This document shows, one piece after another, positions 1 through 29,596 of a stretch of DNA of 29,596 nt. Numbering within the stretch: position 1 is the stretch's first letter; the number at the start of each line of letters is the position of its first letter. The stretch lies in IMG/VR virus record IMGVR_UViG_2541047905_000021. One strand, given 5' to 3'. The DNA comes from a virus (lineage: Duplodnaviria > Heunggongvirae > Uroviricota > Caudoviricetes). The notes below the pieces were generated by a model. The model had not been told where the DNA came from, did not search any database, and saw nothing but the letters and a program-made list of their open reading frames with translations. A program made the translations under genes and the position numbers.

Positions 1-981
1 TTATAACGTCACTCCGCCTTTTAGAGGATTCAGCGCGACGGCATTTTGCAGGTAGTCAGGCGCAAGGTGCGCATAGGCCATCGTCTGCTGAATGCTCGCA
101 TGTCCCAGAATCTGTTGCAGTGCGATTATATTGCCCCCATTCATCATGAAATGGCTTGCGAATGTATGCCGCAGGATGTGGGTTGCCTGATTGGGTGGTA
201 TATCTGGCTTCACTCTGCGTAAAATCCCGCAAAACTTCTCATAATCAACTTTGAATAATTTAGCGCTGGCCTCCTCTTTAACTTTTTTCTCCAGTTCCTC
301 AGAAATCGGCACGGTTCGCTTTTTACCGTTTTTGGTTTTCAGGAAGGTAACCCTGCAATTTGTAATCTGTGCTGGTTTTAGCGTGGCAACTTCCGTCCAT
401 CTTCCTCCAGTGCTCAGACATAAAAGTGCGACAAGTAAGTCATCACCATCCAAAACATTTAACAGTTTTTCGATTTCTGCTTTTTCCAGGAACGTCATTT
501 CAGGGTTGGCCTCCGCCAGTGGCGGCAGTCCGTGAATTGGGTGTTGCCCGGAAAATTCATCCAATTGAATTAATTTTGTGAACATGCCGGATAATCGGTA
601 CATGTCACGGTTTATCGTTGCGGCACTGATACCATCACGTAGTCGCATGGAACGATAATCCATCAAAGCTCTTTTGCTCATCCGGCTCACTGGTATATCA
701 CCTATGCCGCTGATGGTTTTGAGCAGATGATTAAACTCTTTTGTTCCATGCTCGTGGTTTTGCCCGTGATATTTCCACCAGATGTCCAGCAACTCACTCA
801 AAGTTCTGCGATCTGCTCGCTGACCTGCCCATTCTTTCTGGCTGGCGTAGGCGATTGTGTATCGCTCAAATGCTACAGCCTCAGCTTTTCTTTCAAATTT
901 CCTGCGGATGCGTTTTCCGTCGCGACCGCGAGGTCTAATGTCCACTTCATAGCGTCCATCATCGAGCTTCTTAATTGACAT
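1..981 (-). CDS. int: P2-type tyrosine integrase. The preferred start is MSIKKLDDGRYEVDIRP; the six-frame ORF extends to 1011.
   Basis: The N-terminus from MSIKKLDDGRYEVDIRP onward resembles my recollection of P2 Int, which begins MAIKKLDDGRYEVDIRP. The C-terminal catalytic motifs HxLRHTFASHF and ILGH...MAYAH are present. The stop codon is at bases 1-3, and the gene sits next to the C repressor as in P2. Confidence 0.9.
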   Translation of the reverse strand: MSIKKLDDGRYEVDIRPRGRDGKRIRRKFERKAEAVAFERYTIAYASQKEWAGQRADRRTLSELLDIWWKYHGQNHEHGTKEFNHLLKTISGIGDIPVSRMSKRALMDYRSMRLRDGISAATINRDMYRLSGMFTKLIQLDEFSGQHPIHGLPPLAEANPEMTFLEKAEIEKLLNVLDGDDLLVALLCLSTGGRWTEVATLKPAQITNCRVTFLKTKNGKKRTVPISEELEKKVKEEASAKLFKVDYEKFCGILRRVKPDIPPNQATHILRHTFASHFMMNGGNIIALQQILGHASIQQTMAYAHLAPDYLQNAVALNPLKGGVTL

Positions 982-1050
982 AAGAAAGCCCTCTGACGCT
1001 GTATTCACCATCTTGGTAACAAATGGTGAAAATGTAATGTTTATAGAGTG

Positions 1051-1344
1051 TTAACCAGTCTGTTTTTCGGAGTGGTCTGATTCTGTTGGTTTTTGCCCAA
1101 TGTGTGCGAGAGCCGGCGCGATCTGACCAGCTTGTGGTGACGTATCACCAGTCATTAACCAGAGCGTATATTTTTTAAATAAAGGCGTATTTGTGACTCG
1201 CATAACGATGCTGAGACCAGGGTCTTTATGCCCACTTTCGTAATTTTTGACTGTTCCTAGAGCTATCCCGCTAATTTCGCTGAATTTCGCCTGTGTTAAG
1301 CCTTCTGCTTTCCTAATCGCTTTCAGTTTTTCGAATGTCTGCAT
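1051..1344 (-). CDS. C: Immunity repressor, P2 C-like, with an HTH domain
   Basis: 97 aa. The N-terminus is HTH-like (LTQAKFSEISGIALGTVKNYESG). The C-terminal segment GQIAPALAHIGQ resembles P2 C (99 aa). It is divergent from cox, as in P2. Confidence 0.85.
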   Translation of the reverse strand: MQTFEKLKAIRKAEGLTQAKFSEISGIALGTVKNYESGHKDPGLSIVMRVTNTPLFKKYTLWLMTGDTSPQAGQIAPALAHIGQKPTESDHSEKQTG

Positions 1345-1373
1345 TTGACAGTAACCTATTGGTGACTTATATT
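1345..1373 (+). promoter_or_regulatory. Early promoter Pe candidate: -35 TTGACA (1345-1350), 17-bp spacer, -10 TATATT (1368-1373)
   Basis: The -35 hexamer is a perfect consensus match, the -10 is near-consensus and the spacing is 17 bp. It points toward cox-B-A and abuts the C start codon, matching the face-to-face Pe/Pc layout of P2. Confidence 0.7.
1357..1366. repeat. Operator half-site candidate O1 (TATTGGTGAC), located in the Pe spacer
   Basis: An exact 10-bp direct repeat is shared with 1391-1400. P2 C is known to bind direct repeats flanking the Pe -10. Confidence 0.55.
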
Positions 1374-1390
1374 CCCGTCAAAAGGTTGTG

Positions 1391-1400
1391 TATTGGTGAC
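1391..1400. repeat. Operator half-site candidate O2 (TATTGGTGAC)
   Basis: This is the second exact copy, 34 bp downstream of the first and just after the predicted Pe transcription start. Confidence 0.55.
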
Positions 1401-1422
1401 CTTTTGGGTGTGTTAGCCAGTC

Positions 1423-1454
1423 CCTAGAAAGGACAGGGGCGACCTAGAAGGGAC
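1423..1454. repeat. Two 12-bp direct repeats CCTAGAARGGAC (1423-1434 and 1443-1454) spaced 20 bp apart. They may be Cox- or repressor-binding boxes.
   Basis: 11 of 12 positions are identical and the copies are two helical turns apart, between Pe and cox. An 8-bp inverted element, CAGTCCCT/AGGGACTG, overlaps them. Confidence 0.4.
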
Positions 1455-1496
1455 TGGATCTAATAAGGGTAACACGAAAGCAAAAAGGGCTAATCA

Positions 1497-1769
1497 ATGG
1501 AAGTCAATGACTATGTGATTCAGTACCCGATTGATGCGGTACATACGGTTAAGTTTGCAGAGTTACTTGGTAAGCCAGAAACGGCTGTAGTAAAGATGGT
1601 AAAAGAGAATAAATTGCCAGTTATTGAGCTTCGTGATCCAAGTAAGCCGAACGCTCGTGTCGGTGAGAAGTGGGTTTTCATTCCAGAGTTTAATCGCGCT
1701 GTACGAGAGGCGTTTTATAACCGACCAGTTGAACAGCGTGATGCATGGCTTTTGTGGATGGGGTTGTGA
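1497..1769 (+). CDS. cox: Cox-like excisionase and Pc repressor
   Basis: 90 aa, compared with 91 aa for P2 Cox. The motif KLPVIELRDP...GEKWVFIPEFN...RDAWLLWMGL parallels P2 Cox (KLPVIDMTDP...GEYWVYLP...RDGWLMWLGL). It is the first gene after Pe. Confidence 0.85.
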   Translation: MEVNDYVIQYPIDAVHTVKFAELLGKPETAVVKMVKENKLPVIELRDPSKPNARVGEKWVFIPEFNRAVREAFYNRPVEQRDAWLLWMGL

Positions 1770-1771
1770 TT

Positions 1772-1942
1772 ATGAGTGAACCGCGTTGTATTGCTCAGTT
1801 ACTGCGTAACGAAAGCCCCAGGGCGATTGACTTCACCATCACCCACGGTAAGGGGCGTAAGGGAATCATTATCCGCACCAAAAAACAGAGTCCGTTAAAA
1901 AAGGCTCTGACCTTTCTGAAAAGCCGGAGGGTCTGGAAATGA
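1772..1942 (+). CDS. Small basic protein in the position of P2 orf78
   Basis: 56 aa counted from the internal ATG at 1772. Its stop overlaps the B start (ATGA), which suggests translational coupling. No function is recognised. Confidence 0.5.
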   Translation: MSEPRCIAQLLRNESPRAIDFTITHGKGRKGIIIRTKKQSPLKKALTFLKSRRVWK

Positions 1943-2439
1943 CAGTGATGACGCTTAATCTCGTTGAAAAACAGCCAGCAGCTATGCGCCGGATAGTTGG
2001 TAAGCATCTGGCCGTCCCTCGCTGGCAGGAGACATGTGATTATTATAATCAGATGATGGAACGCGAACGGCTAACAGTTTGCTTTCATGCGCAGTTAAAA
2101 CAACGTCACGCAACGATGCGTTTTGAAGAAATGAACGACGTCGAACGTGAACGGCTGGTTTGTGCAATTGATGAACTGCGTGGGGCATTCTCAAAACGCC
2201 GTCAGGTTGGCGCAAGTGAGTATGCATATATTAGTTTTTTAACAGTCAGTCAGCGTCGTACTTTATTTATGCATGCCGGATTGACTGAAAAAGAATTCAA
2301 CCAGCCATACTGGCGAATTAATGAAGAGTCATGTTACTGGCGTGATGCTTTATTCCGTGCATTACGTGAATTATTCAGCCTGTTTGAGTATGCACCGACA
2401 ATTCTGACGTCGGTAAAACCAGAGCAATATCTGCATTAA
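1939..2439 (+). CDS. B: Replication protein B (helicase-loader-like)
   Basis: 166 aa, the same length and position as P2 gpB. Confidence 0.8.
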   Translation: MTVMTLNLVEKQPAAMRRIVGKHLAVPRWQETCDYYNQMMERERLTVCFHAQLKQRHATMRFEEMNDVERERLVCAIDELRGAFSKRRQVGASEYAYISFLTVSQRRTLFMHAGLTEKEFNQPYWRINEESCYWRDALFRALRELFSLFEYAPTILTSVKPEQYLH

Positions 2440-2502
2440 GTAATTAACCAGAGTTTTTAACGCACTTAATCGTGCGGGGCTTCTTTTTGCCTGGAGAAAG
2501 TT

Positions 2503-2727
2503 ATGCATACAGTTTCTGAAAATCAGTGCGGTATATACGCATTACTGCTGCAACAGGCCAGAACCGAAGCACAGGCCGACGCTGCGACGCGCTTTTCTTC
2601 TCATCTTGATGCCATGATTCGCCACATCACAAAGGCGGAGTTATCCCGCGTGGAGATAGTCGAGCTGCTCAGTCAGGAGTCGGAAAAATTTCACAATATC
2701 GGATTGTCTCGCGGGGAGGTGCTTTGA
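2503..2727 (+). CDS. Hypothetical early protein in the position of P2 orf80
   Basis: 74 aa, with GGAG upstream of the ATG. It is synteny-conserved between B and A. Confidence 0.6.
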
Positions 2728-3029
2728 TGTCCTGTTCTCGTTCAGTTGTATTACTGAATAACGCCTTAAAAATCGCCGTTATGAAAAATGGCGATTTGTC
2801 TCTTATTCAACTTGGTCTTGATAAAGAAAAACACGAAATAACTGAGTCTGTTATCGCGATTTATCAGAACGAATTAAACCTCCTGTCTGATGTGGTCAAT
2901 TTACTTGTTAAACGCGCTGTGTTTCACAAGCAAATCTCCTCCGTGGATGAACTGACGAAATTAACGACAGAAATCGCCAGCTATTGCGCTGATGAATTTA
3001 AAAACCTTAACGACAAAAGGAACTGGTAA
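2724..3029 (+). CDS. Hypothetical early protein in the position of P2 orf81
   Basis: 101 aa. Its start overlaps the previous stop and its stop overlaps the next ATG (TAATG). Confidence 0.6.
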
Positions 3030-3253
3030 TGCCGGACAACGTAGATTTTATTCAGGAACAACAGGCTGAATTACTGGAGCGCCAGATTAACGCGGCAAGG
3101 GTAAAACATTGCGGTGCTTCTGCGCTGGTTTGCGAAGAGTGTGACGCGCCAATACCTGCTGCCCGTCGTGCGGCTTATCCGTCAGCCACGCGTTGTGTTT
3201 CCTGTCAGTCAGTCTTTGAAGCAAAAAACAAGCATTACCGGAGAATGGCATGA
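3029..3253 (+). CDS. TraR/DksA-family C4 zinc-finger protein in the position of P2 orf82
   Basis: 74 aa with CEECDAPIP...(17 residues)...CVSCQ, the four-Cys TraR/DksA C-terminal zinc finger. Confidence 0.75.
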   Translation: MPDNVDFIQEQQAELLERQINAARVKHCGASALVCEECDAPIPAARRAAYPSATRCVSCQSVFEAKNKHYRRMA

Positions 3254-3525
3254 GTATTCGTATCGAAATTGGCGAACGTTATGTCGTTACCAGTGACAGC
3301 TTTCAGTTTATTCTCCACGAGAAAAAGAGAGCGGAAAGCGGTAAAAACGCCGGTCAGGAATGGCTGGCGGTGGTTGGTTATTACCCGAAATTAAGCCAGC
3401 TCGTTTCCGGCCTGATGCATCACGATATTCTGACCGGAAGCGCAAAGTCTTTTGCTGATTTAAACGCGCAGGTTGAGCAACTCAGCAAGCGTTGTTCAGA
3501 GGCTTTTGGCTCATATGGCCGTTAA
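3250..3525 (+). CDS. Hypothetical early protein in the position of P2 orf83
   Basis: 91 aa. It overlaps its neighbours by 4 nt at its start and 11 nt at its end. Confidence 0.6.
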   Translation: MSIRIEIGERYVVTSDSFQFILHEKKRAESGKNAGQEWLAVVGYYPKLSQLVSGLMHHDILTGSAKSFADLNAQVEQLSKRCSEAFGSYGR

Positions 3526-5791
3526 AGCCTCCGGGCGTTTTGTCCCTCCGTCAACATTTGCTGCAGGTACCGGTAAGACGTTTACCGGTGCTTATGCATG
3601 GAACGCGCCACGCGAGGCCGTCGGGCGCGAAAGACCCCTTACACGTGACGAGATGCGTCAGGTGCAAGGTGTTTTATCCACGATTAACCGCCTGCCTTAC
3701 TTTTTGCGCTCGCTGTTTACTTCACGCTATGACTACATCCGGCGCAATAAAAGCCCGCTACACGGGTTTTATTTCCTCACATCCACTTTTCAGCGTCGTT
3801 TATGGCCGCGTATTGAGCGCGTTAATCAGCGCCATGAAATGAATACCGACGCGTCGTTGCTGTTTCTGGCAGAGCGTGACCATTATGCGCGCCTGCCTGG
3901 AATGAATGACAAGGAGCTGAAAAAGTTTGCCGCCCGTATCTCATCGCAGCTTTTCATGATGTATGAGGAACTCTGCGATGCCTGGGTGGATGCGCATGGC
4001 GAAAAAGAATCGCTGTTTACGGATGAGGCGCAGGCTCACCTGTATGGTCATGTTGCTGGCGCTGCACGTGCTTTCAATATTTCCCCGCTTTTCTGGAAAA
4101 AATACCGTAAAGGACAGATGACCACGAGGCAGGCATATTCTGCCATTGCCCGCCTGTTTAACGATGAGTGGTGGACTCATCAGCTTAAAGGCCAGCGTAT
4201 GCGCTGGCATGAGGCGTTACTGATTGCTGTCGGGGAGGTCAATAAAGACCGTTCACCTTATGCCAGTAAACATGCCATTCGTGATGTGCGTGCGCGCCGC
4301 CAGGCAAATCTGGAATTTCTTAAATCGTGTGACCTTGAAAACAGGGAAACCGGCGAGCGCATCGACCTTATCAGTAAGGTGATGGGCAGTATTTCTAATC
4401 CTGAAATTCGCCGGATGGAGCTGATGAACACCATCGCCGGTATTGAGCGTTACGCCGCCGCAGAGGGTGATGTGGGGATGTTTATCACGCTTACCGCGCC
4501 GTCAAAGTATCACCCGACACGTCAGGTTGGAAAAGGCGAAAATAAAACCGTCCAGCTTAATCACGGCTGGAATGATGAGGCATTTAATCCAAAGGATGCG
4601 CAGCGTTATCTCTGCCGTATCTGGAGCCTGATGCGCACGGCATTCAAGGATAATGATTTACAGGTCTACGGTTTGCGAGTCGTCGAGCCACACCACGACG
4701 GAACGCCGCACTGGCATATGATGCTTTTTTGTAATCCACGCCAGCGTAACCAGATTATCGAAATCATGCGTCGCTATGCGCTCAAAGAGGATGGCGACGA
4801 AAGAGGAGCCGCGCGAAACCGTTTTCAGGCAAAACACCTTAACCGGGGCGGTGCTGCGGGATATATCGCGAAATACATTTCAAAAAATATCGACGGCTAT
4901 GCACTGGATGGTCAGCTCGATAACGATACCGGCAGACCGCTGAAAGATACTGCGGCGGCTGTTACCGCATGGGCGTCAACGTGGCGCATCCCGCAATTTA
5001 AAACGGTTGGCCTGCCGACAATGGGAGCTTACCGTGAGCTACGTAAATTGCCTCGCGGCGTCAGCATTGCTGATGAATTTGACGAACGCGTGGAGGCTGC
5101 ACGCGCCGCCGCAGACAGTGGCGATTTTGCGCTGTATATCAGCGCGCAGGGCGGGGCAAATGTCCCGCGCGATTGTCAGACTGTCAGGGTTGCCCGTAGC
5201 CCGTCGGATGACGTTAACGAGTACGAGGAAGAAGTCGAGAGAGTGGTCGGCATTTACGCGCCGCATCTCGGCGCGCGTCATATTCATATCACCAGAACGA
5301 CGGACTGGCGCATTGTGCCGAAAGTTCCGGTCGTTGAGCCTTTGACTTTAAAAAGCGGCATCGCCGCGCCTCGGAGTCCTGTCAATAACTGTGGAAAGCT
5401 CACTGGTGGTGATACTTCGTTACCGGCTCCCACACCCTCTGAGCACGCCGTAGCAGTGCTTAATCTGGTTGATGACGGTGTCATCGAATGGAGTGACCCG
5501 GAGGTCGTGAGGACGCTCAGGGATGCATTAAAACACGGCCTGAAAACACCAAATCGTCAGCAAAGAAACGGAAGCCCGTTAAAACCACATGAAATAGCAC
5601 CGTCGGCCAGACTGACCCGGTCGGAACGATTGCAAATTACCCGTATCCGCGTTGACCTCGCTCAGAACGGTATCAGGCCGCAACGATGGGAGCTTGAGGC
5701 GCTGGCGCGTGGCGCGACCGTAAATTATGACGGGAAAAAATTCACGTATCCGGTTGCTGATGAGTGGCCGGGGTTCTCGTTACCCATTTGA
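3515..5791 (+). CDS. A: Replication initiation endonuclease gpA, a rolling-circle HUH nickase
   Basis: 758 aa from MAVKASGRF, compared with 761 aa for P2 gpA. It has the HUH-type motif EPHHDGTPHWHMMLF and the two-tyrosine motif GYIAKYISKN. The longer ORF starting at 3473 would overlap orf83 extensively. Confidence 0.9.
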   Translation: MAVKASGRFVPPSTFAAGTGKTFTGAYAWNAPREAVGRERPLTRDEMRQVQGVLSTINRLPYFLRSLFTSRYDYIRRNKSPLHGFYFLTSTFQRRLWPRIERVNQRHEMNTDASLLFLAERDHYARLPGMNDKELKKFAARISSQLFMMYEELCDAWVDAHGEKESLFTDEAQAHLYGHVAGAARAFNISPLFWKKYRKGQMTTRQAYSAIARLFNDEWWTHQLKGQRMRWHEALLIAVGEVNKDRSPYASKHAIRDVRARRQANLEFLKSCDLENRETGERIDLISKVMGSISNPEIRRMELMNTIAGIERYAAAEGDVGMFITLTAPSKYHPTRQVGKGENKTVQLNHGWNDEAFNPKDAQRYLCRIWSLMRTAFKDNDLQVYGLRVVEPHHDGTPHWHMMLFCNPRQRNQIIEIMRRYALKEDGDERGAARNRFQAKHLNRGGAAGYIAKYISKNIDGYALDGQLDNDTGRPLKDTAAAVTAWASTWRIPQFKTVGLPTMGAYRELRKLPRGVSIADEFDERVEAARAAADSGDFALYISAQGGANVPRDCQTVRVARSPSDDVNEYEEEVERVVGIYAPHLGARHIHITRTTDWRIVPKVPVVEPLTLKSGIAAPRSPVNNCGKLTGGDTSLPAPTPSEHAVAVLNLVDDGVIEWSDPEVVRTLRDALKHGLKTPNRQQRNGSPLKPHEIAPSARLTRSERLQITRIRVDLAQNGIRPQRWELEALARGATVNYDGKKFTYPVADEWPGFSLPI

Positions 5792-5860
5792 GTAAAAATA
5801 CAACGTGATTTGATATGGCATTGAATGGCTTATGCGGAGCAGTTATGGGGCAGCAGAAGG

Positions 5861-5898
5861 TCAATAGCATGCTGAATTAGAAGGCTAAATGCTATTGA
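5861..5898. other. Hairpin or inverted repeat TCAATAGCAT-N18-ATGCTATTGA
   Basis: Perfect 10-bp arms in non-coding DNA about 70 bp after the A stop. No T-run follows, so it is not a canonical terminator. Confidence 0.5.
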
Positions 5899-5972
5899 GT
5901 GACTAGCATGTCGGTAAGGACAGCCGTTTGATCCTGGTCATAAAAGGCCATCCATTTAGTCTAATAAAATCA

Positions 5973-6001
5973 TTGCGGGTAACCTTATGTCGACGCATAA
6001 T
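5973..6001 (+). promoter_or_regulatory. Candidate sigma70 promoter for the plus-strand sRNA: -35 TTGCGG (5973-5978), 17-bp spacer, -10 CATAAT (5996-6001)
   Basis: The hexamers and spacing were read directly from the sequence. An AT-rich tract (CTAATAAAAT) lies upstream. The predicted start is about 6008-6010, right at the 15-nt repeat. Confidence 0.35.
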
Positions 6002-6006
6002 TCGTC

Positions 6007-6021
6007 TTGAGCGAAGTCTTG
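6007..6021. repeat. 15-bp direct repeat, copy 1 (TTGAGCGAAGTCTTG)
   Basis: It is identical to 6271-6285. It lies at the predicted 5' end of the plus-strand sRNA. Confidence 0.95.
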
Positions 6022-6081
6022 TCAGTCTTTCATCGTATTGATGATGGGCGCAAAAAAACCACCCTGGCAGGTGGTTTTTTT
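6009..6081 (+). ncRNA. Candidate antitoxin-like sRNA of about 73 nt, made of a 5' seed, a small stem-loop (6030-6044) and an intrinsic terminator
   Basis: A promoter-like element lies upstream. The 5' sequence is complementary to the minus-strand leader at 6285-6271. There is an internal stem TCATC/GATGA and a terminal GC stem followed by a U7 tail. No credible ORF is present. Confidence 0.4.
6052..6081. terminator. Bidirectional rho-independent terminator (AAAAAAACCACC-CTGGCA-GGTGGTTTTTTT)
   Basis: A GC stem, CCACC/GGTGG, is flanked by an A7 run on one side and a T7 run on the other, so it can terminate transcription in both orientations. It sits 12 nt beyond the stop of the minus-strand 37-aa ORF. 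Confidence 0.8.
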
Positions 6082-6093
6082 GTTTGAAGCATA

Positions 6094-6207
6094 TTAAAGC
6101 ATAATGCTGACATTGATATTACTGACGTTTACTGACAAACCACTCGGACTACCGTTTGGATAGCCAAAGAGGGCCAGAACGAGAATGCAGTAATAGCATT
6201 TCTTCAT
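6094..6207 (-). CDS. 37-aa hydrophobic small peptide (MKKCYYCILVLALFGYPNGSPSGLSVNVSNINVSIML); candidate type I toxin or small membrane protein
   Basis: AGGAGG lies 4 nt upstream of the ATG. The peptide has a KK N-terminus, then about 15 hydrophobic residues, then a polar tail. The terminator follows immediately downstream. I do not recognise the sequence as any named family. Confidence 0.55.
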   Translation of the reverse strand: MKKCYYCILVLALFGYPNGSPSGLSVNVSNINVSIML

Positions 6208-6211
6208 ATTG

Positions 6212-6264
6212 CCTCCTGTAAGTAGAGGGCAACTTCCACCGGTATATGCGCTTCTTAGGTGGAA
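6212..6264 (-). promoter_or_regulatory. Predicted leader structures. One hairpin is CCUCU/GGAGG (6228-6212) and would occlude the SD. The other is a 7-bp hairpin UUCCACC/GGUGGAA (6264-6234).
   Basis: The complementary segments were read directly from the sequence. The SD-occluding stem is only 5 bp, one of them a G-U pair, so the evidence is modest. Confidence 0.35.
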
Positions 6265-6270
6265 TGACTT

Positions 6271-6285
6271 TTGAGCGAAGTCTTG
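6271..6285. repeat. 15-bp direct repeat, copy 2 (TTGAGCGAAGTCTTG), in the leader of the minus-strand peptide mRNA
   Basis: It is identical to 6007-6021. On the minus-strand RNA it reads CAAGACUUCGCUCAA, 64-78 nt upstream of the peptide AUG. Confidence 0.95.
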
Positions 6286-6351
6286 CCCTGAAATAATGCT
6301 CTGTTTAAACGCAAAGTGATTTGGCATATCACCGAACAGAGAGCCGGAAAA

Positions 6352-6401
6352 ACACAACATATAGTATGTCGTTGTTTCTAGACATACATTCTATGTTGTG
6401 T
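6352..6401. other. Large imperfect palindrome: ACACAACATATAGTATGTC, a 10-nt spacer, then GACATACATTCTATGTTGTGT
   Basis: The arms pair over 10 bp plus 7 bp around a small internal bulge. The palindrome overlaps the candidate promoter of the peptide mRNA. Confidence 0.6.
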
Positions 6402-6416
6402 AACAAGGGCTTTGCA
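6388..6416 (-). promoter_or_regulatory. Tentative promoter for the peptide mRNA: -35 TGCAAA (6416-6411), 17-bp spacer, -10 TAGAAT (6393-6388)
   Basis: The -10 is good and the -35 is weak. An AT-rich tract lies upstream. This is the best of several weak candidates. Confidence 0.25.
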
Positions 6417-6562
6417 TTAAACATGTTTGAGATTTTATTGATGTAGCTCAAAGTAAAAAACAGAGACTACGGATGATAAGGTCTTGAAAGCAATGTAAAT
6501 TTTTTAAAGTTGCCAATTGCTTAAAAATGTACAGTTGCGGTATGGCGTACTTAAAAAGCTAT

Positions 6563-6591
6563 GCATGCAACAAGTGAATGTTTTTGCATGC
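6563..6591. other. Inverted repeat GCATGCAA-N13-TTGCATGC
   Basis: It has 8-bp perfect arms, each containing the palindrome GCATGC, in the AT-rich tract before cos. Confidence 0.45.
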
Positions 6592-6685
6592 GTTGGGGAT
6601 GTCCGTTCAGGCTGCGTGCGGTCAGGACTGGTGCGGATCCATAGTATCTATGCAACTGCATTAAAACCGCCCCGTGAAGCGGGCG

Positions 6686-6704
6686 GGCGAGGCGGGGAAA
6701 GCAC
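6686..6704. other. cos: cos cohesive-end sequence GGCGAGGCGGGGAAAGCAC (19 nt)
   Basis: It matches the P2 19-nt cohesive end as I remember it. It lies between the cargo region and the end of Q, exactly where the P2 map places cos. A GC hairpin (6667-6686) abuts it. Confidence 0.8.
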
Positions 6705-6845
6705 TGCGCGCTGGCGGTGGTGCTGATTTTATTTTTTCGGCGTCTCAGCGCGTCGTGATGGCGTTTAGATTGTGTGCCGGGGCGTCGGTGTGTCTGCGGG
6801 CTGTTTTGCGTGGAGGTGAGCGTGTGAGGGCGTGATGACGGGGTG

Positions 6846-6869
6846 TAAAAAAGCCGCCCGCAGGCGGCG
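6846..6869 (-). terminator. Intrinsic terminator after Q (GCCGCC-TGC-GGGCGGC-TTTTTT on the minus strand)
   Basis: A GC-rich stem plus a T6 run begins 5 nt after the Q stop. Confidence 0.8.
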
Positions 6870-6873
6870 ATGT

Positions 6874-7908
6874 TCAGCCGTTGTCAGTGTCCAGTGAGTA
6901 GTTTTTAAAGCGGATGACCTCCTGACCGAGCCAGCCGTTTATCTCGCGGATCCTGTCCTGTAGCGGGATAAGCTCATTGCGGACAAAGACCTTTGCCACT
7001 TTCTCAATATCACCCAACGACCCGACGTTCTCCGGCTTGCCGCCCATCAACTGAAAGGGGATGCGGTGCGCGTCCAGCAGGTCAGTGGCGCTGGCTTTTT
7101 TGATATTAAAAAAATCGTCCTTCGTCGCTACTTCACTGAGGGGGATAATTTTAATGCCGTCAGCTTTCCCCTGTGGCGCATAGAGAAACAGATTTTTAAA
7201 GTTGTTGCGGCCTTTCGACTTAACCATGTTTTCGCGAAGCATTTCGATATCGTTGCGATCCTGCACGGCATCGGTGACGTACATGATGTATCCGGCATGT
7301 GCGCCATTTTCGTAATACTTGCGGCGGAACAGCGTGGCCGACTCATTCAGCCAGGCAGAGTTAAGGGCGCTGAGATATTCCGGCAGGCCGTACAGCTCCT
7401 GATTAATATCCGGCTCCAGCAGGTGAAACACGGAGCCGGGCGCGAAAGGTATCGGCTCGTTGAAGGACGGCACCCACCAGTAAACATCCTCCTCCACGCC
7501 ACGGCGGGTATATTTTGCCGGTGAGGTTTCCAGTCTGATGACCTTACCGGTGGTGCTGTAACGCTTTTCCAGAAACGCATTACCGAACACCAGAAAATCC
7601 AGCACAAAGCGGCTGAAATCCTGCTGGGAAAGCCACGGGTGCGGGATAAATGTCGAGGCCAGAATATTGCGTTTGACGTAAATCGGGGAGCTGTGATGCA
7701 CGGCAGCACGCAGGCTTTTTGCCAGACCGGTAAAGCTGATTGGTGGCTCATACCATCTGCCGTTACTGATGCACTCGACATAATCCAGAATGTCACGGCG
7801 GTCGAGTACCGGCACCGGATCACCAAAGGTGAATGCCTCCATTTTCGGGGCGCTGGCGGTCATTGTTTTTGCCGCAGGTTGCGGTGTTTTCCCTTTTTTC
7901 TTGCTCAT
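6874..7908 (-). CDS. Q: Portal protein gpQ
   Basis: 344 aa, the same as P2 gpQ, in the conserved position beside cos. Its start overlaps the P stop. Confidence 0.9.
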   Translation of the reverse strand: MSKKKGKTPQPAAKTMTASAPKMEAFTFGDPVPVLDRRDILDYVECISNGRWYEPPISFTGLAKSLRAAVHHSSPIYVKRNILASTFIPHPWLSQQDFSRFVLDFLVFGNAFLEKRYSTTGKVIRLETSPAKYTRRGVEEDVYWWVPSFNEPIPFAPGSVFHLLEPDINQELYGLPEYLSALNSAWLNESATLFRRKYYENGAHAGYIMYVTDAVQDRNDIEMLRENMVKSKGRNNFKNLFLYAPQGKADGIKIIPLSEVATKDDFFNIKKASATDLLDAHRIPFQLMGGKPENVGSLGDIEKVAKVFVRNELIPLQDRIREINGWLGQEVIRFKNYSLDTDNG

Positions 7909-9680
7909 CAGTAAAACTCCAGAATGGTGGATGTCAGCGGGGTGCTGATACCGGCGGTGAGTGGCTCATTTAACAGAGCGTGCATGGTCGCCCAGGCGAG
8001 GTCGGCGTGGCTGGCTTCCTCGCTGCGGCTGGCCTCATAGGTGGCGCTGCGTCCGCTGCTGGTCATGGTCTTGCGGATAGCCATAAACGAGCTGGTGATG
8101 TCGGTGGCGCTGACGTCATATTCCAGACAGCCACGGCGGATAACGTCTTTTGCCTTGAGCACCATTGCGGTTTTCATTTCCGGTGTGTAGCGGATATCGC
8201 GCGCGGCGGGATAGAACGAGCGCACGAGCTGGAACACGCCGACACCGAGGCCGGTGGCATCAATTCCGATGTATTCGACGTTGTATTTTTCAGTGAGTTT
8301 GCGGATGGATTCAGCCTGAGTGGCAAAGTCCATGCCTTTCCACTGGTGACGCTCAAGTATTCTGAATTTGCCACCGGCCACCACCGGCGGTGCCAGTACC
8401 ACGCATCCGGCGCTGTCGCCACGGTGTGACGGGTCGTAACCAATCCATACCGGGCGGGAGCCGAACGGATTGGCGGCAAACGGCGCATAGTCTTCCCATT
8501 CTTCCAGCGTGTCGACCATGCAGCGTTGCAGCTCCTCGAACGGGAACACCGACGCCTTGTCGTCAACAAATTCACACATGAACAGGTTTTTAAAATCGTC
8601 GGCGCTGTTTTCACGTTTGAGCTGCTCAATGTCGAACAGCGTGCAGCCGCCTTTCAGCGCGTCCTCAATGGTGACAATCTGCCGCCACTGGCCGTCCGCA
8701 CAGAGAAGCCCACCGGCAAGGGCGTTATGACTGACGTCGATTTCCACGCGTTCAGCGGCGCTGGCGCGTCCCCGGTTAAACAGTTCCCCCGACCAGAACG
8801 GGTAGGCGTCGTGCGCCAGCGTGGACGGGGTGGAGAAATAGGTCGAGCGCAGGTGACTCTGTGAGGCCATACCTGATGCCACCTTACGCAGTACCTGAAA
8901 ATTCGGGATCCAGAAAATCTCATCGACGTACAGGTCGCCGTTATGACTCTGTGCGGTGTTGGAGTTGGTGCCGAGAAAAATCAGTTTTGCGCCGTTATTG
9001 CCCAGGACAATCGGGTCACCGGTCAGGTCAACGTCAACCAGCCGGGCAAAGGCGATGATGTATTCACGGAACACATACGCCTGCGTTTTACTGGCCGACA
9101 GAAAAATCTGGTTATGGCCGGTTTTCAGGGCGCGCAGCAGCGCCTCGCGGGAAAAATAAAACGTCGCGCCAATCTGGCGGGATTTCAGGATATCGCGGAT
9201 GCGGTGCTCAAGCCCGGCGCGATACCAGTGCAACTGATAGTCGAAAGACTGCTCAAAGAAAATCTGCTCCAGCTTTTCGATGGCCTCGTCACTGAAAAAA
9301 TTCTTTTTCGGTTTGCGACGCCCGCCTTTGTTGCGGTTAGCGACGTTCGGATTAAGGTCTGCCTCGTTGCCGGTCTGGCTGTAGCGGTTGACCCGTGCCA
9401 GTCGTTCAATCTGGCGTCCCAGCAGGTCAATTTCCTTGAAGTCACCGCCGGTTTTCTGCGGTTTGATGATGAGCTGGGTCAACCGCGCTTCCAGACTCAT
9501 TTCGACACGGCTGATGGGGGCAACGCTGTCCCAGCCGTCGCGCTGTTTCCAGCTCTGCACCGTCGGGCGTTTCATCTGCAACATGGCGGCAATCTGCGGC
9601 ACGGAAAATCCCTGCCAGTACAGCAGCGCCGCCTGACGACGCGGGTCGTGTAAAAGAGTGGTGTCTGTGGTGATGGTCAT
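7908..9680 (-). CDS. P: Terminase large subunit gpP
   Basis: 590 aa from MTITTDTTLL, the P2 gpP length. It has an N-terminal HTH-like region and a terminase ATPase/nuclease body. Confidence 0.9.
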   Translation of the reverse strand: MTITTDTTLLHDPRRQAALLYWQGFSVPQIAAMLQMKRPTVQSWKQRDGWDSVAPISRVEMSLEARLTQLIIKPQKTGGDFKEIDLLGRQIERLARVNRYSQTGNEADLNPNVANRNKGGRRKPKKNFFSDEAIEKLEQIFFEQSFDYQLHWYRAGLEHRIRDILKSRQIGATFYFSREALLRALKTGHNQIFLSASKTQAYVFREYIIAFARLVDVDLTGDPIVLGNNGAKLIFLGTNSNTAQSHNGDLYVDEIFWIPNFQVLRKVASGMASQSHLRSTYFSTPSTLAHDAYPFWSGELFNRGRASAAERVEIDVSHNALAGGLLCADGQWRQIVTIEDALKGGCTLFDIEQLKRENSADDFKNLFMCEFVDDKASVFPFEELQRCMVDTLEEWEDYAPFAANPFGSRPVWIGYDPSHRGDSAGCVVLAPPVVAGGKFRILERHQWKGMDFATQAESIRKLTEKYNVEYIGIDATGLGVGVFQLVRSFYPAARDIRYTPEMKTAMVLKAKDVIRRGCLEYDVSATDITSSFMAIRKTMTSSGRSATYEASRSEEASHADLAWATMHALLNEPLTAGISTPLTSTILEFY

Positions 9681-9749
9681 GAATACCTCGCCGTGATGAA
9701 TACACGGCAAGGCTACTGAGTCGCGCCCCGCGATTCGCTAAGGTGCTGT

Positions 9750-9767
9750 TGTGTCAGTGATAAGCCA
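9750..9767. promoter_or_regulatory. Late-promoter activator (Ogr) site candidate TGT-N12-CCA in the divergent P/O intergenic region
   Basis: It resembles the TGT-N12-ACA dyad described for P2/P4 late promoters. The flanking sequence GTTGTG...AGCCA(A/T)CCGGGAC is shared with the FI upstream region (21762-21790). GAAACT at 9802-9807 is a possible -10. Confidence 0.45.
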
Positions 9768-9853
9768 TCCGGGACTGATGGCGGAGGATGCGCATCGTCG
9801 GGAAACTGATGCCGACATGTGACTCCTCTAATCACTATTCAGGACTCCTGACA

Positions 9854-10708
9854 ATGGCAAAAAAAGTCTCAAAATTCTTTCGTATCGGCGTTGAGGGTGA
9901 CACCTGTGACGGGCGTGTCATCAGTGCGCAGGATATTCAGGAAATGGCCGAAACCTTTGACCCGAGAGTCTATGGTTGCCGCATTAACCTGGAACATCTG
10001 CGCGGCATCCTGCCTGACGGTATTTTTAAGCGTTATGGCGATGTGGCCGAACTGAAGGCCGAAAAGATTGACGATGATTCGGCGCTGAAAGGCAAATGGG
10101 CGCTGTTTGCGAAAATCACCCCGACCGATGACCTTATCGCGATGAACAAGGCCGCGCAGAAGGTCTACACCTCAATGGAAATTCAGCCGAACTTTGCCAA
10201 TACCGGCAAATGTTATCTGGTGGGGCTGGCCGTCACCGATGACCCGGCAAGCCTCGGCACGGAATACCTGGAATTCTGCCGCACGGCAAAACACAACCCC
10301 CTGAACCGCTTCAAATTAAGCCCTGAAAACCTGATTTCAGTGGCAACGCCTGTTGAGCTGGAATTTGAAGACCTGCCTGAAACCGTGTTCACCGCCCTGA
10401 CCGAAAAGGTGAAATCCATTTTTGGCCGCAAACAGGCCAGCGATGACGCCCGTCTGAATGACGTGCATGAAGCGGTGACCGCTGTTGCTGAACATGTGCA
10501 GGAAAAACTGAGCGCCACTGAGCAGCGCCTCGCTGAGATGGAAAACGCCTTTTCCGCACTTAAGCAGGATGTGACTGACAGGGCGGATGAAACCAGCCAG
10601 GCATTCACCCGCCTGAAAAACAGTCTCGACCACACCGAAAGTCTGACCCAGCAGCGCCGCAGCAAGGCCACCGGTGGTGGCGGTGACGCCCTGATGACGA
10701 ACTGCTGA
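9854..10708 (+). CDS. O: Capsid scaffolding protein gpO
   Basis: 284 aa from MAKKVSKFFRIGVEGD, the P2 gpO length. The C-terminal half is coiled-coil-like. Confidence 0.9.
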   Translation: MAKKVSKFFRIGVEGDTCDGRVISAQDIQEMAETFDPRVYGCRINLEHLRGILPDGIFKRYGDVAELKAEKIDDDSALKGKWALFAKITPTDDLIAMNKAAQKVYTSMEIQPNFANTGKCYLVGLAVTDDPASLGTEYLEFCRTAKHNPLNRFKLSPENLISVATPVELEFEDLPETVFTALTEKVKSIFGRKQASDDARLNDVHEAVTAVAEHVQEKLSATEQRLAEMENAFSALKQDVTDRADETSQAFTRLKNSLDHTESLTQQRRSKATGGGGDALMTNC

Positions 10709-10766
10709 CCGGCGTCAGTCAGTCCGGGAAAACCTTCACGATTAACCCTTAATTTCAGGAAAAACT

Positions 10767-11840
10767 ATGCGCCAGGAAACCCGCTTTAAATTTAATGCTT
10801 ACCTGTCCCGTGTTGCCGAACTGAACGGCATCGACGCCGGTGATGTGTCGAAAAAATTCACTGTTGAACCGTCGGTCACCCAGACCCTGATGAACACCAT
10901 GCAGGAGTCCTCTGACTTTCTGACCCGCATCAACATTGTGCCGGTCAGCGAAATGAAAGGGGAAAAAATTGGCATCGGTGTCACCGGCTCCATCGCCAGC
11001 ACCACCGACACCGCCGGTGGCACCGAGCGTCAGCCGAAGGACTTCTCGAAGCTGGCGTCCAACAAGTACGAATGCGACCAGATTAATTTTGATTTTTATA
11101 TCCGCTACAAAACGCTGGACCTGTGGGCGCGTTATCAGGATTTCCAGCTCCGTATCCGTAACGCCATTATCAAGCGTCAGTCCCTTGATTTCATCATGGC
11201 CGGTTTTAACGGCGTGAAGCGTGCCGAAAACTCTGACCGCAGCAGTAATCCGATGCTGCAGGATGTGGCGGTCGGCTGGCTGCAGAAATACCGCAATGAA
11301 GCCCCGGCGCGCGTGATGAGCAAGGTCACTGACGAGGAAGGTCACACGACCTCTGAGGTCATCCGCGTGGGTAAGGGCGGTGATTATGCCAGCCTTGATG
11401 CACTGGTGATGGATGCGACCAACAACCTGATTGAACCGTGGTATCAGGAAGACCCTGACCTTGTGGTGATTGTGGGTCGTCAGCTACTGGCGGACAAGTA
11501 TTTCCCCATCGTTAACAAGGAACAGGACAACAGCGAAATGCTGGCCGCTGACGTCATCATCAGCCAGAAACGCATCGGTAACCTGCCGGCGGTACGCGTC
11601 CCGTACTTCCCGGCGGATGCGATGCTCATCACGAAGCTGGAAAACCTGTCCATCTACTACATGGATGACAGCCATCGCCGCGTGATTGTGGAAAACCCGA
11701 AACTCGACCGCGTGGAGAACTACGAGTCAATGAACATTGATTACGTGGTGGAAGACTACGCCGCCGGTTGTCTGGTGGAAAAAATTAAGGTCGGTGATTT
11801 CTCCACACCGGCTAAGGCGACCGCAGAGCCGGGAGCGTAA
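10767..11840 (+). CDS. N: Major capsid protein gpN
   Basis: 357 aa, the P2 gpN length, in the O-N-M-L order. Confidence 0.9.
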   Translation: MRQETRFKFNAYLSRVAELNGIDAGDVSKKFTVEPSVTQTLMNTMQESSDFLTRINIVPVSEMKGEKIGIGVTGSIASTTDTAGGTERQPKDFSKLASNKYECDQINFDFYIRYKTLDLWARYQDFQLRIRNAIIKRQSLDFIMAGFNGVKRAENSDRSSNPMLQDVAVGWLQKYRNEAPARVMSKVTDEEGHTTSEVIRVGKGGDYASLDALVMDATNNLIEPWYQEDPDLVVIVGRQLLADKYFPIVNKEQDNSEMLAADVIISQKRIGNLPAVRVPYFPADAMLITKLENLSIYYMDDSHRRVIVENPKLDRVENYESMNIDYVVEDYAAGCLVEKIKVGDFSTPAKATAEPGA

Positions 11841-11843
11841 CCG

Positions 11844-12587
11844 ATGACGAGTCCCGCACAGCGCCACATGATGCGGGTCTCGGCAGCGATGACCGCGCAG
11901 CGGGAAGCCGCCCCGCTGCGACATGCAACTGTCTATGAGCAGATGCTGGTTAAGCTCGCCGCAGACCAGCGCACACTGAAAGCGATTTACTCAAAAGAGC
12001 TGAAGGCCGCGAAAAAACGCGAACTGCTGCCGTTCTGGTTGCCGTGGGTGAACGGCGTGCTGGAGCAGGGCAAAGGTGCACAGGATGACATTCTGATGAC
12101 GGTCATGCTGTGGCGTCTGGATACCGGCGATATTGCCGGTGCGCTGGAGATTGCCCGTTATGCCCTGAAGTACGGTCTGACCATGCCGGGGAAACACCGC
12201 CGCACCCCGCCGTACATGTTCACCGAGGAGGTGGCGCTTGCGGCCATGCGCGCTCACGCTGCCGGTGAGTCTGTGGATACCCGCCTGCTGACGGACACCC
12301 TCGAACTGACCGCCACGGCTGACATGCCTGATGAAGTGCGCGCAAAGCTGCACAAAATCACCGGTCTGTTTATGCGTGACGGTGGTGATGCCGCCGGTGC
12401 GCTGGCGCACCTGCAACGTGCGACACAGCTCGACTGTCAGGCAGGCGTCAAAAAAGAGATTGAACGACTGGAGCGGGAGCTGAAACCGAAGCCGGAGCCG
12501 CAACCCAAAGCGGCCACCCGTGCCATGCGTAAGACCCGGAGCGTGACACCGGCAAAACGTGGACGCCCGAAAAAGAAAGCCAGTTAA
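11844..12587 (+). CDS. M: Terminase small subunit gpM
   Basis: 247 aa, the P2 gpM length, with a basic C-terminal tail. Confidence 0.85.
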   Translation: MTSPAQRHMMRVSAAMTAQREAAPLRHATVYEQMLVKLAADQRTLKAIYSKELKAAKKRELLPFWLPWVNGVLEQGKGAQDDILMTVMLWRLDTGDIAGALEIARYALKYGLTMPGKHRRTPPYMFTEEVALAAMRAHAAGESVDTRLLTDTLELTATADMPDEVRAKLHKITGLFMRDGGDAAGALAHLQRATQLDCQAGVKKEIERLERELKPKPEPQPKAATRAMRKTRSVTPAKRGRPKKKAS

Positions 12588-12686
12588 CAACCGAATGCGC
12601 CCCGCGCCAGGGCGGCACGCCGGTCAGTGAGGGTGAATCACCTGACACTGCACCGGCGTCCACCGCCCGACTTTTCAGAGGTAGTC

Positions 12687-13196
12687 ATGATGACGCTGAT
12701 TATTCCGCGAAAGGAGGCTCCCGTGTCCGGTGAGGGTACGGTGGTCATCCCGCAACCGGCAGGCGACGAGCCGGTGATTAAAAACACGTTCTTTTTTCCC
12801 GATATCGACCCGAAGCGCGTCCGGGAACGTATGCGCCTTGAGCAGACCGTCGCCCCCGCCCGTCTGCGTGAGGCTATCAAGTCAGGCATGGCGGAGACAA
12901 ATGCGGAGCTGTACGAGTATCGCGAACAGAAAATTGCCGCCGGTTTTACGCGTCTGGCGGACGTCCCGGCGGACGACATCGACGGTGAAAGCATCAAAGT
13001 TTTTTACTACGAGCGCGCCGTGTGTGCGATGGCGACCGCGTCGCTTTATGAGCGTTATCGCGGCGTGGATGCCAGTGCGAAAGGCGACAAGAAGGCTGAC
13101 AGCATTGACAGCACCATTGATGAGCTGTGGCGGGATATGCGCTGGGCGGTGGCGCGCATCCAGGGCAAGCCGCGCTGCATCGTGAGTCAAATCTGA
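12687..13196 (+). CDS. L: Head completion protein gpL
   Basis: 169 aa from MMTLIIPRKEAP, the P2 gpL length. Its stop overlaps the X start (ATGA). Confidence 0.85.
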   Translation: MMTLIIPRKEAPVSGEGTVVIPQPAGDEPVIKNTFFFPDIDPKRVRERMRLEQTVAPARLREAIKSGMAETNAELYEYREQKIAAGFTRLADVPADDIDGESIKVFYYERAVCAMATASLYERYRGVDASAKGDKKADSIDSTIDELWRDMRWAVARIQGKPRCIVSQI

Positions 13197-13399
13197 TGAA
13201 GACCTTTGCGCTACAGGGCGACACGCTCGACGCCATTTGTGTCCGGTATTACGGGCGCACTGAGGGCGTGGTCGAAGCCGTGCTCGCCGCAAATCCGGGA
13301 CTGGCTGAACTGGGCGCGGTGCTGCCGCACGGCACCGCCGTCGAACTGCCCGACGTTCAGACCGCGCCCGTGGCTGAAACTGTCAATCTGTGGGAGTAA
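13196..13399 (+). CDS. X: Tail protein gpX (LysM-like)
   Basis: 67 aa from MKTFALQGDTLDAICVRYYG, the P2 gpX length. Confidence 0.85.
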   Translation: MKTFALQGDTLDAICVRYYGRTEGVVEAVLAANPGLAELGAVLPHGTAVELPDVQTAPVAETVNLWE

Positions 13400-13402
13400 C
13401 GC

Positions 13403-13684
13403 ATGACAGCAGAAGAAAAAAGCGTCCTGTCGCTTTTCATGATTGGGGTGCTGATTGTTGTCGGCAAGGTGCTTGCCGGTGGTGAACCCATCACCCCGCG
13501 TCTGTTTATCGGGCGCATGTTGCTCGGTGGTTTTGTCTCGATGGTTGCCGGTGTTGTTCTGGTGCAGTTTCCTGACCTGTCATTGCCTGCGGTGTGCGGT
13601 ATCGGCTCCATGCTGGGTATCGCCGGTTATCAGGTGATTGAGATTGCCATTCAGCGCCGCTTTAAGGGCAGGGGGAAACCGTAA
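13403..13684 (+). CDS. Y: Holin gpY
   Basis: 93 aa with several hydrophobic segments and a basic C-terminus. It lies directly upstream of the endolysin. Confidence 0.85.
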   Translation: MTAEEKSVLSLFMIGVLIVVGKVLAGGEPITPRLFIGRMLLGGFVSMVAGVVLVQFPDLSLPAVCGIGSMLGIAGYQVIEIAIQRRFKGRGKP

Positions 13685-14181
13685 TGCCGGTAATTAACAC
13701 GCATCAGAATATCGCCGCCTTTCTCGACATGCTGGCGGTATCCGAAGGGACGGCGAATCATCCGCTGACGAAAAACCGTGGCTATGACGTGATAGTCACC
13801 GGACTGGACGGGAAGCCGGAAATTTTCACCGACTACAGTGACCACCCGTTCGCGCATGGCCGACCGGCGAAGGTGTTTAACCGTCGCGGTGAAAAATCCA
13901 CGGCCTCCGGTCGCTATCAGCAGCTTTACCTGTTCTGGCCGCATTACCGCAAACAGCTTGCCCTGCCGGATTTCAGTCCGTTGTCACAGGACAGACTCGC
14001 CATTCAGTTGATCCGCGAACGCGGTGCGCTGGATGACATCCGGGCGGGACGTATTGAGCGCGCCATTTCACGCTGTCGCAATATCTGGGCGTCCCTGCCG
14101 GGAGCCGGTTACGGTCAGCGTGAGCATTCACTGGAAAAACTGGTCACCGTCTGGCGTACCGCTGGCGGCGTACCGGCTTAA
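13684..14181 (+). CDS. K: Endolysin gpK (lambda R-like lytic transglycosylase or lysozyme family)
   Basis: 165 aa, with AFLDMLAVSEGT near the N-terminus, typical of this family. Confidence 0.85.
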   Translation: MPVINTHQNIAAFLDMLAVSEGTANHPLTKNRGYDVIVTGLDGKPEIFTDYSDHPFAHGRPAKVFNRRGEKSTASGRYQQLYLFWPHYRKQLALPDFSPLSQDRLAIQLIRERGALDDIRAGRIERAISRCRNIWASLPGAGYGQREHSLEKLVTVWRTAGGVPA

Positions 14182-14195
14182 ACGGAGTAAACACC

Positions 14196-14609
14196 ATGAA
14201 GAAATTATTCCTTTCACTGATGCTGAATGTGTCGCTGGCGCTGTCCCTGATTTACCCGCAGAGCGTGGCCGTCAATTTTGTCGCCGCCTGGGCGATTCTG
14301 GCGACGGTTATCTGTGTGGTTGCCGGTGGTGTCGGCGTGTATGCCACTGAGTATGTACTGGAACGCTACGGGCGGGAGCTGCCGCCGGAATCGCTGGCCG
14401 TGAAGATTGTCACGGCGCTGTTTTTGCAGCCGGTGCCGTGGCGCAGGCGGTCAGTGGCTCTGGTAGTGATGGTGGCGACGTTTATCTCGCTGGTCGCTGC
14501 CGGGTGGATTTTTACTGCGCTGATTTATCTCGTGGCGGCGCTGTTATTCCGGCTGATACATACGGCCTGCCGTCAGCGTCTTGAGGGGCGGGAACCATGT
14601 CAAAGCTGA
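14196..14609 (+). CDS. lysA: LysA-like membrane protein (lysis timing)
   Basis: 137 aa with four hydrophobic segments, in the P2 lysA position. Confidence 0.75.
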   Translation: MKKLFLSLMLNVSLALSLIYPQSVAVNFVAAWAILATVICVVAGGVGVYATEYVLERYGRELPPESLAVKIVTALFLQPVPWRRRSVALVVMVATFISLVAAGWIFTALIYLVAALLFRLIHTACRQRLEGREPCQS

Positions 14610-15022
14610 TGATTGTACTGGTTGTGTTGTTATCGCTGGCGGTGGCGGGGCTGTTTCTGGCGAAGCATGAAAACGCCAGACTGCGCGCCTCGCTGGGCAG
14701 GGCGAACAACGTCGCCAGTGAACAGCAGGCGACCATCTCCATGCTGAAAAATCAGCTTCATGTTGCGCTCACCAGGGCAGACAAAAACGAGCTGGCGCAG
14801 GTGGCACTGCGTCAGGAACTGGAGAACGCCGCGAAGCGTGAAGCACAGCGCGAGAAAACCATCACGAGGTTACTGAATGAAAACGAAGATTTCCGCCGCT
14901 GGTACGGTGCTGACCTGCCTGATGCTGTGCGCCGGTTGCACCAGCGCCCCGCCTGCACCGACGCCAGTGATTGTCCACAACGCCTGCCCGAAAGTGAGTC
15001 TTTGCCCGATGCCGGGCAGTGA
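14597..15022 (+). CDS. lysB: LysB, an Rz-like inner-membrane spanin
   Basis: 141 aa, with an N-terminal TM segment followed by coiled-coil-like sequence. Confidence 0.8.
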   Translation: MSKLMIVLVVLLSLAVAGLFLAKHENARLRASLGRANNVASEQQATISMLKNQLHVALTRADKNELAQVALRQELENAAKREAQREKTITRLLNENEDFRRWYGADLPDAVRRLHQRPACTDASDCPQRLPESESLPDAGQ

Positions 15023-15167
15023 CCCGGAGACGAACGGCGATTTAAGTGCCGATATCCGGCAGCTTGAGAACGCGCTGGCACGCTGTGCCAGCCAGGTAAA
15101 AATGATTAAACACTGTCAGGACGAAAACGATGCTCAAACCCGACAGCCTGCGCAGGGCGCTGACTGA
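14877..15167 (+). CDS. lysC: LysC, an Rz1-like outer-membrane lipoprotein spanin
   Basis: 96 aa with the lipobox LCAGC and a Pro-rich mature part. It starts inside lysB in another frame and runs past the lysB stop. Confidence 0.8.
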   Translation: MKTKISAAGTVLTCLMLCAGCTSAPPAPTPVIVHNACPKVSLCPMPGSDPETNGDLSADIRQLENALARCASQVKMIKHCQDENDAQTRQPAQGAD

Positions 15168-15597
15168 TGCCGTCACGGTGCTGAAAACTAACCCCGATAT
15201 GCTGCGGATATTCGTGGATAACGGGAGTATTGCCTCCACACTGGCGACGTCGCTGTCATTCGAAAAGCGTTACACGCTCAATGTGATTGTGACCGACTTT
15301 ACCGGTGATTTTGACCTGCTCATCGTGCCGGTGCTGGCGTGGCTGCGGGAAAATCAGCCCGACATCATGACCACCGACGAAGGCCAGAAAAAGGGCTTCA
15401 CGTTTTATGCAGACATCAACAATGACAGCAGCTTTGATGTCAGCATCAGCCTGATGCTGACCGAGCGCACGCTGGTCAGTGAGGTCGACGGCGCGCTGCA
15501 TGTGAAGAATATCCCGGAACCCACGCCGCCGGAGCCGGTCACCCGCCCGATGGAGCTTTATATCAATGGCGAACTGGTGAGCAAGTGGGATGAATGA
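15130..15597 (+). CDS. R: Tail completion protein gpR
   Basis: 155 aa, the P2 gpR length and position. Confidence 0.85.
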   Translation: MLKPDSLRRALTDAVTVLKTNPDMLRIFVDNGSIASTLATSLSFEKRYTLNVIVTDFTGDFDLLIVPVLAWLRENQPDIMTTDEGQKKGFTFYADINNDSSFDVSISLMLTERTLVSEVDGALHVKNIPEPTPPEPVTRPMELYINGELVSKWDE

Positions 15598-16042
15598 GTT
15601 TAAGCGTTTTGAAGACCGGCTGGCGGGACTTATTGAATCGCTGTCACCGTCAGGGCGTCGGCGACTGAGCGCCGAACTGGCGAAACGTCTGCGGCAGAGT
15701 CAGCAGCGTCGGGTGATGGCACAGAAAGCCCCGGACGGCACACCCTACGCGCCACGCCAGCAGCAGAGCGCCAGAAAAAAGACTGGTCGTGTTAAGCGAA
15801 AAATGTTTGCGAAACTTATCACCAGTCGTTTTTTGCATATCCGCGCCAGCCCTGAACAGGCATCAATGGAATTTTACGGCGGGAAGTCACCGAAAATCGC
15901 CAGTGTGCATCAGTTCGGTCTGTCGGAAGAAAACCGGAAAGACGGTAAGAAAATTGATTATCCGGCGCGTCCTCTGCTCGGCTTTACCGGTGAGGATGTG
16001 CAGATGATTGAAGAGATTATCCTGGCTCACCTCGACCGTTAG
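15590..16042 (+). CDS. S: Tail completion protein gpS
   Basis: 150 aa, the P2 gpS length and position. Confidence 0.85.
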   Translation: MNEFKRFEDRLAGLIESLSPSGRRRLSAELAKRLRQSQQRRVMAQKAPDGTPYAPRQQQSARKKTGRVKRKMFAKLITSRFLHIRASPEQASMEFYGGKSPKIASVHQFGLSEENRKDGKKIDYPARPLLGFTGEDVQMIEEIILAHLDR

Positions 16043-16108
16043 TTGTGCCATTCCCGACACCTCATCGTCACATTGCCGCCGGTATGACCCGGCGGCATCC
16101 TTCCCGTT

Positions 16109-16744
16109 ATGAACACTCTCGCAAATATCCAGGAACTCGCGCGCGCACTGCGCAACATGATCCGCACCGGCATTATCGTCGAAACCGACCTTAACGCCGG
16201 TCGCTGCCGTGTGCAGACCGGCGGCATGTGCACCGACTGGCTTCAGTGGCTGACCCATCGCGCCGGGCGTTCGCGCACATGGTGGGCACCTTCCGTGGGG
16301 GAACAGGTGCTGATTCTGTCCGTGGGCGGTGAACTCGACACGGCGTTCGTTCTGCCGGGGATTTATTCCGGCGATAACCCCGCGCCGTCTGCGTCGGCTG
16401 ATGCCCTGCATATCCGTTTCCCTGACGGGGCGGTGATTGAGTATGAACCCGAAACCAGTGCACTCACGGCAAGCGGAATTAAAACGGCCAGCGTGACGGC
16501 TTCCGGCTCTGTTACTGCCACGGTGCCGGTGGTCACGGTGAAAGCGTCAACCCGTGTCACCCTGGACACACCGGAAGTGGTCTGCACTAACAAACTGACT
16601 ACCGGCACGCTGGAAGTGCAGAAGGGCGGGACGATGCGCGGCAACATCGCGCATACCGGCGGTGAACTCTCATCAAACGGTAAGGTACTGCATACCCATA
16701 AACACCCCGGCGACAGCGGCGGCACAACCGGGAGTCCTTTATGA
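16109..16744 (+). CDS. V: Baseplate central spike gpV
   Basis: 211 aa beginning MNTLANIQELARALRNMIRTG, as in P2 gpV. Confidence 0.9.
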   Translation: MNTLANIQELARALRNMIRTGIIVETDLNAGRCRVQTGGMCTDWLQWLTHRAGRSRTWWAPSVGEQVLILSVGGELDTAFVLPGIYSGDNPAPSASADALHIRFPDGAVIEYEPETSALTASGIKTASVTASGSVTATVPVVTVKASTRVTLDTPEVVCTNKLTTGTLEVQKGGTMRGNIAHTGGELSSNGKVLHTHKHPGDSGGTTGSPL

Positions 16745-17088
16745 CAGTGCGTTATCTCGGAATGAATCGCAGTGATGGCCTGACTGTCACTGACCTTGAG
16801 CATATCAGCCAGAGTATCGGCGATATCCTGCGTACACCGGTCGGCTCGCGGGTGATGCGTCGTGATTACGGCTCGTTGCTGGCGTCAATGATTGACCAGC
16901 CGCAGACCCCGGCGCTTGAGTTGCAGATTAAGGTCGCCTGTTACATGGCGGTACTGAAATGGGAACCCCGCGTCACCCTGTCATCCGTCACCACGGCGCG
17001 CAGTTTTGACGGGCGAATGACGGTCACGTTAACCGGCCAGCACAACGACACCGGCCAGCCACTTTCGTTAACCATCCCTGTGAGTTGA
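16741..17088 (+). CDS. W: Baseplate wedge protein gpW (gp25-like)
   Basis: 115 aa, the P2 gpW length. Its start overlaps the V stop. Confidence 0.85.
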   Translation: MTVRYLGMNRSDGLTVTDLEHISQSIGDILRTPVGSRVMRRDYGSLLASMIDQPQTPALELQIKVACYMAVLKWEPRVTLSSVTTARSFDGRMTVTLTGQHNDTGQPLSLTIPVS

Positions 17089-17092
17089 AACC

Positions 17093-18001
17093 ATGCCGAT
17101 TATCGACCTGAACCAGCTACCCGCACCGGATGTGGTCGAGGAGCTGGACTTTGAAACCATTCTTGCCGAACGCAAGGCGACACTGATTTCCCTTTACCCG
17201 GAAGACCAGCAGGAGGCGGTCGCCCGTACCCTGACGCTGGAATCTGAGCCTCTCGTCAAACTGCTGGAGGAAAATGCTTATCGTGAGCTTATCTGGCGTC
17301 AGCGTGTGAATGAGGCCGCACGGGCGGTAATGCTGGCTTGTGCCGCCGGTAATGACCTTGATGTGATTGGTGCCAATTACAACACCACGCGTCTGACTAT
17401 CACCCCGGCAGATGATTCGACTATCCCGCCGACACCGGCAGTGATGGAATCTGATACCGATTATCGTCTGCGTATTCAGCAGGCGTTTGAGGGCTTAAGC
17501 GTCGCCGGGTCGGTGGGAGCCTATCAGTATCATGGTCGCAGTGCCGACGGGCGTGTCGCGGATATCTCTGTCACCAGTCCGTCTCCGGCCTGCGTCACCA
17601 TCTCTGTGCTGTCCCGTGAAAATAACGGTGTCGCATCCGAAGACCTGCTGGCGGTGGTGCGTAACGCCCTTAATGGCGAGGACGTCAGACCGGTGGCCGA
17701 CCGCGTGACCGTGCAGTCTGCCGCCATCGTTGAATACCAGATAAACGCCACGCTTTACCTTTACCCTGGTCCCGAAAGCGAACCCATTCGCGCGGCCGCC
17801 GTGAAAAAGCTGGAAGCGTACATCACGGCACAGCACCGGCTGGGGCGCGACATCCGTCTGTCTGCCATTTATGCCGCTTTGCATGTGGAAGGCGTGCAGC
17901 GTGTCGAACTGACTGCACCGCTGGCCGACATCGTGCTCAACAGTACGCAGGCGTCTTTCTGTACCGAATACCGCGTCGTGACCGGAGGCTCGGATGAGTG
18001 A
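17093..18001 (+). CDS. J: Baseplate wedge protein gpJ
   Basis: 302 aa, the P2 gpJ length. Confidence 0.85.
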   Translation: MPIIDLNQLPAPDVVEELDFETILAERKATLISLYPEDQQEAVARTLTLESEPLVKLLEENAYRELIWRQRVNEAARAVMLACAAGNDLDVIGANYNTTRLTITPADDSTIPPTPAVMESDTDYRLRIQQAFEGLSVAGSVGAYQYHGRSADGRVADISVTSPSPACVTISVLSRENNGVASEDLLAVVRNALNGEDVRPVADRVTVQSAAIVEYQINATLYLYPGPESEPIRAAAVKKLEAYITAQHRLGRDIRLSAIYAALHVEGVQRVELTAPLADIVLNSTQASFCTEYRVVTGGSDE

Positions 18002-18524
18002 TTCGCGACTGCTGCCGACCGGCTCATCACCGCTTGAAGTTGCTGCCGCAAAAGCCTGTGCGGAAATTGAAAAAACGCCGGTCAGGATTCGTGAACTGTG
18101 GAACCCGGATACCTGTCCGGCAAATCTGCTGCCGTGGCTGGCGTGGGCGTTTTCGGTCGACAGGTGGGATGAAAAGTGGCCGGAAGCGACAAAACGCGCC
18201 GTTATCCGCGATGCCTATTTCATCCACTGTCATAAAGGCACTATAGGCGCAATCCGGCGTGTGGTGGAGCCGCTCGGTTATCTCATTAACGTAAAGGAAT
18301 GGTGGGAGACAAACGACCCGCCCGGAACCTTCCGCCTTGATATCGGCGTACTGGAAAGCGGCATCACGGAGGAGATGTATCTGGAAATGGAACGGCTGAT
18401 TGCCGATGCCAAACCCGCAAGTCGCCACCTTATCGGTCTGAACATTATCCAGGACATTCCCGGCTGTCTGTATACAGGCGGTGTGGTCTGTGATGGTGAT
18501 GTTATTACTGTTTATCCCGGATAA
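17994..18524 (+). CDS. I: Baseplate protein gpI
   Basis: 176 aa, the P2 gpI length. Confidence 0.85.
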   Translation: MSDSRLLPTGSSPLEVAAAKACAEIEKTPVRIRELWNPDTCPANLLPWLAWAFSVDRWDEKWPEATKRAVIRDAYFIHCHKGTIGAIRRVVEPLGYLINVKEWWETNDPPGTFRLDIGVLESGITEEMYLEMERLIADAKPASRHLIGLNIIQDIPGCLYTGGVVCDGDVITVYPG

Positions 18525-18534
18525 GTGAGAAACA

Positions 18535-21144
18535 ATGAGCACGAAATTTAAAACCGTTATCACTACTGCCGGAGCCGCAAAGCTGGCAGCCGCCACTGTC
18601 CCCGGCGGGAAAAAAGTAAACCTGTCTGCAATGGCCGTGGGTGACGGTAATGGCAAATTGCCGGTGCCGGATGCCGGTCAGACGAAGCTGGTGCATGAGG
18701 TCTGGCGTCATGCCCTGAATAAAGTCAGCGTGGATAATAAGAATAAAAACTATATCGTGGCTGAACTGGTTGTTCCGCCAGAAGTGGGCGGCTTCTGGAT
18801 GCGTGAGCTTGGTCTGTATGACGATGCCGGAACACTGATTGCGGTATCCAACATGGCAGAAAGCTATAAGCCAGAACTGGCTGAAGGCTCAGGACGTGCG
18901 CAGACCTGCCGCATGGTTATTATTCTCAGCAACGTGGCGTCCGTTGAGCTGAGTATTGATGCCAGCACAGTGATGGCGACGCAGGATTACGTCGATGACA
19001 AAATCGCAGAGCATGAGCAGTCCCGCCGCCATCCTGACGCCACGCTGACAGAAAAAGGTTTTACTCAGTTAAGCAGTGCAACAAACAGCACCAGTGAAAA
19101 GCTGGCGGCAACGCCAAAAGCGGTCAAGGCAGCAAATGACAACGCAAATTCACGTCTGGCGAAAAATCAGAACGGTGCAGATATCCAGGATAAATCAGCT
19201 TTTCTGGACAATATTGGTGTTACCAGCCTGACGTTTATGAAAAACAACGGCGAAATGCCTGTTGATGCCGACCTGAATACATTTGGTCCTGTTAAGGCTT
19301 ATTCAGGTATCTGGTCTAAAGCAACATCCACCAACGCAACACTGGAGAAAAACTTCCCTGAAGATAATGCTGTCGGTGTGCTTGAGGTTTTTACTGGCGG
19401 CAATTTTGCAGGCACGCAACGCTATACCACACGTGACGGAAATTTGTATATCCGCAAACTCATTGGAACATGGAATGGTAATGATGGACCATGGGGAGCA
19501 TGGCGCCATGTTCAGGCTGTAACGCGAGCTCTAAGTACGACCATTGACCTTAACTCTCTCGGTGGCGCAGAACATTTAGGTCTATGGAGAAACAGCAGTT
19601 CAGCAATAGCTTCTTTTGAACGACATTACCCCGAGCAGGGAGGAGACGCGCAGGGCATTCTGGAAATTTTCGAAGGTGGGCGATATGGACGCACACAGCG
19701 TTATACAACCAGTAACGGGACTATGTATATTCGCGGCCTGACAGCCAAATGGGATGCAGAAAATCCACAGTGGGAAGACTGGATCCAAATTGGTTATCAG
19801 ACCAGTAGTACCTTCTATGAGGATGACCTGGATGATTTGATGTCTCCGGGTATTTACAGTGTGACAGGCAAAGCGACCCACACCCCAATCCAGGGGCAGT
19901 CTGGTTTTCTGGAAGTCATCAGGCGCAAGGATGGTGTCTATGTTTTGCAACGTTACACGACCACAGGAACCAGCGCAGCTACAAAAGACCGTTTATATGA
20001 GCGAGTGTTTCTTGGTGGCTCATTTAACGCGTGGGGGGAGTGGCGACAGATTTATAACTCAAACTCTTTGCCGTTAGAGTTGGGTATCGGTGGCGCAGTG
20101 GCAAAACTCACCAGCCTGGACTGGCAGACATACGATTTTGTGCCGGGCAGTCTGATAACCGTTCGGCTGGATAACATGACCAATATTCCCGACGGTATGG
20201 ACTGGGGCGTCATTGATGGCAACCTGATAAACATCTCAGTCGGTCCGAGTGATGATTCTGGTTCGGGACGCTCAATGCATGTATGGCGCAGCACTGTAAG
20301 TAAAGCCAACTACCGCTTTTTTATGGTGCGTATTTCAGGAAATCCGGGAAGCCGCACGATTACAGCAAGACGAGTACCAATCATTGACGAAGCCCAGACA
20401 TGGGGCGCGAAACAGACATTCAGTGCTGGCCTTTCTGGTGAACTGTCCGGCAATGCGGCGACAGCAACAAAGCTGAAAACGGCAAGGACAATTAACGGCG
20501 TAAAATTTGACGGCTCGGCAAATATTGAAGCGTTTCCGCCAGGTGTTCCGCTGCCGTGGCCATCAGATACACCACCTGCAGGCTATGCAATTATGCAGGG
20601 GCAGACGTTTGATAAGGCAGCATATCCTAAACTGGCTATTGCCTATCCTTCTGGTGTTATTCCAGATATGCGCGGCTGGACAATCAAGGGCAAACCCGCC
20701 AGTGGACGTGCTGTATTGTCACAGGAACAGGACGGGATTAAATCGCATACTCACAGCGCCAGTGCGTCAAATACGGATTTAGGGACGAAAACGACCAGTT
20801 CATTTGATTACGGCACGAAGACAGTCAGTACGTTTAACCATGGCACAAAATCAACGAACAATACGGGCAATCATACGCACACTGTCGGTGGTGTTTATGG
20901 CGGCGACTCTGTCGGTGGAAAACAGCGTGTACAGGCTTCAGGAAACAATCAGGTGTCCAGCACAGCCGGAGCGCACGCCCATACGGTGGATATTGGTCAG
21001 CATAACCACACTGTAGGTATTGGTGCCCATGCACACACTGTAGCATTAGGTGCGCACGGGCACACCATCACGGTAAATGCTACGGGTAATACCGAAAACA
21101 CCGTCAAAAACATCGCATTTAACTATATTGTGAGGCTTGCATAA
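18535..21144 (+). CDS. H: Tail fibre protein gpH, a mosaic with a P2-like N-terminal third and a divergent, enlarged distal part
   Basis: 869 aa, compared with 669 aa in P2. The N-terminus [20 protein letters not shown] is P2 H-like. The protein contains three tandem repeats of about 60-90 aa, a collar motif ([25 protein letters not shown]) and C-terminal HxH repeats. Confidence 0.9.
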
Positions 21145-21722
21145 TGGCTTTCAGAATGAGTGCAGAAGCACAAACTATCCGCGTTTTCAATTTACTTAAT
21201 GGAACCAATGAGTTTATTGGCGAAAGTGATGCATATATTCCGCCGTATACTGGCCTGCCTGCAAACAGTACAGATATTGCACCACCTGATATTCCTGCTG
21301 GTTATGCAGCCGTTTTCAATGCAGATGAAATGAAATGGGAACTGATGGAAGACCATCGCGGAAAGACCGTCTACGAAACGAAAACAGGAGCAGCCATTTA
21401 TATTTCTGAACTTGGCGTATTACCTCCAGACGTGACAGCTATTTCCCCGGAGGGGGATTATCAGAAATGGGACGGAAATGCGTGGGTGAATGATGAGAAT
21501 GCAGAACGTGATGCGCTTGTCAGAGCGGCGGAGTCTCAGAAGAAAGAGCAGATTGCATATGCAGGTGAAATTATTGCCACTCTGCAGGATGCTGTCGATT
21601 TAGATATGGCTACCGAGGAAGAAAAGTTAAGCCTGACACACTGGAAAAAATACCGTGTGCTACTGAATCGCGTTCAGCCGGAAAATGCCCCGGATATTGA
21701 ATGGCCGGAACTACCGCAATAA
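21144..21722 (+). CDS. G: Tail fibre assembly chaperone gpG (Tfa family)
   Basis: 192 aa, immediately downstream of H and overlapping it (TAATG). Confidence 0.8.
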
Positions 21723-21728
21723 ACACAG

Positions 21729-21750
21729 GCGGGCTTATTGTCCGCTTTTT
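21729..21750 (+). terminator. Intrinsic terminator after G (GCGGGC-TTATT-GTCCGC-TTTTT)
   Basis: A hairpin with one mismatch is followed by a T-run, 7 nt after the G stop. Confidence 0.6.
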
Positions 21751-21763
21751 CTTTATCGGTGGT

Positions 21764-21781
21764 TGTGCTGTCGATTAGCCA
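21764..21781 (+). promoter_or_regulatory. Late promoter PF activator-site candidate TGT-N12-CCA
   Basis: The motif and flanks match the P/O region. GAAAAT at 21817-21822 is a candidate -10, about 55 bp from the dyad centre, upstream of FI. Confidence 0.45.
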
Positions 21782-21854
21782 ACCGGGACAAATAGCCTGA
21801 CATCTCCGGCACAACTGAAAATACCACTCACCCATTAACCACGGAGTTAAACGG

Positions 21855-23045
21855 ATGAGTGACTATCATCACGGCGTGCAGGTGCTGGAGATTAACGACG
21901 GCACCCGCGTCATTTCCACCGTATCTACTGCCATTGTCGGCATGGTCTGCACGGCCAGCGATGCGGATGCGGAAACCTTCCCCCTCAATAAACCGGTGCT
22001 GATTACCAATGTGCAGAGCGCAATTGCAAAGGCTGGTAAAAAAGGCACGCTGGCGGCATCGTTGCAGGCCATCGCCGACCAGTCAAAACCGGTCACCGTT
22101 GTCGTGCGTGTGGAAGACGGCACCGGCGACGACGAGGAAACGAAACTCGCGCAGACCGTTTCCAATATCATCGGCACCACCGACGAAAACGGTCAGTACA
22201 CCGGACTGAAAGCCCTGCTGGCGGCGGAGTCGGTAACCGGTGTTAAACCGCGTATTCTCGGCGTGCCGGGACTGGACACCAAAGAGGTGGCTGTTGCACT
22301 GGCATCAGTCTGTCAGAAGCTGCGCGCTTTCGGGTATATCAGCGCATGGGGCTGTAAAACTATTTCCGAGGTGAAAGCCTACCGCCAGAATTTCAGCCAG
22401 CGTGAGTTGATGGTCATCTGGCCGGATTTCCTCGCATGGGATACGGTCACCAGTACCACCGCCACCGCGTATGCCACCGCCCGTGCGCTGGGTCTGCGCG
22501 CTAAAATCGACCAGGAGCAGGGCTGGCATAAAACACTGTCCAACGTTGGGGTGAACGGTGTTACCGGCATCAGCGCATCTGTATTCTGGGATTTGCAGGA
22601 GTCCGGCACCGATGCTGACCTGCTTAACGAGTCAGGCGTCACAACACTGATTCGCCGTGACGGTTTCCGCTTCTGGGGTAACCGTACCTGCTCTGATGAC
22701 CCGCTGTTCCTCTTTGAAAACTACACCCGCACCGCGCAGGTACTGGCCGACACGATGGCTGAGGCGCACATGTGGGCGGTGGACAAGCCCATCACCGCAA
22801 CGCTGATTCGCGACATCGTTGACGGCATCAATGCCAAATTCCGAGAGCTGAAAACAAACGGCTATATCGTGGATGCGACCTGCTGGTTCAGTGAAGAATC
22901 CAACGATGCGGAAACCCTCAAGGCCGGAAAACTGTATATCGACTACGACTATACCCCGGTGCCTCCTCTTGAAAACCTGACCCTGCGCCAGCGTATTACT
23001 GATAAATACCTGGCAAATCTGGTCACCTCGGTTAACAGCAATTAA
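21855..23045 (+). CDS. FI: Contractile tail sheath protein gpFI
   Basis: 396 aa, the P2 FI length. Confidence 0.9.
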   Translation: MSDYHHGVQVLEINDGTRVISTVSTAIVGMVCTASDADAETFPLNKPVLITNVQSAIAKAGKKGTLAASLQAIADQSKPVTVVVRVEDGTGDDEETKLAQTVSNIIGTTDENGQYTGLKALLAAESVTGVKPRILGVPGLDTKEVAVALASVCQKLRAFGYISAWGCKTISEVKAYRQNFSQRELMVIWPDFLAWDTVTSTTATAYATARALGLRAKIDQEQGWHKTLSNVGVNGVTGISASVFWDLQESGTDADLLNESGVTTLIRRDGFRFWGNRTCSDDPLFLFENYTRTAQVLADTMAEAHMWAVDKPITATLIRDIVDGINAKFRELKTNGYIVDATCWFSEESNDAETLKAGKLYIDYDYTPVPPLENLTLRQRITDKYLANLVTSVNSN

Positions 23046-23057
23046 GGAGCCTGACCG

Positions 23058-23576
23058 ATGGCAATGCCGCGCAAACTCAAGTTAATGAACGTCTTTCTGA
23101 ACGGCTACAGCTATCAGGGCGTTGCAAAGTCCGTCACGCTGCCAAAACTGACCCGTAAGCTCGAAAACTATCGCGGTGCGGGGATGAACGGCAGCGCACC
23201 GGTAGACCTCGGCCTTGATGACGATGCGCTGTCAATGGAGTGGTCGCTCGGGGGCTTCCCGGATTCGGTTATCTGGGAGCTTTACGCCGCAACCGGCGTG
23301 GATGCCGTGCCGATTCGTTTTGCAGGCTCTTACCAGCGCGACGATACCGGCGAAACGGTGGCCGTCGAAGTGGTCATGCGTGGACGTCAGAAAGAAATCG
23401 ACACCGGCGAGGGCAAACAGGGAGAAGACACCGAGTCGAAAATCTCCGTGGTCTGCACCTATTTCCGGCTGACGATGGACGGTAAGGAGCTGGTCGAAAT
23501 TGACACCATCAACATGATTGAAAAGGTGAACGGCGTCGACCGGCTGGAGCAACACCGCCGCAATATCGGCCTGTGA
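23058..23576 (+). CDS. FII: Tail tube protein gpFII
   Basis: 172 aa, the P2 FII length. Confidence 0.9.
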   Translation: MAMPRKLKLMNVFLNGYSYQGVAKSVTLPKLTRKLENYRGAGMNGSAPVDLGLDDDALSMEWSLGGFPDSVIWELYAATGVDAVPIRFAGSYQRDDTGETVAVEVVMRGRQKEIDTGEGKQGEDTESKISVVCTYFRLTMDGKELVEIDTINMIEKVNGVDRLEQHRRNIGL

Positions 23577-23632
23577 TTTTCATCCGGTCAGCCTGGCTGG
23601 CCGGTTAACCCTGATTCAGAAGTGAGAAAACC

Positions 23633-23908
23633 ATGAACAAAGAAAATGTCATTACCCTGGACAATCCGGTCAAACGTGGTGAGCAGGTTATCGAACAGGT
23701 CACGCTGATGAAACCCAATGCCGGGACGCTACGCGGTGTCAGTCTGGCTGCGGTTGCAAACTCCGAAGTCGATGCACTGATTAAGGTGCTGCCGCGCATG
23801 ACGGCACCGATGCTGACCGAGCAGGAAGTCGCCGCGCTGGAACTGCCTGACCTTGTGGCGCTGGCCGGTAAGGTGGTCGGTTTTTTGTCGCCGAACTCGG
23901 TGCAGTGA
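23633..23908 (+). CDS. E: Tail assembly chaperone gpE
   Basis: 91 aa, the P2 gpE length. Confidence 0.85.
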   Translation: MNKENVITLDNPVKRGEQVIEQVTLMKPNAGTLRGVSLAAVANSEVDALIKVLPRMTAPMLTEQEVAALELPDLVALAGKVVGFLSPNSVQ

Positions 23909-24060
23909 CGTTTCCAAAAAATCTCTCGGTCGATGACCTGATGGCGGATGTGGCAGTGATATTTCACTGGCCGCCATCAGAACTGTATCCCATGAGCCTG
24001 ACCGAACTCATCACATGGCGCGAAAAGGCGCTCCGGCGAAGCGGAAACACGAATGAGTAA
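23633..24060 (+). CDS. E': Tail assembly chaperone gpE+E', the -1 frameshift product
   Basis: The slippery heptamer T TTT TTG is at 23881-23887. The -1 frame stays open to the TAA at 24058-24060, giving about 142 aa as in P2 E+E'. The stop overlaps the T start. Confidence 0.75.
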
Positions 24061-26500
24061 CAATGTAAAATTACAGGTATTGCTCAGGGCTGTTGACCAG
24101 GCATCCCGCCCGTTTAAATCCATCCGCACAGCGAGTAAGTCGCTGTCGGGGGATATCCGGGAAACACAAAAATCACTGCGCGAGCTGAACGGTCACGCAT
24201 CCCGTATTGAGGGATTTCGCAAGACCAGCGCACAGCTTGCCGTGACTGGTCATGCACTTGAAAAGGCACGGCAGGAAGCCGAAGCCCTTGCCACACAGTT
24301 TAAAAACACTGAACGTCCGACCCGTGCTCAGGCGAAAGTGCTGGAATCCGCAAAGCGTGCGGCGGAGGACTTACAGGCGAAATATAACCGCCTGACAGAT
24401 TCCATTAAACGCCAGCAGCGGGAACTGGCCGCTGTGGGAATTAATACCCGCAATCTTGCACATGATGAGCAGGGACTGAAAAACCGTATCAGTGAAACCA
24501 CCGCACAGCTTAACCGTCAGCGTGACGCGCTGGCGCGTGTCAGTGCACAACAGGCAAAACTTAACGCAGTAAAACAGCGTTATCAGGCCGGAAAGGAACT
24601 GGCCGGAAATATGGCCTCAGTGGGCGCTGCCGGTGTGGGGATTGCTGCTGCGGGAACGATGGCCGGAGTTAAGTTGCTGATGCCCGGTTATGAGTTTGCG
24701 CAGAAAAACTCAGAATTGCAGGCTGTGCTCGGTGTGGCAAAAGACTCCGCCGAAATGGCTGCACTACGCAAGCAGGCGCGCCAGCTCGGCGACAATACCG
24801 CAGCCTCGGCAGATGATGCAGCCGGTGCGCAGATTATTATTGCGAAAGCCGGTGGGGATGTTGATGCCATTCAGGCGGCAACGCCGGTCACGCTGAATAT
24901 GGCGCTGGCGAACCGTCGCACGATGGAAGAAAACGCCGCCCTGCTGATGGGGATGAAATCCGCCTTTCAGCTTTCAAACGATAAGGTCGCTCATATCGGG
25001 GATGTTCTCTCCATGACGATGAACAAAACCGCCGCCGATTTTGACGGTATGAGCGATGCGCTGACCTATGCCGCACCAGTGGCAAAAAATGCCGGTGTCA
25101 GCATTGAAGAAACCGCCGCAATGGTCGGGGCGCTGCATGACGCAAAAATTACTGGTTCAATGGCGGGGACGGGAAGCCGTGCCGTGTTAAGCCGCCTGCA
25201 GGCACCGACGGGAAAAGCATGGGATGCACTCAAAGAGCTTGGTGTGAAAACCTCAGACAGCAAGGGAAATACCCGACCAGTATTTACCATTCTGAAAGAA
25301 ATGCAGGCCAGTTTTGAGAAAAACCGGCTCGGTACTGCCCAGCAGGCTGAATACATGAAAACTATTTTCGGGGAGGAGGCCAGCTCAGCCGCCGCCGTGC
25401 TGATGACTGCCGCCTCAACTGGAAAGCTGGACAAACTGACCGCTGCGTTTAAAGCCTCAGACGGGAAGACCGCTGAGCTGGTAAATATCATGCAGGACAA
25501 CCTCGGCGGTGACTTTAAGGAGTTTCAGTCCGCTTATGAGGCGGTGGGGACTGACCTGTTTGACCAGCAGGAAGGCGCACTGCGTAAGCTCACGCAGACG
25601 GCCACAAAGTATGTGTTAAAACTCGACGGCTGGATACAGAAAAACAAATCACTGGCGTCAACCATCGGCATCATTGTCGGTGGTGCACTGGCGCTGATTG
25701 GTGTCATCGGTGCCATTGGCCTCGTAGCCTGGCCGGTTATCACCGGCATCAATGCCATCATCGCGGCAGCAGGCGCAATGGGAGCAATCTTCACGACGGT
25801 TGGCAGTGCTGTTATGACGGCCATCGGGGCGATTAGCTGGCCGGTTGTGGCCGTGGTGGCCGCCATTGTCGCCGGGGCGTTACTTATCCGTAAATACTGG
25901 GAGCCTGTCAGCGCATTCTTTGGCGGTGTGGTTGAAGGGCTGAAAGCGGCATTTGCGCCGGTGGGGGAACTGTTCACGCCACTTAAGCCGGTGTTTGACT
26001 GGCTGGGCGAAAAGTTACAGGCCGCGTGGCAGTGGTTTAAAAACCTGATTGCCCCGGTCAAAGCCACCCGGGACACCCTGAACCGTTGCCGTGATACGGG
26101 CGTCATGTTCGGGCAGGCACTGGCTGACGCGTTGATGCTGCCGCTTAATGCGTTCAACAAACTGCGCAGCGGTATTGACTGGGTACTGGAAAAACTCGGT
26201 GTTATCAACAAAGAGTCAGGCACGCTTGACCAGACCGCCGCCAGAACTCATGCCGCCACGTATGGCACCGGTGGTTATATTCCGGCGACCAGCTCTTATG
26301 CAGGCTATCAGGCTTATCAGCCGGTCACGGCACCGGCTGGCCGCTCTTATGTGGACCAGAGTAAAAACGAATATCACATCAGCCTGACGGGTGGTACTGC
26401 ACCGGGGACACAGCTTGACCGCCAGTTACAGGATGCGCTCGAAAAATACGAGCGGGATAAACGTGCGCGCGCCCGTGCCAGCATGATGCATGACGGTTAA
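24053..26500 (+). CDS. T: Tail tape measure protein gpT
   Basis: 815 aa, the P2 gpT length. It has coiled-coil N-terminal and Ala/Gly-rich hydrophobic central segments. Confidence 0.9.
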   Translation: MSNNVKLQVLLRAVDQASRPFKSIRTASKSLSGDIRETQKSLRELNGHASRIEGFRKTSAQLAVTGHALEKARQEAEALATQFKNTERPTRAQAKVLESAKRAAEDLQAKYNRLTDSIKRQQRELAAVGINTRNLAHDEQGLKNRISETTAQLNRQRDALARVSAQQAKLNAVKQRYQAGKELAGNMASVGAAGVGIAAAGTMAGVKLLMPGYEFAQKNSELQAVLGVAKDSAEMAALRKQARQLGDNTAASADDAAGAQIIIAKAGGDVDAIQAATPVTLNMALANRRTMEENAALLMGMKSAFQLSNDKVAHIGDVLSMTMNKTAADFDGMSDALTYAAPVAKNAGVSIEETAAMVGALHDAKITGSMAGTGSRAVLSRLQAPTGKAWDALKELGVKTSDSKGNTRPVFTILKEMQASFEKNRLGTAQQAEYMKTIFGEEASSAAAVLMTAASTGKLDKLTAAFKASDGKTAELVNIMQDNLGGDFKEFQSAYEAVGTDLFDQQEGALRKLTQTATKYVLKLDGWIQKNKSLASTIGIIVGGALALIGVIGAIGLVAWPVITGINAIIAAAGAMGAIFTTVGSAVMTAIGAISWPVVAVVAAIVAGALLIRKYWEPVSAFFGGVVEGLKAAFAPVGELFTPLKPVFDWLGEKLQAAWQWFKNLIAPVKATRDTLNRCRDTGVMFGQALADALMLPLNAFNKLRSGIDWVLEKLGVINKESGTLDQTAARTHAATYGTGGYIPATSSYAGYQAYQPVTAPAGRSYVDQSKNEYHISLTGGTAPGTQLDRQLQDALEKYERDKRARARASMMHDG

Positions 26501-26514
26501 GGAGGTGACGAAAA

Positions 26515-26994
26515 ATGATGCTCGCGTTAGGTATGTTTGTTTTTATGCGCCAGACGCTGCCACACCAGACCATGCAGCGTGAATCAGATTATCGCTGGCC
26601 GTCAAATTCCCGTATCGGTAAACGGGATGCCTACCAGTTTCTCGGCGTTGGTGAGGAAAACATGACGCTTGCCGGTGTGCTTTATCCCGAACTGACCGGC
26701 GGCAAGCTGACGATGACCACGCTCAGACTGATGGCAGAGGAAGGCCGGGCGTGGCCGTTGCTGGATGGCACCGGCATGATTTACGGCATGTATGTCATCA
26801 GCAAGGTGAGTGAAACAGGGAGTATTTTCTTTGCAGACGGCACACCCCGGAAAATTGATTTTACGCTGTCGCTCACCCGCGTTGATGAATCACTGGCCGC
26901 GCTTTATGGCGATATCGGTAAACAGGCGGAATCGCTCATCGGTAAGGCTGGCAGTATGGCGACTAAATTCACGGGTATGACGGGGGCGGGATAA
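26515..26994 (+). CDS. U: Tail protein gpU
   Basis: 159 aa, the P2 gpU length. Confidence 0.85.
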   Translation: MMLALGMFVFMRQTLPHQTMQRESDYRWPSNSRIGKRDAYQFLGVGEENMTLAGVLYPELTGGKLTMTTLRLMAEEGRAWPLLDGTGMIYGMYVISKVSETGSIFFADGTPRKIDFTLSLTRVDESLAALYGDIGKQAESLIGKAGSMATKFTGMTGAG

Positions 26995-28157
26995 TGCTGG
27001 ATGCACTGACATTTGATGCAGGCAGTACGCTGACGCCGGATTACATGCTGATGCTCGACAGCAGGGATATTACCGGCAATATCAGCGACCGTCTGATGAG
27101 CATGACCCTGACGGATAACCGGGGCTTTGAGGCTGACCAGCTTGATATTGAACTGAACGATGCCGACGGGCAGGTCGGACTACCGATTCGTGGCGCTGTC
27201 CTGACGGTGTATATCGGCTGGAAAGGTTTTGCCCTGGTATGCAAAGGGAAATTTACCGTTGATGAGGTTGAACACCGGGGCGCACCGGATGTGGTCACCA
27301 TCCGCGCCCGGAGTGCAGATTTTCGCGGGACGCTCAATTCCCGCCGTGAAGGCTCATGGCATGACACCACGCTCGGTGCGATTGTTGAGGCGATAGCCTC
27401 CCGTAACAGGCTGGAAGCCAGTGTCGCTCCGTCACTGGCCGGAATTAAAATCCCGCACATCGACCAGTCGCAGGAGTCTGATGCGAAATTTCTGACCCGT
27501 CTTGCAGAACGCAACGGCGGTGAGGTGTCGGTAAAAATGGGAAAACTGCTGTTTCTCAAAGCGGGGCAGGGGGTGACGGCCAGCGGTAAAAAAATCCCGC
27601 AGGTCACCATCACCCGCAGCGACGGTGACCGCCATCATTTTGCGATTGCTGACCGTGGAGCCTACACCGGCGTAACGGCAAAGTGGTTACACACCAAAGA
27701 CCCGAAGCCGCAAAAGCAGAAGGTAAAACTGAAACGCAAAAAGAAAGAAAAACACCTGCGCGCACTGGAGCACCCGAAAGCAAAACCGGTCAGGCAGAAG
27801 AAAGCGCCAAAAGTACCGGAAGCGCGCGAAGGTGAATACATGGCCGGTGAGGCTGACAACGTTTTTGCCCTGACCACGGTATATGCCACGAAAGCACAGG
27901 CCATGCGTGCCGCTCAGGCGAAGTGGGATAAACTGCAACGGGGCGTTGCGGAGTTCTCCATCAGCCTGGCTACCGGTCGTGCTGATATTTACACGGAAAC
28001 ACCGGTTAAAGTATCAGGCTTTAAGCGCGTCATAGACGAGCAGGACTGGACAATCACTAAGGTGACACATTTTCTGAATAATAGCGGCTTCACGACGTCC
28101 TTAGAGCTTGAGGTCAGGCTTTCTGATGTGGAGTACGAAACAGAAGATGATGAGTGA
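26994..28157 (+). CDS. D: Tail/baseplate hub protein gpD
   Basis: 387 aa, the P2 gpD length. Its start overlaps the U stop. Confidence 0.85.
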   Translation: MLDALTFDAGSTLTPDYMLMLDSRDITGNISDRLMSMTLTDNRGFEADQLDIELNDADGQVGLPIRGAVLTVYIGWKGFALVCKGKFTVDEVEHRGAPDVVTIRARSADFRGTLNSRREGSWHDTTLGAIVEAIASRNRLEASVAPSLAGIKIPHIDQSQESDAKFLTRLAERNGGEVSVKMGKLLFLKAGQGVTASGKKIPQVTITRSDGDRHHFAIADRGAYTGVTAKWLHTKDPKPQKQKVKLKRKKKEKHLRALEHPKAKPVRQKKAPKVPEAREGEYMAGEADNVFALTTVYATKAQAMRAAQAKWDKLQRGVAEFSISLATGRADIYTETPVKVSGFKRVIDEQDWTITKVTHFLNNSGFTTSLELEVRLSDVEYETEDDE

Positions 28158-28175
28158 TGTAATTTATTTATCTGT

Positions 28176-28204
28176 TTGTTTTATAAGGATAAATTAACTA
28201 AAAT
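28176..28204 (+). promoter_or_regulatory. Candidate ogr promoter: -35 TTGTTT (28176-28181), 17-bp spacer, -10 TAAAAT (28199-28204)
   Basis: The hexamers and spacing were read from the sequence. It lies in an AT-rich tract between D and ogr. Confidence 0.45.
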
Positions 28205-28238
28205 GGCACTATCAACAAAACCGGAAGAGGTGCTCGCG

Positions 28239-28457
28239 ATGTTTCATTGTCCTTTATGCCAGCATGCCGCACATGCGCGTACAAGCCGCTATATCACTGA
28301 CACGACAAAAGAGCGTTATCACCAGTGTCAGAACGTGAATTGCAGCGCCACGTTCATCACCTATGAGTCGGTACAGAGATACATCGTGAAGCCGGGAGAA
28401 GTCCACGCCGTAAGGCCGCACCCGTTGCCGTCAGGGCAGCAAATTATGTGGATGTGA
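28239..28457 (+). CDS. ogr: Late gene transcriptional activator Ogr (zinc finger)
   Basis: 72 aa from MFHCPLCQHAAHARTSRYI, the P2 Ogr length, with the CxxC...CxxxxC zinc-finger pattern. Confidence 0.9.
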   Translation: MFHCPLCQHAAHARTSRYITDTTKERYHQCQNVNCSATFITYESVQRYIVKPGEVHAVRPHPLPSGQQIMWM

Positions 28458-28467
28458 TCACAAAAAT

Positions 28468-28494
28468 AGCCCCTCAGTTGAGGGGCTTTATTTA
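28468..28494 (+). terminator. Intrinsic terminator after ogr (AGCCCCTC-AGTT-GAGGGGCT-TTATTTA)
   Basis: An 8-bp perfect stem with a T-rich tail begins 11 nt after the ogr stop. Confidence 0.8.
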
Positions 28495-28500
28495 TGGTCG

Positions 28501-28519
28501 ATGTGGACGCTATGTGGAC
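28501..28519. repeat. Direct repeats ATGTGGAC (28501-28508 and 28512-28519); candidate Int arm-type binding sites of the P' arm
   Basis: The copies are exact 8-mers spaced 11 bp apart (one helical turn), between ogr and the host junction. As I recall, the P2 Int arm consensus is TGTGGACA. A degenerate third copy, ATGTGGAT, is at 28446-28453. Confidence 0.55.
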
Positions 28520-28585
28520 AGCGGTTGACATAAATCCATTTATATCATCAGGTTAGGTGCTTTTTTTTGACACCATCCCTGTCTT

Positions 28586-28612
28586 CCCCCACATGCTGTG
28601 GGGGTTTTTTTT
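28586..28612 (+). terminator. Host intrinsic terminator (CCCCCACA-TGC-TGTGGGGG-T8), probably the cpxP 3' end / CpxQ terminator
   Basis: The hairpin plus T8 run is strong. In E. coli K-12, cpxP lies immediately upstream of fieF in the same orientation. The sequence GACACCATCCCTGTCTTCCCCCACATGCTGTGGGGGTTTTTTTT matches my recollection of the CpxQ 3' part. Confidence 0.6.
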
Positions 28613-28693
28613 ATCCTCAATTTGCCTGCTGCTTAATGCATTGCAGATGATTTGCTTCCGTTATACTAGCGTCAGTTGATAGCGGGAGTATTT

Positions 28694-29596
28694 ATGAATC
28701 AATCTTATGGACGGCTGGTCAGTCGGGCGGCGATTGCTGCGACGGCGATGGCTTCGCTGCTATTGCTGATTAAAATTTTTGCATGGTGGTATACCGGGTC
28801 GGTGAGTATTCTCGCCGCGCTGGTGGATTCGCTGGTGGATATCGGCGCGTCGTTGACGAATTTATTGGTGGTGCGATATTCCCTGCAACCTGCCGACGAT
28901 AATCACTCGTTTGGTCACGGTAAAGCTGAGTCCCTCGCGGCGCTGGCGCAAAGTATGTTTATCTCCGGTTCGGCACTATTCCTGTTTTTGACGGGTATTC
29001 AACATCTGATATCTCCAACACCGATGACAGATCCAGGCGTCGGGGTTATCGTGACAATTGTGGCGCTAATTTGTACGATTATCCTTGTCTCGTTTCAGCG
29101 TTGGGTGGTGCGGCGGACGCAAAGCCAGGCGGTGCGGGCTGATATGCTACATTACCAGTCTGATGTTATGATGAACGGCGCAATTCTGCTGGCGCTGGGG
29201 TTGTCCTGGTACGGCTGGCATCGCGCCGATGCTCTGTTTGCATTGGGAATCGGCATCTATATTTTATATAGCGCGTTACGCATGGGATATGAGGCGGTAC
29301 AGTCATTACTGGATCGCGCATTGCCTGATGAGGAACGGCAAGAAATTATTGATATCGTGACTTCCTGGCCGGGTGTTAGCGGCGCTCACGATCTTCGCAC
29401 GCGGCAGTCAGGGCCGACCCGCTTTATTCAGATTCATTTGGAAATGGAAGACTCTCTGCCTTTGGTTCAGGCACATATGGTGGCGGATCAGGTAGAGCAG
29501 GCTATTTTACGGCGTTTTCCGGGATCGGATGTAATTATCCATCAGGACCCCTGTTCCGTCGTACCCAGGGAGGGTAAACGGTCTATGCTTTCATAA
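28694..29596 (+). CDS. fieF: Cation diffusion facilitator (ferrous iron/zinc efflux pump) FieF/YiiP, a host gene
   Basis: 300 aa from [36 protein letters not shown], recognisably E. coli FieF. The stop is at the last base of the window. Confidence 0.95.

Follow-up and report, generated by a model that had tools for sequence, protein, structure and literature searches.

A candidate type I toxin-antitoxin-like module with an nrdD-homologous promoter in the cos-proximal hotspot of a P2-like phage

The DNA between the gpA gene and cos of a P2-like phage (positions 5792-6685 of the window, the whole 29,596-nt stretch that we analysed) is not junk. It holds a compact, unannotated gene pair: a small peptide gene and a convergent small RNA (sRNA) gene. 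The pair lies in a mobile module of ~590 bp (~5925-6510) with three parts, a 37-codon open reading frame (ORF), an nrdD-like promoter and the convergent sRNA. On balance, with confidence a little better than even, we favour the view that the two genes form a self-contained module that moves horizontally and has type I toxin-antitoxin (TA) architecture. It would represent a new family with a putatively toxic peptide.

Results

Borders of the insert

The gpA gene (772 aa) stops at 5791, and 6874 is the start of the portal gene, which lies on the minus strand. The interval between gpA and cos lies in the cos-proximal gpA-gpQ hotspot, which has been described in P2-like phages and validated as a defence hotspot (PMC9122126), in line with the initial annotation of this DNA. 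Its AT-richness, also reported there, is evident from a GC content of 0.36-0.45 over 5850-6600, below the 0.50-0.60 of gpA and the late genes. The position given for cos, 6686, proved right: a 19-nt cohesive-end sequence at 6686-6704 (plus strand), GGCGAGGCGGGGAAAGCAC, is the same as the annotated cosL/cosR of P2 (NC_001895), whose right end is matched exactly by 6657-6685. The cargo had been drawn as the entire 5792-6685, which holds for ~5792-6550 and fails for the rest. The conserved segment 6551-6685 is 93-98% identical to the ends of Yersinia and Escherichia P2-like phage records and aligns with the P2 right end; because of this match it belongs to the cos-proximal backbone. The insert begins with a non-coding, P2-lineage-specific spacer (5792-5925) that separates the module from the gpA stop codon and contains a hairpin with a 10-bp stem (5861-5898). 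This spacer is only ~80% conserved between two P2 lineages and has no counterpart among the plasmid, N15-like or inovirus copies of the module. The repeats and the terminator listed in the initial annotation are all present. They include an exact 15-mer, TTGAGCGAAGTCTTG, at 6007-6021 and 6271-6285, three inverted repeats (the spacer hairpin, 6352-6401, and 6563-6591 in the backbone segment) and a bidirectional terminator.

Distribution of the module

Whether the interval is a discrete allele that recurs among P2-like prophages had been left to be checked. It is: at least 80% of it is covered in 149 complete genomes of E. coli, and identity reaches 99% or more in 114 of these; the copies in E. 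coli W and LY180, for instance, are 99.6% identical. None of the 149 has an annotation in the interval. The idea that the cargo consists of RNA or a mini-protein and is missed by ORF-based finders was likewise confirmed, and PGAP also misses both the sRNA and the 37-codon ORF. The cassette is not specific to the P2 hotspot, as had been thought, since the same self-contained module occurs in an N15-like telomere phage, a filamentous phage and ~390 Klebsiella and other IncF-type plasmids. The earlier interpretation therefore survives in part, for the type of cargo and the recurrent allele and not for a hotspot-specific cassette. A sister P2 lineage has conventional protein cargo, including a CapP-like ImmA/IrrE peptidase, downstream of the module, which thus behaves as a separate unit rather than as a defence-cargo allele. 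It is confined to persistent mobile elements with four unrelated backbones, the classic distribution of an addiction module. The distribution over plasmids and plasmid-prophages fits an addiction or TA role at least as well as an anti-phage role. Two degenerate peptide-pattern scans of 185,579 species-representative genomes gave no match, which indicates that the module is absent from these reference chromosomes. Plasmid pKPN3 of K. pneumoniae MGH 78578, the subject of a dRNA-seq and RIL-seq study (PMC10907235), is without the module.

Searches with the products returned little outside the family itself. A word search of 5.8 billion proteins gave three matches and a HMMER search of 1.84 billion representatives gave seven, all of them members of the peptide family. 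The 37-aa peptide had no significant match in Pfam, NCBIfam (E <= 10) or PHROGs and matched none of the defence HMM families in PADLOC-DB 2.0. Across 5500-7000, the 4227 Rfam families (E <= 10) produced only sub-threshold matches driven by the terminator (RNAI, Phe leader, OrzO-P and others). No relevant paper was found when the seed and peptide strings were searched in a full-text library.

The peptide gene

The ORF of 37 codons plus stop, MKKCYYCILVLALFGYPNGSPSGLSVNVSNINVSIML, runs from 6207 to 6094 on the minus strand. A Shine-Dalgarno (SD) sequence, AGGAGG (6212-6217), is located 4 nt upstream of the ATG and is present as GGAGG or GGUGG in all alleles. The peptide is 37 aa long in every main-lineage allele, whether in P2-like, N15-like, inovirus or plasmid copies, and 39 aa long in a Salmonella/Leclercia sublineage. 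Across lineages dN/dS is 0.1-0.4, with dS ~1 or higher, or saturated. Judged by its fixed length, this dN/dS, the conserved SD and ATG, and a longer frame that is not maintained, the ORF is a real gene under purifying selection. The longer frame is an 88-aa ORF (6094-6360, minus strand) in the program-made list. We rejected it as a gene: its extension is out of frame in allele L014 and interrupted by indels elsewhere, only the last 37 codons are conserved, and its translation matched nothing in Pfam, NCBIfam or PHROGs. A 69-aa ORF in the same list (6517-6726, plus strand) runs across cos and is not credible. The initial annotation had accepted no ORF beyond 37 codons. Nothing longer indeed stands, and the 37-codon ORF that marked its upper limit is itself a gene.

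The N-terminus of the peptide is basic; a hydrophobic segment of 12 residues follows (residues 4-15, mean Kyte-Doolittle hydropathy 2.2), and the tail is polar, beta-prone and rich in Ser and Asn. The peptide thus falls among the small (<60 aa) hydrophobic proteins expected of type I TA systems. The hydrophobic segment resembles a signal anchor, and the peptide is predicted to sit in the inner membrane in an N-in/C-out orientation. There is also a possible S-x-S cleavage site of a Sec-type signal, at which cleavage would yield a secreted 15-mer. The tail is polar and Ser/Asn-rich rather than charged, unlike that of classical enterobacterial type I toxins.

The sRNA gene and the shared terminator

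Promoter, fold and covariation predict an sRNA of ~75 nt at 6008-6082 on the plus strand, with its start set from the promoter. The sigma-70 promoter (5973-6001) has a -35 element TTGCGG (5973-5978), a 17-nt spacer and a -10 element CATAAT (5996-6001). In 13 diverged alleles TTGC(G/C)N, CATAAT, the 17-18 nt spacing and the 6 nt to the seed are kept, and the spacer sequence varies freely. The predicted sRNA is composed of a single-stranded 5' seed (6008-6022), stem-loop 1 (6025-6049), an A-rich linker, a Rho-independent terminator and a U7 tail. Its fold energy is -29.5 kcal/mol (z = -4.05), and five pairs of stem-loop 1 carry compensatory changes among 12 alleles. Because the promoter hexamers and their spacing are conserved around a variable spacer, five pairs are compensated and the fold is unusually stable, we consider the sRNA gene real on comparative grounds. 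About 70 bp upstream of the predicted start, a conserved TTGAT-N4-GTCAT motif (5930-5943, plus strand) is found in most alleles and in every replicon context, followed by a TAATAAA UP-like element. Its spacing shifts by ~2 bp and it is degenerate in alleles L114 and L041. It resembles one and a half FNR half-sites, and any role we assign to it is tentative.

The terminator (6051-6082) is bidirectional and intrinsic. Its arms (6051-6063 and 6070-6082) form a perfect 13-bp stem, preceded by A7 and followed by T7. It is common to the sRNA on the plus strand and the peptide mRNA on the minus strand, and probably also ends the gpA early transcript. It is invariant in nearly all alleles while the remaining module falls to ~60% identity.

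Pairing between the sRNA and the mRNA leader

The first copy of the 15-mer (6007-6021, plus strand) constitutes the 5'-terminal seed of the sRNA. The second copy (6271-6285), which reads CAAGACUUCGCUCAA in the minus-strand mRNA, is its target and spans 64-78 nt upstream of the AUG. Among the 13 alleles measured, the distance from the start of the target to the AUG is 76-79 nt. The predicted duplex has an energy of -29.1 kcal/mol, compared to -15.0 +/- 2.5 kcal/mol with shuffled seeds. In an alignment of the 15-bp core over 15 distinct alleles, every cell is paired except one. Four of the pairs show double-sided changes, three of them with wobble intermediates (G-C > G.U > A-U, C-G > U.G > U-A and A-U > G.U > G-C). 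None of 500 shuffles reached the covariation score, and the true register is 92% paired compared to 34-48% in slid registers. The natural seed/target classes GAGCGAAGUCUUG and GAGCAAAGCCUUA are predicted to be orthogonal to each other. Given the four covarying pairs, the register specificity, the duplex energy and the fixed position of the target, we regard the pairing as real from this in silico evidence. The module thus has an adjacent sRNA complementary to the presumed toxin mRNA, as in type I TA systems, through a 15-nt covarying seed and target in two predicted transcripts. A single DNA-binding protein could in principle also cause concerted change in both repeats. That reading is disfavoured because the single-sided changes are wobble-compatible, which argues for RNA. 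As a trans target of the seed, the host nrdD leader gave a duplex energy equal to that of shuffled controls.

The leader of the mRNA is highly structured. A hairpin, UUCCACC...GGUGGAA (6234-6264, minus strand), is located between the target site and the SD; its stem is compensated between the window allele (CCACC/GGTGG), the sister lineage (CCGCC/GGCGG) and L014 (CCTTCAG/CTGAAGG). A conserved nested stem-loop, CUCUGUU-CGGUGAU...AUCAC-...AAACAGAG, lies further upstream (6299-6341, minus strand), and its RNAalifold columns 46-52/85-91 and 54-59/69-74 carry compensatory changes in L014, L042 and L043. The fold of the whole peptide mRNA has z = -4.75, and P(unpaired) for the SD is 0.03-0.34, so that it is mostly paired. 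This occluded SD and structured leader are reminiscent of translationally inert type I toxin mRNAs. A simple model in which binding of the sRNA frees an anti-SD strand was not supported, since constrained partition-function folding of 13 alleles gave no consistent change in SD accessibility. That pairing 77 nt upstream could block translation is suggested by analogy only.

The nrdD-like promoter

The segment at 6406-6507 (minus strand), which fires toward the small ORF, is homologous to the E. coli nrdD promoter. By blastn it matches the treC-nrdD intergenic region of all 5426 E. coli genomes with 78-80% identity over 102 nt (E = 5e-16). This homology and an FNR box at the corresponding position are two features expected of an nrdDG-type promoter. 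The predicted FNR box, TTGAGCTACATCAA (6451 to 6438, minus strand), has the same distance to the -10 as in E. coli nrdD and is the sole FNR-consensus site with at most one mismatch within the 29.6-kb window. A second FNR-like half-site region (6408-6421) is degenerate in the window allele. The predicted -10, TAGAAT (6393 to 6388), is collinear with TAAAAT of E. coli nrdD and is found as TA(G/A)AAT in all alleles; transcription would start at ~6381-6383.

The inverted repeat at 6352-6401 (minus strand) consists of two 16-mers that resemble NrdR boxes, separated by an 18-bp linker; the probes of PMC12176259 were used as the E. coli NrdR box sequences. The box at 6352-6367, ATACTATATGTTGTGT, matches the full core CWAYATNTWG, whose single match in the 29.6-kb window is at 6355-6364. 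Only one half of the other box, ACACAACATAGAATGT (6386-6401), is good, and this box overlaps the -10. In the sister P2 lineage the linker measures 16 bp; two good boxes occur in alleles L014 and L116, with linkers of 15-16 bp, and in L038 and L114, with linkers of 26 bp. Activation by FNR and repression by NrdR are established for nrdDG (PMC2892513, PMC12176259), and we infer that both proteins bind the module promoter. Their control may be weaker in the window allele than in other alleles, due to the half-matching upstream NrdR-like box, the linker of 18 instead of 15-16 bp and the degenerate FNR half-site.

Discussion

In the mechanism that we propose, the nrdD-derived promoter would produce a ~335-nt, highly structured mRNA on the minus strand (predicted ends ~6383 and ~6050) with a ~175-nt leader ahead of the 37-aa peptide. 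The FNR box would serve activation, and the NrdR-repressor-like boxes over and just downstream of the -10 would serve repression. On the plus strand, a constitutive-looking sigma-70 promoter would produce the ~75-nt sRNA, which converges on the same terminator. The first ~15 nt of the sRNA would pair with the leader ~77 nt upstream of the AUG, and the 3' terminator hairpins of the two RNAs are also mutually complementary. As to the direction of regulation, the sRNA may keep the peptide mRNA untranslated or mark it for cleavage, as in TisB/IstR-1, ZorO/OrzO, TimP/TimR and par (pAD1). More peptide would be made upon loss of the sRNA or when the promoter becomes more active, whether because anaerobiosis acts through FNR or because NrdR is released as dATP falls. 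The peptide might then damage or modulate the membrane, with the result that the carrier element is stabilised or that cells or competitors are harmed.

A more far-reaching version, which we regard as improbable, is a suicide or exclusion switch that senses the nucleotide pool and oxygen, in which NrdR (loaded with dATP/ATP) and FNR would gate a membrane-active peptide through the captured nrdD promoter. An infecting phage or replication stress that depletes or distorts the dATP pool, or the anaerobic gut, would cause NrdR to leave and the mRNA to outrun the sRNA, and the peptide would then abort infection or kill plasmid-free or competitor cells. ORF-based finders would not see such a defence or addiction system, built from an RNA and a mini-protein, and its toxin would be the first one known with wiring to the ribonucleotide-reductase regulon.

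The main competitor of the TA reading is a non-toxic accessory gene, or "moron". The peptide could be a small protein of the membrane or periplasm that modulates, for instance, an envelope protein, receptor or transporter, is made under anaerobiosis or nucleotide stress and confers a benefit on host or element without killing, with the sRNA merely tuning its level. We consider this possible but doubtful. It is consistent with the n/h/c layout of a signal peptide, the small residues at the possible cleavage site (S-P/Q-S|G) and the amphipathic, beta-strand-like C-terminus. Many sRNA-regulated small membrane proteins are not toxins (reviewed in PMC12648545), and physiological control of the FNR/NrdR type suits a conditional function more than an addiction switch. 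However, the tight antisense layout, sequestered SD and long structured leader are typical of toxins that are kept off, and the module adjoins other TA systems on plasmids. Its restriction to mobile elements, and its absence from the 185,579 species-representative genomes in both pattern scans, also speak against an accessory function of this kind.

A dedicated anti-phage system acting by abortive infection or exclusion, as the initial annotation proposed, seems unlikely to us. In such a system, infection would upset the sRNA:mRNA balance or the NrdR-sensed dNTP pool, and the peptide would kill or block the cell or the phage. Here the module is the sole content of the validated P2 gpA-gpQ defence hotspot (PMC9122126), it adjoins the CapP-like defence-associated gene in the sister lineage, and an operator resembling NrdR boxes would tie its expression to nucleotide pools disturbed by phage. 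Against these points stand the lack of a PADLOC match and the fact that most copies are carried by conjugative plasmids and by plasmid-like or filamentous phages, in places not recognised as defence hotspots. Far less probable still is that the interval is a decayed remnant, the outcome that would have overturned the earlier interpretation, or a set of DNA-level features without products, for example sites for packaging or replication, or repeats bound by proteins. The DNA is AT-rich, unannotated and next to cos, and its repeats and palindromes could be protein-binding sites. Purifying selection on an ORF of fixed length and RNA-type covariation with G.U intermediates in three separate helices exclude decay, and tblastn and HMM searches detected no fragment of a larger gene. 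The same module also occurs in replicons that have no cos and use different replication systems.

If the TA reading is confirmed, the module would constitute a new type I TA-like family that is common yet unannotated: P2-like prophages bring it into ~3% of complete E. coli genomes, and ~390 Klebsiella and other enterobacterial plasmids carry it, as do an N15-like and a filamentous phage. It goes entirely unnoticed by defence finders and by the pipelines that annotate plasmids and prophages, and a P2 defence hotspot that seems empty to gene callers can still be occupied. It would also be a clear case in which a mobile element has taken over a housekeeping promoter of the host (nrdD, with FNR and NrdR) to time the expression of a small peptide. 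A link of nucleotide-pool or oxygen sensing to the maintenance or defence of mobile elements would then become directly testable.

Comparison with known systems

The promoter is closest to that of E. coli nrdDG, with which it shares the upstream FNR box, the TTGATGCAAA region, the -10 spacing and, in most module alleles, the NrdR boxes. In contrast to nrdDG, it drives a 37-aa peptide with an unrelated leader instead of a ribonucleotide reductase, and in the P2-lineage module the promoter-proximal NrdR box is shifted by ~9 bp.

The terminator has a different relative. Its 28-nt core, AAAAAACCACCCTGGCAGGTGGTTTTTT, is identical in 28 metagenomic loci, which from their flanking sequence we take to be ColE1-type replication origins with the core at the RNA I terminator. 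ColE1 RNA I and the module sRNA are both small antisense RNAs. However, only the terminator matches, the module has no replication-primer context, and Rfam RNAI (RF00106) scored 24.8 and 24.2 bits, below its gathering threshold of 47.

In gene arrangement the module is most like par of the Enterococcus plasmid pAD1. In par, the Fst toxin mRNA (RNA I) and the antitoxin RNA II converge on a common bidirectional terminator. Direct repeats near their 5' ends provide complementarity in addition to the overlapping terminators. Both systems combine the mRNA of a small hydrophobic peptide with a convergent antisense sRNA over a shared bidirectional terminator, both have direct DNA repeats near the 5' ends that pair, and both are plasmid-borne. 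These par-type features, the convergent genes, the terminator and the 5' complementarity through direct repeats, were all found. Homology to Fst/Ldr (no Pfam or NCBIfam match at E <= 10) and repeats over the ribosome-binding site (RBS) were not. The module has one repeat pair instead of two, placed not over the RBS but ~77 nt upstream of the AUG. Its hosts are Gram-negative, its toxin promoter is regulated and nrdD-like, and neither peptide nor RNA is similar in sequence to those of par.

TimP/TimR (ryfA) resembles the module in its enterobacterial hosts, the ~38-aa scale of the peptide, its Sec-signal-like N-terminus and a long 5' UTR, 144 nt in TimP and ~175 nt in the module (PMC7667032). 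In both, the sRNA uses its 5' end to pair within the 5' UTR, and the site has a conserved place relative to the ORF (PMC7667032). The TimR gene is divergent and upstream, whereas the module sRNA is convergent with a shared terminator. The core chromosome carries timPR (at sseA-sseB), which has no nrdD-type promoter, whereas the module is cargo of mobile elements; the ryfA model of Rfam (RF00126, Salmonella/E. coli TimP/TimR) gave no match at E <= 10 on 5500-7000.

With Hok/Sok, Ldr, TisB, Ibs, ShoB, Zor and DinQ there was no significant match in NCBIfam, Pfam or PHROGs, and Rfam matches were sub-threshold and confined to the terminator, as for OrzO-P (21 bits, threshold 60). The gene arrangement differs from that of TisB/IstR-1, ZorO/OrzO, ShoB/OhsC and DinQ/AgrB, and there is no peptide or RNA homology to them. 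These trans-type E. coli systems nevertheless share with the module ~15-30 nt of perfect complementarity in the 5' UTR, far upstream of the RBS, together with a structured leader and an occluded SD. In tisB and dinQ the toxin promoter is under stress regulation through LexA; in the module the corresponding input would be FNR/NrdR-like.

Boundaries of the module

The window is a P2-like prophage in which the gpA homologue (772 aa) ends at 5791 and the portal gene (minus strand) starts at 6874. The 19-nt cohesive end of cos, GGCGAGGCGGGGAAAGCAC (6686-6704), is the same as the annotated cosL/cosR of P2, and 6657-6685 corresponds to the P2 right end by sequence identity. The initial annotation described the interval before cos as AT-rich cargo with a 15-mer pair, three inverted repeats and a terminator, all of which, together with cos at 6686, were located as claimed. 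The GC content is 0.36-0.45 over ~5850-6600 versus 0.50-0.60 in both flanks. The exact 15-mer lies at 6007-6021 and 6271-6285, the inverted repeats at 5861-5898, 6352-6401 and 6563-6591, and the terminator, with 13-bp arms between A7 and T7, at 6051-6082. The proposal that all of 5792-6685 is cargo did not hold for 6551-6685. This segment aligns with the record ends of other P2-family phages, which identifies it as cos-proximal backbone rather than cargo.

The cos-proximal backbone contains the inverted repeat at 6563-6591 and repeated TGCA(T/A) motifs (6645-6656), and its P2 counterpart carries the old-tin mRNA start sites (33424/33426). In the old-tin direction from this region, the window has no gene ahead but the module. 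A 30-nt direct repeat (70% identity) between 5796-5825, just past the gpA stop, and 6307-6336, in the conserved leader block, may have arisen by chance or be left over from an older partial copy.

A 37-codon gene and its mRNA leader

The interval was also said to hold no credible ORF beyond 37 codons. An 88-aa ORF from a mechanical list (6094-6360, minus strand) was indeed rejected as a gene, since its upstream part loses the reading frame in the N15-like copy and shows indel differences elsewhere, but its last 37 codons are a real gene. This ORF (minus strand) runs from the ATG at 6207 to 6097, with the stop codon at 6096-6094 and the Shine-Dalgarno AGGAGG at 6217-6212, and encodes MKKCYYCILVLALFGYPNGSPSGLSVNVSNINVSIML. 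Homologues, such as MKRLSYCIILLTLLGYPLGSQSGWSVDISNISVSIVM and MNRLCLCILVLTLFGYPVGSQSGWSVNVSHINVNISL, were gathered by pattern scans, tblastn and exact look-ups. All main-lineage copies have exactly 37 codons, the homologue P0005 has 38 aa, and the Salmonella/Leclercia sublineage has 39 codons (e.g. MDRRDCMCLFILTLISHLITGQESWMVYLNHISLTVQFY). Pairwise dN/dS (Nei-Gojobori) is 0.1-0.4, with dS ~1 or saturated. After its basic N-terminus, the peptide runs through a hydrophobic segment of 12 residues (mean Kyte-Doolittle 2.2) and a Pro/Gly break into a Ser/Asn-rich tail whose polarity alternates. It could be an uncleaved signal-anchor or a Sec signal cut after S-x-S; an uncleaved signal-anchor is reported for TimP (PMC7667032).

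From the predicted start, the 5' UTR is ~175 nt long. Within it, a nested stem-loop at 6299-6341 is conserved, and a hairpin at 6234-6264 has the stem CCACC/GGUGG in the window, CCGCC/GGCGG in the sister P2 lineage and CCUUCAG/CUGAAGG in the N15-like contig L014. The fold of the whole mRNA has a z-score of -4.75, and the Shine-Dalgarno is predicted to be mostly paired.

A convergent sRNA and its terminator

On the plus strand, a -35 hexamer TTGCGG (5973-5978) and a -10 hexamer CATAAT (5996-6001) are separated by a 17-nt spacer and end 6 nt before the first 15-mer copy. The 13 diverged alleles keep the hexamers, a 17-18 nt spacing and the 6-nt gap to the seed while the spacer sequence varies freely, which is the signature of a promoter upstream of a putative sRNA. 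In the predicted sRNA (~75 nt, 6008-6082, plus strand), a seed region at the 5' end is followed by stem-loop 1 and the terminator; the fold has an energy of -29.5 kcal/mol (z = -4.05). The same fold, with a different stem-loop 1 sequence, is obtained for the N15-like and Salmonella-phage sRNAs, and five stem-loop 1 pairs show compensatory changes (RNAalifold). A TTGAT-N4-GTCAT motif, TTGATCCTGGTCAT (5930-5943), is centred ~71 bp upstream of the predicted sRNA start and kept in most alleles of all replicon types; it could be a site for an FNR-like or other regulator controlling the sRNA too. In the P2 setting, the plus-strand module terminator is the first downstream of gpA. Early-operon (gpA) transcripts probably terminate at this site, which would place the seed within their 3' UTR.

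The 28-nt terminator core AAAAAACCACCCTGGCAGGTGGTTTTTT (within 6051-6082) has an identical stretch in 28 of 64 loci (L052-L113, metagenomic). From their flanking sequence we take these 28 to be ColE1-type plasmid origins, with the stretch at the RNA I terminator. This identity accounts for the RNAI hits that Rfam gave below threshold on both strands. The shared core may reflect common descent, recombination or independent arrival at an effective bidirectional terminator.

Pairing between seed and target

Because the two genes converge and the 15-mer is a direct DNA repeat, the sRNA 5' end is complementary to a target in the mRNA leader, and in the 13 alleles measured this target begins 76-79 nt upstream of the AUG. 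Of all cells of the 15-bp core in 15 distinct seed/target combinations, only one is unpaired. Four pairs have changed on both sides, three of them with natural wobble intermediates: G-C (Klebsiella plasmids) to G.U (window, L014) to A-U (L098, L116); C-G to U.G (L038, L114) to U-A (L042, L043, L057); and A-U to G.U (L014, L051) to G-C (L042, L043, L057). The observed covariation score was matched by none of 500 shuffles. Pairing is 92% in the true register versus 34-48% when the register is slid, and the duplex energy is -29.1 kcal/mol versus -15.0 ± 2.5 with shuffled seeds. The repeat could also be explained as a DNA-binding site, but the G.U intermediates lead us to favour RNA pairing.

Constrained folding gave no consistent effect of sRNA binding in freeing the anti-Shine-Dalgarno strand. 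The mechanism of repression is thus left to analogy, and may be a standby-site block or RNase cleavage.

One metagenomic contig (L091) carries two different module alleles, at 3412 and 6332, ~2.9 kb apart. The wobble position distinguishes their seeds, a difference that could inform on cross-talk or orthogonality.

A promoter resembling that of nrdD

Segment 6406-6507 matches a site in all 5426 E. coli genomes (78-80% identity, E = 5e-16), the treC-nrdD intergenic region upstream of nrdD. The segment points toward the small ORF, and the module promoter appears by this similarity to be a captured nrdD promoter. FNR activates the nrdDG operon, and NrdR represses it via two 16-bp boxes 15 bp apart, of which box 1 overlaps an FNR site (PMC2892513, PMC12176259). 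In the window, the only FNR-consensus site with at most one mismatch is TTGAGCTACATCAA (6451-6438), and its distance to the -10 hexamer TA(G/A)AAT (6393-6388) is as in E. coli. The inverted repeat 6352-6401 is a pair of NrdR-box-like 16-mers, with the sole match to the NrdR core CWAYATNTWG at 6355-6364. We infer that FNR and NrdR bind this promoter. Other alleles (L014, L116, L038, L114) have two good NrdR boxes, positioned much as at nrdD, with 15-16 or 26 bp between them; the P2 lineage has its promoter-proximal box shifted by ~9 bp. The linker is 18 bp in the window (a 2-bp insertion) versus 16 bp in the sister lineage (L001, L002, L004), and the second FNR half-site is degenerate in the window (TTTAATGCAAA versus TTGATGCAAA). 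Regulation may therefore differ between the two P2 lineages. No special complementarity was found between the sRNA and the host nrdD leader.

Distribution

The interval is a discrete recurrent allele, as genome comparison confirmed: of the 5426 complete E. coli genomes, 149 gave a megablast match to the 894 bp at a coverage of at least 80%, and in 114 of these the identity was at least 99%. The matches are all chromosomal, and no annotated feature lies beneath the full-length ones listed. A sister allele (~86-88% identity) occurs in Salmonella phage MET_P1_103_31, P2-like phage OU784750 and E. coli S65EC. Its homology ends at ~6530, and three protein genes then precede cos (L004 5138-7313; also L001 4137-6312 and L002 4136-5312). 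The first encodes a 161-aa ImmA/IrrE peptidase matching the defence-associated CapP in PADLOC (1e-30); its 199-aa and 313-aa neighbours gave no match in that search. The three genes are probably conventional defence cargo adjoining the module. In RefSeq, the related S65EC prophage has a gpA replication endonuclease annotated as frameshifted (L004 1725-4000), so this prophage may be defective.

The complete module (promoter, leader, ORF, terminator and sRNA) follows gpA in P2-like phages. A diverged copy in L014 (1313-8132) is flanked by genes for a 1383-aa Toprim replication protein and for a protelomerase with TelK domains, pointing to an N15-like linear plasmid-prophage. In L114 (1-4125), an 8.2-kb genome-assembly contig, apparently a filamentous phage (inovirus), the module lies beside Zot, secretin and DUF2523 genes, and its peptide has 38 aa with one extra Phe. 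A module fragment adjoins a secretin gene in L116 (3001-4528). The complete module is also found on ~390 large Klebsiella plasmids, mostly predicted conjugative (examples fetched were IncFIB/IncFII/IncHI1B), and on Enterobacter, Salmonella, Citrobacter and Leclercia plasmids. Peptide pattern scans found none in 185,579 species-representative genomes. Every examined copy is unannotated, except in one Salmonella phage with the 37-aa ORF as "hypothetical protein".

Comparison with toxin-antitoxin systems

We have high confidence in the existence of both genes and in their pairing. The module has the predicted anatomy of a type I toxin-antitoxin locus, and the full toxin/antitoxin reading, drawn by analogy, is somewhat favoured. 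That the peptide is instead a non-toxic conditional accessory factor seems rather unlikely. An anti-phage role is neither excluded nor supported. Rfam and protein-family searches found no homology to par or TimP/TimR, and the module is accordingly filed as a putative new family within a known kind of system. Its layout most resembles par of pAD1, where genes likewise converge on a shared bidirectional terminator and repeats supply the complementarity. Its peptide type and 5'-UTR targeting come nearest to those of TimP/TimR.

Follow-up and report, generated by a model that had tools for sequence, protein, structure and literature searches.

An unannotated cassette of P2-like prophages and enterobacterial plasmids: a candidate new family of type I toxin-antitoxin modules under RNA control

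Introduction

Type I toxin-antitoxin systems are generically characterized by an mRNA of 150–400 nt encoding a hydrophobic protein of 20–60 amino acids, which is toxic upon overexpression, and by an adjacent antisense RNA that interacts with at least 15 nt of this mRNA and represses its translation or stability (PMC8594479). In the par locus of the Enterococcus faecalis plasmid pAD1, toxin mRNA and sRNA are transcribed convergently into one bidirectional terminator and overlap outside the ORF, while functional pairing proceeds via direct repeats located outside the overlap (PMC8594479, PMC3815029). SprA1AS overlaps the 3′ end of its mRNA but acts via a non-overlapping 5′ domain (PMC8594479). 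[quoted passage not shown] In the TimP/TimR system, the peptide TimP comprises 38–41 residues with an N-terminal signal-like hydrophobic segment and is encoded by an mRNA of about 300 nt, whereas TimR displays an 18-nt continuous match to the 5′UTR at its 5′ end and an intrinsic terminator at the end of the sRNA (PMC7667032). In a 2021 survey of 24 families, the layout of the module described here was found only in Gram-positive bacteria (PMC8594479).

The present analysis concerns an unannotated cassette of 560 bp, which adjoins the P2 replication gene gpA in a 29,596-nt stretch of viral DNA (IMG/VR record IMGVR_UViG_2541047905_000021; hereafter the window). The interval between gpA and Q is a known defence hotspot of P2 (PMC9122126). 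Judged by sequence comparison, it has the appearance of a type I (RNA-controlled) toxin-antitoxin module of a new family, with members in Escherichia coli P2-like prophages and in Klebsiella and Salmonella plasmids.

Results and Discussion

Overall organization of the cassette

In a previous reading of the window, made from the sequence only, the cassette was confined to positions 5973–6416. Every feature listed in that reading is located where stated; the functional unit is wider and extends from about 5950 to 6500. It comprises the following elements:

5973–6001, plus strand: putative sRNA promoter with −35 TTGCGG (5973–5978), 17-nt spacer and −10 CATAAT (5996–6001), assigned by conservation
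6007–6023, plus strand: repeat copy 1, the sRNA seed TTGAGCGAAGTCTTGTC, containing the exact 15-mer and co-varying with copy 2
6008–6081, plus strand: predicted antitoxin-like sRNA of about 74 nt with 5′ seed, central hairpin and Rho-independent terminator with U7, assigned by fold and conservation
6024–6049, plus strand: central sRNA stem-loop, variable in sequence between lineages with the hairpin kept
6052–6081, both strands: bidirectional terminator A7-CCACC-CTGGCA-GGTGG-T7, assigned by folds and conservation
6052–6381, minus strand: predicted peptide mRNA of about 330 nt, derived from promoter and terminator positions
6207–6094 (including stop), minus strand: 37-aa ORF MKKCYYCILVLALFGYPNGSPSGLSVNVSNINVSIML, frame kept in relatives
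6212–6230, minus strand: Shine-Dalgarno sequence (SD) AGGAGG (6217–6212) and anti-SD GCCCUCU (6230–6224) in a small hairpin, leader helix 6, 90.7% paired
6234–6264, minus strand: leader helix UUCCACC...GGUGGAA between target and SD, helix 5, four pairs changed on both sides
6271–6287, minus strand: repeat copy 2, predicted sRNA target 5′-GGCAAGACUUCGCUCAA-3′ in the leader, 64–80 nt upstream of the AUG
6299–6341, minus strand: leader hairpin CUCUGUU..GUGAU..AUCAC..AACAGAG, near-invariant in P2 and Klebsiella lineages
6388–6416, minus strand: putative mRNA promoter with −35 TGCAAA (6416–6411), 17-nt spacer and −10 TAGAAT (6393–6388), assigned by conservation alone
6417–6500, no strand assigned: conserved block upstream of the mRNA promoter, with a palindrome AAACATGTTT and an FNR/CRP-like TTGATgtagCTCAA at 6438–6451

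Comparison with described type I systems

The peptide length of 37 residues and the predicted mRNA of about 330 nt lie within the generic type I range, and the GRAVY value of 0.77 agrees with a hydrophobic protein. An adjacent antisense RNA with an interaction region of at least 15 nt is likewise predicted (15 nt exact, 17 nt including one G·U pair).

With a predicted 3′ overlap and pairing outside of it, the layout resembles the Gram-positive systems Fst/RNAII and SprA1. Like the predicted RNAs of the module, RNA I and RNA II of the plasmid-borne Fst system are convergent, have a bidirectional terminator in common, overlap at their 3′ ends outside the ORF and pair via direct repeats outside the overlap. 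The par-like logic proposed in the sequence-only reading is supported for the predicted convergent transcription, the common terminator and the use of direct repeats; the number and position of the latter differ. Whereas the Gram-positive par locus contains two repeats, DRa and DRb, the module has a single one, 55 nt upstream of the SD. DRa and DRb pair at the translation-initiation region of the toxin; the target of the module is clear of both SD and AUG. For peptides of the main lineages, Pfam and NCBIfam contained no match, Fst-type peptides included, and no Rfam family, RNAII included, reached its gathering score. SprA1/SprA1AS (PepA1) of Staphylococcus aureus combines 3′ overlap with action through the 5′ domain, as in the predicted plan of the module. 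However, this system is Gram-positive, and its peptide and RNA sequences are unrelated to those of the module. The target of SprA1AS in SprA1 is the translation-initiation region.

Both the use of a 5′ seed against a 5′UTR and the peptide type resemble TimP/TimR, which is enterobacterial like the module (ryfA locus of Salmonella and E. coli). TimP and the module peptide have an N-terminal M-K-x-x-C-x-C-I motif in common. In an hhalign comparison only the 11 N-terminal columns align (P = 0.0027, probability 11%), which is not significant, and BLASTP of the module peptide against TimP gave no alignment. Moreover, TimR is divergent, located upstream and has no common terminator with its target, whereas the sRNA of the module is convergent and downstream, and TimP/TimR represents a chromosomal core locus, in contrast to the mobile-element cargo described here. 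RyfA (RF00126) had no match at E ≤ 10 in 5700–6950, and inspection of E. coli K-12 timR and ryfA by eye revealed no resemblance to the module.

In the Gram-negative systems TisB/IstR-1, ZorO/OrzO, ShoB/OhsC and DinQ/AgrB, the sRNA pairs with the leader far upstream of the ribosome-binding site, and the toxin mRNA is structured with an occluded SD; both features are predicted for the module as well. However, the toxins are single hydrophobic helices, unlike the module peptide, and the location of the antisense RNA 5′ of the mRNA is not that of the module. Neither these four peptide families nor Hok/Gef were matched in Pfam or NCBIfam. In Hok/Sok, Sok overlaps the 5′ leader and mok, in contrast to the module sRNA, which does not overlap the 5′ leader. 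Sub-threshold Rfam matches (RNAI, Phe_leader, OrzO-P, rseX and others) were centred on the terminator hairpin and far below gathering scores; for OrzO-P, a terminator-driven 21.3 bits compares with a gathering score of 60. Two further candidates were discarded as unrelated: IesR-1/PSLT047 of pSLT, where IesR-1 is an antisense RNA of 597 nt directed against another gene, and the Pas sRNAs of EPEC/EHEC prophages, which stem from Stx-type lambdoid phages.

Distribution

Of 5426 complete E. coli genomes, 152 (about 3%) contain the cassette, in each case unannotated and beside P2 gpA; one of them is E. coli KO11FL (NC_017660.1), derived from E. coli W, with 99.8% identity. At about 74% identity the cassette is found in 388 plasmids, mostly Klebsiella IncFIB/IncFII. 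Klebsiella IncF, Salmonella and Citrobacter plasmids and metagenomes contain diverged copies, whose identity ranges from 74% to about 50%; distant ones are also located in viral and metagenome contigs. In the P2 lineages gpA is always the neighbour, while the remaining lineages reside in non-P2 contexts with unrelated neighbour genes. The genes upstream of the module are completely different in plasmids and phages, and the spacing within the module is constant at 263–270 nt. Two lineages recovered via the peptide alone (L088 and L090) display the same promoter, seed and target, terminator and leader. In total, 15 lineages follow a common plan with a TTGCG-N17-CATAAT promoter, a predicted plus-strand RNA made up of 5′ seed, hairpin and terminator, the short ORF and a structured leader. 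The module travels as one unit between plasmids and P2-like phages. Its earlier description as prophage cargo is correct for the location beside gpA in P2-like prophages, but the main home of the family is enterobacterial plasmids, and P2-like prophages hold only two sub-lineages. Searches of Pfam, NCBIfam, PHROGs, Rfam and the literature yielded no family matching the cassette, and the literature searched contained no published account of a transcript, transcription start site, translation or toxicity for any member.

The 37-residue peptide

The minus-strand mini-ORF at 6207–6094 is present as first described, with AGGAGG 4 nt 5′ of the ATG. With a length of 37–39 residues it is intact in every lineage, and about 19 distinct peptide variants keep the frame. 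The dN/dS ratio amounts to 0.1–0.4 (pS 0.5–0.9 versus pN 0.2–0.3), and synonymous sites are almost saturated. Selection on the peptide is thus purifying and acts at the protein level. An extended ORF of 88 residues in the program-made ORF list (6360–6094, upstream ATG) was rejected because relatives contain stops or lack such an extension, and only the 37-aa frame is kept; a protein search with the 88-aa version retrieved only three near-identical clusters.

The peptide had been described as hydrophobic, which applies to its overall GRAVY of 0.77 and to a core of residues 4–14, but not to its polar C-terminal half. A basic, signal-like N-terminus is followed by a hydrophobic segment of about 12 residues, which is short for a transmembrane helix, and then by the polar half. 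The peptide is thus unlike a classic single-helix hydrophobic toxin. The AlphaFold2 model of the single peptide (pLDDT 60.6) is uninformative. As anticipated, the peptide falls outside the named toxin families: Pfam, NCBIfam and PHROG contained no match for the peptides of the main lineages.

This unusual outline fits a second interpretation, in which the sRNA tunes a non-toxic small membrane or secreted protein involved in superinfection exclusion, signalling or transporter modulation, with neither addiction nor killing. A signal-like N-terminus combined with a polar C-terminal half would be well suited to such a protein, as would the location in a phage defence and exclusion hotspot, and in the nearest analogue, TimP/TimR, cells lacking timR still grow when TimP is expressed at its endogenous level (PMC7667032). 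However, most of the diversity and most copies are found on large conjugative plasmids with unrelated neighbours, as is typical of addiction modules, and the predicted multilayer repression by anti-SD hairpin, structured leader and dedicated sRNA is a hallmark of toxic products. The regulatory evidence itself suits both readings equally. A non-toxic product appears unlikely without being far-fetched, and a toxin-like peptide remains the preferred reading.

Seed and target

The 15-mer TTGAGCGAAGTCTTG occurs exactly twice, at 6007–6021 and 6271–6285, in both cases on the plus strand. Among 100 shuffles that preserved dinucleotide composition, not one contained it twice, in agreement with the initial estimate that such a pair is improbable by chance. 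The plus-strand RNA had been proposed to begin with a seed complementary to the leader; the predicted complementarity extends over 17 nt (6007–6023 versus 6287–6271) with one G·U pair and a duplex energy of −27.9 kcal/mol. In every lineage this site is the best predicted sRNA:mRNA duplex. Among 13 distinct combinations of copy 1 and copy 2, the intermolecular helix is 94.6% paired, and its positions 4–17 are Watson-Crick or G·U throughout (100%). In the consensus leader fold, the 3′ half of the target is situated in the loop of a 4-bp hairpin.

Co-variation of the two copies in homologous loci was the test proposed with the sequence-only reading, and seed and target do co-vary. Four pairs are changed on both sides, while one-sided changes at five positions all result in G·U pairs if the copies are read as sRNA(+) and mRNA(−). 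Covariation scored 0.210, compared with 0.147±0.018 in shuffles, none of 500 reaching the observed value. Three of the four two-sided changes split the same two clades and may therefore reflect few evolutionary events.

Direct repeats that change together are also expected of DNA sites such as operators or iteron-like elements, which would co-vary because the same protein is bound; the apparent sRNA would then amount to no more than a promoter-like stretch bordering a terminator of gpA or other upstream transcription, and in P2 the hairpin could indeed stop read-through from gpA. The pattern of changes does not agree with this arrangement. All one-sided differences between the copies are transitions giving G·U in one RNA orientation, with no A·C. 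Between copy 1 and the terminator the hairpin is kept by compensatory changes, and its G·U pairs suit the plus strand only. In addition, the distance from the −10 element to the repeat is fixed at about 6–7 nt, and the upstream genes are wholly different in plasmids and phages. Binding sites for a protein are therefore a barely tenable explanation, and the repeats are further regarded as RNA seed and target.

The plus-strand sRNA

A promoter-like element TTGCGG-17-CATAAT ahead of copy 1 had been noted at 5973–6001. It is present, and almost every lineage retains both hexamers around a scrambled spacer; the distance from −10 to repeat is constant across lineages. The element escaped a consensus scanner because the −35 matches at only three of six positions, and the −35 elements of both promoters are weak. 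A promoter-like CTGACA-17-AATTAT on the minus strand (6025–5997) was dismissed, with one site versus 2.0 expected and a −35 that is not conserved.

The predicted sRNA retains its fold and a length of 72–76 nt across 13 lineages, and the consensus structure leaves the seed unpaired. Its covariation score is 0.250 versus 0.140±0.020 in shuffles (0/500 reach the observed value). Within the central hairpin, seven pairs are changed on both sides. For both sRNA and mRNA, structural covariation is consistent with the predicted strand only. The view that the plus-strand unit contains no credible ORF and ends in a hairpin with U7 is borne out, as only a leaderless TTG frame is present and the predicted fold agrees.

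The canonical Hfq-type build of this RNA (5′ seed, hairpin, U-rich terminator) could also indicate a regulator that depends on Hfq and acts mainly in trans on genes of the host or of phages, with the leader site as secondary target or sponge and the ORF as hitch-hiker. Mobile-element sRNAs acting on core genes are known, and sRNAs of pKPN3 form many RIL-seq chimeras with chromosomal transcripts. However, the 29.6-kb window contains no other seed match at up to two mismatches, seed and linked leader site change together in different hosts, the ORF itself is under purifying selection, and the intra-module spacing is fixed. Such a main role is accordingly very improbable, although trans-action as such is compatible with control of the linked peptide, which remains the favoured function. 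In the K. pneumoniae MGH 78578 dRNA-seq, RIP-seq and RIL-seq data for pKPN3, which may not be a carrier of the module, the regions of four candidate sRNAs were considered: the KpnR_124 region lacks the seed and terminator patterns, the KpnR_127/128 region adjoins a hok gene and does not contain the module, and the annotated genes of the KpnR_126 region differ from the module context.

The shared terminator

As originally described, a common bidirectional terminator flanked by A7 and T7 is located at 6052–6081, 12 nt past the peptide stop codon. Its hairpin folds on both strands (−18.8 kcal/mol on the plus and −19.1 kcal/mol on the minus strand). One terminator serving both predicted RNAs would give complementary 3′ ends. 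A terminator scanner missed the hairpin, probably because stem extension absorbs the T run. The sequence is 100% identical in all lineages, including the two found via the peptide alone, an exact invariance which the main model leaves unaccounted for.

The mRNA leader

Of 13 representative lineages, 12 contain the putative mRNA promoter TGCAAA-N17-TA(G/A)AAT, although their spacers have diverged, and the predicted mRNA length varies between 316 and 340 nt. The consensus leader contains six helices, which are 94.8% paired, with nine pairs changed on both sides, whereas shuffles gave 2.8±1.3. Those G·U pairs that never vary suit the minus strand only. These data support a structured RNA on the minus strand. 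In the hairpin at 6299–6341, three outer pairs are changed on both sides, and L090 adds the changes CUCUGCC/GGCAGAG. A search for the pattern of this hairpin with one genome per species gave only four matches, in unrelated metagenome-assembled genomes, taken as chance.

The SD had been suggested to pair with an upstream CCUCU. This motif is part of the anti-SD GCCCUCU, 6 nt upstream of the SD, and relatives preserve the pairing with other sequences such as CCUCC/GGAGG or CCGCC/GGUGG. The predicted probability of the SD being unpaired is 0.03–0.16 in the folded P2- and Klebsiella-type lineages and about 0.4 in two Salmonella-type lineages.

Upstream of the promoter, the block at 6417–6500 is kept in all lineages and, in addition, in an unrelated dinQ-like module of an E. 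kobei plasmid. This conservation, too, is left unaccounted for by the main model.

Proposed mechanism

Taken together, the comparative data support the reading of the locus as a peptide cassette that would be controlled by a small RNA. It seems likely that the convergent sRNA pairs with the leader and thereby keeps a membrane-type, toxin-like peptide off. A minus-strand mRNA of about 330 nt would start near 6381, end at the 6052–6081 hairpin and encode the 37-residue peptide, which is probably inserted into the inner membrane. On its own this mRNA is probably poorly translated because the SD is held in the anti-SD hairpin below a structured leader. The convergent sRNA of about 74 nt would start at about 6008 and terminate at the hairpin used by the peptide mRNA, and its first 16–17 nt would pair with the leader 64–80 nt upstream of the AUG. 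Repression has indirect support from the co-variation of seed and target and from the predicted occlusion of the SD. With the target 55 nt 5′ of the SD, its position alone does not account for repression. Pairing probably either blocks a standby or activating leader structure, comparable to IstR-1/tisB and TimR/timP, or generates an RNase III substrate, and both routes would silence the peptide. Contact between the two RNAs may be favoured by their complementary terminator stem-loops, as in enterococcal par. If the element were lost or transcription shut off, the peptide would be made, which would result in addiction to the plasmid or prophage and perhaps also in abortive infection. Transcription start sites, toxicity, direction and mechanism of regulation, and biological role are all part of the proposal as we infer it.

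A more far-reaching version is possible but somewhat doubtful. Among enterobacterial type I families, the module would then be the first to follow the 'Gram-positive' par/SprA1 plan. The invariant terminator would serve as a kissing-loop nucleation site, and the toxin would be a Sec-type peptide, anchored by its signal segment and with its polar tail in the periplasm, and not a pore-forming helix. In P2-like prophages it would act as a minimal RNA-triggered abortive-infection or addiction device missed by protein-based hotspot surveys.

If the proposal is true, the module represents an additional type I toxin-antitoxin family in Enterobacteriaceae, with an organization unreported in Gram-negative bacteria. 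Among the carriers of the cassette are hundreds of Klebsiella IncF plasmids of clinical importance for resistance and virulence, whose persistence it could aid. Moreover, P2-like hotspots that look 'empty' can hold RNA-based cargo, which gene-centred defence surveys (PMC9122126, PMC13586616) would miss. The natural seed variants GAAGUCUUG and AAAGCCUUA, the latter of the Salmonella type, provide predicted orthogonal sRNA/target pairs, ready for use in experiments and in the engineering of RNA devices.

Genomic setting and features of the module

The window is a P2-like prophage, and the module occupies the interval between gpA and the portal gene Q, which has been described as the anti-phage hotspot of P2-like phages (PMC9122126). 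This interval is without a conventional gene in the window, and in all listed carrier genomes RefSeq leaves the space from gpA to Q unannotated.

ends 5791: gpA (replication endonuclease)
5973-6001, plus strand: promoter-like element TTGCGG-17-CATAAT
6007-6021: copy 1 of the 15-bp repeat (sRNA seed)
6052-6081, both strands: hairpin with A7/T7 runs, the shared terminator
6271-6285: copy 2 of the repeat (target in the peptide mRNA leader)
6686-6704: GGCGAGGCGGGGAAAGCAC, the P2 cos sequence
7908-6874, minus strand: portal gene Q

All features listed in the sequence-only reading were recovered where it had placed them, including the promoter-like element and a 37-aa minus-strand ORF with AGGAGG 4 nt upstream of its ATG. 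The 15-mer is present twice, as it is in none of 100 shuffles, the A7/T7 hairpin folds with about -19 kcal/mol on either strand, and an anti-SD is found immediately upstream of the SD. As RNA, seed and leader pair over 17 nt with one G·U at -27.9 kcal/mol. Consensus scanners detected neither promoter nor terminator; the promoter was missed because its -35 matches at 3/6 positions only, and the terminator, we infer, because a stem extension swallows the T run. The finding is real, and the proposed reading is supported as far as architecture and control by RNA-RNA pairing are concerned.

The hotspot beside the cassette is otherwise empty, with about 190 bp of non-coding DNA between cassette and cos (6500-6686); a 69-aa TTG ORF at 6517-6726 spans cos and is probably spurious. 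Many complete E. coli chromosome records, among them NZ_CP185789.1, NZ_CP050047.1 and NZ_LR883965.1, start exactly with P2 gpA (1-2277) and have the module at 2266-3366 or 2459-2902. We suspect that assembly-rotation software mistook the prophage 'replication' gene for the origin marker in place of dnaA.

Distribution and mobility

Of 5426 complete E. coli genomes, 152 contain the full 444-bp region (100% to 89% identity; unannotated in all). Three phage records contain it as well, and one of these, Salmonella phage MET_P1_103_31, has an annotation for the 37-aa CDS, as hypothetical. Unexpectedly, copies of about 74% identity are present in 388 plasmids, nearly all of them Klebsiella IncFIB/IncFII conjugative plasmids. 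Matches to the terminator alone led to Salmonella and Citrobacter IncF plasmids, whose loci again display the complete architecture at an overall identity of only about 50%, and scanning viral and metagenome contigs for the pattern yielded further lineages. When 1.84 billion representatives were searched exhaustively with the peptide by HMMER, only 7 clusters matched, two of which led to extra loci with complete architecture, ascertained independently of the terminator pattern. Homology extends over approximately 5950-6500, beyond the reported interval of 5973-6416.

Only two P2 sub-lineages are adjacent to gpA, and their downstream cargo is variable (ImmA/IrrE peptidase, AAA ATPase, or nothing). 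All other lineages reside in non-P2 contexts with unrelated neighbours, which argues that the module is an autonomous, mobile unit.

Covariation of seed and target

Seed and target were compared over 13 distinct copy 1/copy 2 combinations. The window and Klebsiella types read GAGCGAAGUCUUG[C/U]C; in the Salmonella type both copies are GAGCAAAGCCUUACC, and in one lineage both have UUGUCAC. Written out as an intermolecular helix and counted by pairs, seed and target are paired in 94.6% of cells, with positions 4-17 paired in every sequence. Four pairs are changed on both sides, three of these double changes separating the same two clades, and the score lies above all 500 shuffles. One-sided differences, at five positions, are all U(sRNA)·G(mRNA) or G·U. 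If the RNAs had the opposite orientation, or if the repeats were purely DNA sites, A·C or C·A mismatches would be expected about half the time; none occurs, and two independently found lineages obey the same G·U rule. The best sRNA site predicted by RNAduplex is the repeat in every lineage. The pattern of substitutions is that of repeats co-varying as the two strands of an RNA duplex. The sequence-only reading had staked its proposal on the copies changing together in homologous loci, and this is what they do.

The sRNA and the shared terminator

Nearly all lineages retain the -35 and -10 hexamers of the sRNA promoter around a scrambled 17-nt spacer. The repeat starts 7 nt after the -10 in every lineage, and the predicted sRNA is 72-76 nt long throughout. 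In the RNAalifold consensus the 17-nt 5' end is unpaired, followed by a central hairpin that differs in sequence by lineage and in which both partners of 7 pairs have changed. Covariation scores 0.250, compared with 0.140±0.020 for column shuffles (reached by 0/500), and sliding the 3' partners reduces pairing from 92% to 47-64%. By these features the plus-strand unit behaves as a gene for an sRNA would.

The terminator is 100% identical in all lineages, including its loop, while the rest of the module drops to about 50%. Its stem and tail (CCACC...GGTGGTTTTTTTGTTTG) resemble the 3' stem-loop of ColE1-type RNAI; the match to Rfam RF00106 scores 24.8 bits, under threshold. Rfam assigned no family to the module at gathering score, and sub-threshold matches centre on the terminator. 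An identical 26-mer lies in a viral contig (L039) that, judged by its sequence, appears to be a ColE1-like ori contig.

The mRNA promoter and leader

On the minus strand, TGCAAA-N17-TA(G/A)AAT is conserved with a divergent spacer and predicts an mRNA of 316-340 nt. The consensus leader comprises six helices:

6299-6341, minus strand: near-invariant hairpin
small hairpin whose loop displays the target's 3' half
6234-6264, minus strand: helix
anti-SD/SD hairpin
two additional short helices

Overall 94.8% of cells are paired, and nine pairs are changed on both sides versus 2.8±1.3 in shuffles (0/500). The invariant G·U pairs are compatible with the minus strand only, which identifies the leader as a probable structured minus-strand RNA. 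Folding predicts an SD that is mostly base-paired: P(unpaired) is 0.03-0.16 for lineages of the P2/Klebsiella type and about 0.4 for those of the Salmonella type.

Upstream of the putative mRNA promoter, all lineages keep a block of about 100 bp (6417-6500). It holds the palindrome AAACATGTTT as well as an FNR/CRP-like TTGATgtagCTCAA (6438-6451), whose centre is about 63 nt before the predicted mRNA start. The same block, at 1200-1300 of the E. kobei plasmid locus L055 (NZ_CP156932.1), precedes an unrelated module. This different candidate type I module (730-1210) contains a 25-aa ORF, MIDIDHAILALNALLVCLEIAKAFH, preceded by GGAGG, two copies of the 17-nt direct repeat GTTAGATGAAGACAGTT about 173 nt apart, and a putative small transcript that ends at a terminator and is driven from the promoter block common to both modules. 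In the window, the 10-bp inverted repeat ACACAACATA/TATGTTGTGT (6352-6361 and 6392-6401) flanks the predicted mRNA start and overlaps its -10; other lineages keep it loosely only, and it could be an operator or chance.

The peptide gene

In every lineage the ORF is intact, encodes 37, 38 or 39 aa and is preceded by an SD; an 88-aa extension in the window is not conserved among relatives. Synonymous sites are close to saturation between lineages (pS 0.5-0.9), non-synonymous divergence is 0.2-0.3, and dN/dS is about 0.1-0.4 in every informative pair, a pattern that marks the ORF as a real, protein-coding gene. The consensus M-[KND]-[KR]-x-x-x-C-[IL]-x-[VLI]-L-x-L-x-[GS]-x-x-x-G-x-x-S-x-[WL]-x-[VI]-x-x-x-x-[IV] combines a basic N-terminus with a hydrophobic core (about 12 residues) and a C-terminal half that is polar. 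No family in Pfam, NCBIfam or PHROG matched the peptide, and an AlphaFold model built without alignment was of low confidence and set aside.

Comparison with known systems

According to the T1TAdb survey, the Gram-negative TisB, ShoB, Zor and DinQ families have the sRNA gene 5' of the mRNA with no overlap, 3'-overlapping organisations are restricted to Gram-positive families, and interaction outside the overlap occurs only in Fst/RNAII and SprA1 (PMC8594479). Here the Gram-positive layout of the latter two is present in Enterobacteriaceae, together with an sRNA that targets the 5'UTR in the manner of TimR and IstR. The peptide has in common with E. coli K-12 TimP (MKIRCFCIVLIVSGALLTEVNNNRSLSGDNLLVVNNLQSSK) only the N-terminal M-K-x-x-C-x-C-I, to which the hhalign match is confined (probability 11%, P=0.0027); BLASTP of the peptide against TimP gave no match, and the timR/ryfA RNAs are unrelated and divergently organised. 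Among type I TA-like modules it would accordingly stand as a new family, new also in its organisation, and it belongs to none of the named families. Full-text searches covering type I TA in P2 prophages and Klebsiella plasmids, peptide strings and P2 hotspot papers returned no description of it; a prior report in a subscription journal is possible.

On pKPN3 of K. pneumoniae MGH 78578, two abundant Hfq-bound sRNAs, KpnR_127 (68 nt) and KpnR_128 (120 nt), lie beside a hok-family toxin gene (PMC10907235). This locus (133742-134491) proved unrelated to the module.

Proposed mechanism and role

Sequence comparison establishes that the small ORF codes for protein, that the two convergent RNAs are structured, and that a seed/leader duplex of 16-18 nt, located 55-60 nt upstream of the SD, is conserved and co-varies. 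The anti-SD would hold back translation of the peptide mRNA, and the sRNA would then prevent activation in one of three ways. It may block a structure in the leader that serves for standby or activation, which is how IstR-1 acts on tisB. TimR acts likewise on timP (PMC7667032; PMC11228461). Alternatively, pairing may trigger cleavage by RNase III, or the complementary terminator stem-loops may serve as a first contact like that between the par RNAs (PMC3815029). By analogy with TimP, the peptide probably inserts into the inner membrane via its signal-like segment. Since the module is mostly found on large conjugative plasmids, post-segregational addiction is the role suggested there; within the P2 hotspot, a module of this logic could provide prophage stabilisation or abortive infection.

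On the Klebsiella-derived plasmid pJ53-KPC_Vir (L004), the module has an annotated type I toxin gene, dinQ (6399-6536), about 1 kb to its right between IS elements, and small RNA-controlled toxin genes appear to cluster in this region. The metagenome contig Ga0268256_1001162 (L071) carries two paralogous modules 2.9 kb apart (3369-3648 and 6291-6569), whose seeds are nearly identical, which could allow cross-talk of each sRNA with the leader of the other copy.

Follow-up and report, generated by a model that had tools for sequence, protein, structure and literature searches.

A P2-type tail fibre carrying pyocin-type knobs and a T4 gp37-type needle tip in a Peduovirus prophage

The tail-fibre gene found at the P2 gene H position (18535-21144, + strand, 869 aa in the ORF list) of the window, a stretch of phage DNA of 29,596 nucleotides, very probably encodes the receptor-binding tail fibre of an intact P2-like (Peduovirus) prophage, assembled from exchangeable cassettes. 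An anchor of the P2 H type is retained at the N-terminus, and everything after residue 207 has been replaced by at least two independently exchanged cassettes. The distal part consists of three pyocin-type knobs, a fourth beta-rich domain and a tip of the T4 gp37 type, and it is followed by the gene for a lambda-type assembly chaperone. This architecture is already represented in the databases. It is a real but ordinary case of phages exchanging host-recognition modules, and its features are not unusual for a P2-like fibre.

The P2-type anchor and the limits of the exchanged segment

The genomic setting is that of P2. The phage backbone is 96-97% identical to Peduovirus genomes, a homologue of P2 gene I (17994-18524) lies directly 5' of the tail-fibre gene, and the fibre protein matches PHROG tail-fibre families with E-values down to 7e-253. 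The gene thus stands between I and G, upstream of FI, and its product begins with the PF12571 attachment domain, as in gpH of P2. The open reading frame encloses the interval 19280-21144, to which the original prediction was confined. GC content falls to 0.45-0.52 across 18501-22000, as against 0.55-0.61 in the flanks.

The anchor (18535-19140, + strand, aa 1-202) is delimited by Pfam matches, by identity to P2 and by a breakpoint in DNA similarity. The Pfam families are Phage_tail_fib (aa 1-151, E=3.8e-57) and the start of a Phage_fiber_2 repeat (aa 170-211, E=2.8e-21), the latter also common to Mu S, two structures of which (5YVQ and 8JU3) match aa 167-233. By analogy, the anchor would attach a fibre trimer to the baseplate. 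The P2-like N-terminal part that had been proposed is present, with 84% identity to classic P2 H, and it ends at aa 202-207 rather than at about residue 230. Classic P2 occupies the same genomic position with a gpH of 669 aa and a gpG of 175 aa. Its H aligns with aa 1-207 only and is unrelated afterwards, having no knob triplet, collar or HxH needle. No collinearity with it was found in the receptor-binding C-terminal part, either in the protein beyond aa 207 or in the DNA beyond 19140. The fibre is a Peduovirus fibre by its anchor and its context, not a P2 H orthologue in the binding part.

DNA similarity to different relatives stops at about 19140, where P2 is left, and again at about 20495, and it resumes after about 21725. 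Upstream of FI, the sequence from 21726 onward has returned to 97% identity with classic P2. A terminator-like hairpin followed by a T-run (21727-21747, + strand) closes the H-G transcription unit, and the Z/fun gene that P2 carries between G and FI is absent. The mosaic nature claimed for this fibre is borne out by these breaks. The horizontally exchanged module is likewise supported, both by the breakpoints and by homology; however, the 200 or so residues described as additional to P2 H are not an insertion, which is ruled out, but part of a replacement that runs from aa 208 onward. A host range different from that of P2 may reasonably be expected from such a sequence.

The knob cassette, the fourth domain and the linker

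Residues 233-510 are three tandem knob (beta-prism) domains of the pyocin type, homologous repeats of about 90 aa each, with the expected tandem antiparallel sheet of five to six strands. Their limits are 19231-19518 (aa 233-328), 19519-19797 (aa 329-421) and 19798-20064 (aa 422-510), all on the + strand, and the intervals in which three repeats had first been noticed contain the cores of these units. Each has one LE[VI] motif (aa 283, 376 and 459) and one QRYTT motif (aa 295, 388 and 472). The first two repeats are clearly related (36% identity over 88 aa; BLASTP E=3e-22; Smith-Waterman z=27 relative to shuffled sequences), and a profile-profile comparison with hhalign, built on 13 homologues, gives 99.7% probability (E=4e-27). 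The third copy is divergent: BLASTP detects it with E=4e-4 from the first repeat and E=0.017 from the second, and hhalign with 80.6% (E=1e-5) and 65.8% (E=6e-5) probability, respectively. The Pfam and NCBIfam libraries yielded no knob match over aa 233-510, and the NCBIfam scan returned no family for either the fibre or the protein encoded downstream. NCBI labels proteins that are 99% identical to the fibre as 'pyocin knob domain-containing protein', presumably on the basis of a model outside these two libraries. Tandem knobs are known from the fibre of the R2/R1 pyocins (PA0620; PDB 6CL5/6CL6 and 6CU2). There the knobs number two, with a single Fe site and a lectin-fold foot at the C-terminus; the present fibre adds a third knob, has an extra domain and ends in a needle with six sites.

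The extra domain (20065-20409, + strand, aa 511-625), which was absent from the original prediction, is rich in beta structure and of unassigned fold; an AF2 monomer model of aa 501-650 reached a pLDDT of only 36. It is not a degenerate fourth knob, hhalign giving a probability below 1% to any knob unit. In relatives it is kept together with the knobs. Indeed, the whole cassette, three knobs and fourth domain, recurs in the T-even distal fibre of Shigella phage JK23 (P0093), with 53% identity over 99% of aa 215-650. The N-terminus of the JK23 fibre is that of a T-even gp37; its C-terminus is unlike that of the fibre described here and has neither a T4-type collar nor an HxH needle.

A conserved inter-module linker (20410-20526, + strand, aa 626-664) follows. 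It includes a 25-residue motif at aa 640-664 (20452-20526) that had been labelled a collar. This label has to be abandoned: the motif belongs to the linker, and the Pfam Collar domain lies further on, at aa 670-717. The core of the motif is both a shared linker and a recombination joint, because the similarity to phages 899 (96.5%) and P2SIDE7 (89.7%) ends inside it, at 20495, and because the motif flanks the cassette elsewhere: it is present on both sides of the knobs in P0078 and, as a 13-residue stretch, on their N-terminal side in JK23 gp37.

The T4-type tip and its chaperone

Judged by its sequence, the region aa 666-869 is a tip of the T4 gp37/lambda Stf type, with collar, needle and a small head loop. 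The collar (20542-20685, + strand, aa 670-717), equivalent to part of domain D10 of T4 gp37, is recognized by Pfam (PF07484, E=7.2e-10, 39.1 bits for a cutoff of 24) and aligns to the T4 tip structure 2XGF. A phmmer search of the PDB matches aa 651-869 with residues 16-242 of the 2XGF chain (E=2.9e-76), and BLASTP gives 59% identity to T4 (251 columns, aa 634-869, E=2e-72). The resemblance to gp37 of the T4-like phage PTE-Eco15 is greater, with 79% identity in the protein and 78.5% in the DNA over 20542-21144, a similarity that begins at the first nucleotide of the collar. The genomes of T4-like, P2-like and lambdoid phages, and others besides, contain tips of this type. The C-terminus of the Ur-lambda/HK630 Stf fibre is 56% identical to the tip and has the same 11-residue ending; it differs in having eight HxH motifs, a longer head region and an N-terminal attachment to a siphovirus tail.

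The needle region (20746-21063, + strand) carries six HxH motifs, at aa 738, 780, 814, 823, 832 and 841. They read HTH, HTH, HAH, HNH, HAH and HGH, in the order originally given. Twelve of the 13 histidines in the last 219 residues lie within them. They are not a chance product of histidine richness: shuffling these 219 residues 20,000 times gave a mean of 0.7 motifs and a maximum of five. The last four form a 9-residue repeat, part of which TRF detects as a 27-bp unit in 2.2 copies (21007-21065). In T4 the equivalent motifs are at positions 883, 929, 966, 980, 989 and 998, so that six of the seven iron-site HxH motifs of T4 are kept and the idea of a T4-like HxH needle holds. The T4 site at 915 is missing, replaced by TFNH-GTK; with one site fewer than in T4, the ascending and descending strands are both shortened to match. 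The six-site variant also occurs in PTE-Eco15, and the number of HxH motifs varies within the family. The conserved C-terminal tail (21064-21141, + strand, aa 844-869), whose final 11 residues are those reported at the outset, ends with 20 residues identical to the last 20 of T4 gp37.

The tip thus shares with residues 785-1026 of T4 gp37 (2XGF) the collar-needle-head organisation, the six HxH motifs at iron-site positions and the ending, and in both cases a chaperone gene of the Caudo_TAP family comes next downstream. It differs from the T4 tip in its support, being placed on a P2 anchor and a knob cassette instead of a gp37 shaft of 780 residues, and in its head loop, which is three residues shorter and mostly different in sequence. 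Iron coordination by HxH motifs has been described for T4 (PMC6957217, PMC6116203). From this we infer trimer formation and iron binding here: the needle is predicted to hold six octahedral Fe sites, each motif supplying two histidines per chain of the trimer. Each of the six would bind one buried Fe(II), which would stiffen the needle and keep its chains in register.

Directly 3' of the tip, a chaperone of the gp38/Tfa family is encoded at the position of P2 gene G (21144-21722, + strand, 192 aa), its start codon overlapping the stop codon of the fibre gene. The protein contains Pfam Caudo_TAP (PF02413, aa 72-192, E=3.3e-40). Over its full length it is 65% identical to the lambda-type Tfa of Ur-lambda/HK630 (E=2e-93), while its identity to T4 gp38 is only 29% (E=2e-19). 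T4 gp37 also requires gp57A. Only the C-terminal 105 residues resemble P2 G (39%), and the N-terminal half is not P2-G-like. The protein is, as had been remarked, longer than P2 G (175 aa), and it is a lambda-Tfa-like chaperone that was exchanged with the module. It is not an adhesin of the T2/S16 gp38 type, since it has only 10 glycines in 192 residues, no glycine runs, the PF02413 domain and a full-length match to lambda-type Tfa. A modular model of Tfa proteins has been described, in which the N-domain is variable and attaches to the fibre tip and the C-domain is conserved and trimerises (PMC9608196). A lambda-Tfa-type protein such as this one would bring about folding and trimerisation of the tip, with an N-terminal domain matched to that tip and a C-terminal helical domain corresponding to the part common to P2 G.

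Allelic variation, receptor contacts and host range

The exact fibre allele is absent from the complete E. coli genomes, where the best match is 92.9% identical, and a partial Escherichia marmotae protein covers aa 151-869 with 100% identity. Besides the latter, the architecture is present in 85 of 5426 complete E. coli genomes and in Peduovirus P24A7b (LR595887/NC_049390), which has it in full: P2 anchor, three knobs, fourth domain, linker, T4-type tip and lambda-type Tfa (76% overall identity for the fibre, 96% for the chaperone). The alleles of E. coli M15 and ST131 share it as well; like that of P24A7b, they differ from the present fibre in their knob sequences. Literature searches brought up no specific description of a P2-like fibre that has a gp37-type tip or uses OmpC as its receptor.

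Variation between alleles is concentrated in two places. The first is aa 301-510, a segment that includes the third knob and is 47-90% identical between otherwise near-identical prophage alleles. The second is aa 781-810, where identity drops to 31% with the ST131 allele and to 25% with that of P24A7b, within flanks of 80-100% identity. It largely coincides with the hypervariable head loop between the second and third HxH motifs (20881-20973, + strand, aa 783-813), which aligns with T4 residues 932-965, among them the residues mapped as binding LPS and OmpC (PMC6957217). This loop, at the apex of the needle, would touch the cell-surface receptor. By analogy we infer an OmpC-like porin, LPS or both as the receptor; this is a guess by family, not a prediction, because most of the critical T4 tip residues are not conserved, only an aromatic residue and a Gly-rich VGG core being similar. 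The variable knobs probably add a second contact, of the saccharide type.

That the fibre works at all might be doubted, prophage fibre genes being frequent sites of illegitimate recombination and many of the database homologues being partial, though mostly owing to short contigs. A decaying remnant, whose recombinant fibre no longer assembles or functions, is nevertheless a very improbable account of this prophage. H and G are intact, overlapping, frameshift-free reading frames with intact P2-type tail and baseplate genes on both sides, the junctions lie in conserved linkers and respect domain boundaries, 86-88% of positions 4600-29596 aligns at 96-97% identity to isolated, plaque-forming Peduoviruses, and P24A7b, an isolated phage, has the same fibre architecture. 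The three knobs and not the needle tip could be the main determinant of host range, binding a surface saccharide (O-antigen or LPS core) and leaving the T4-like needle to serve for the most part as a conserved mechanical or secondary contact. Between otherwise near-identical prophage alleles the knob region (aa 301-510) varies as much as the tip does, and the M15 allele, whose tip is identical to that of the present fibre, keeps no more than 47-77% identity over most of this segment. In R-type pyocins, Knob2 shows the greatest diversity of any region and has been put forward as the determinant of the killing spectrum; sialic acid is the ligand of a knob-like domain in the K1F endosialidase (PMC6116203). 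The authors of the BASEL study also suggest that conserved gp37-like tips can be mechanical in some phages (PMC11990801). We nonetheless hold it somewhat unlikely that the knobs prevail, in view of the hypervariability of the tip loop itself and of its match to the surface that experiments on T4 mapped as receptor-binding. The needle apex and the knobs may both take part in recognition, and a dual contact is the likely case.

The chaperone may be asked to do more as well. Those of Ur-lambda and Mu occur in the mature phage, where Mu Tfa contributes to host recognition (PMC9608196), and the 192-aa protein, given its similarity to lambda-type Tfa, might similarly stay on the virion fibre tip and join in receptor recognition, rather than act transiently as T4 gp38 does. 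This seems to us unlikely: the tip belongs to the T4 gp37 type, for which the chaperone, gp38, is absent from the virion, and glycine-rich adhesin motifs are lacking.

A more speculative model, to which we give little better than an outside chance, extends dual contact to a dual-site receptor-binding protein. In this model the triple-knob cassette and the short six-iron needle would recognise two different surface molecules (e.g. a glycan of the O-antigen or core, and a porin), and exchange via joints in the conserved linker and in the HxH 'His-box' would redistribute each site independently of the other among Escherichia prophages and T-even phages. If this were true, host range would be combinatorial, the pair of alleles defining a specificity so far undescribed.

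The fibre adds to the known cases in which temperate phages of the P2-like and lambdoid groups and virulent T-even phages have exchanged modules. The principle has reportedly been established since the early 1990s, through work credited to Haggard-Ljungquist and colleagues in 1992, Sandmeier in 1994 and Tetart and colleagues in 1996-98. The present case opens no long-standing question and will not surprise a specialist. What it offers is a clean domain map of a natural P2-type fibre with a T4-type needle and its matching Tfa, with junctions at about 19140, 20495 and 21725. Such a map can help to engineer P2/P4 particles or R-type pyocins that have new specificities, and to predict the host range of Escherichia prophages.

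Setting and junctions of the tail-fibre module

The tail-fibre gene H (18535-21144, + strand, 869 aa), which encloses the interval singled out in the original prediction, lies in an almost complete P2-like (Peduovirus) prophage; 86-88% of window positions 4600-29596 aligns with isolated Peduoviruses (e.g. Escherichia phage 899, Yersinia phage GMG73 and P24A7b) at 96-97% identity. H is preceded by a homologue of P2 gene I (17994-18524), and its stop codon is overlapped by the start of a 192-aa chaperone ORF (21144-21722). Antisense ORFs inside H (e.g. 19600-19950) are without support and were disregarded. GC content is 0.45-0.52 over 18501-22000, as against 0.55-0.61 in the neighbouring tail genes. 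The ORF list places an integrase-sized ORF at the left window end. At the right end come an ogr-like zinc-finger ORF (28176-28457) and then an ORF (28676-29596) that, judged from its sequence, resembles the host cation-diffusion-facilitator/cation-efflux gene fieF/yiiP; this puts the prophage's right boundary, with its attachment site, at about 28.5-28.65 kb.

Two cargo positions deserve mention. The chaperone stop and the start of FI (sheath) are separated by only 132 nt (21723-21854), which hold a terminator-like hairpin (21727-21747); neither the Z/fun lysogenic-conversion gene of classic P2 nor the three small genes that P24A7b carries at this spot are present, so that this hotspot is empty in the window. 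The tin/old-type cargo position of P2, between the replication gene A homologue (3473-5791) and a portal-side gene (6874-7908, - strand), corresponds to a low-GC stretch (5800-6870; 0.40 at 6001-6500) with just short ORFs of 88 aa or less and no obvious gene.

H had been described as a mosaic, and this holds: classic P2 H (669 aa) matches it at aa 1-207 only (84% identity), the two proteins not being collinear. DNA likeness to P2 stops at 19140 and restarts, immediately beyond the end of the chaperone gene, at 21726, with 97% identity onward. The extra 200 or so residues do distinguish H from P2 H, but they reflect a replacement, not an insertion. Phage 899 and P2SIDE7 have the anchor and the full knob cassette in common with H (96.5% and 89.7%) up to 20495, past which they turn to a P2-like C-terminus. 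This crossover falls within a motif (aa 640-664) that had been wrongly labelled a collar; it is a conserved linker, the Pfam Collar domain lying at aa 670-717. In the relative P0078, the linker motif of ~45 aa (TW..(K/R)...) forms a direct repeat, one copy on each side of the knob cassette, and in gp37 of Shigella phage JK23, a T-even distal fibre, it precedes the cassette. Such placement fits a recombination joint, and with the P0078 layout homologous recombination might add or remove the cassette as a unit. Phage records with the tip module number 621 (at least 80% of it is covered in 357) and comprise T4-like, P2-like, lambdoid and further Enterobacterales phages.

A short patch (19132-19212; aa 200-226) is unlike the otherwise 96%-identical phage 899, which has YDNAEKRLQKDQNGGDIPDKGAFLDNV. 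Its final Ile/Val aside, it is identical to P0055, a fibre with a different, non-P2 N-terminus, and has the appearance of a short gene-conversion tract inside the Phage_fiber_2 repeat.

Knob repeats and a fourth domain

All the elements listed in the original prediction were found in place. There are three units of about 85-95 aa each, R1 (aa 233-328), R2 (329-421) and R3 (422-510). R1 and R2 align at 36% identity (BLASTP E=3e-22; Smith-Waterman z=27 against shuffles) and are, on this evidence, clearly homologous. Single-sequence scores for R3 are E=4e-4 against R1 and E=0.017 against R2; profile-profile comparison (13 homologues) gives a probability of 80.6% to R1 and 65.8% to R2, with E about 1e-5, and identifies R3 as a divergent copy of the repeat. 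The term knob-like is supported by several lines of evidence. An AlphaFold2 model of aa 225-640 (13-sequence alignment; mean pLDDT 64, most knob blocks 70-85) has 6, 5 and 5 beta-strands in the successive units; the list of knob-domain proteins in Buth et al. 2018 includes the R2 fibre, phi11 gp45, phage K gp144 and T4 gp34 (PMC6116203); 99%-identical proteins carry the NCBI name 'pyocin knob domain-containing protein'; and Foldseek against viral models returned many tail fibres, the top one being the JK23 distal fibre, in which the whole knob cassette is present at 53% identity to H.

The original domain list overlooked a fourth, beta-rich domain (20065-20409; aa 511-625) between R3 and the linker. 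Its hhalign probability against the knobs is below 1%, which rules out an additional knob. It gave no confident AlphaFold2 monomer model (pLDDT 36), and it co-occurs with the knob cassette in all relatives, T-even gp37 included.

The needle tip and its chaperone

The six HxH motifs are where they had been placed, at aa 738, 780, 814, 823, 832 and 841 (20746-21063). They hold 12 of the 13 histidines of the last 219 residues, and in 20,000 shuffles of these residues the count never reached six (mean 0.7). The last four form a 9-residue repeat, G-x-H-x-H-T-V/I-x-x, part of which was found by TRF as a 27-bp repeat (2.2 copies, 21007-21065). The tip is 59% identical to T4 gp37 and 79% to gp37 of the T4-like phage PTE-Eco15 (DNA, 78.5% over 20542-21144). 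In T4 gp37 the seven HxH motifs (883, 915, 929, 966, 980, 989 and 998) correspond to its seven buried iron atoms, H929/H931 being named iron ligands (PMC6957217). H keeps six of these positions, with TFNH-GTK in place of the 915 motif; its ascending strand is shorter by about 4 residues, and its descending strand lacks T4's FGTSS insertion. The last 20 residues of the two proteins are identical. We read this as a needle one metal layer shorter than T4's. PTE-Eco15 has the same six-site form and the lambda-type Stf of HK630 has eight motifs, showing that their number varies within the family. The loop between the second and third motifs (aa 783-813) aligns with T4 residues 932-965, a stretch containing residues mapped by mutagenesis to LPS and OmpC binding (PMC6957217); it is 3 residues shorter than T4's and keeps only one aromatic and a Gly-rich V-G-G core.

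The chaperone is a Caudo_TAP member (Pfam, E=3e-40), 65% identical over its full length to the lambda-type Tfa of HK630 and 29% to T4 gp38; P2 G resembles it over the C-terminal 105 residues only (39%). In the alignment, its N-terminal half is common to gp38 and its C-terminal helical part to P2 G. This fits the modular Tfa model outlined in PMC9608196, citing North et al. 2019, in which tip binding falls to a variable N-domain and trimerisation to a conserved C-domain. Glycine-rich adhesin motifs are absent from the chaperone. On these likenesses, the exchanged unit comprises the tip and at least the tip-specific half of the chaperone.

Allelic variation and probable receptor recognition

Peduovirus P24A7b has the same architecture (H of 874 aa, 76% identity). 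Of 5426 complete E. coli genomes, 85 have it too, none above 92.9% DNA identity, and a partial protein from E. marmotae matches H at 100% identity across aa 151-869. Allele comparison reveals two separate variable zones in frames otherwise 93-100% identical. The E. coli M15 prophage allele has an identical tip and 47-77% identity through most of the knob zone (aa 301-510). The tip loop (aa 781-810), bracketed by conserved HxH motifs, is 25% identical in P24A7b and 31% in an E. coli ST131 prophage, which combines it with the M15-type knob divergence. This suggests that knob cassette and tip loop are shuffled separately. The variable zones agree with the 'His-box' recombination idea that Tetart et al. 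reportedly put forward for T-even adhesins. The pattern also parallels that of R-type pyocins, whose diversity is concentrated in Knob2 and the C-terminal domain (PMC6116203).

Most probably, three copies of H form a homotrimeric fibre anchored via aa 1 to about 160; for R2/P2 chimeras, the account in PMC6116203 gives the N-terminal ~164 residues of the pyocin fibre as enough for attachment. The three knobs and the fourth domain would form a beaded shaft; the stiff needle at its end, kept in register by six Fe(II)-His6 sites, would bind the receptor through its apical loop, and Tfa would be required for folding. Family analogy makes a porin (OmpC, for example), the LPS core or both candidate receptors; the sequence itself does not identify the receptor. 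The knobs plausibly add saccharide contact, and their variability leaves some room for a stronger role, as the dominant host-range determinant; this is a tentative alternative, not exclusive with recognition by the needle loop. Somewhat less probable is a Tfa that stays on the virion as a co-adhesin, and a defective fibre is very improbable.

The original observation is confirmed and its interpretation supported, with three corrections (collar, replacement, fourth domain). All the components belong to well-described families, and sequenced phages and many prophages already have the full architecture. H is a new allele of a known type of mosaic tail fibre, of little surprise and of modest practical use in fibre engineering and host-range prediction.

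Follow-up and report, generated by a model that had tools for sequence, protein, structure and literature searches.

Does a prophage that integrates between cpxP and fieF, inside the sequence that yields the small RNA (sRNA) CpxQ, cost its host an intact CpxQ? The question is raised by positions 28495-28693 of a 29,596-nt stretch of viral DNA, hereafter the window, which form the attR junction region of a near-complete P2-like prophage. An initial annotation of this region had placed the prophage in the cpxP-fieF interval and had proposed that integration separates cpxP from its native 3′ end, so that the production or sequence of CpxQ could be altered in lysogens. Our comparisons with empty sites, other lysogens and free phages show that annotation to be correct on the location and mistaken in its main implication, which is essentially refuted. 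The reading we favor, to which we assign a probability of roughly 90%, is that 28495-28693 represents the attR of a P2/WPhi-type (Peduovirus) prophage, that its att core lies in CpxQ, and that attL rebuilds the full-length sRNA.

Organization of the window and of the attR junction

The limits of the window coincide exactly with two stop codons, that of int on the left and that of fieF on the right. The features that bear on the integration site are as follows.

1 to 981, minus strand: int, a P2/WPhi-type tyrosine integrase of 326 aa (from the open reading frame list and its translation)
28239 to 28457, plus strand: ogr, encoding the late-gene activator, the final phage gene ahead of attR
28468 to 28496, plus strand: intrinsic terminator of ogr, with a hairpin at 28468-28487 (8-bp stem, six G-C pairs) followed by TTATTTATGG
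28497 to 28524, plus strand: predicted P-arm Int arm-type sites, two direct ATGTGGAC repeats at 28501-28508 and 28512-28519
28526 to 28568, plus strand: P-arm spacer, homologous to the IHF-bound region of P2 and ending in a T8 run at 28561-28568
28569 to 28615, plus strand: att core (O), 47 bp, the identity common to attR, attL, attB and attP
28569 to 28612, plus strand: orphan 3′ fragment of CpxQ, nt 15-58, with a hairpin at 28586-28604 and a U8 tail at 28605-28612
28596, plus strand: polymorphic base at core position 28, equal to CpxQ nt 42 in the terminator loop; C in the window
28616 to 28693, plus strand: host DNA upstream of fieF (B′ side), with the same sequence as in the empty site
28694 to 29596, plus strand: fieF, a CDF cation-efflux transporter gene of the host flanking attR, with its ATG at 28694

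All the elements on which the initial annotation was built, namely ogr, its terminator, the two repeats, the T8 run, a quoted string and the fieF upstream sequence, could be located in the window. The string, GACACCATCCCTGTCTTCCCCCACATGCTGTGGGGGTTTTTTTT, is found exactly at 28569-28612, and the orphan CpxQ fragment that it represents stands immediately 5′ of the fieF promoter region. The T-rich tail of the ogr terminator contains an interrupted T tract, and the element aligns with the terminator annotated in the P2 record. RefSeq labels ogr as ogrK in genomes with 96-100% identity to the junction. As for int, an in-frame ATG 10 codons upstream (982-1011, minus strand) would extend the reading frame to 1011 and the protein to 336 aa; the 326-aa form is the one used by RefSeq and by existing gene calls.

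Delimitation of the att core

We compared a 321-nt junction query with 5426 complete Escherichia coli genomes, all of which matched part of it; the ogr side was also covered in 787 of the 5426, and the other matches listed mostly begin at window position 28569. Over 28569-28760 the window is 98-100% identical to empty cpxP-fieF sites, which confirms the placement of the prophage in that interval. The core itself was delimited by a three-way comparison of an empty site (NZ_CP075469.1, in which a 148-bp spacer separates cpxP from fieF), the attL of a lysogen (NZ_CP024228.1, in which cpxP is followed by 186 bp and then int, and whose attR is identical to the window over 321 nt) and the attR of the window. 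The block common to all three, GACACCATCCCTGTCTTCCCCCACATG[C/A]TGTGGGGGTTTTTTTTATC, is 47 bp long and occupies 28569-28615, and its two copies in NZ_CP024228.1 lie 31,784 bp apart. In the empty site the quoted string begins 24 nt past the cpxP stop codon, and its resemblance to the cpxP 3′ region is therefore not due to chance.

The initial annotation had noted that attL lies off the window, which is so by a narrow stretch: in the eight loci carrying the window's exact integrase the attL core ends 115 bp before window position 1, outside the window, the distance from core to int stop codon being 115 bp in 8 of 8. Checks of the kind that it had proposed, alignment with an empty cpxP-fieF site and a search for attL and the duplicated core, have defined the 47-bp core by way of other lysogens.

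Correspondence between the core and CpxQ

CpxQ is a 58-nt Hfq-dependent sRNA that RNase E cuts from the cpxP 3′ UTR, of which it represents nearly the whole (PMC6755755, PMC9438474); it carries a 5′ U and a U at position 7 (PMC10250213), and the seed that it uses for nhaB and cfa is its 5′ end (PMC6755755). A search of Rfam 15 matched no CpxQ family, so the limits of the sRNA were not taken from that database, and its 5′ end was placed from the published length of 58 nt, the 5′ U and the U at position 7. In the empty site the cpxP stop codon is followed in order by TAAACCCTG, TTTTCCTTGCCATA and the core, with TTTTCCTTGCCATA beginning 10 nt past the stop, and a count of 58 nt backwards from where the U8 tail ends leads to UUUUCCUUGCCAUA followed by GACACC..., in agreement with the length, the 5′ U and U7. 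Because this count fits all three published facts, we infer that the 47-bp core corresponds to CpxQ nt 15-58, i.e., the last 44 nt with the terminator included, plus ATC. Indeed, 28569-28612 is identical to nt 15-58 of the K-12-type allele. The overlap of the att core with the sRNA, suspected from the start, thus extends over nt 15-58 of its 58 nt, and phage DNA, GGTGCTTTTTTTT, stands at attR in place of CpxQ nt 1-14, also as anticipated.

The window copy retains one hallmark of the sRNA, a Rho-independent terminator with a U tail (the Hfq-binding 3′ module), in the form of the hairpin at 28586-28604 and the T8 that follows. It has the same sequence as CpxQ over nt 15-58, but it begins at nt 15, without the 5′ seed (UUUUCCUUGCC...) of the full 58-nt sRNA, and it is found downstream of ogr and the P arm rather than directly 3′ of the cpxP stop codon. 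In a comparable lysogen this copy lies ~31.8 kb from cpxP, whereas the attL copy, outside the window, does follow cpxP. The window copy is a displaced fragment and not a cpxQ gene.

On the strand opposite to CpxQ, the Rfam model RF02628 (Hrs1) matches window 28546-28612 (minus strand; 41.4 bits, E = 9e-7, below the gathering score), and the same match recurs at 1472-1544 (minus strand) of locus L001. The Hrs1 model starts with A7 and continues into a G+C hairpin, as an intrinsic terminator would if read on the complementary strand; Hrs1 thus has the look of a CpxQ orthologue whose database entry is in reverse orientation.

Integrase, arm-type sites and attP

The protein encoded beside the att site is a P2-type integrase with the Pfam domains PF24624 (Int_N) and PF00589 (Phage_integrase), 98% identical to the integrase adjoining cpxP in NZ_CP024228.1 and 52% identical to P2 Int. 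In loci with the exact 326-aa integrase, a Phage_Cox gene (PF10743) and an HTH_3 repressor gene adjoin int, and both are likewise annotated in NZ_CP024228.1. No complete genome in the collection exceeds ~96% to the prophage over 25 kb, NZ_CP024228.1 being identical only around attR.

The motif ATGTGGAC occurs three times in the window against about one expected, a count that 7 of 100 shuffles also reached and that is not significant in itself. The case for arm-type sites derives not from this count but from the spacing of the two P-arm copies, 11 bp from start to start, from their alignment with the 'Int P arm' protein_bind feature in the phage P2 record, and from the recurrence of the same repeat in the P′ arm of related phages and lysogens, where it reads GTGTGGACACTATGTGGACAC. 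In the source strain the P′ arm itself falls outside the window. The P-arm repeats are conserved in P2, R18C and WPhi, and the P2-type arm-site consensus is given as tgTGGaCa (PMC3448106). Their proposed role as candidate Int arm-type sites is thereby strengthened, and homology to P2 suggests that they would be bound by the integrase. The adjoining spacer (28526-28568) aligns with the IHF protein_bind feature of the P2 record, and a strict WATCARNNNNTTR match is absent there; the IHF element is for this reason placed by homology, and the spacer is a candidate for IHF binding.

We also rebuilt attP from the left arm of attR and the right arm of attL and matched it to free phage genomes, in which it was recovered in R18C (99.8%), L-413C (97.7%), WPhi (91.4%), HQ103, P2_AC1, fiAA91-ss and others. 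Alignment of R18C, L-413C and WPhi reveals an identical 47-bp core with A at position 28, and arm repeats that are conserved even where the flanks diverge. In the mechanism we propose, attP would comprise two tgTGGaCa arm repeats in each arm, an IHF-type bend region and the 47-bp core, and the phage tyrosine integrase (1-981) would recombine it with an attB consisting of CpxQ nt 15-58 plus ATC.

Reconstitution of CpxQ at attL

In 8 of 8 places read, the exact 326-aa integrase lies 185 bp from cpxP, with cpxP, cpxR and cpxA following. The attL of all eight loci contains TTTTCCTTGCCATA complete and joined to the core, with A at position 28, and a full-length 58-nt CpxQ is present in each attL read. 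The attL of NZ_CP024228.1 likewise holds a complete CpxQ, which differs from the K-12-type sequence by a single base, C to A at nt 42 in the terminator loop. The initial annotation had expected cpxP at attL to receive a phage-supplied copy of the core, and this is what both the lysogen attL junctions and the free-phage attP sites display; as the phage carries its own copy of the core, CpxQ is rebuilt at attL. Judging from the attL of these other lysogens, the same reconstitution very probably took place in the source strain of the window.

The distribution of the two alleles at position 28 identifies A as the majority host form. The empty sites of four strains have it, BL21(DE3), an O157:H7 strain and two more, as do about 80% of E. 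coli; a C-allele query is exact on the cpxP side in 895 of the 5426 genomes. When searched with a 61-nt query, on which A-type attL junctions did not seed (probably through low-complexity masking), the C-type core was found in 1088 genomes, once in each and in none adjoining a P′ arm; two genomes that hold the core twice proved to be lysogens and have A at attL. Beyond E. coli, 117 of 117 loci from representatives of other species, collected with a 36-nt core and spanning Klebsiella, Citrobacter, Enterobacter, Kosakonia, Yokenella, Mixta, Erwinia and other genera, have A, and TTTTCCTTGCCATA is identical in all 114 species representatives with a readable host-type 5′ flank, as are all 58 nt. 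The idea that the C-to-A difference is a phage-specific mutation of CpxQ was considered and rejected, A being the majority and ancestral-looking host allele.

At attL, cpxP would thus keep its own stop codon, the RNase E processing region and CpxQ nt 1-14 with the 5′ seed, and the remainder of CpxQ and its terminator would come from the phage copy, equal to the commonest natural allele; at attR, the displaced host nt 15-58 would stay behind as an orphan terminator, with the phage P arm on one side and the fieF promoter on the other. Since the phage copy is the majority allele, lysogeny leaves the CpxQ sequence unchanged in A-type hosts, and in a C-type host, such as that of the window with its C at 28596, it would swap one natural loop allele for the other. 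Both nt-42 alleles adopt the same predicted fold (−17.4 kcal/mol), and the change is on this basis predicted to be functionally neutral.

Side of strand exchange

The same polymorphism serves as a marker of recombination. In ~165-193 genomes, C occurs only at the second core copy, away from cpxP, and since position 28 always segregates with the right-hand partner, both strand exchanges would take place 5′ of it. CCATCCC, flanked by the two halves of the GACA/TGTC inverted repeat (core positions 1-15), is one possible overlap region. By counts that do not represent independent events, occupancy of the site is similar in C-type (~15-18%) and A-type (~14%) hosts, so that heterology at position 28 appears not to matter.

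Alternative explanations

Because G+C-rich hairpins with T runs are common, the CpxQ-like stretch might, instead of being an att core, have arisen as a terminator by chance or convergence, or through a duplication in the host in which the integrase had no part. Nothing further speaks for this view, which can for practical purposes be dismissed: the 47-bp identity flanks the prophage on both sides in lysogens, is present once only in empty sites and is located between ogr and int in free phage genomes, and Int homologues lie 99-125 bp from it in seven species representatives. The three-way comparison, the free-phage alignments and the attL loci with the same integrase together refute it. A reading closer to the initial annotation, that lysogens make CpxQ of altered sequence or in altered amount because integration severs cpxP from its native 3′ end, is in our estimate very improbable. 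The attL segment 3′ of the crossover is indeed phage-derived, with a C-to-A change at nt 42 in C-allele hosts, and the DNA past the terminator becomes phage P′ arm and convergent int instead of the fieF promoter region. However, the phage copy equals the majority natural CpxQ allele, the changed base falls in the terminator loop with predicted structure and energy unaffected, the RNase E site region and the 5′ seed are still host-derived, and occupancy is alike in hosts of either allele. The notion of a meaningfully altered CpxQ sequence consequently fails, as the sRNA is full-length in every attL and the only change is that at nt 42 in C-allele hosts. An unchanged full-length CpxQ at attL, the finding that the initial annotation had itself regarded as decisive against its proposal, is observed outright in A-allele hosts; in C-allele hosts the sRNA is full-length and one loop base differs. 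CpxQ levels could nonetheless be affected by the changed surroundings of the terminator at attL or by transcripts originating in the prophage.

A related reading, which we consider unlikely, accepts that the CpxQ sequence is preserved and supposes that RNA transcribed at the junctions lets the prophage modulate the Cpx response. One route would involve int transcripts antisense to CpxQ and the cpxP 3′ end at attL: from the int stop codon to the core, the int strand contains no terminator-like site, and such transcripts could therefore run over CpxQ. In the other, read-through from ogr or the late genes would end at the orphan terminator, at attR or, during lytic growth, at attP, and yield a CpxQ-like RNA without the 5′ seed but able to bind Hfq. 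Consistent with this, the attR fragment keeps its hairpin and U8 tail on the ogr strand, the T tract of the ogr terminator is interrupted, and the predicted fold of the chimeric RNA retains the terminator. Weighing on the other side are the strong stem of the ogr terminator, the absence of a promoter-like site between ogr and the core (a sigma-70 promoter scan from ogr to fieF gave none upstream of the orphan fragment), the lack in the attR copy of the 5′ seed for nhaB and cfa (PMC6755755), and a literature search on CpxQ or cpxP and prophage integration that found no report of such an effect. An attR with its core in CpxQ and a full-length sRNA rebuilt at attL remains the preferred reading, and from the sequences no functional change is indicated.

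Prevalence and host range

The attR junction is present in the 787 and the attL junction in 780 of the 5426 complete E. coli genomes (~14%), figures that count lysogens in a clonally sampled collection and hence non-independent events. Homologues of the integrase with 65-100% identity lie at the above distance of 99-125 bp from the core in the seven species representatives, which include Pseudocitrobacter, Yokenella, Citrobacter and an Escherichia species; remnants are found at the site in Kosakonia and a Serratia sp., and a Salmonella Infantis prophage, PhiESI, has been placed in the cpxP-fieF interval (2026 preprint). The extreme conservation of CpxQ explains why the same target is found across genera by this integrase family.

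Several individual loci deserve mention. Some prophages at the site, such as that of NZ_CP187203.1 (locus 5347-5988), have a 642-bp hypothetical ORF (WP_000416606.1) between ogr and the P-arm repeats, which looks like a cargo insertion immediately beside attP. In NZ_CP125889.1 (locus 4884-6080) an ISApl1 element (IS30 family) sits just past the CpxQ terminator, between cpxP and fieF, and the terminator's T run is 7 long, not 8. A separate 32,330-bp record, NZ_JBQJRQ010000002.1 (strain 2020N21-246-1), has no match beyond the core and the first part of the P′ arm (16233-16286) and is probably an excised circular phage copy assembled as its own replicon. Two loci are devoid of integrase: in Citrobacter amalonaticus P55 (L045 1045-3000) the core and a P′-arm-like start are followed by 1.7 kb of inserted DNA, with one ORF of 339 aa and one of 154 aa, and then by fieF, and the species representative L101 (4999-6600) has the core, arm repeats and a 219-aa ORF; both inserts look like prophage remnants or cargo left behind. 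Finally, between its portal and replication genes (locus 24404-27107) the related NZ_CP024228.1 prophage has a hypothetical gene and two genes for AAA-family ATPases, a region that may be variable cargo or a defence locus.

Relation to known integration systems

Integration into the 3′ end of an RNA gene that is rebuilt from a phage-borne copy is a classical principle, exemplified at tRNA and tmRNA targets by 186 at tRNA-Ile and by Fels-2 and SopEPhi at ssrA. The prophages at cpxP-fieF resemble these RNA-gene integrators, and those at cyaR and rybB, in that the phage carries a copy of the RNA 3′ end including the terminator and leaves the gene intact. They differ in that CpxQ is a 3′-UTR-derived sRNA cut from an mRNA and not a free-standing gene; being cut from the cpxP mRNA, it makes the core also the supplier of the terminator of a protein-coding gene, cpxP. 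The site is itself on record, its mapping for WPhi having preceded the description of CpxQ in 2016. Literature searches for CpxQ or cpxP together with att sites or with the integration of prophages returned only listings of the cpxP-fieF site, none naming CpxQ. With the site published and the principle classical, the finding is one already known. WPhi and L-413C have an identical core and a site at MG1655 coordinate 4104392 (PMC3448106), the E. coli W genome paper lists 'cpxP-fieF: Wphi1 (P2)' (PMC3032704), and a 31-kb prophage between cpxP and fieF is listed in an O157:H7 study. Long cores are described as keeping tRNA genes intact (PMC3448106), and P2-type prophages are tabulated at the rybB ncRNA and the cyaR RNA (PMC3032704 Table 2).

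With WPhi and L-413C the window shares the chromosomal site, the identical 47-bp core and the arm repeats in attP, and the loci with its exact integrase share the WPhi-type P′ arm; it differs in that its P arm is nearest to that of R18C, with T8 instead of T6GT before the core. The prophage is in this respect a mosaic, R18C-like in the P arm and, in the exact-integrase loci, WPhi-like in the P′ arm. The locI module of P2 is laid out in the same way, from ogr and its terminator through the Int P-arm repeats, the IHF region (placed in the window by homology), the core and the Cox region to the P′-arm repeats and int. The arm repeats are conserved between the two and the integrases are 52% identical; the core and the host target differ. 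Divergence between P2 Int and the window integrase is greatest in the central part, in keeping with the published view that site specificity is determined by the core-binding domain (PMC3448106).

Implications

The analysis adds a precise annotation to a published attachment site, that of WPhi and L-413C, which would correspond to CpxQ nt 15-58 plus ATC. In prophage calling and sRNA annotation, a second, truncated 'CpxQ' is to be expected at attR, and in work on CpxQ in natural isolates it matters which junction is probed. As ~14% of E. coli genomes are occupied, an effect of junction RNA, if real, would amount to a widespread strain-to-strain difference in Cpx regulation. In about one in seven sequenced E. 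coli, the 3′ two-thirds of CpxQ and the cpxP terminator are phage-derived DNA.
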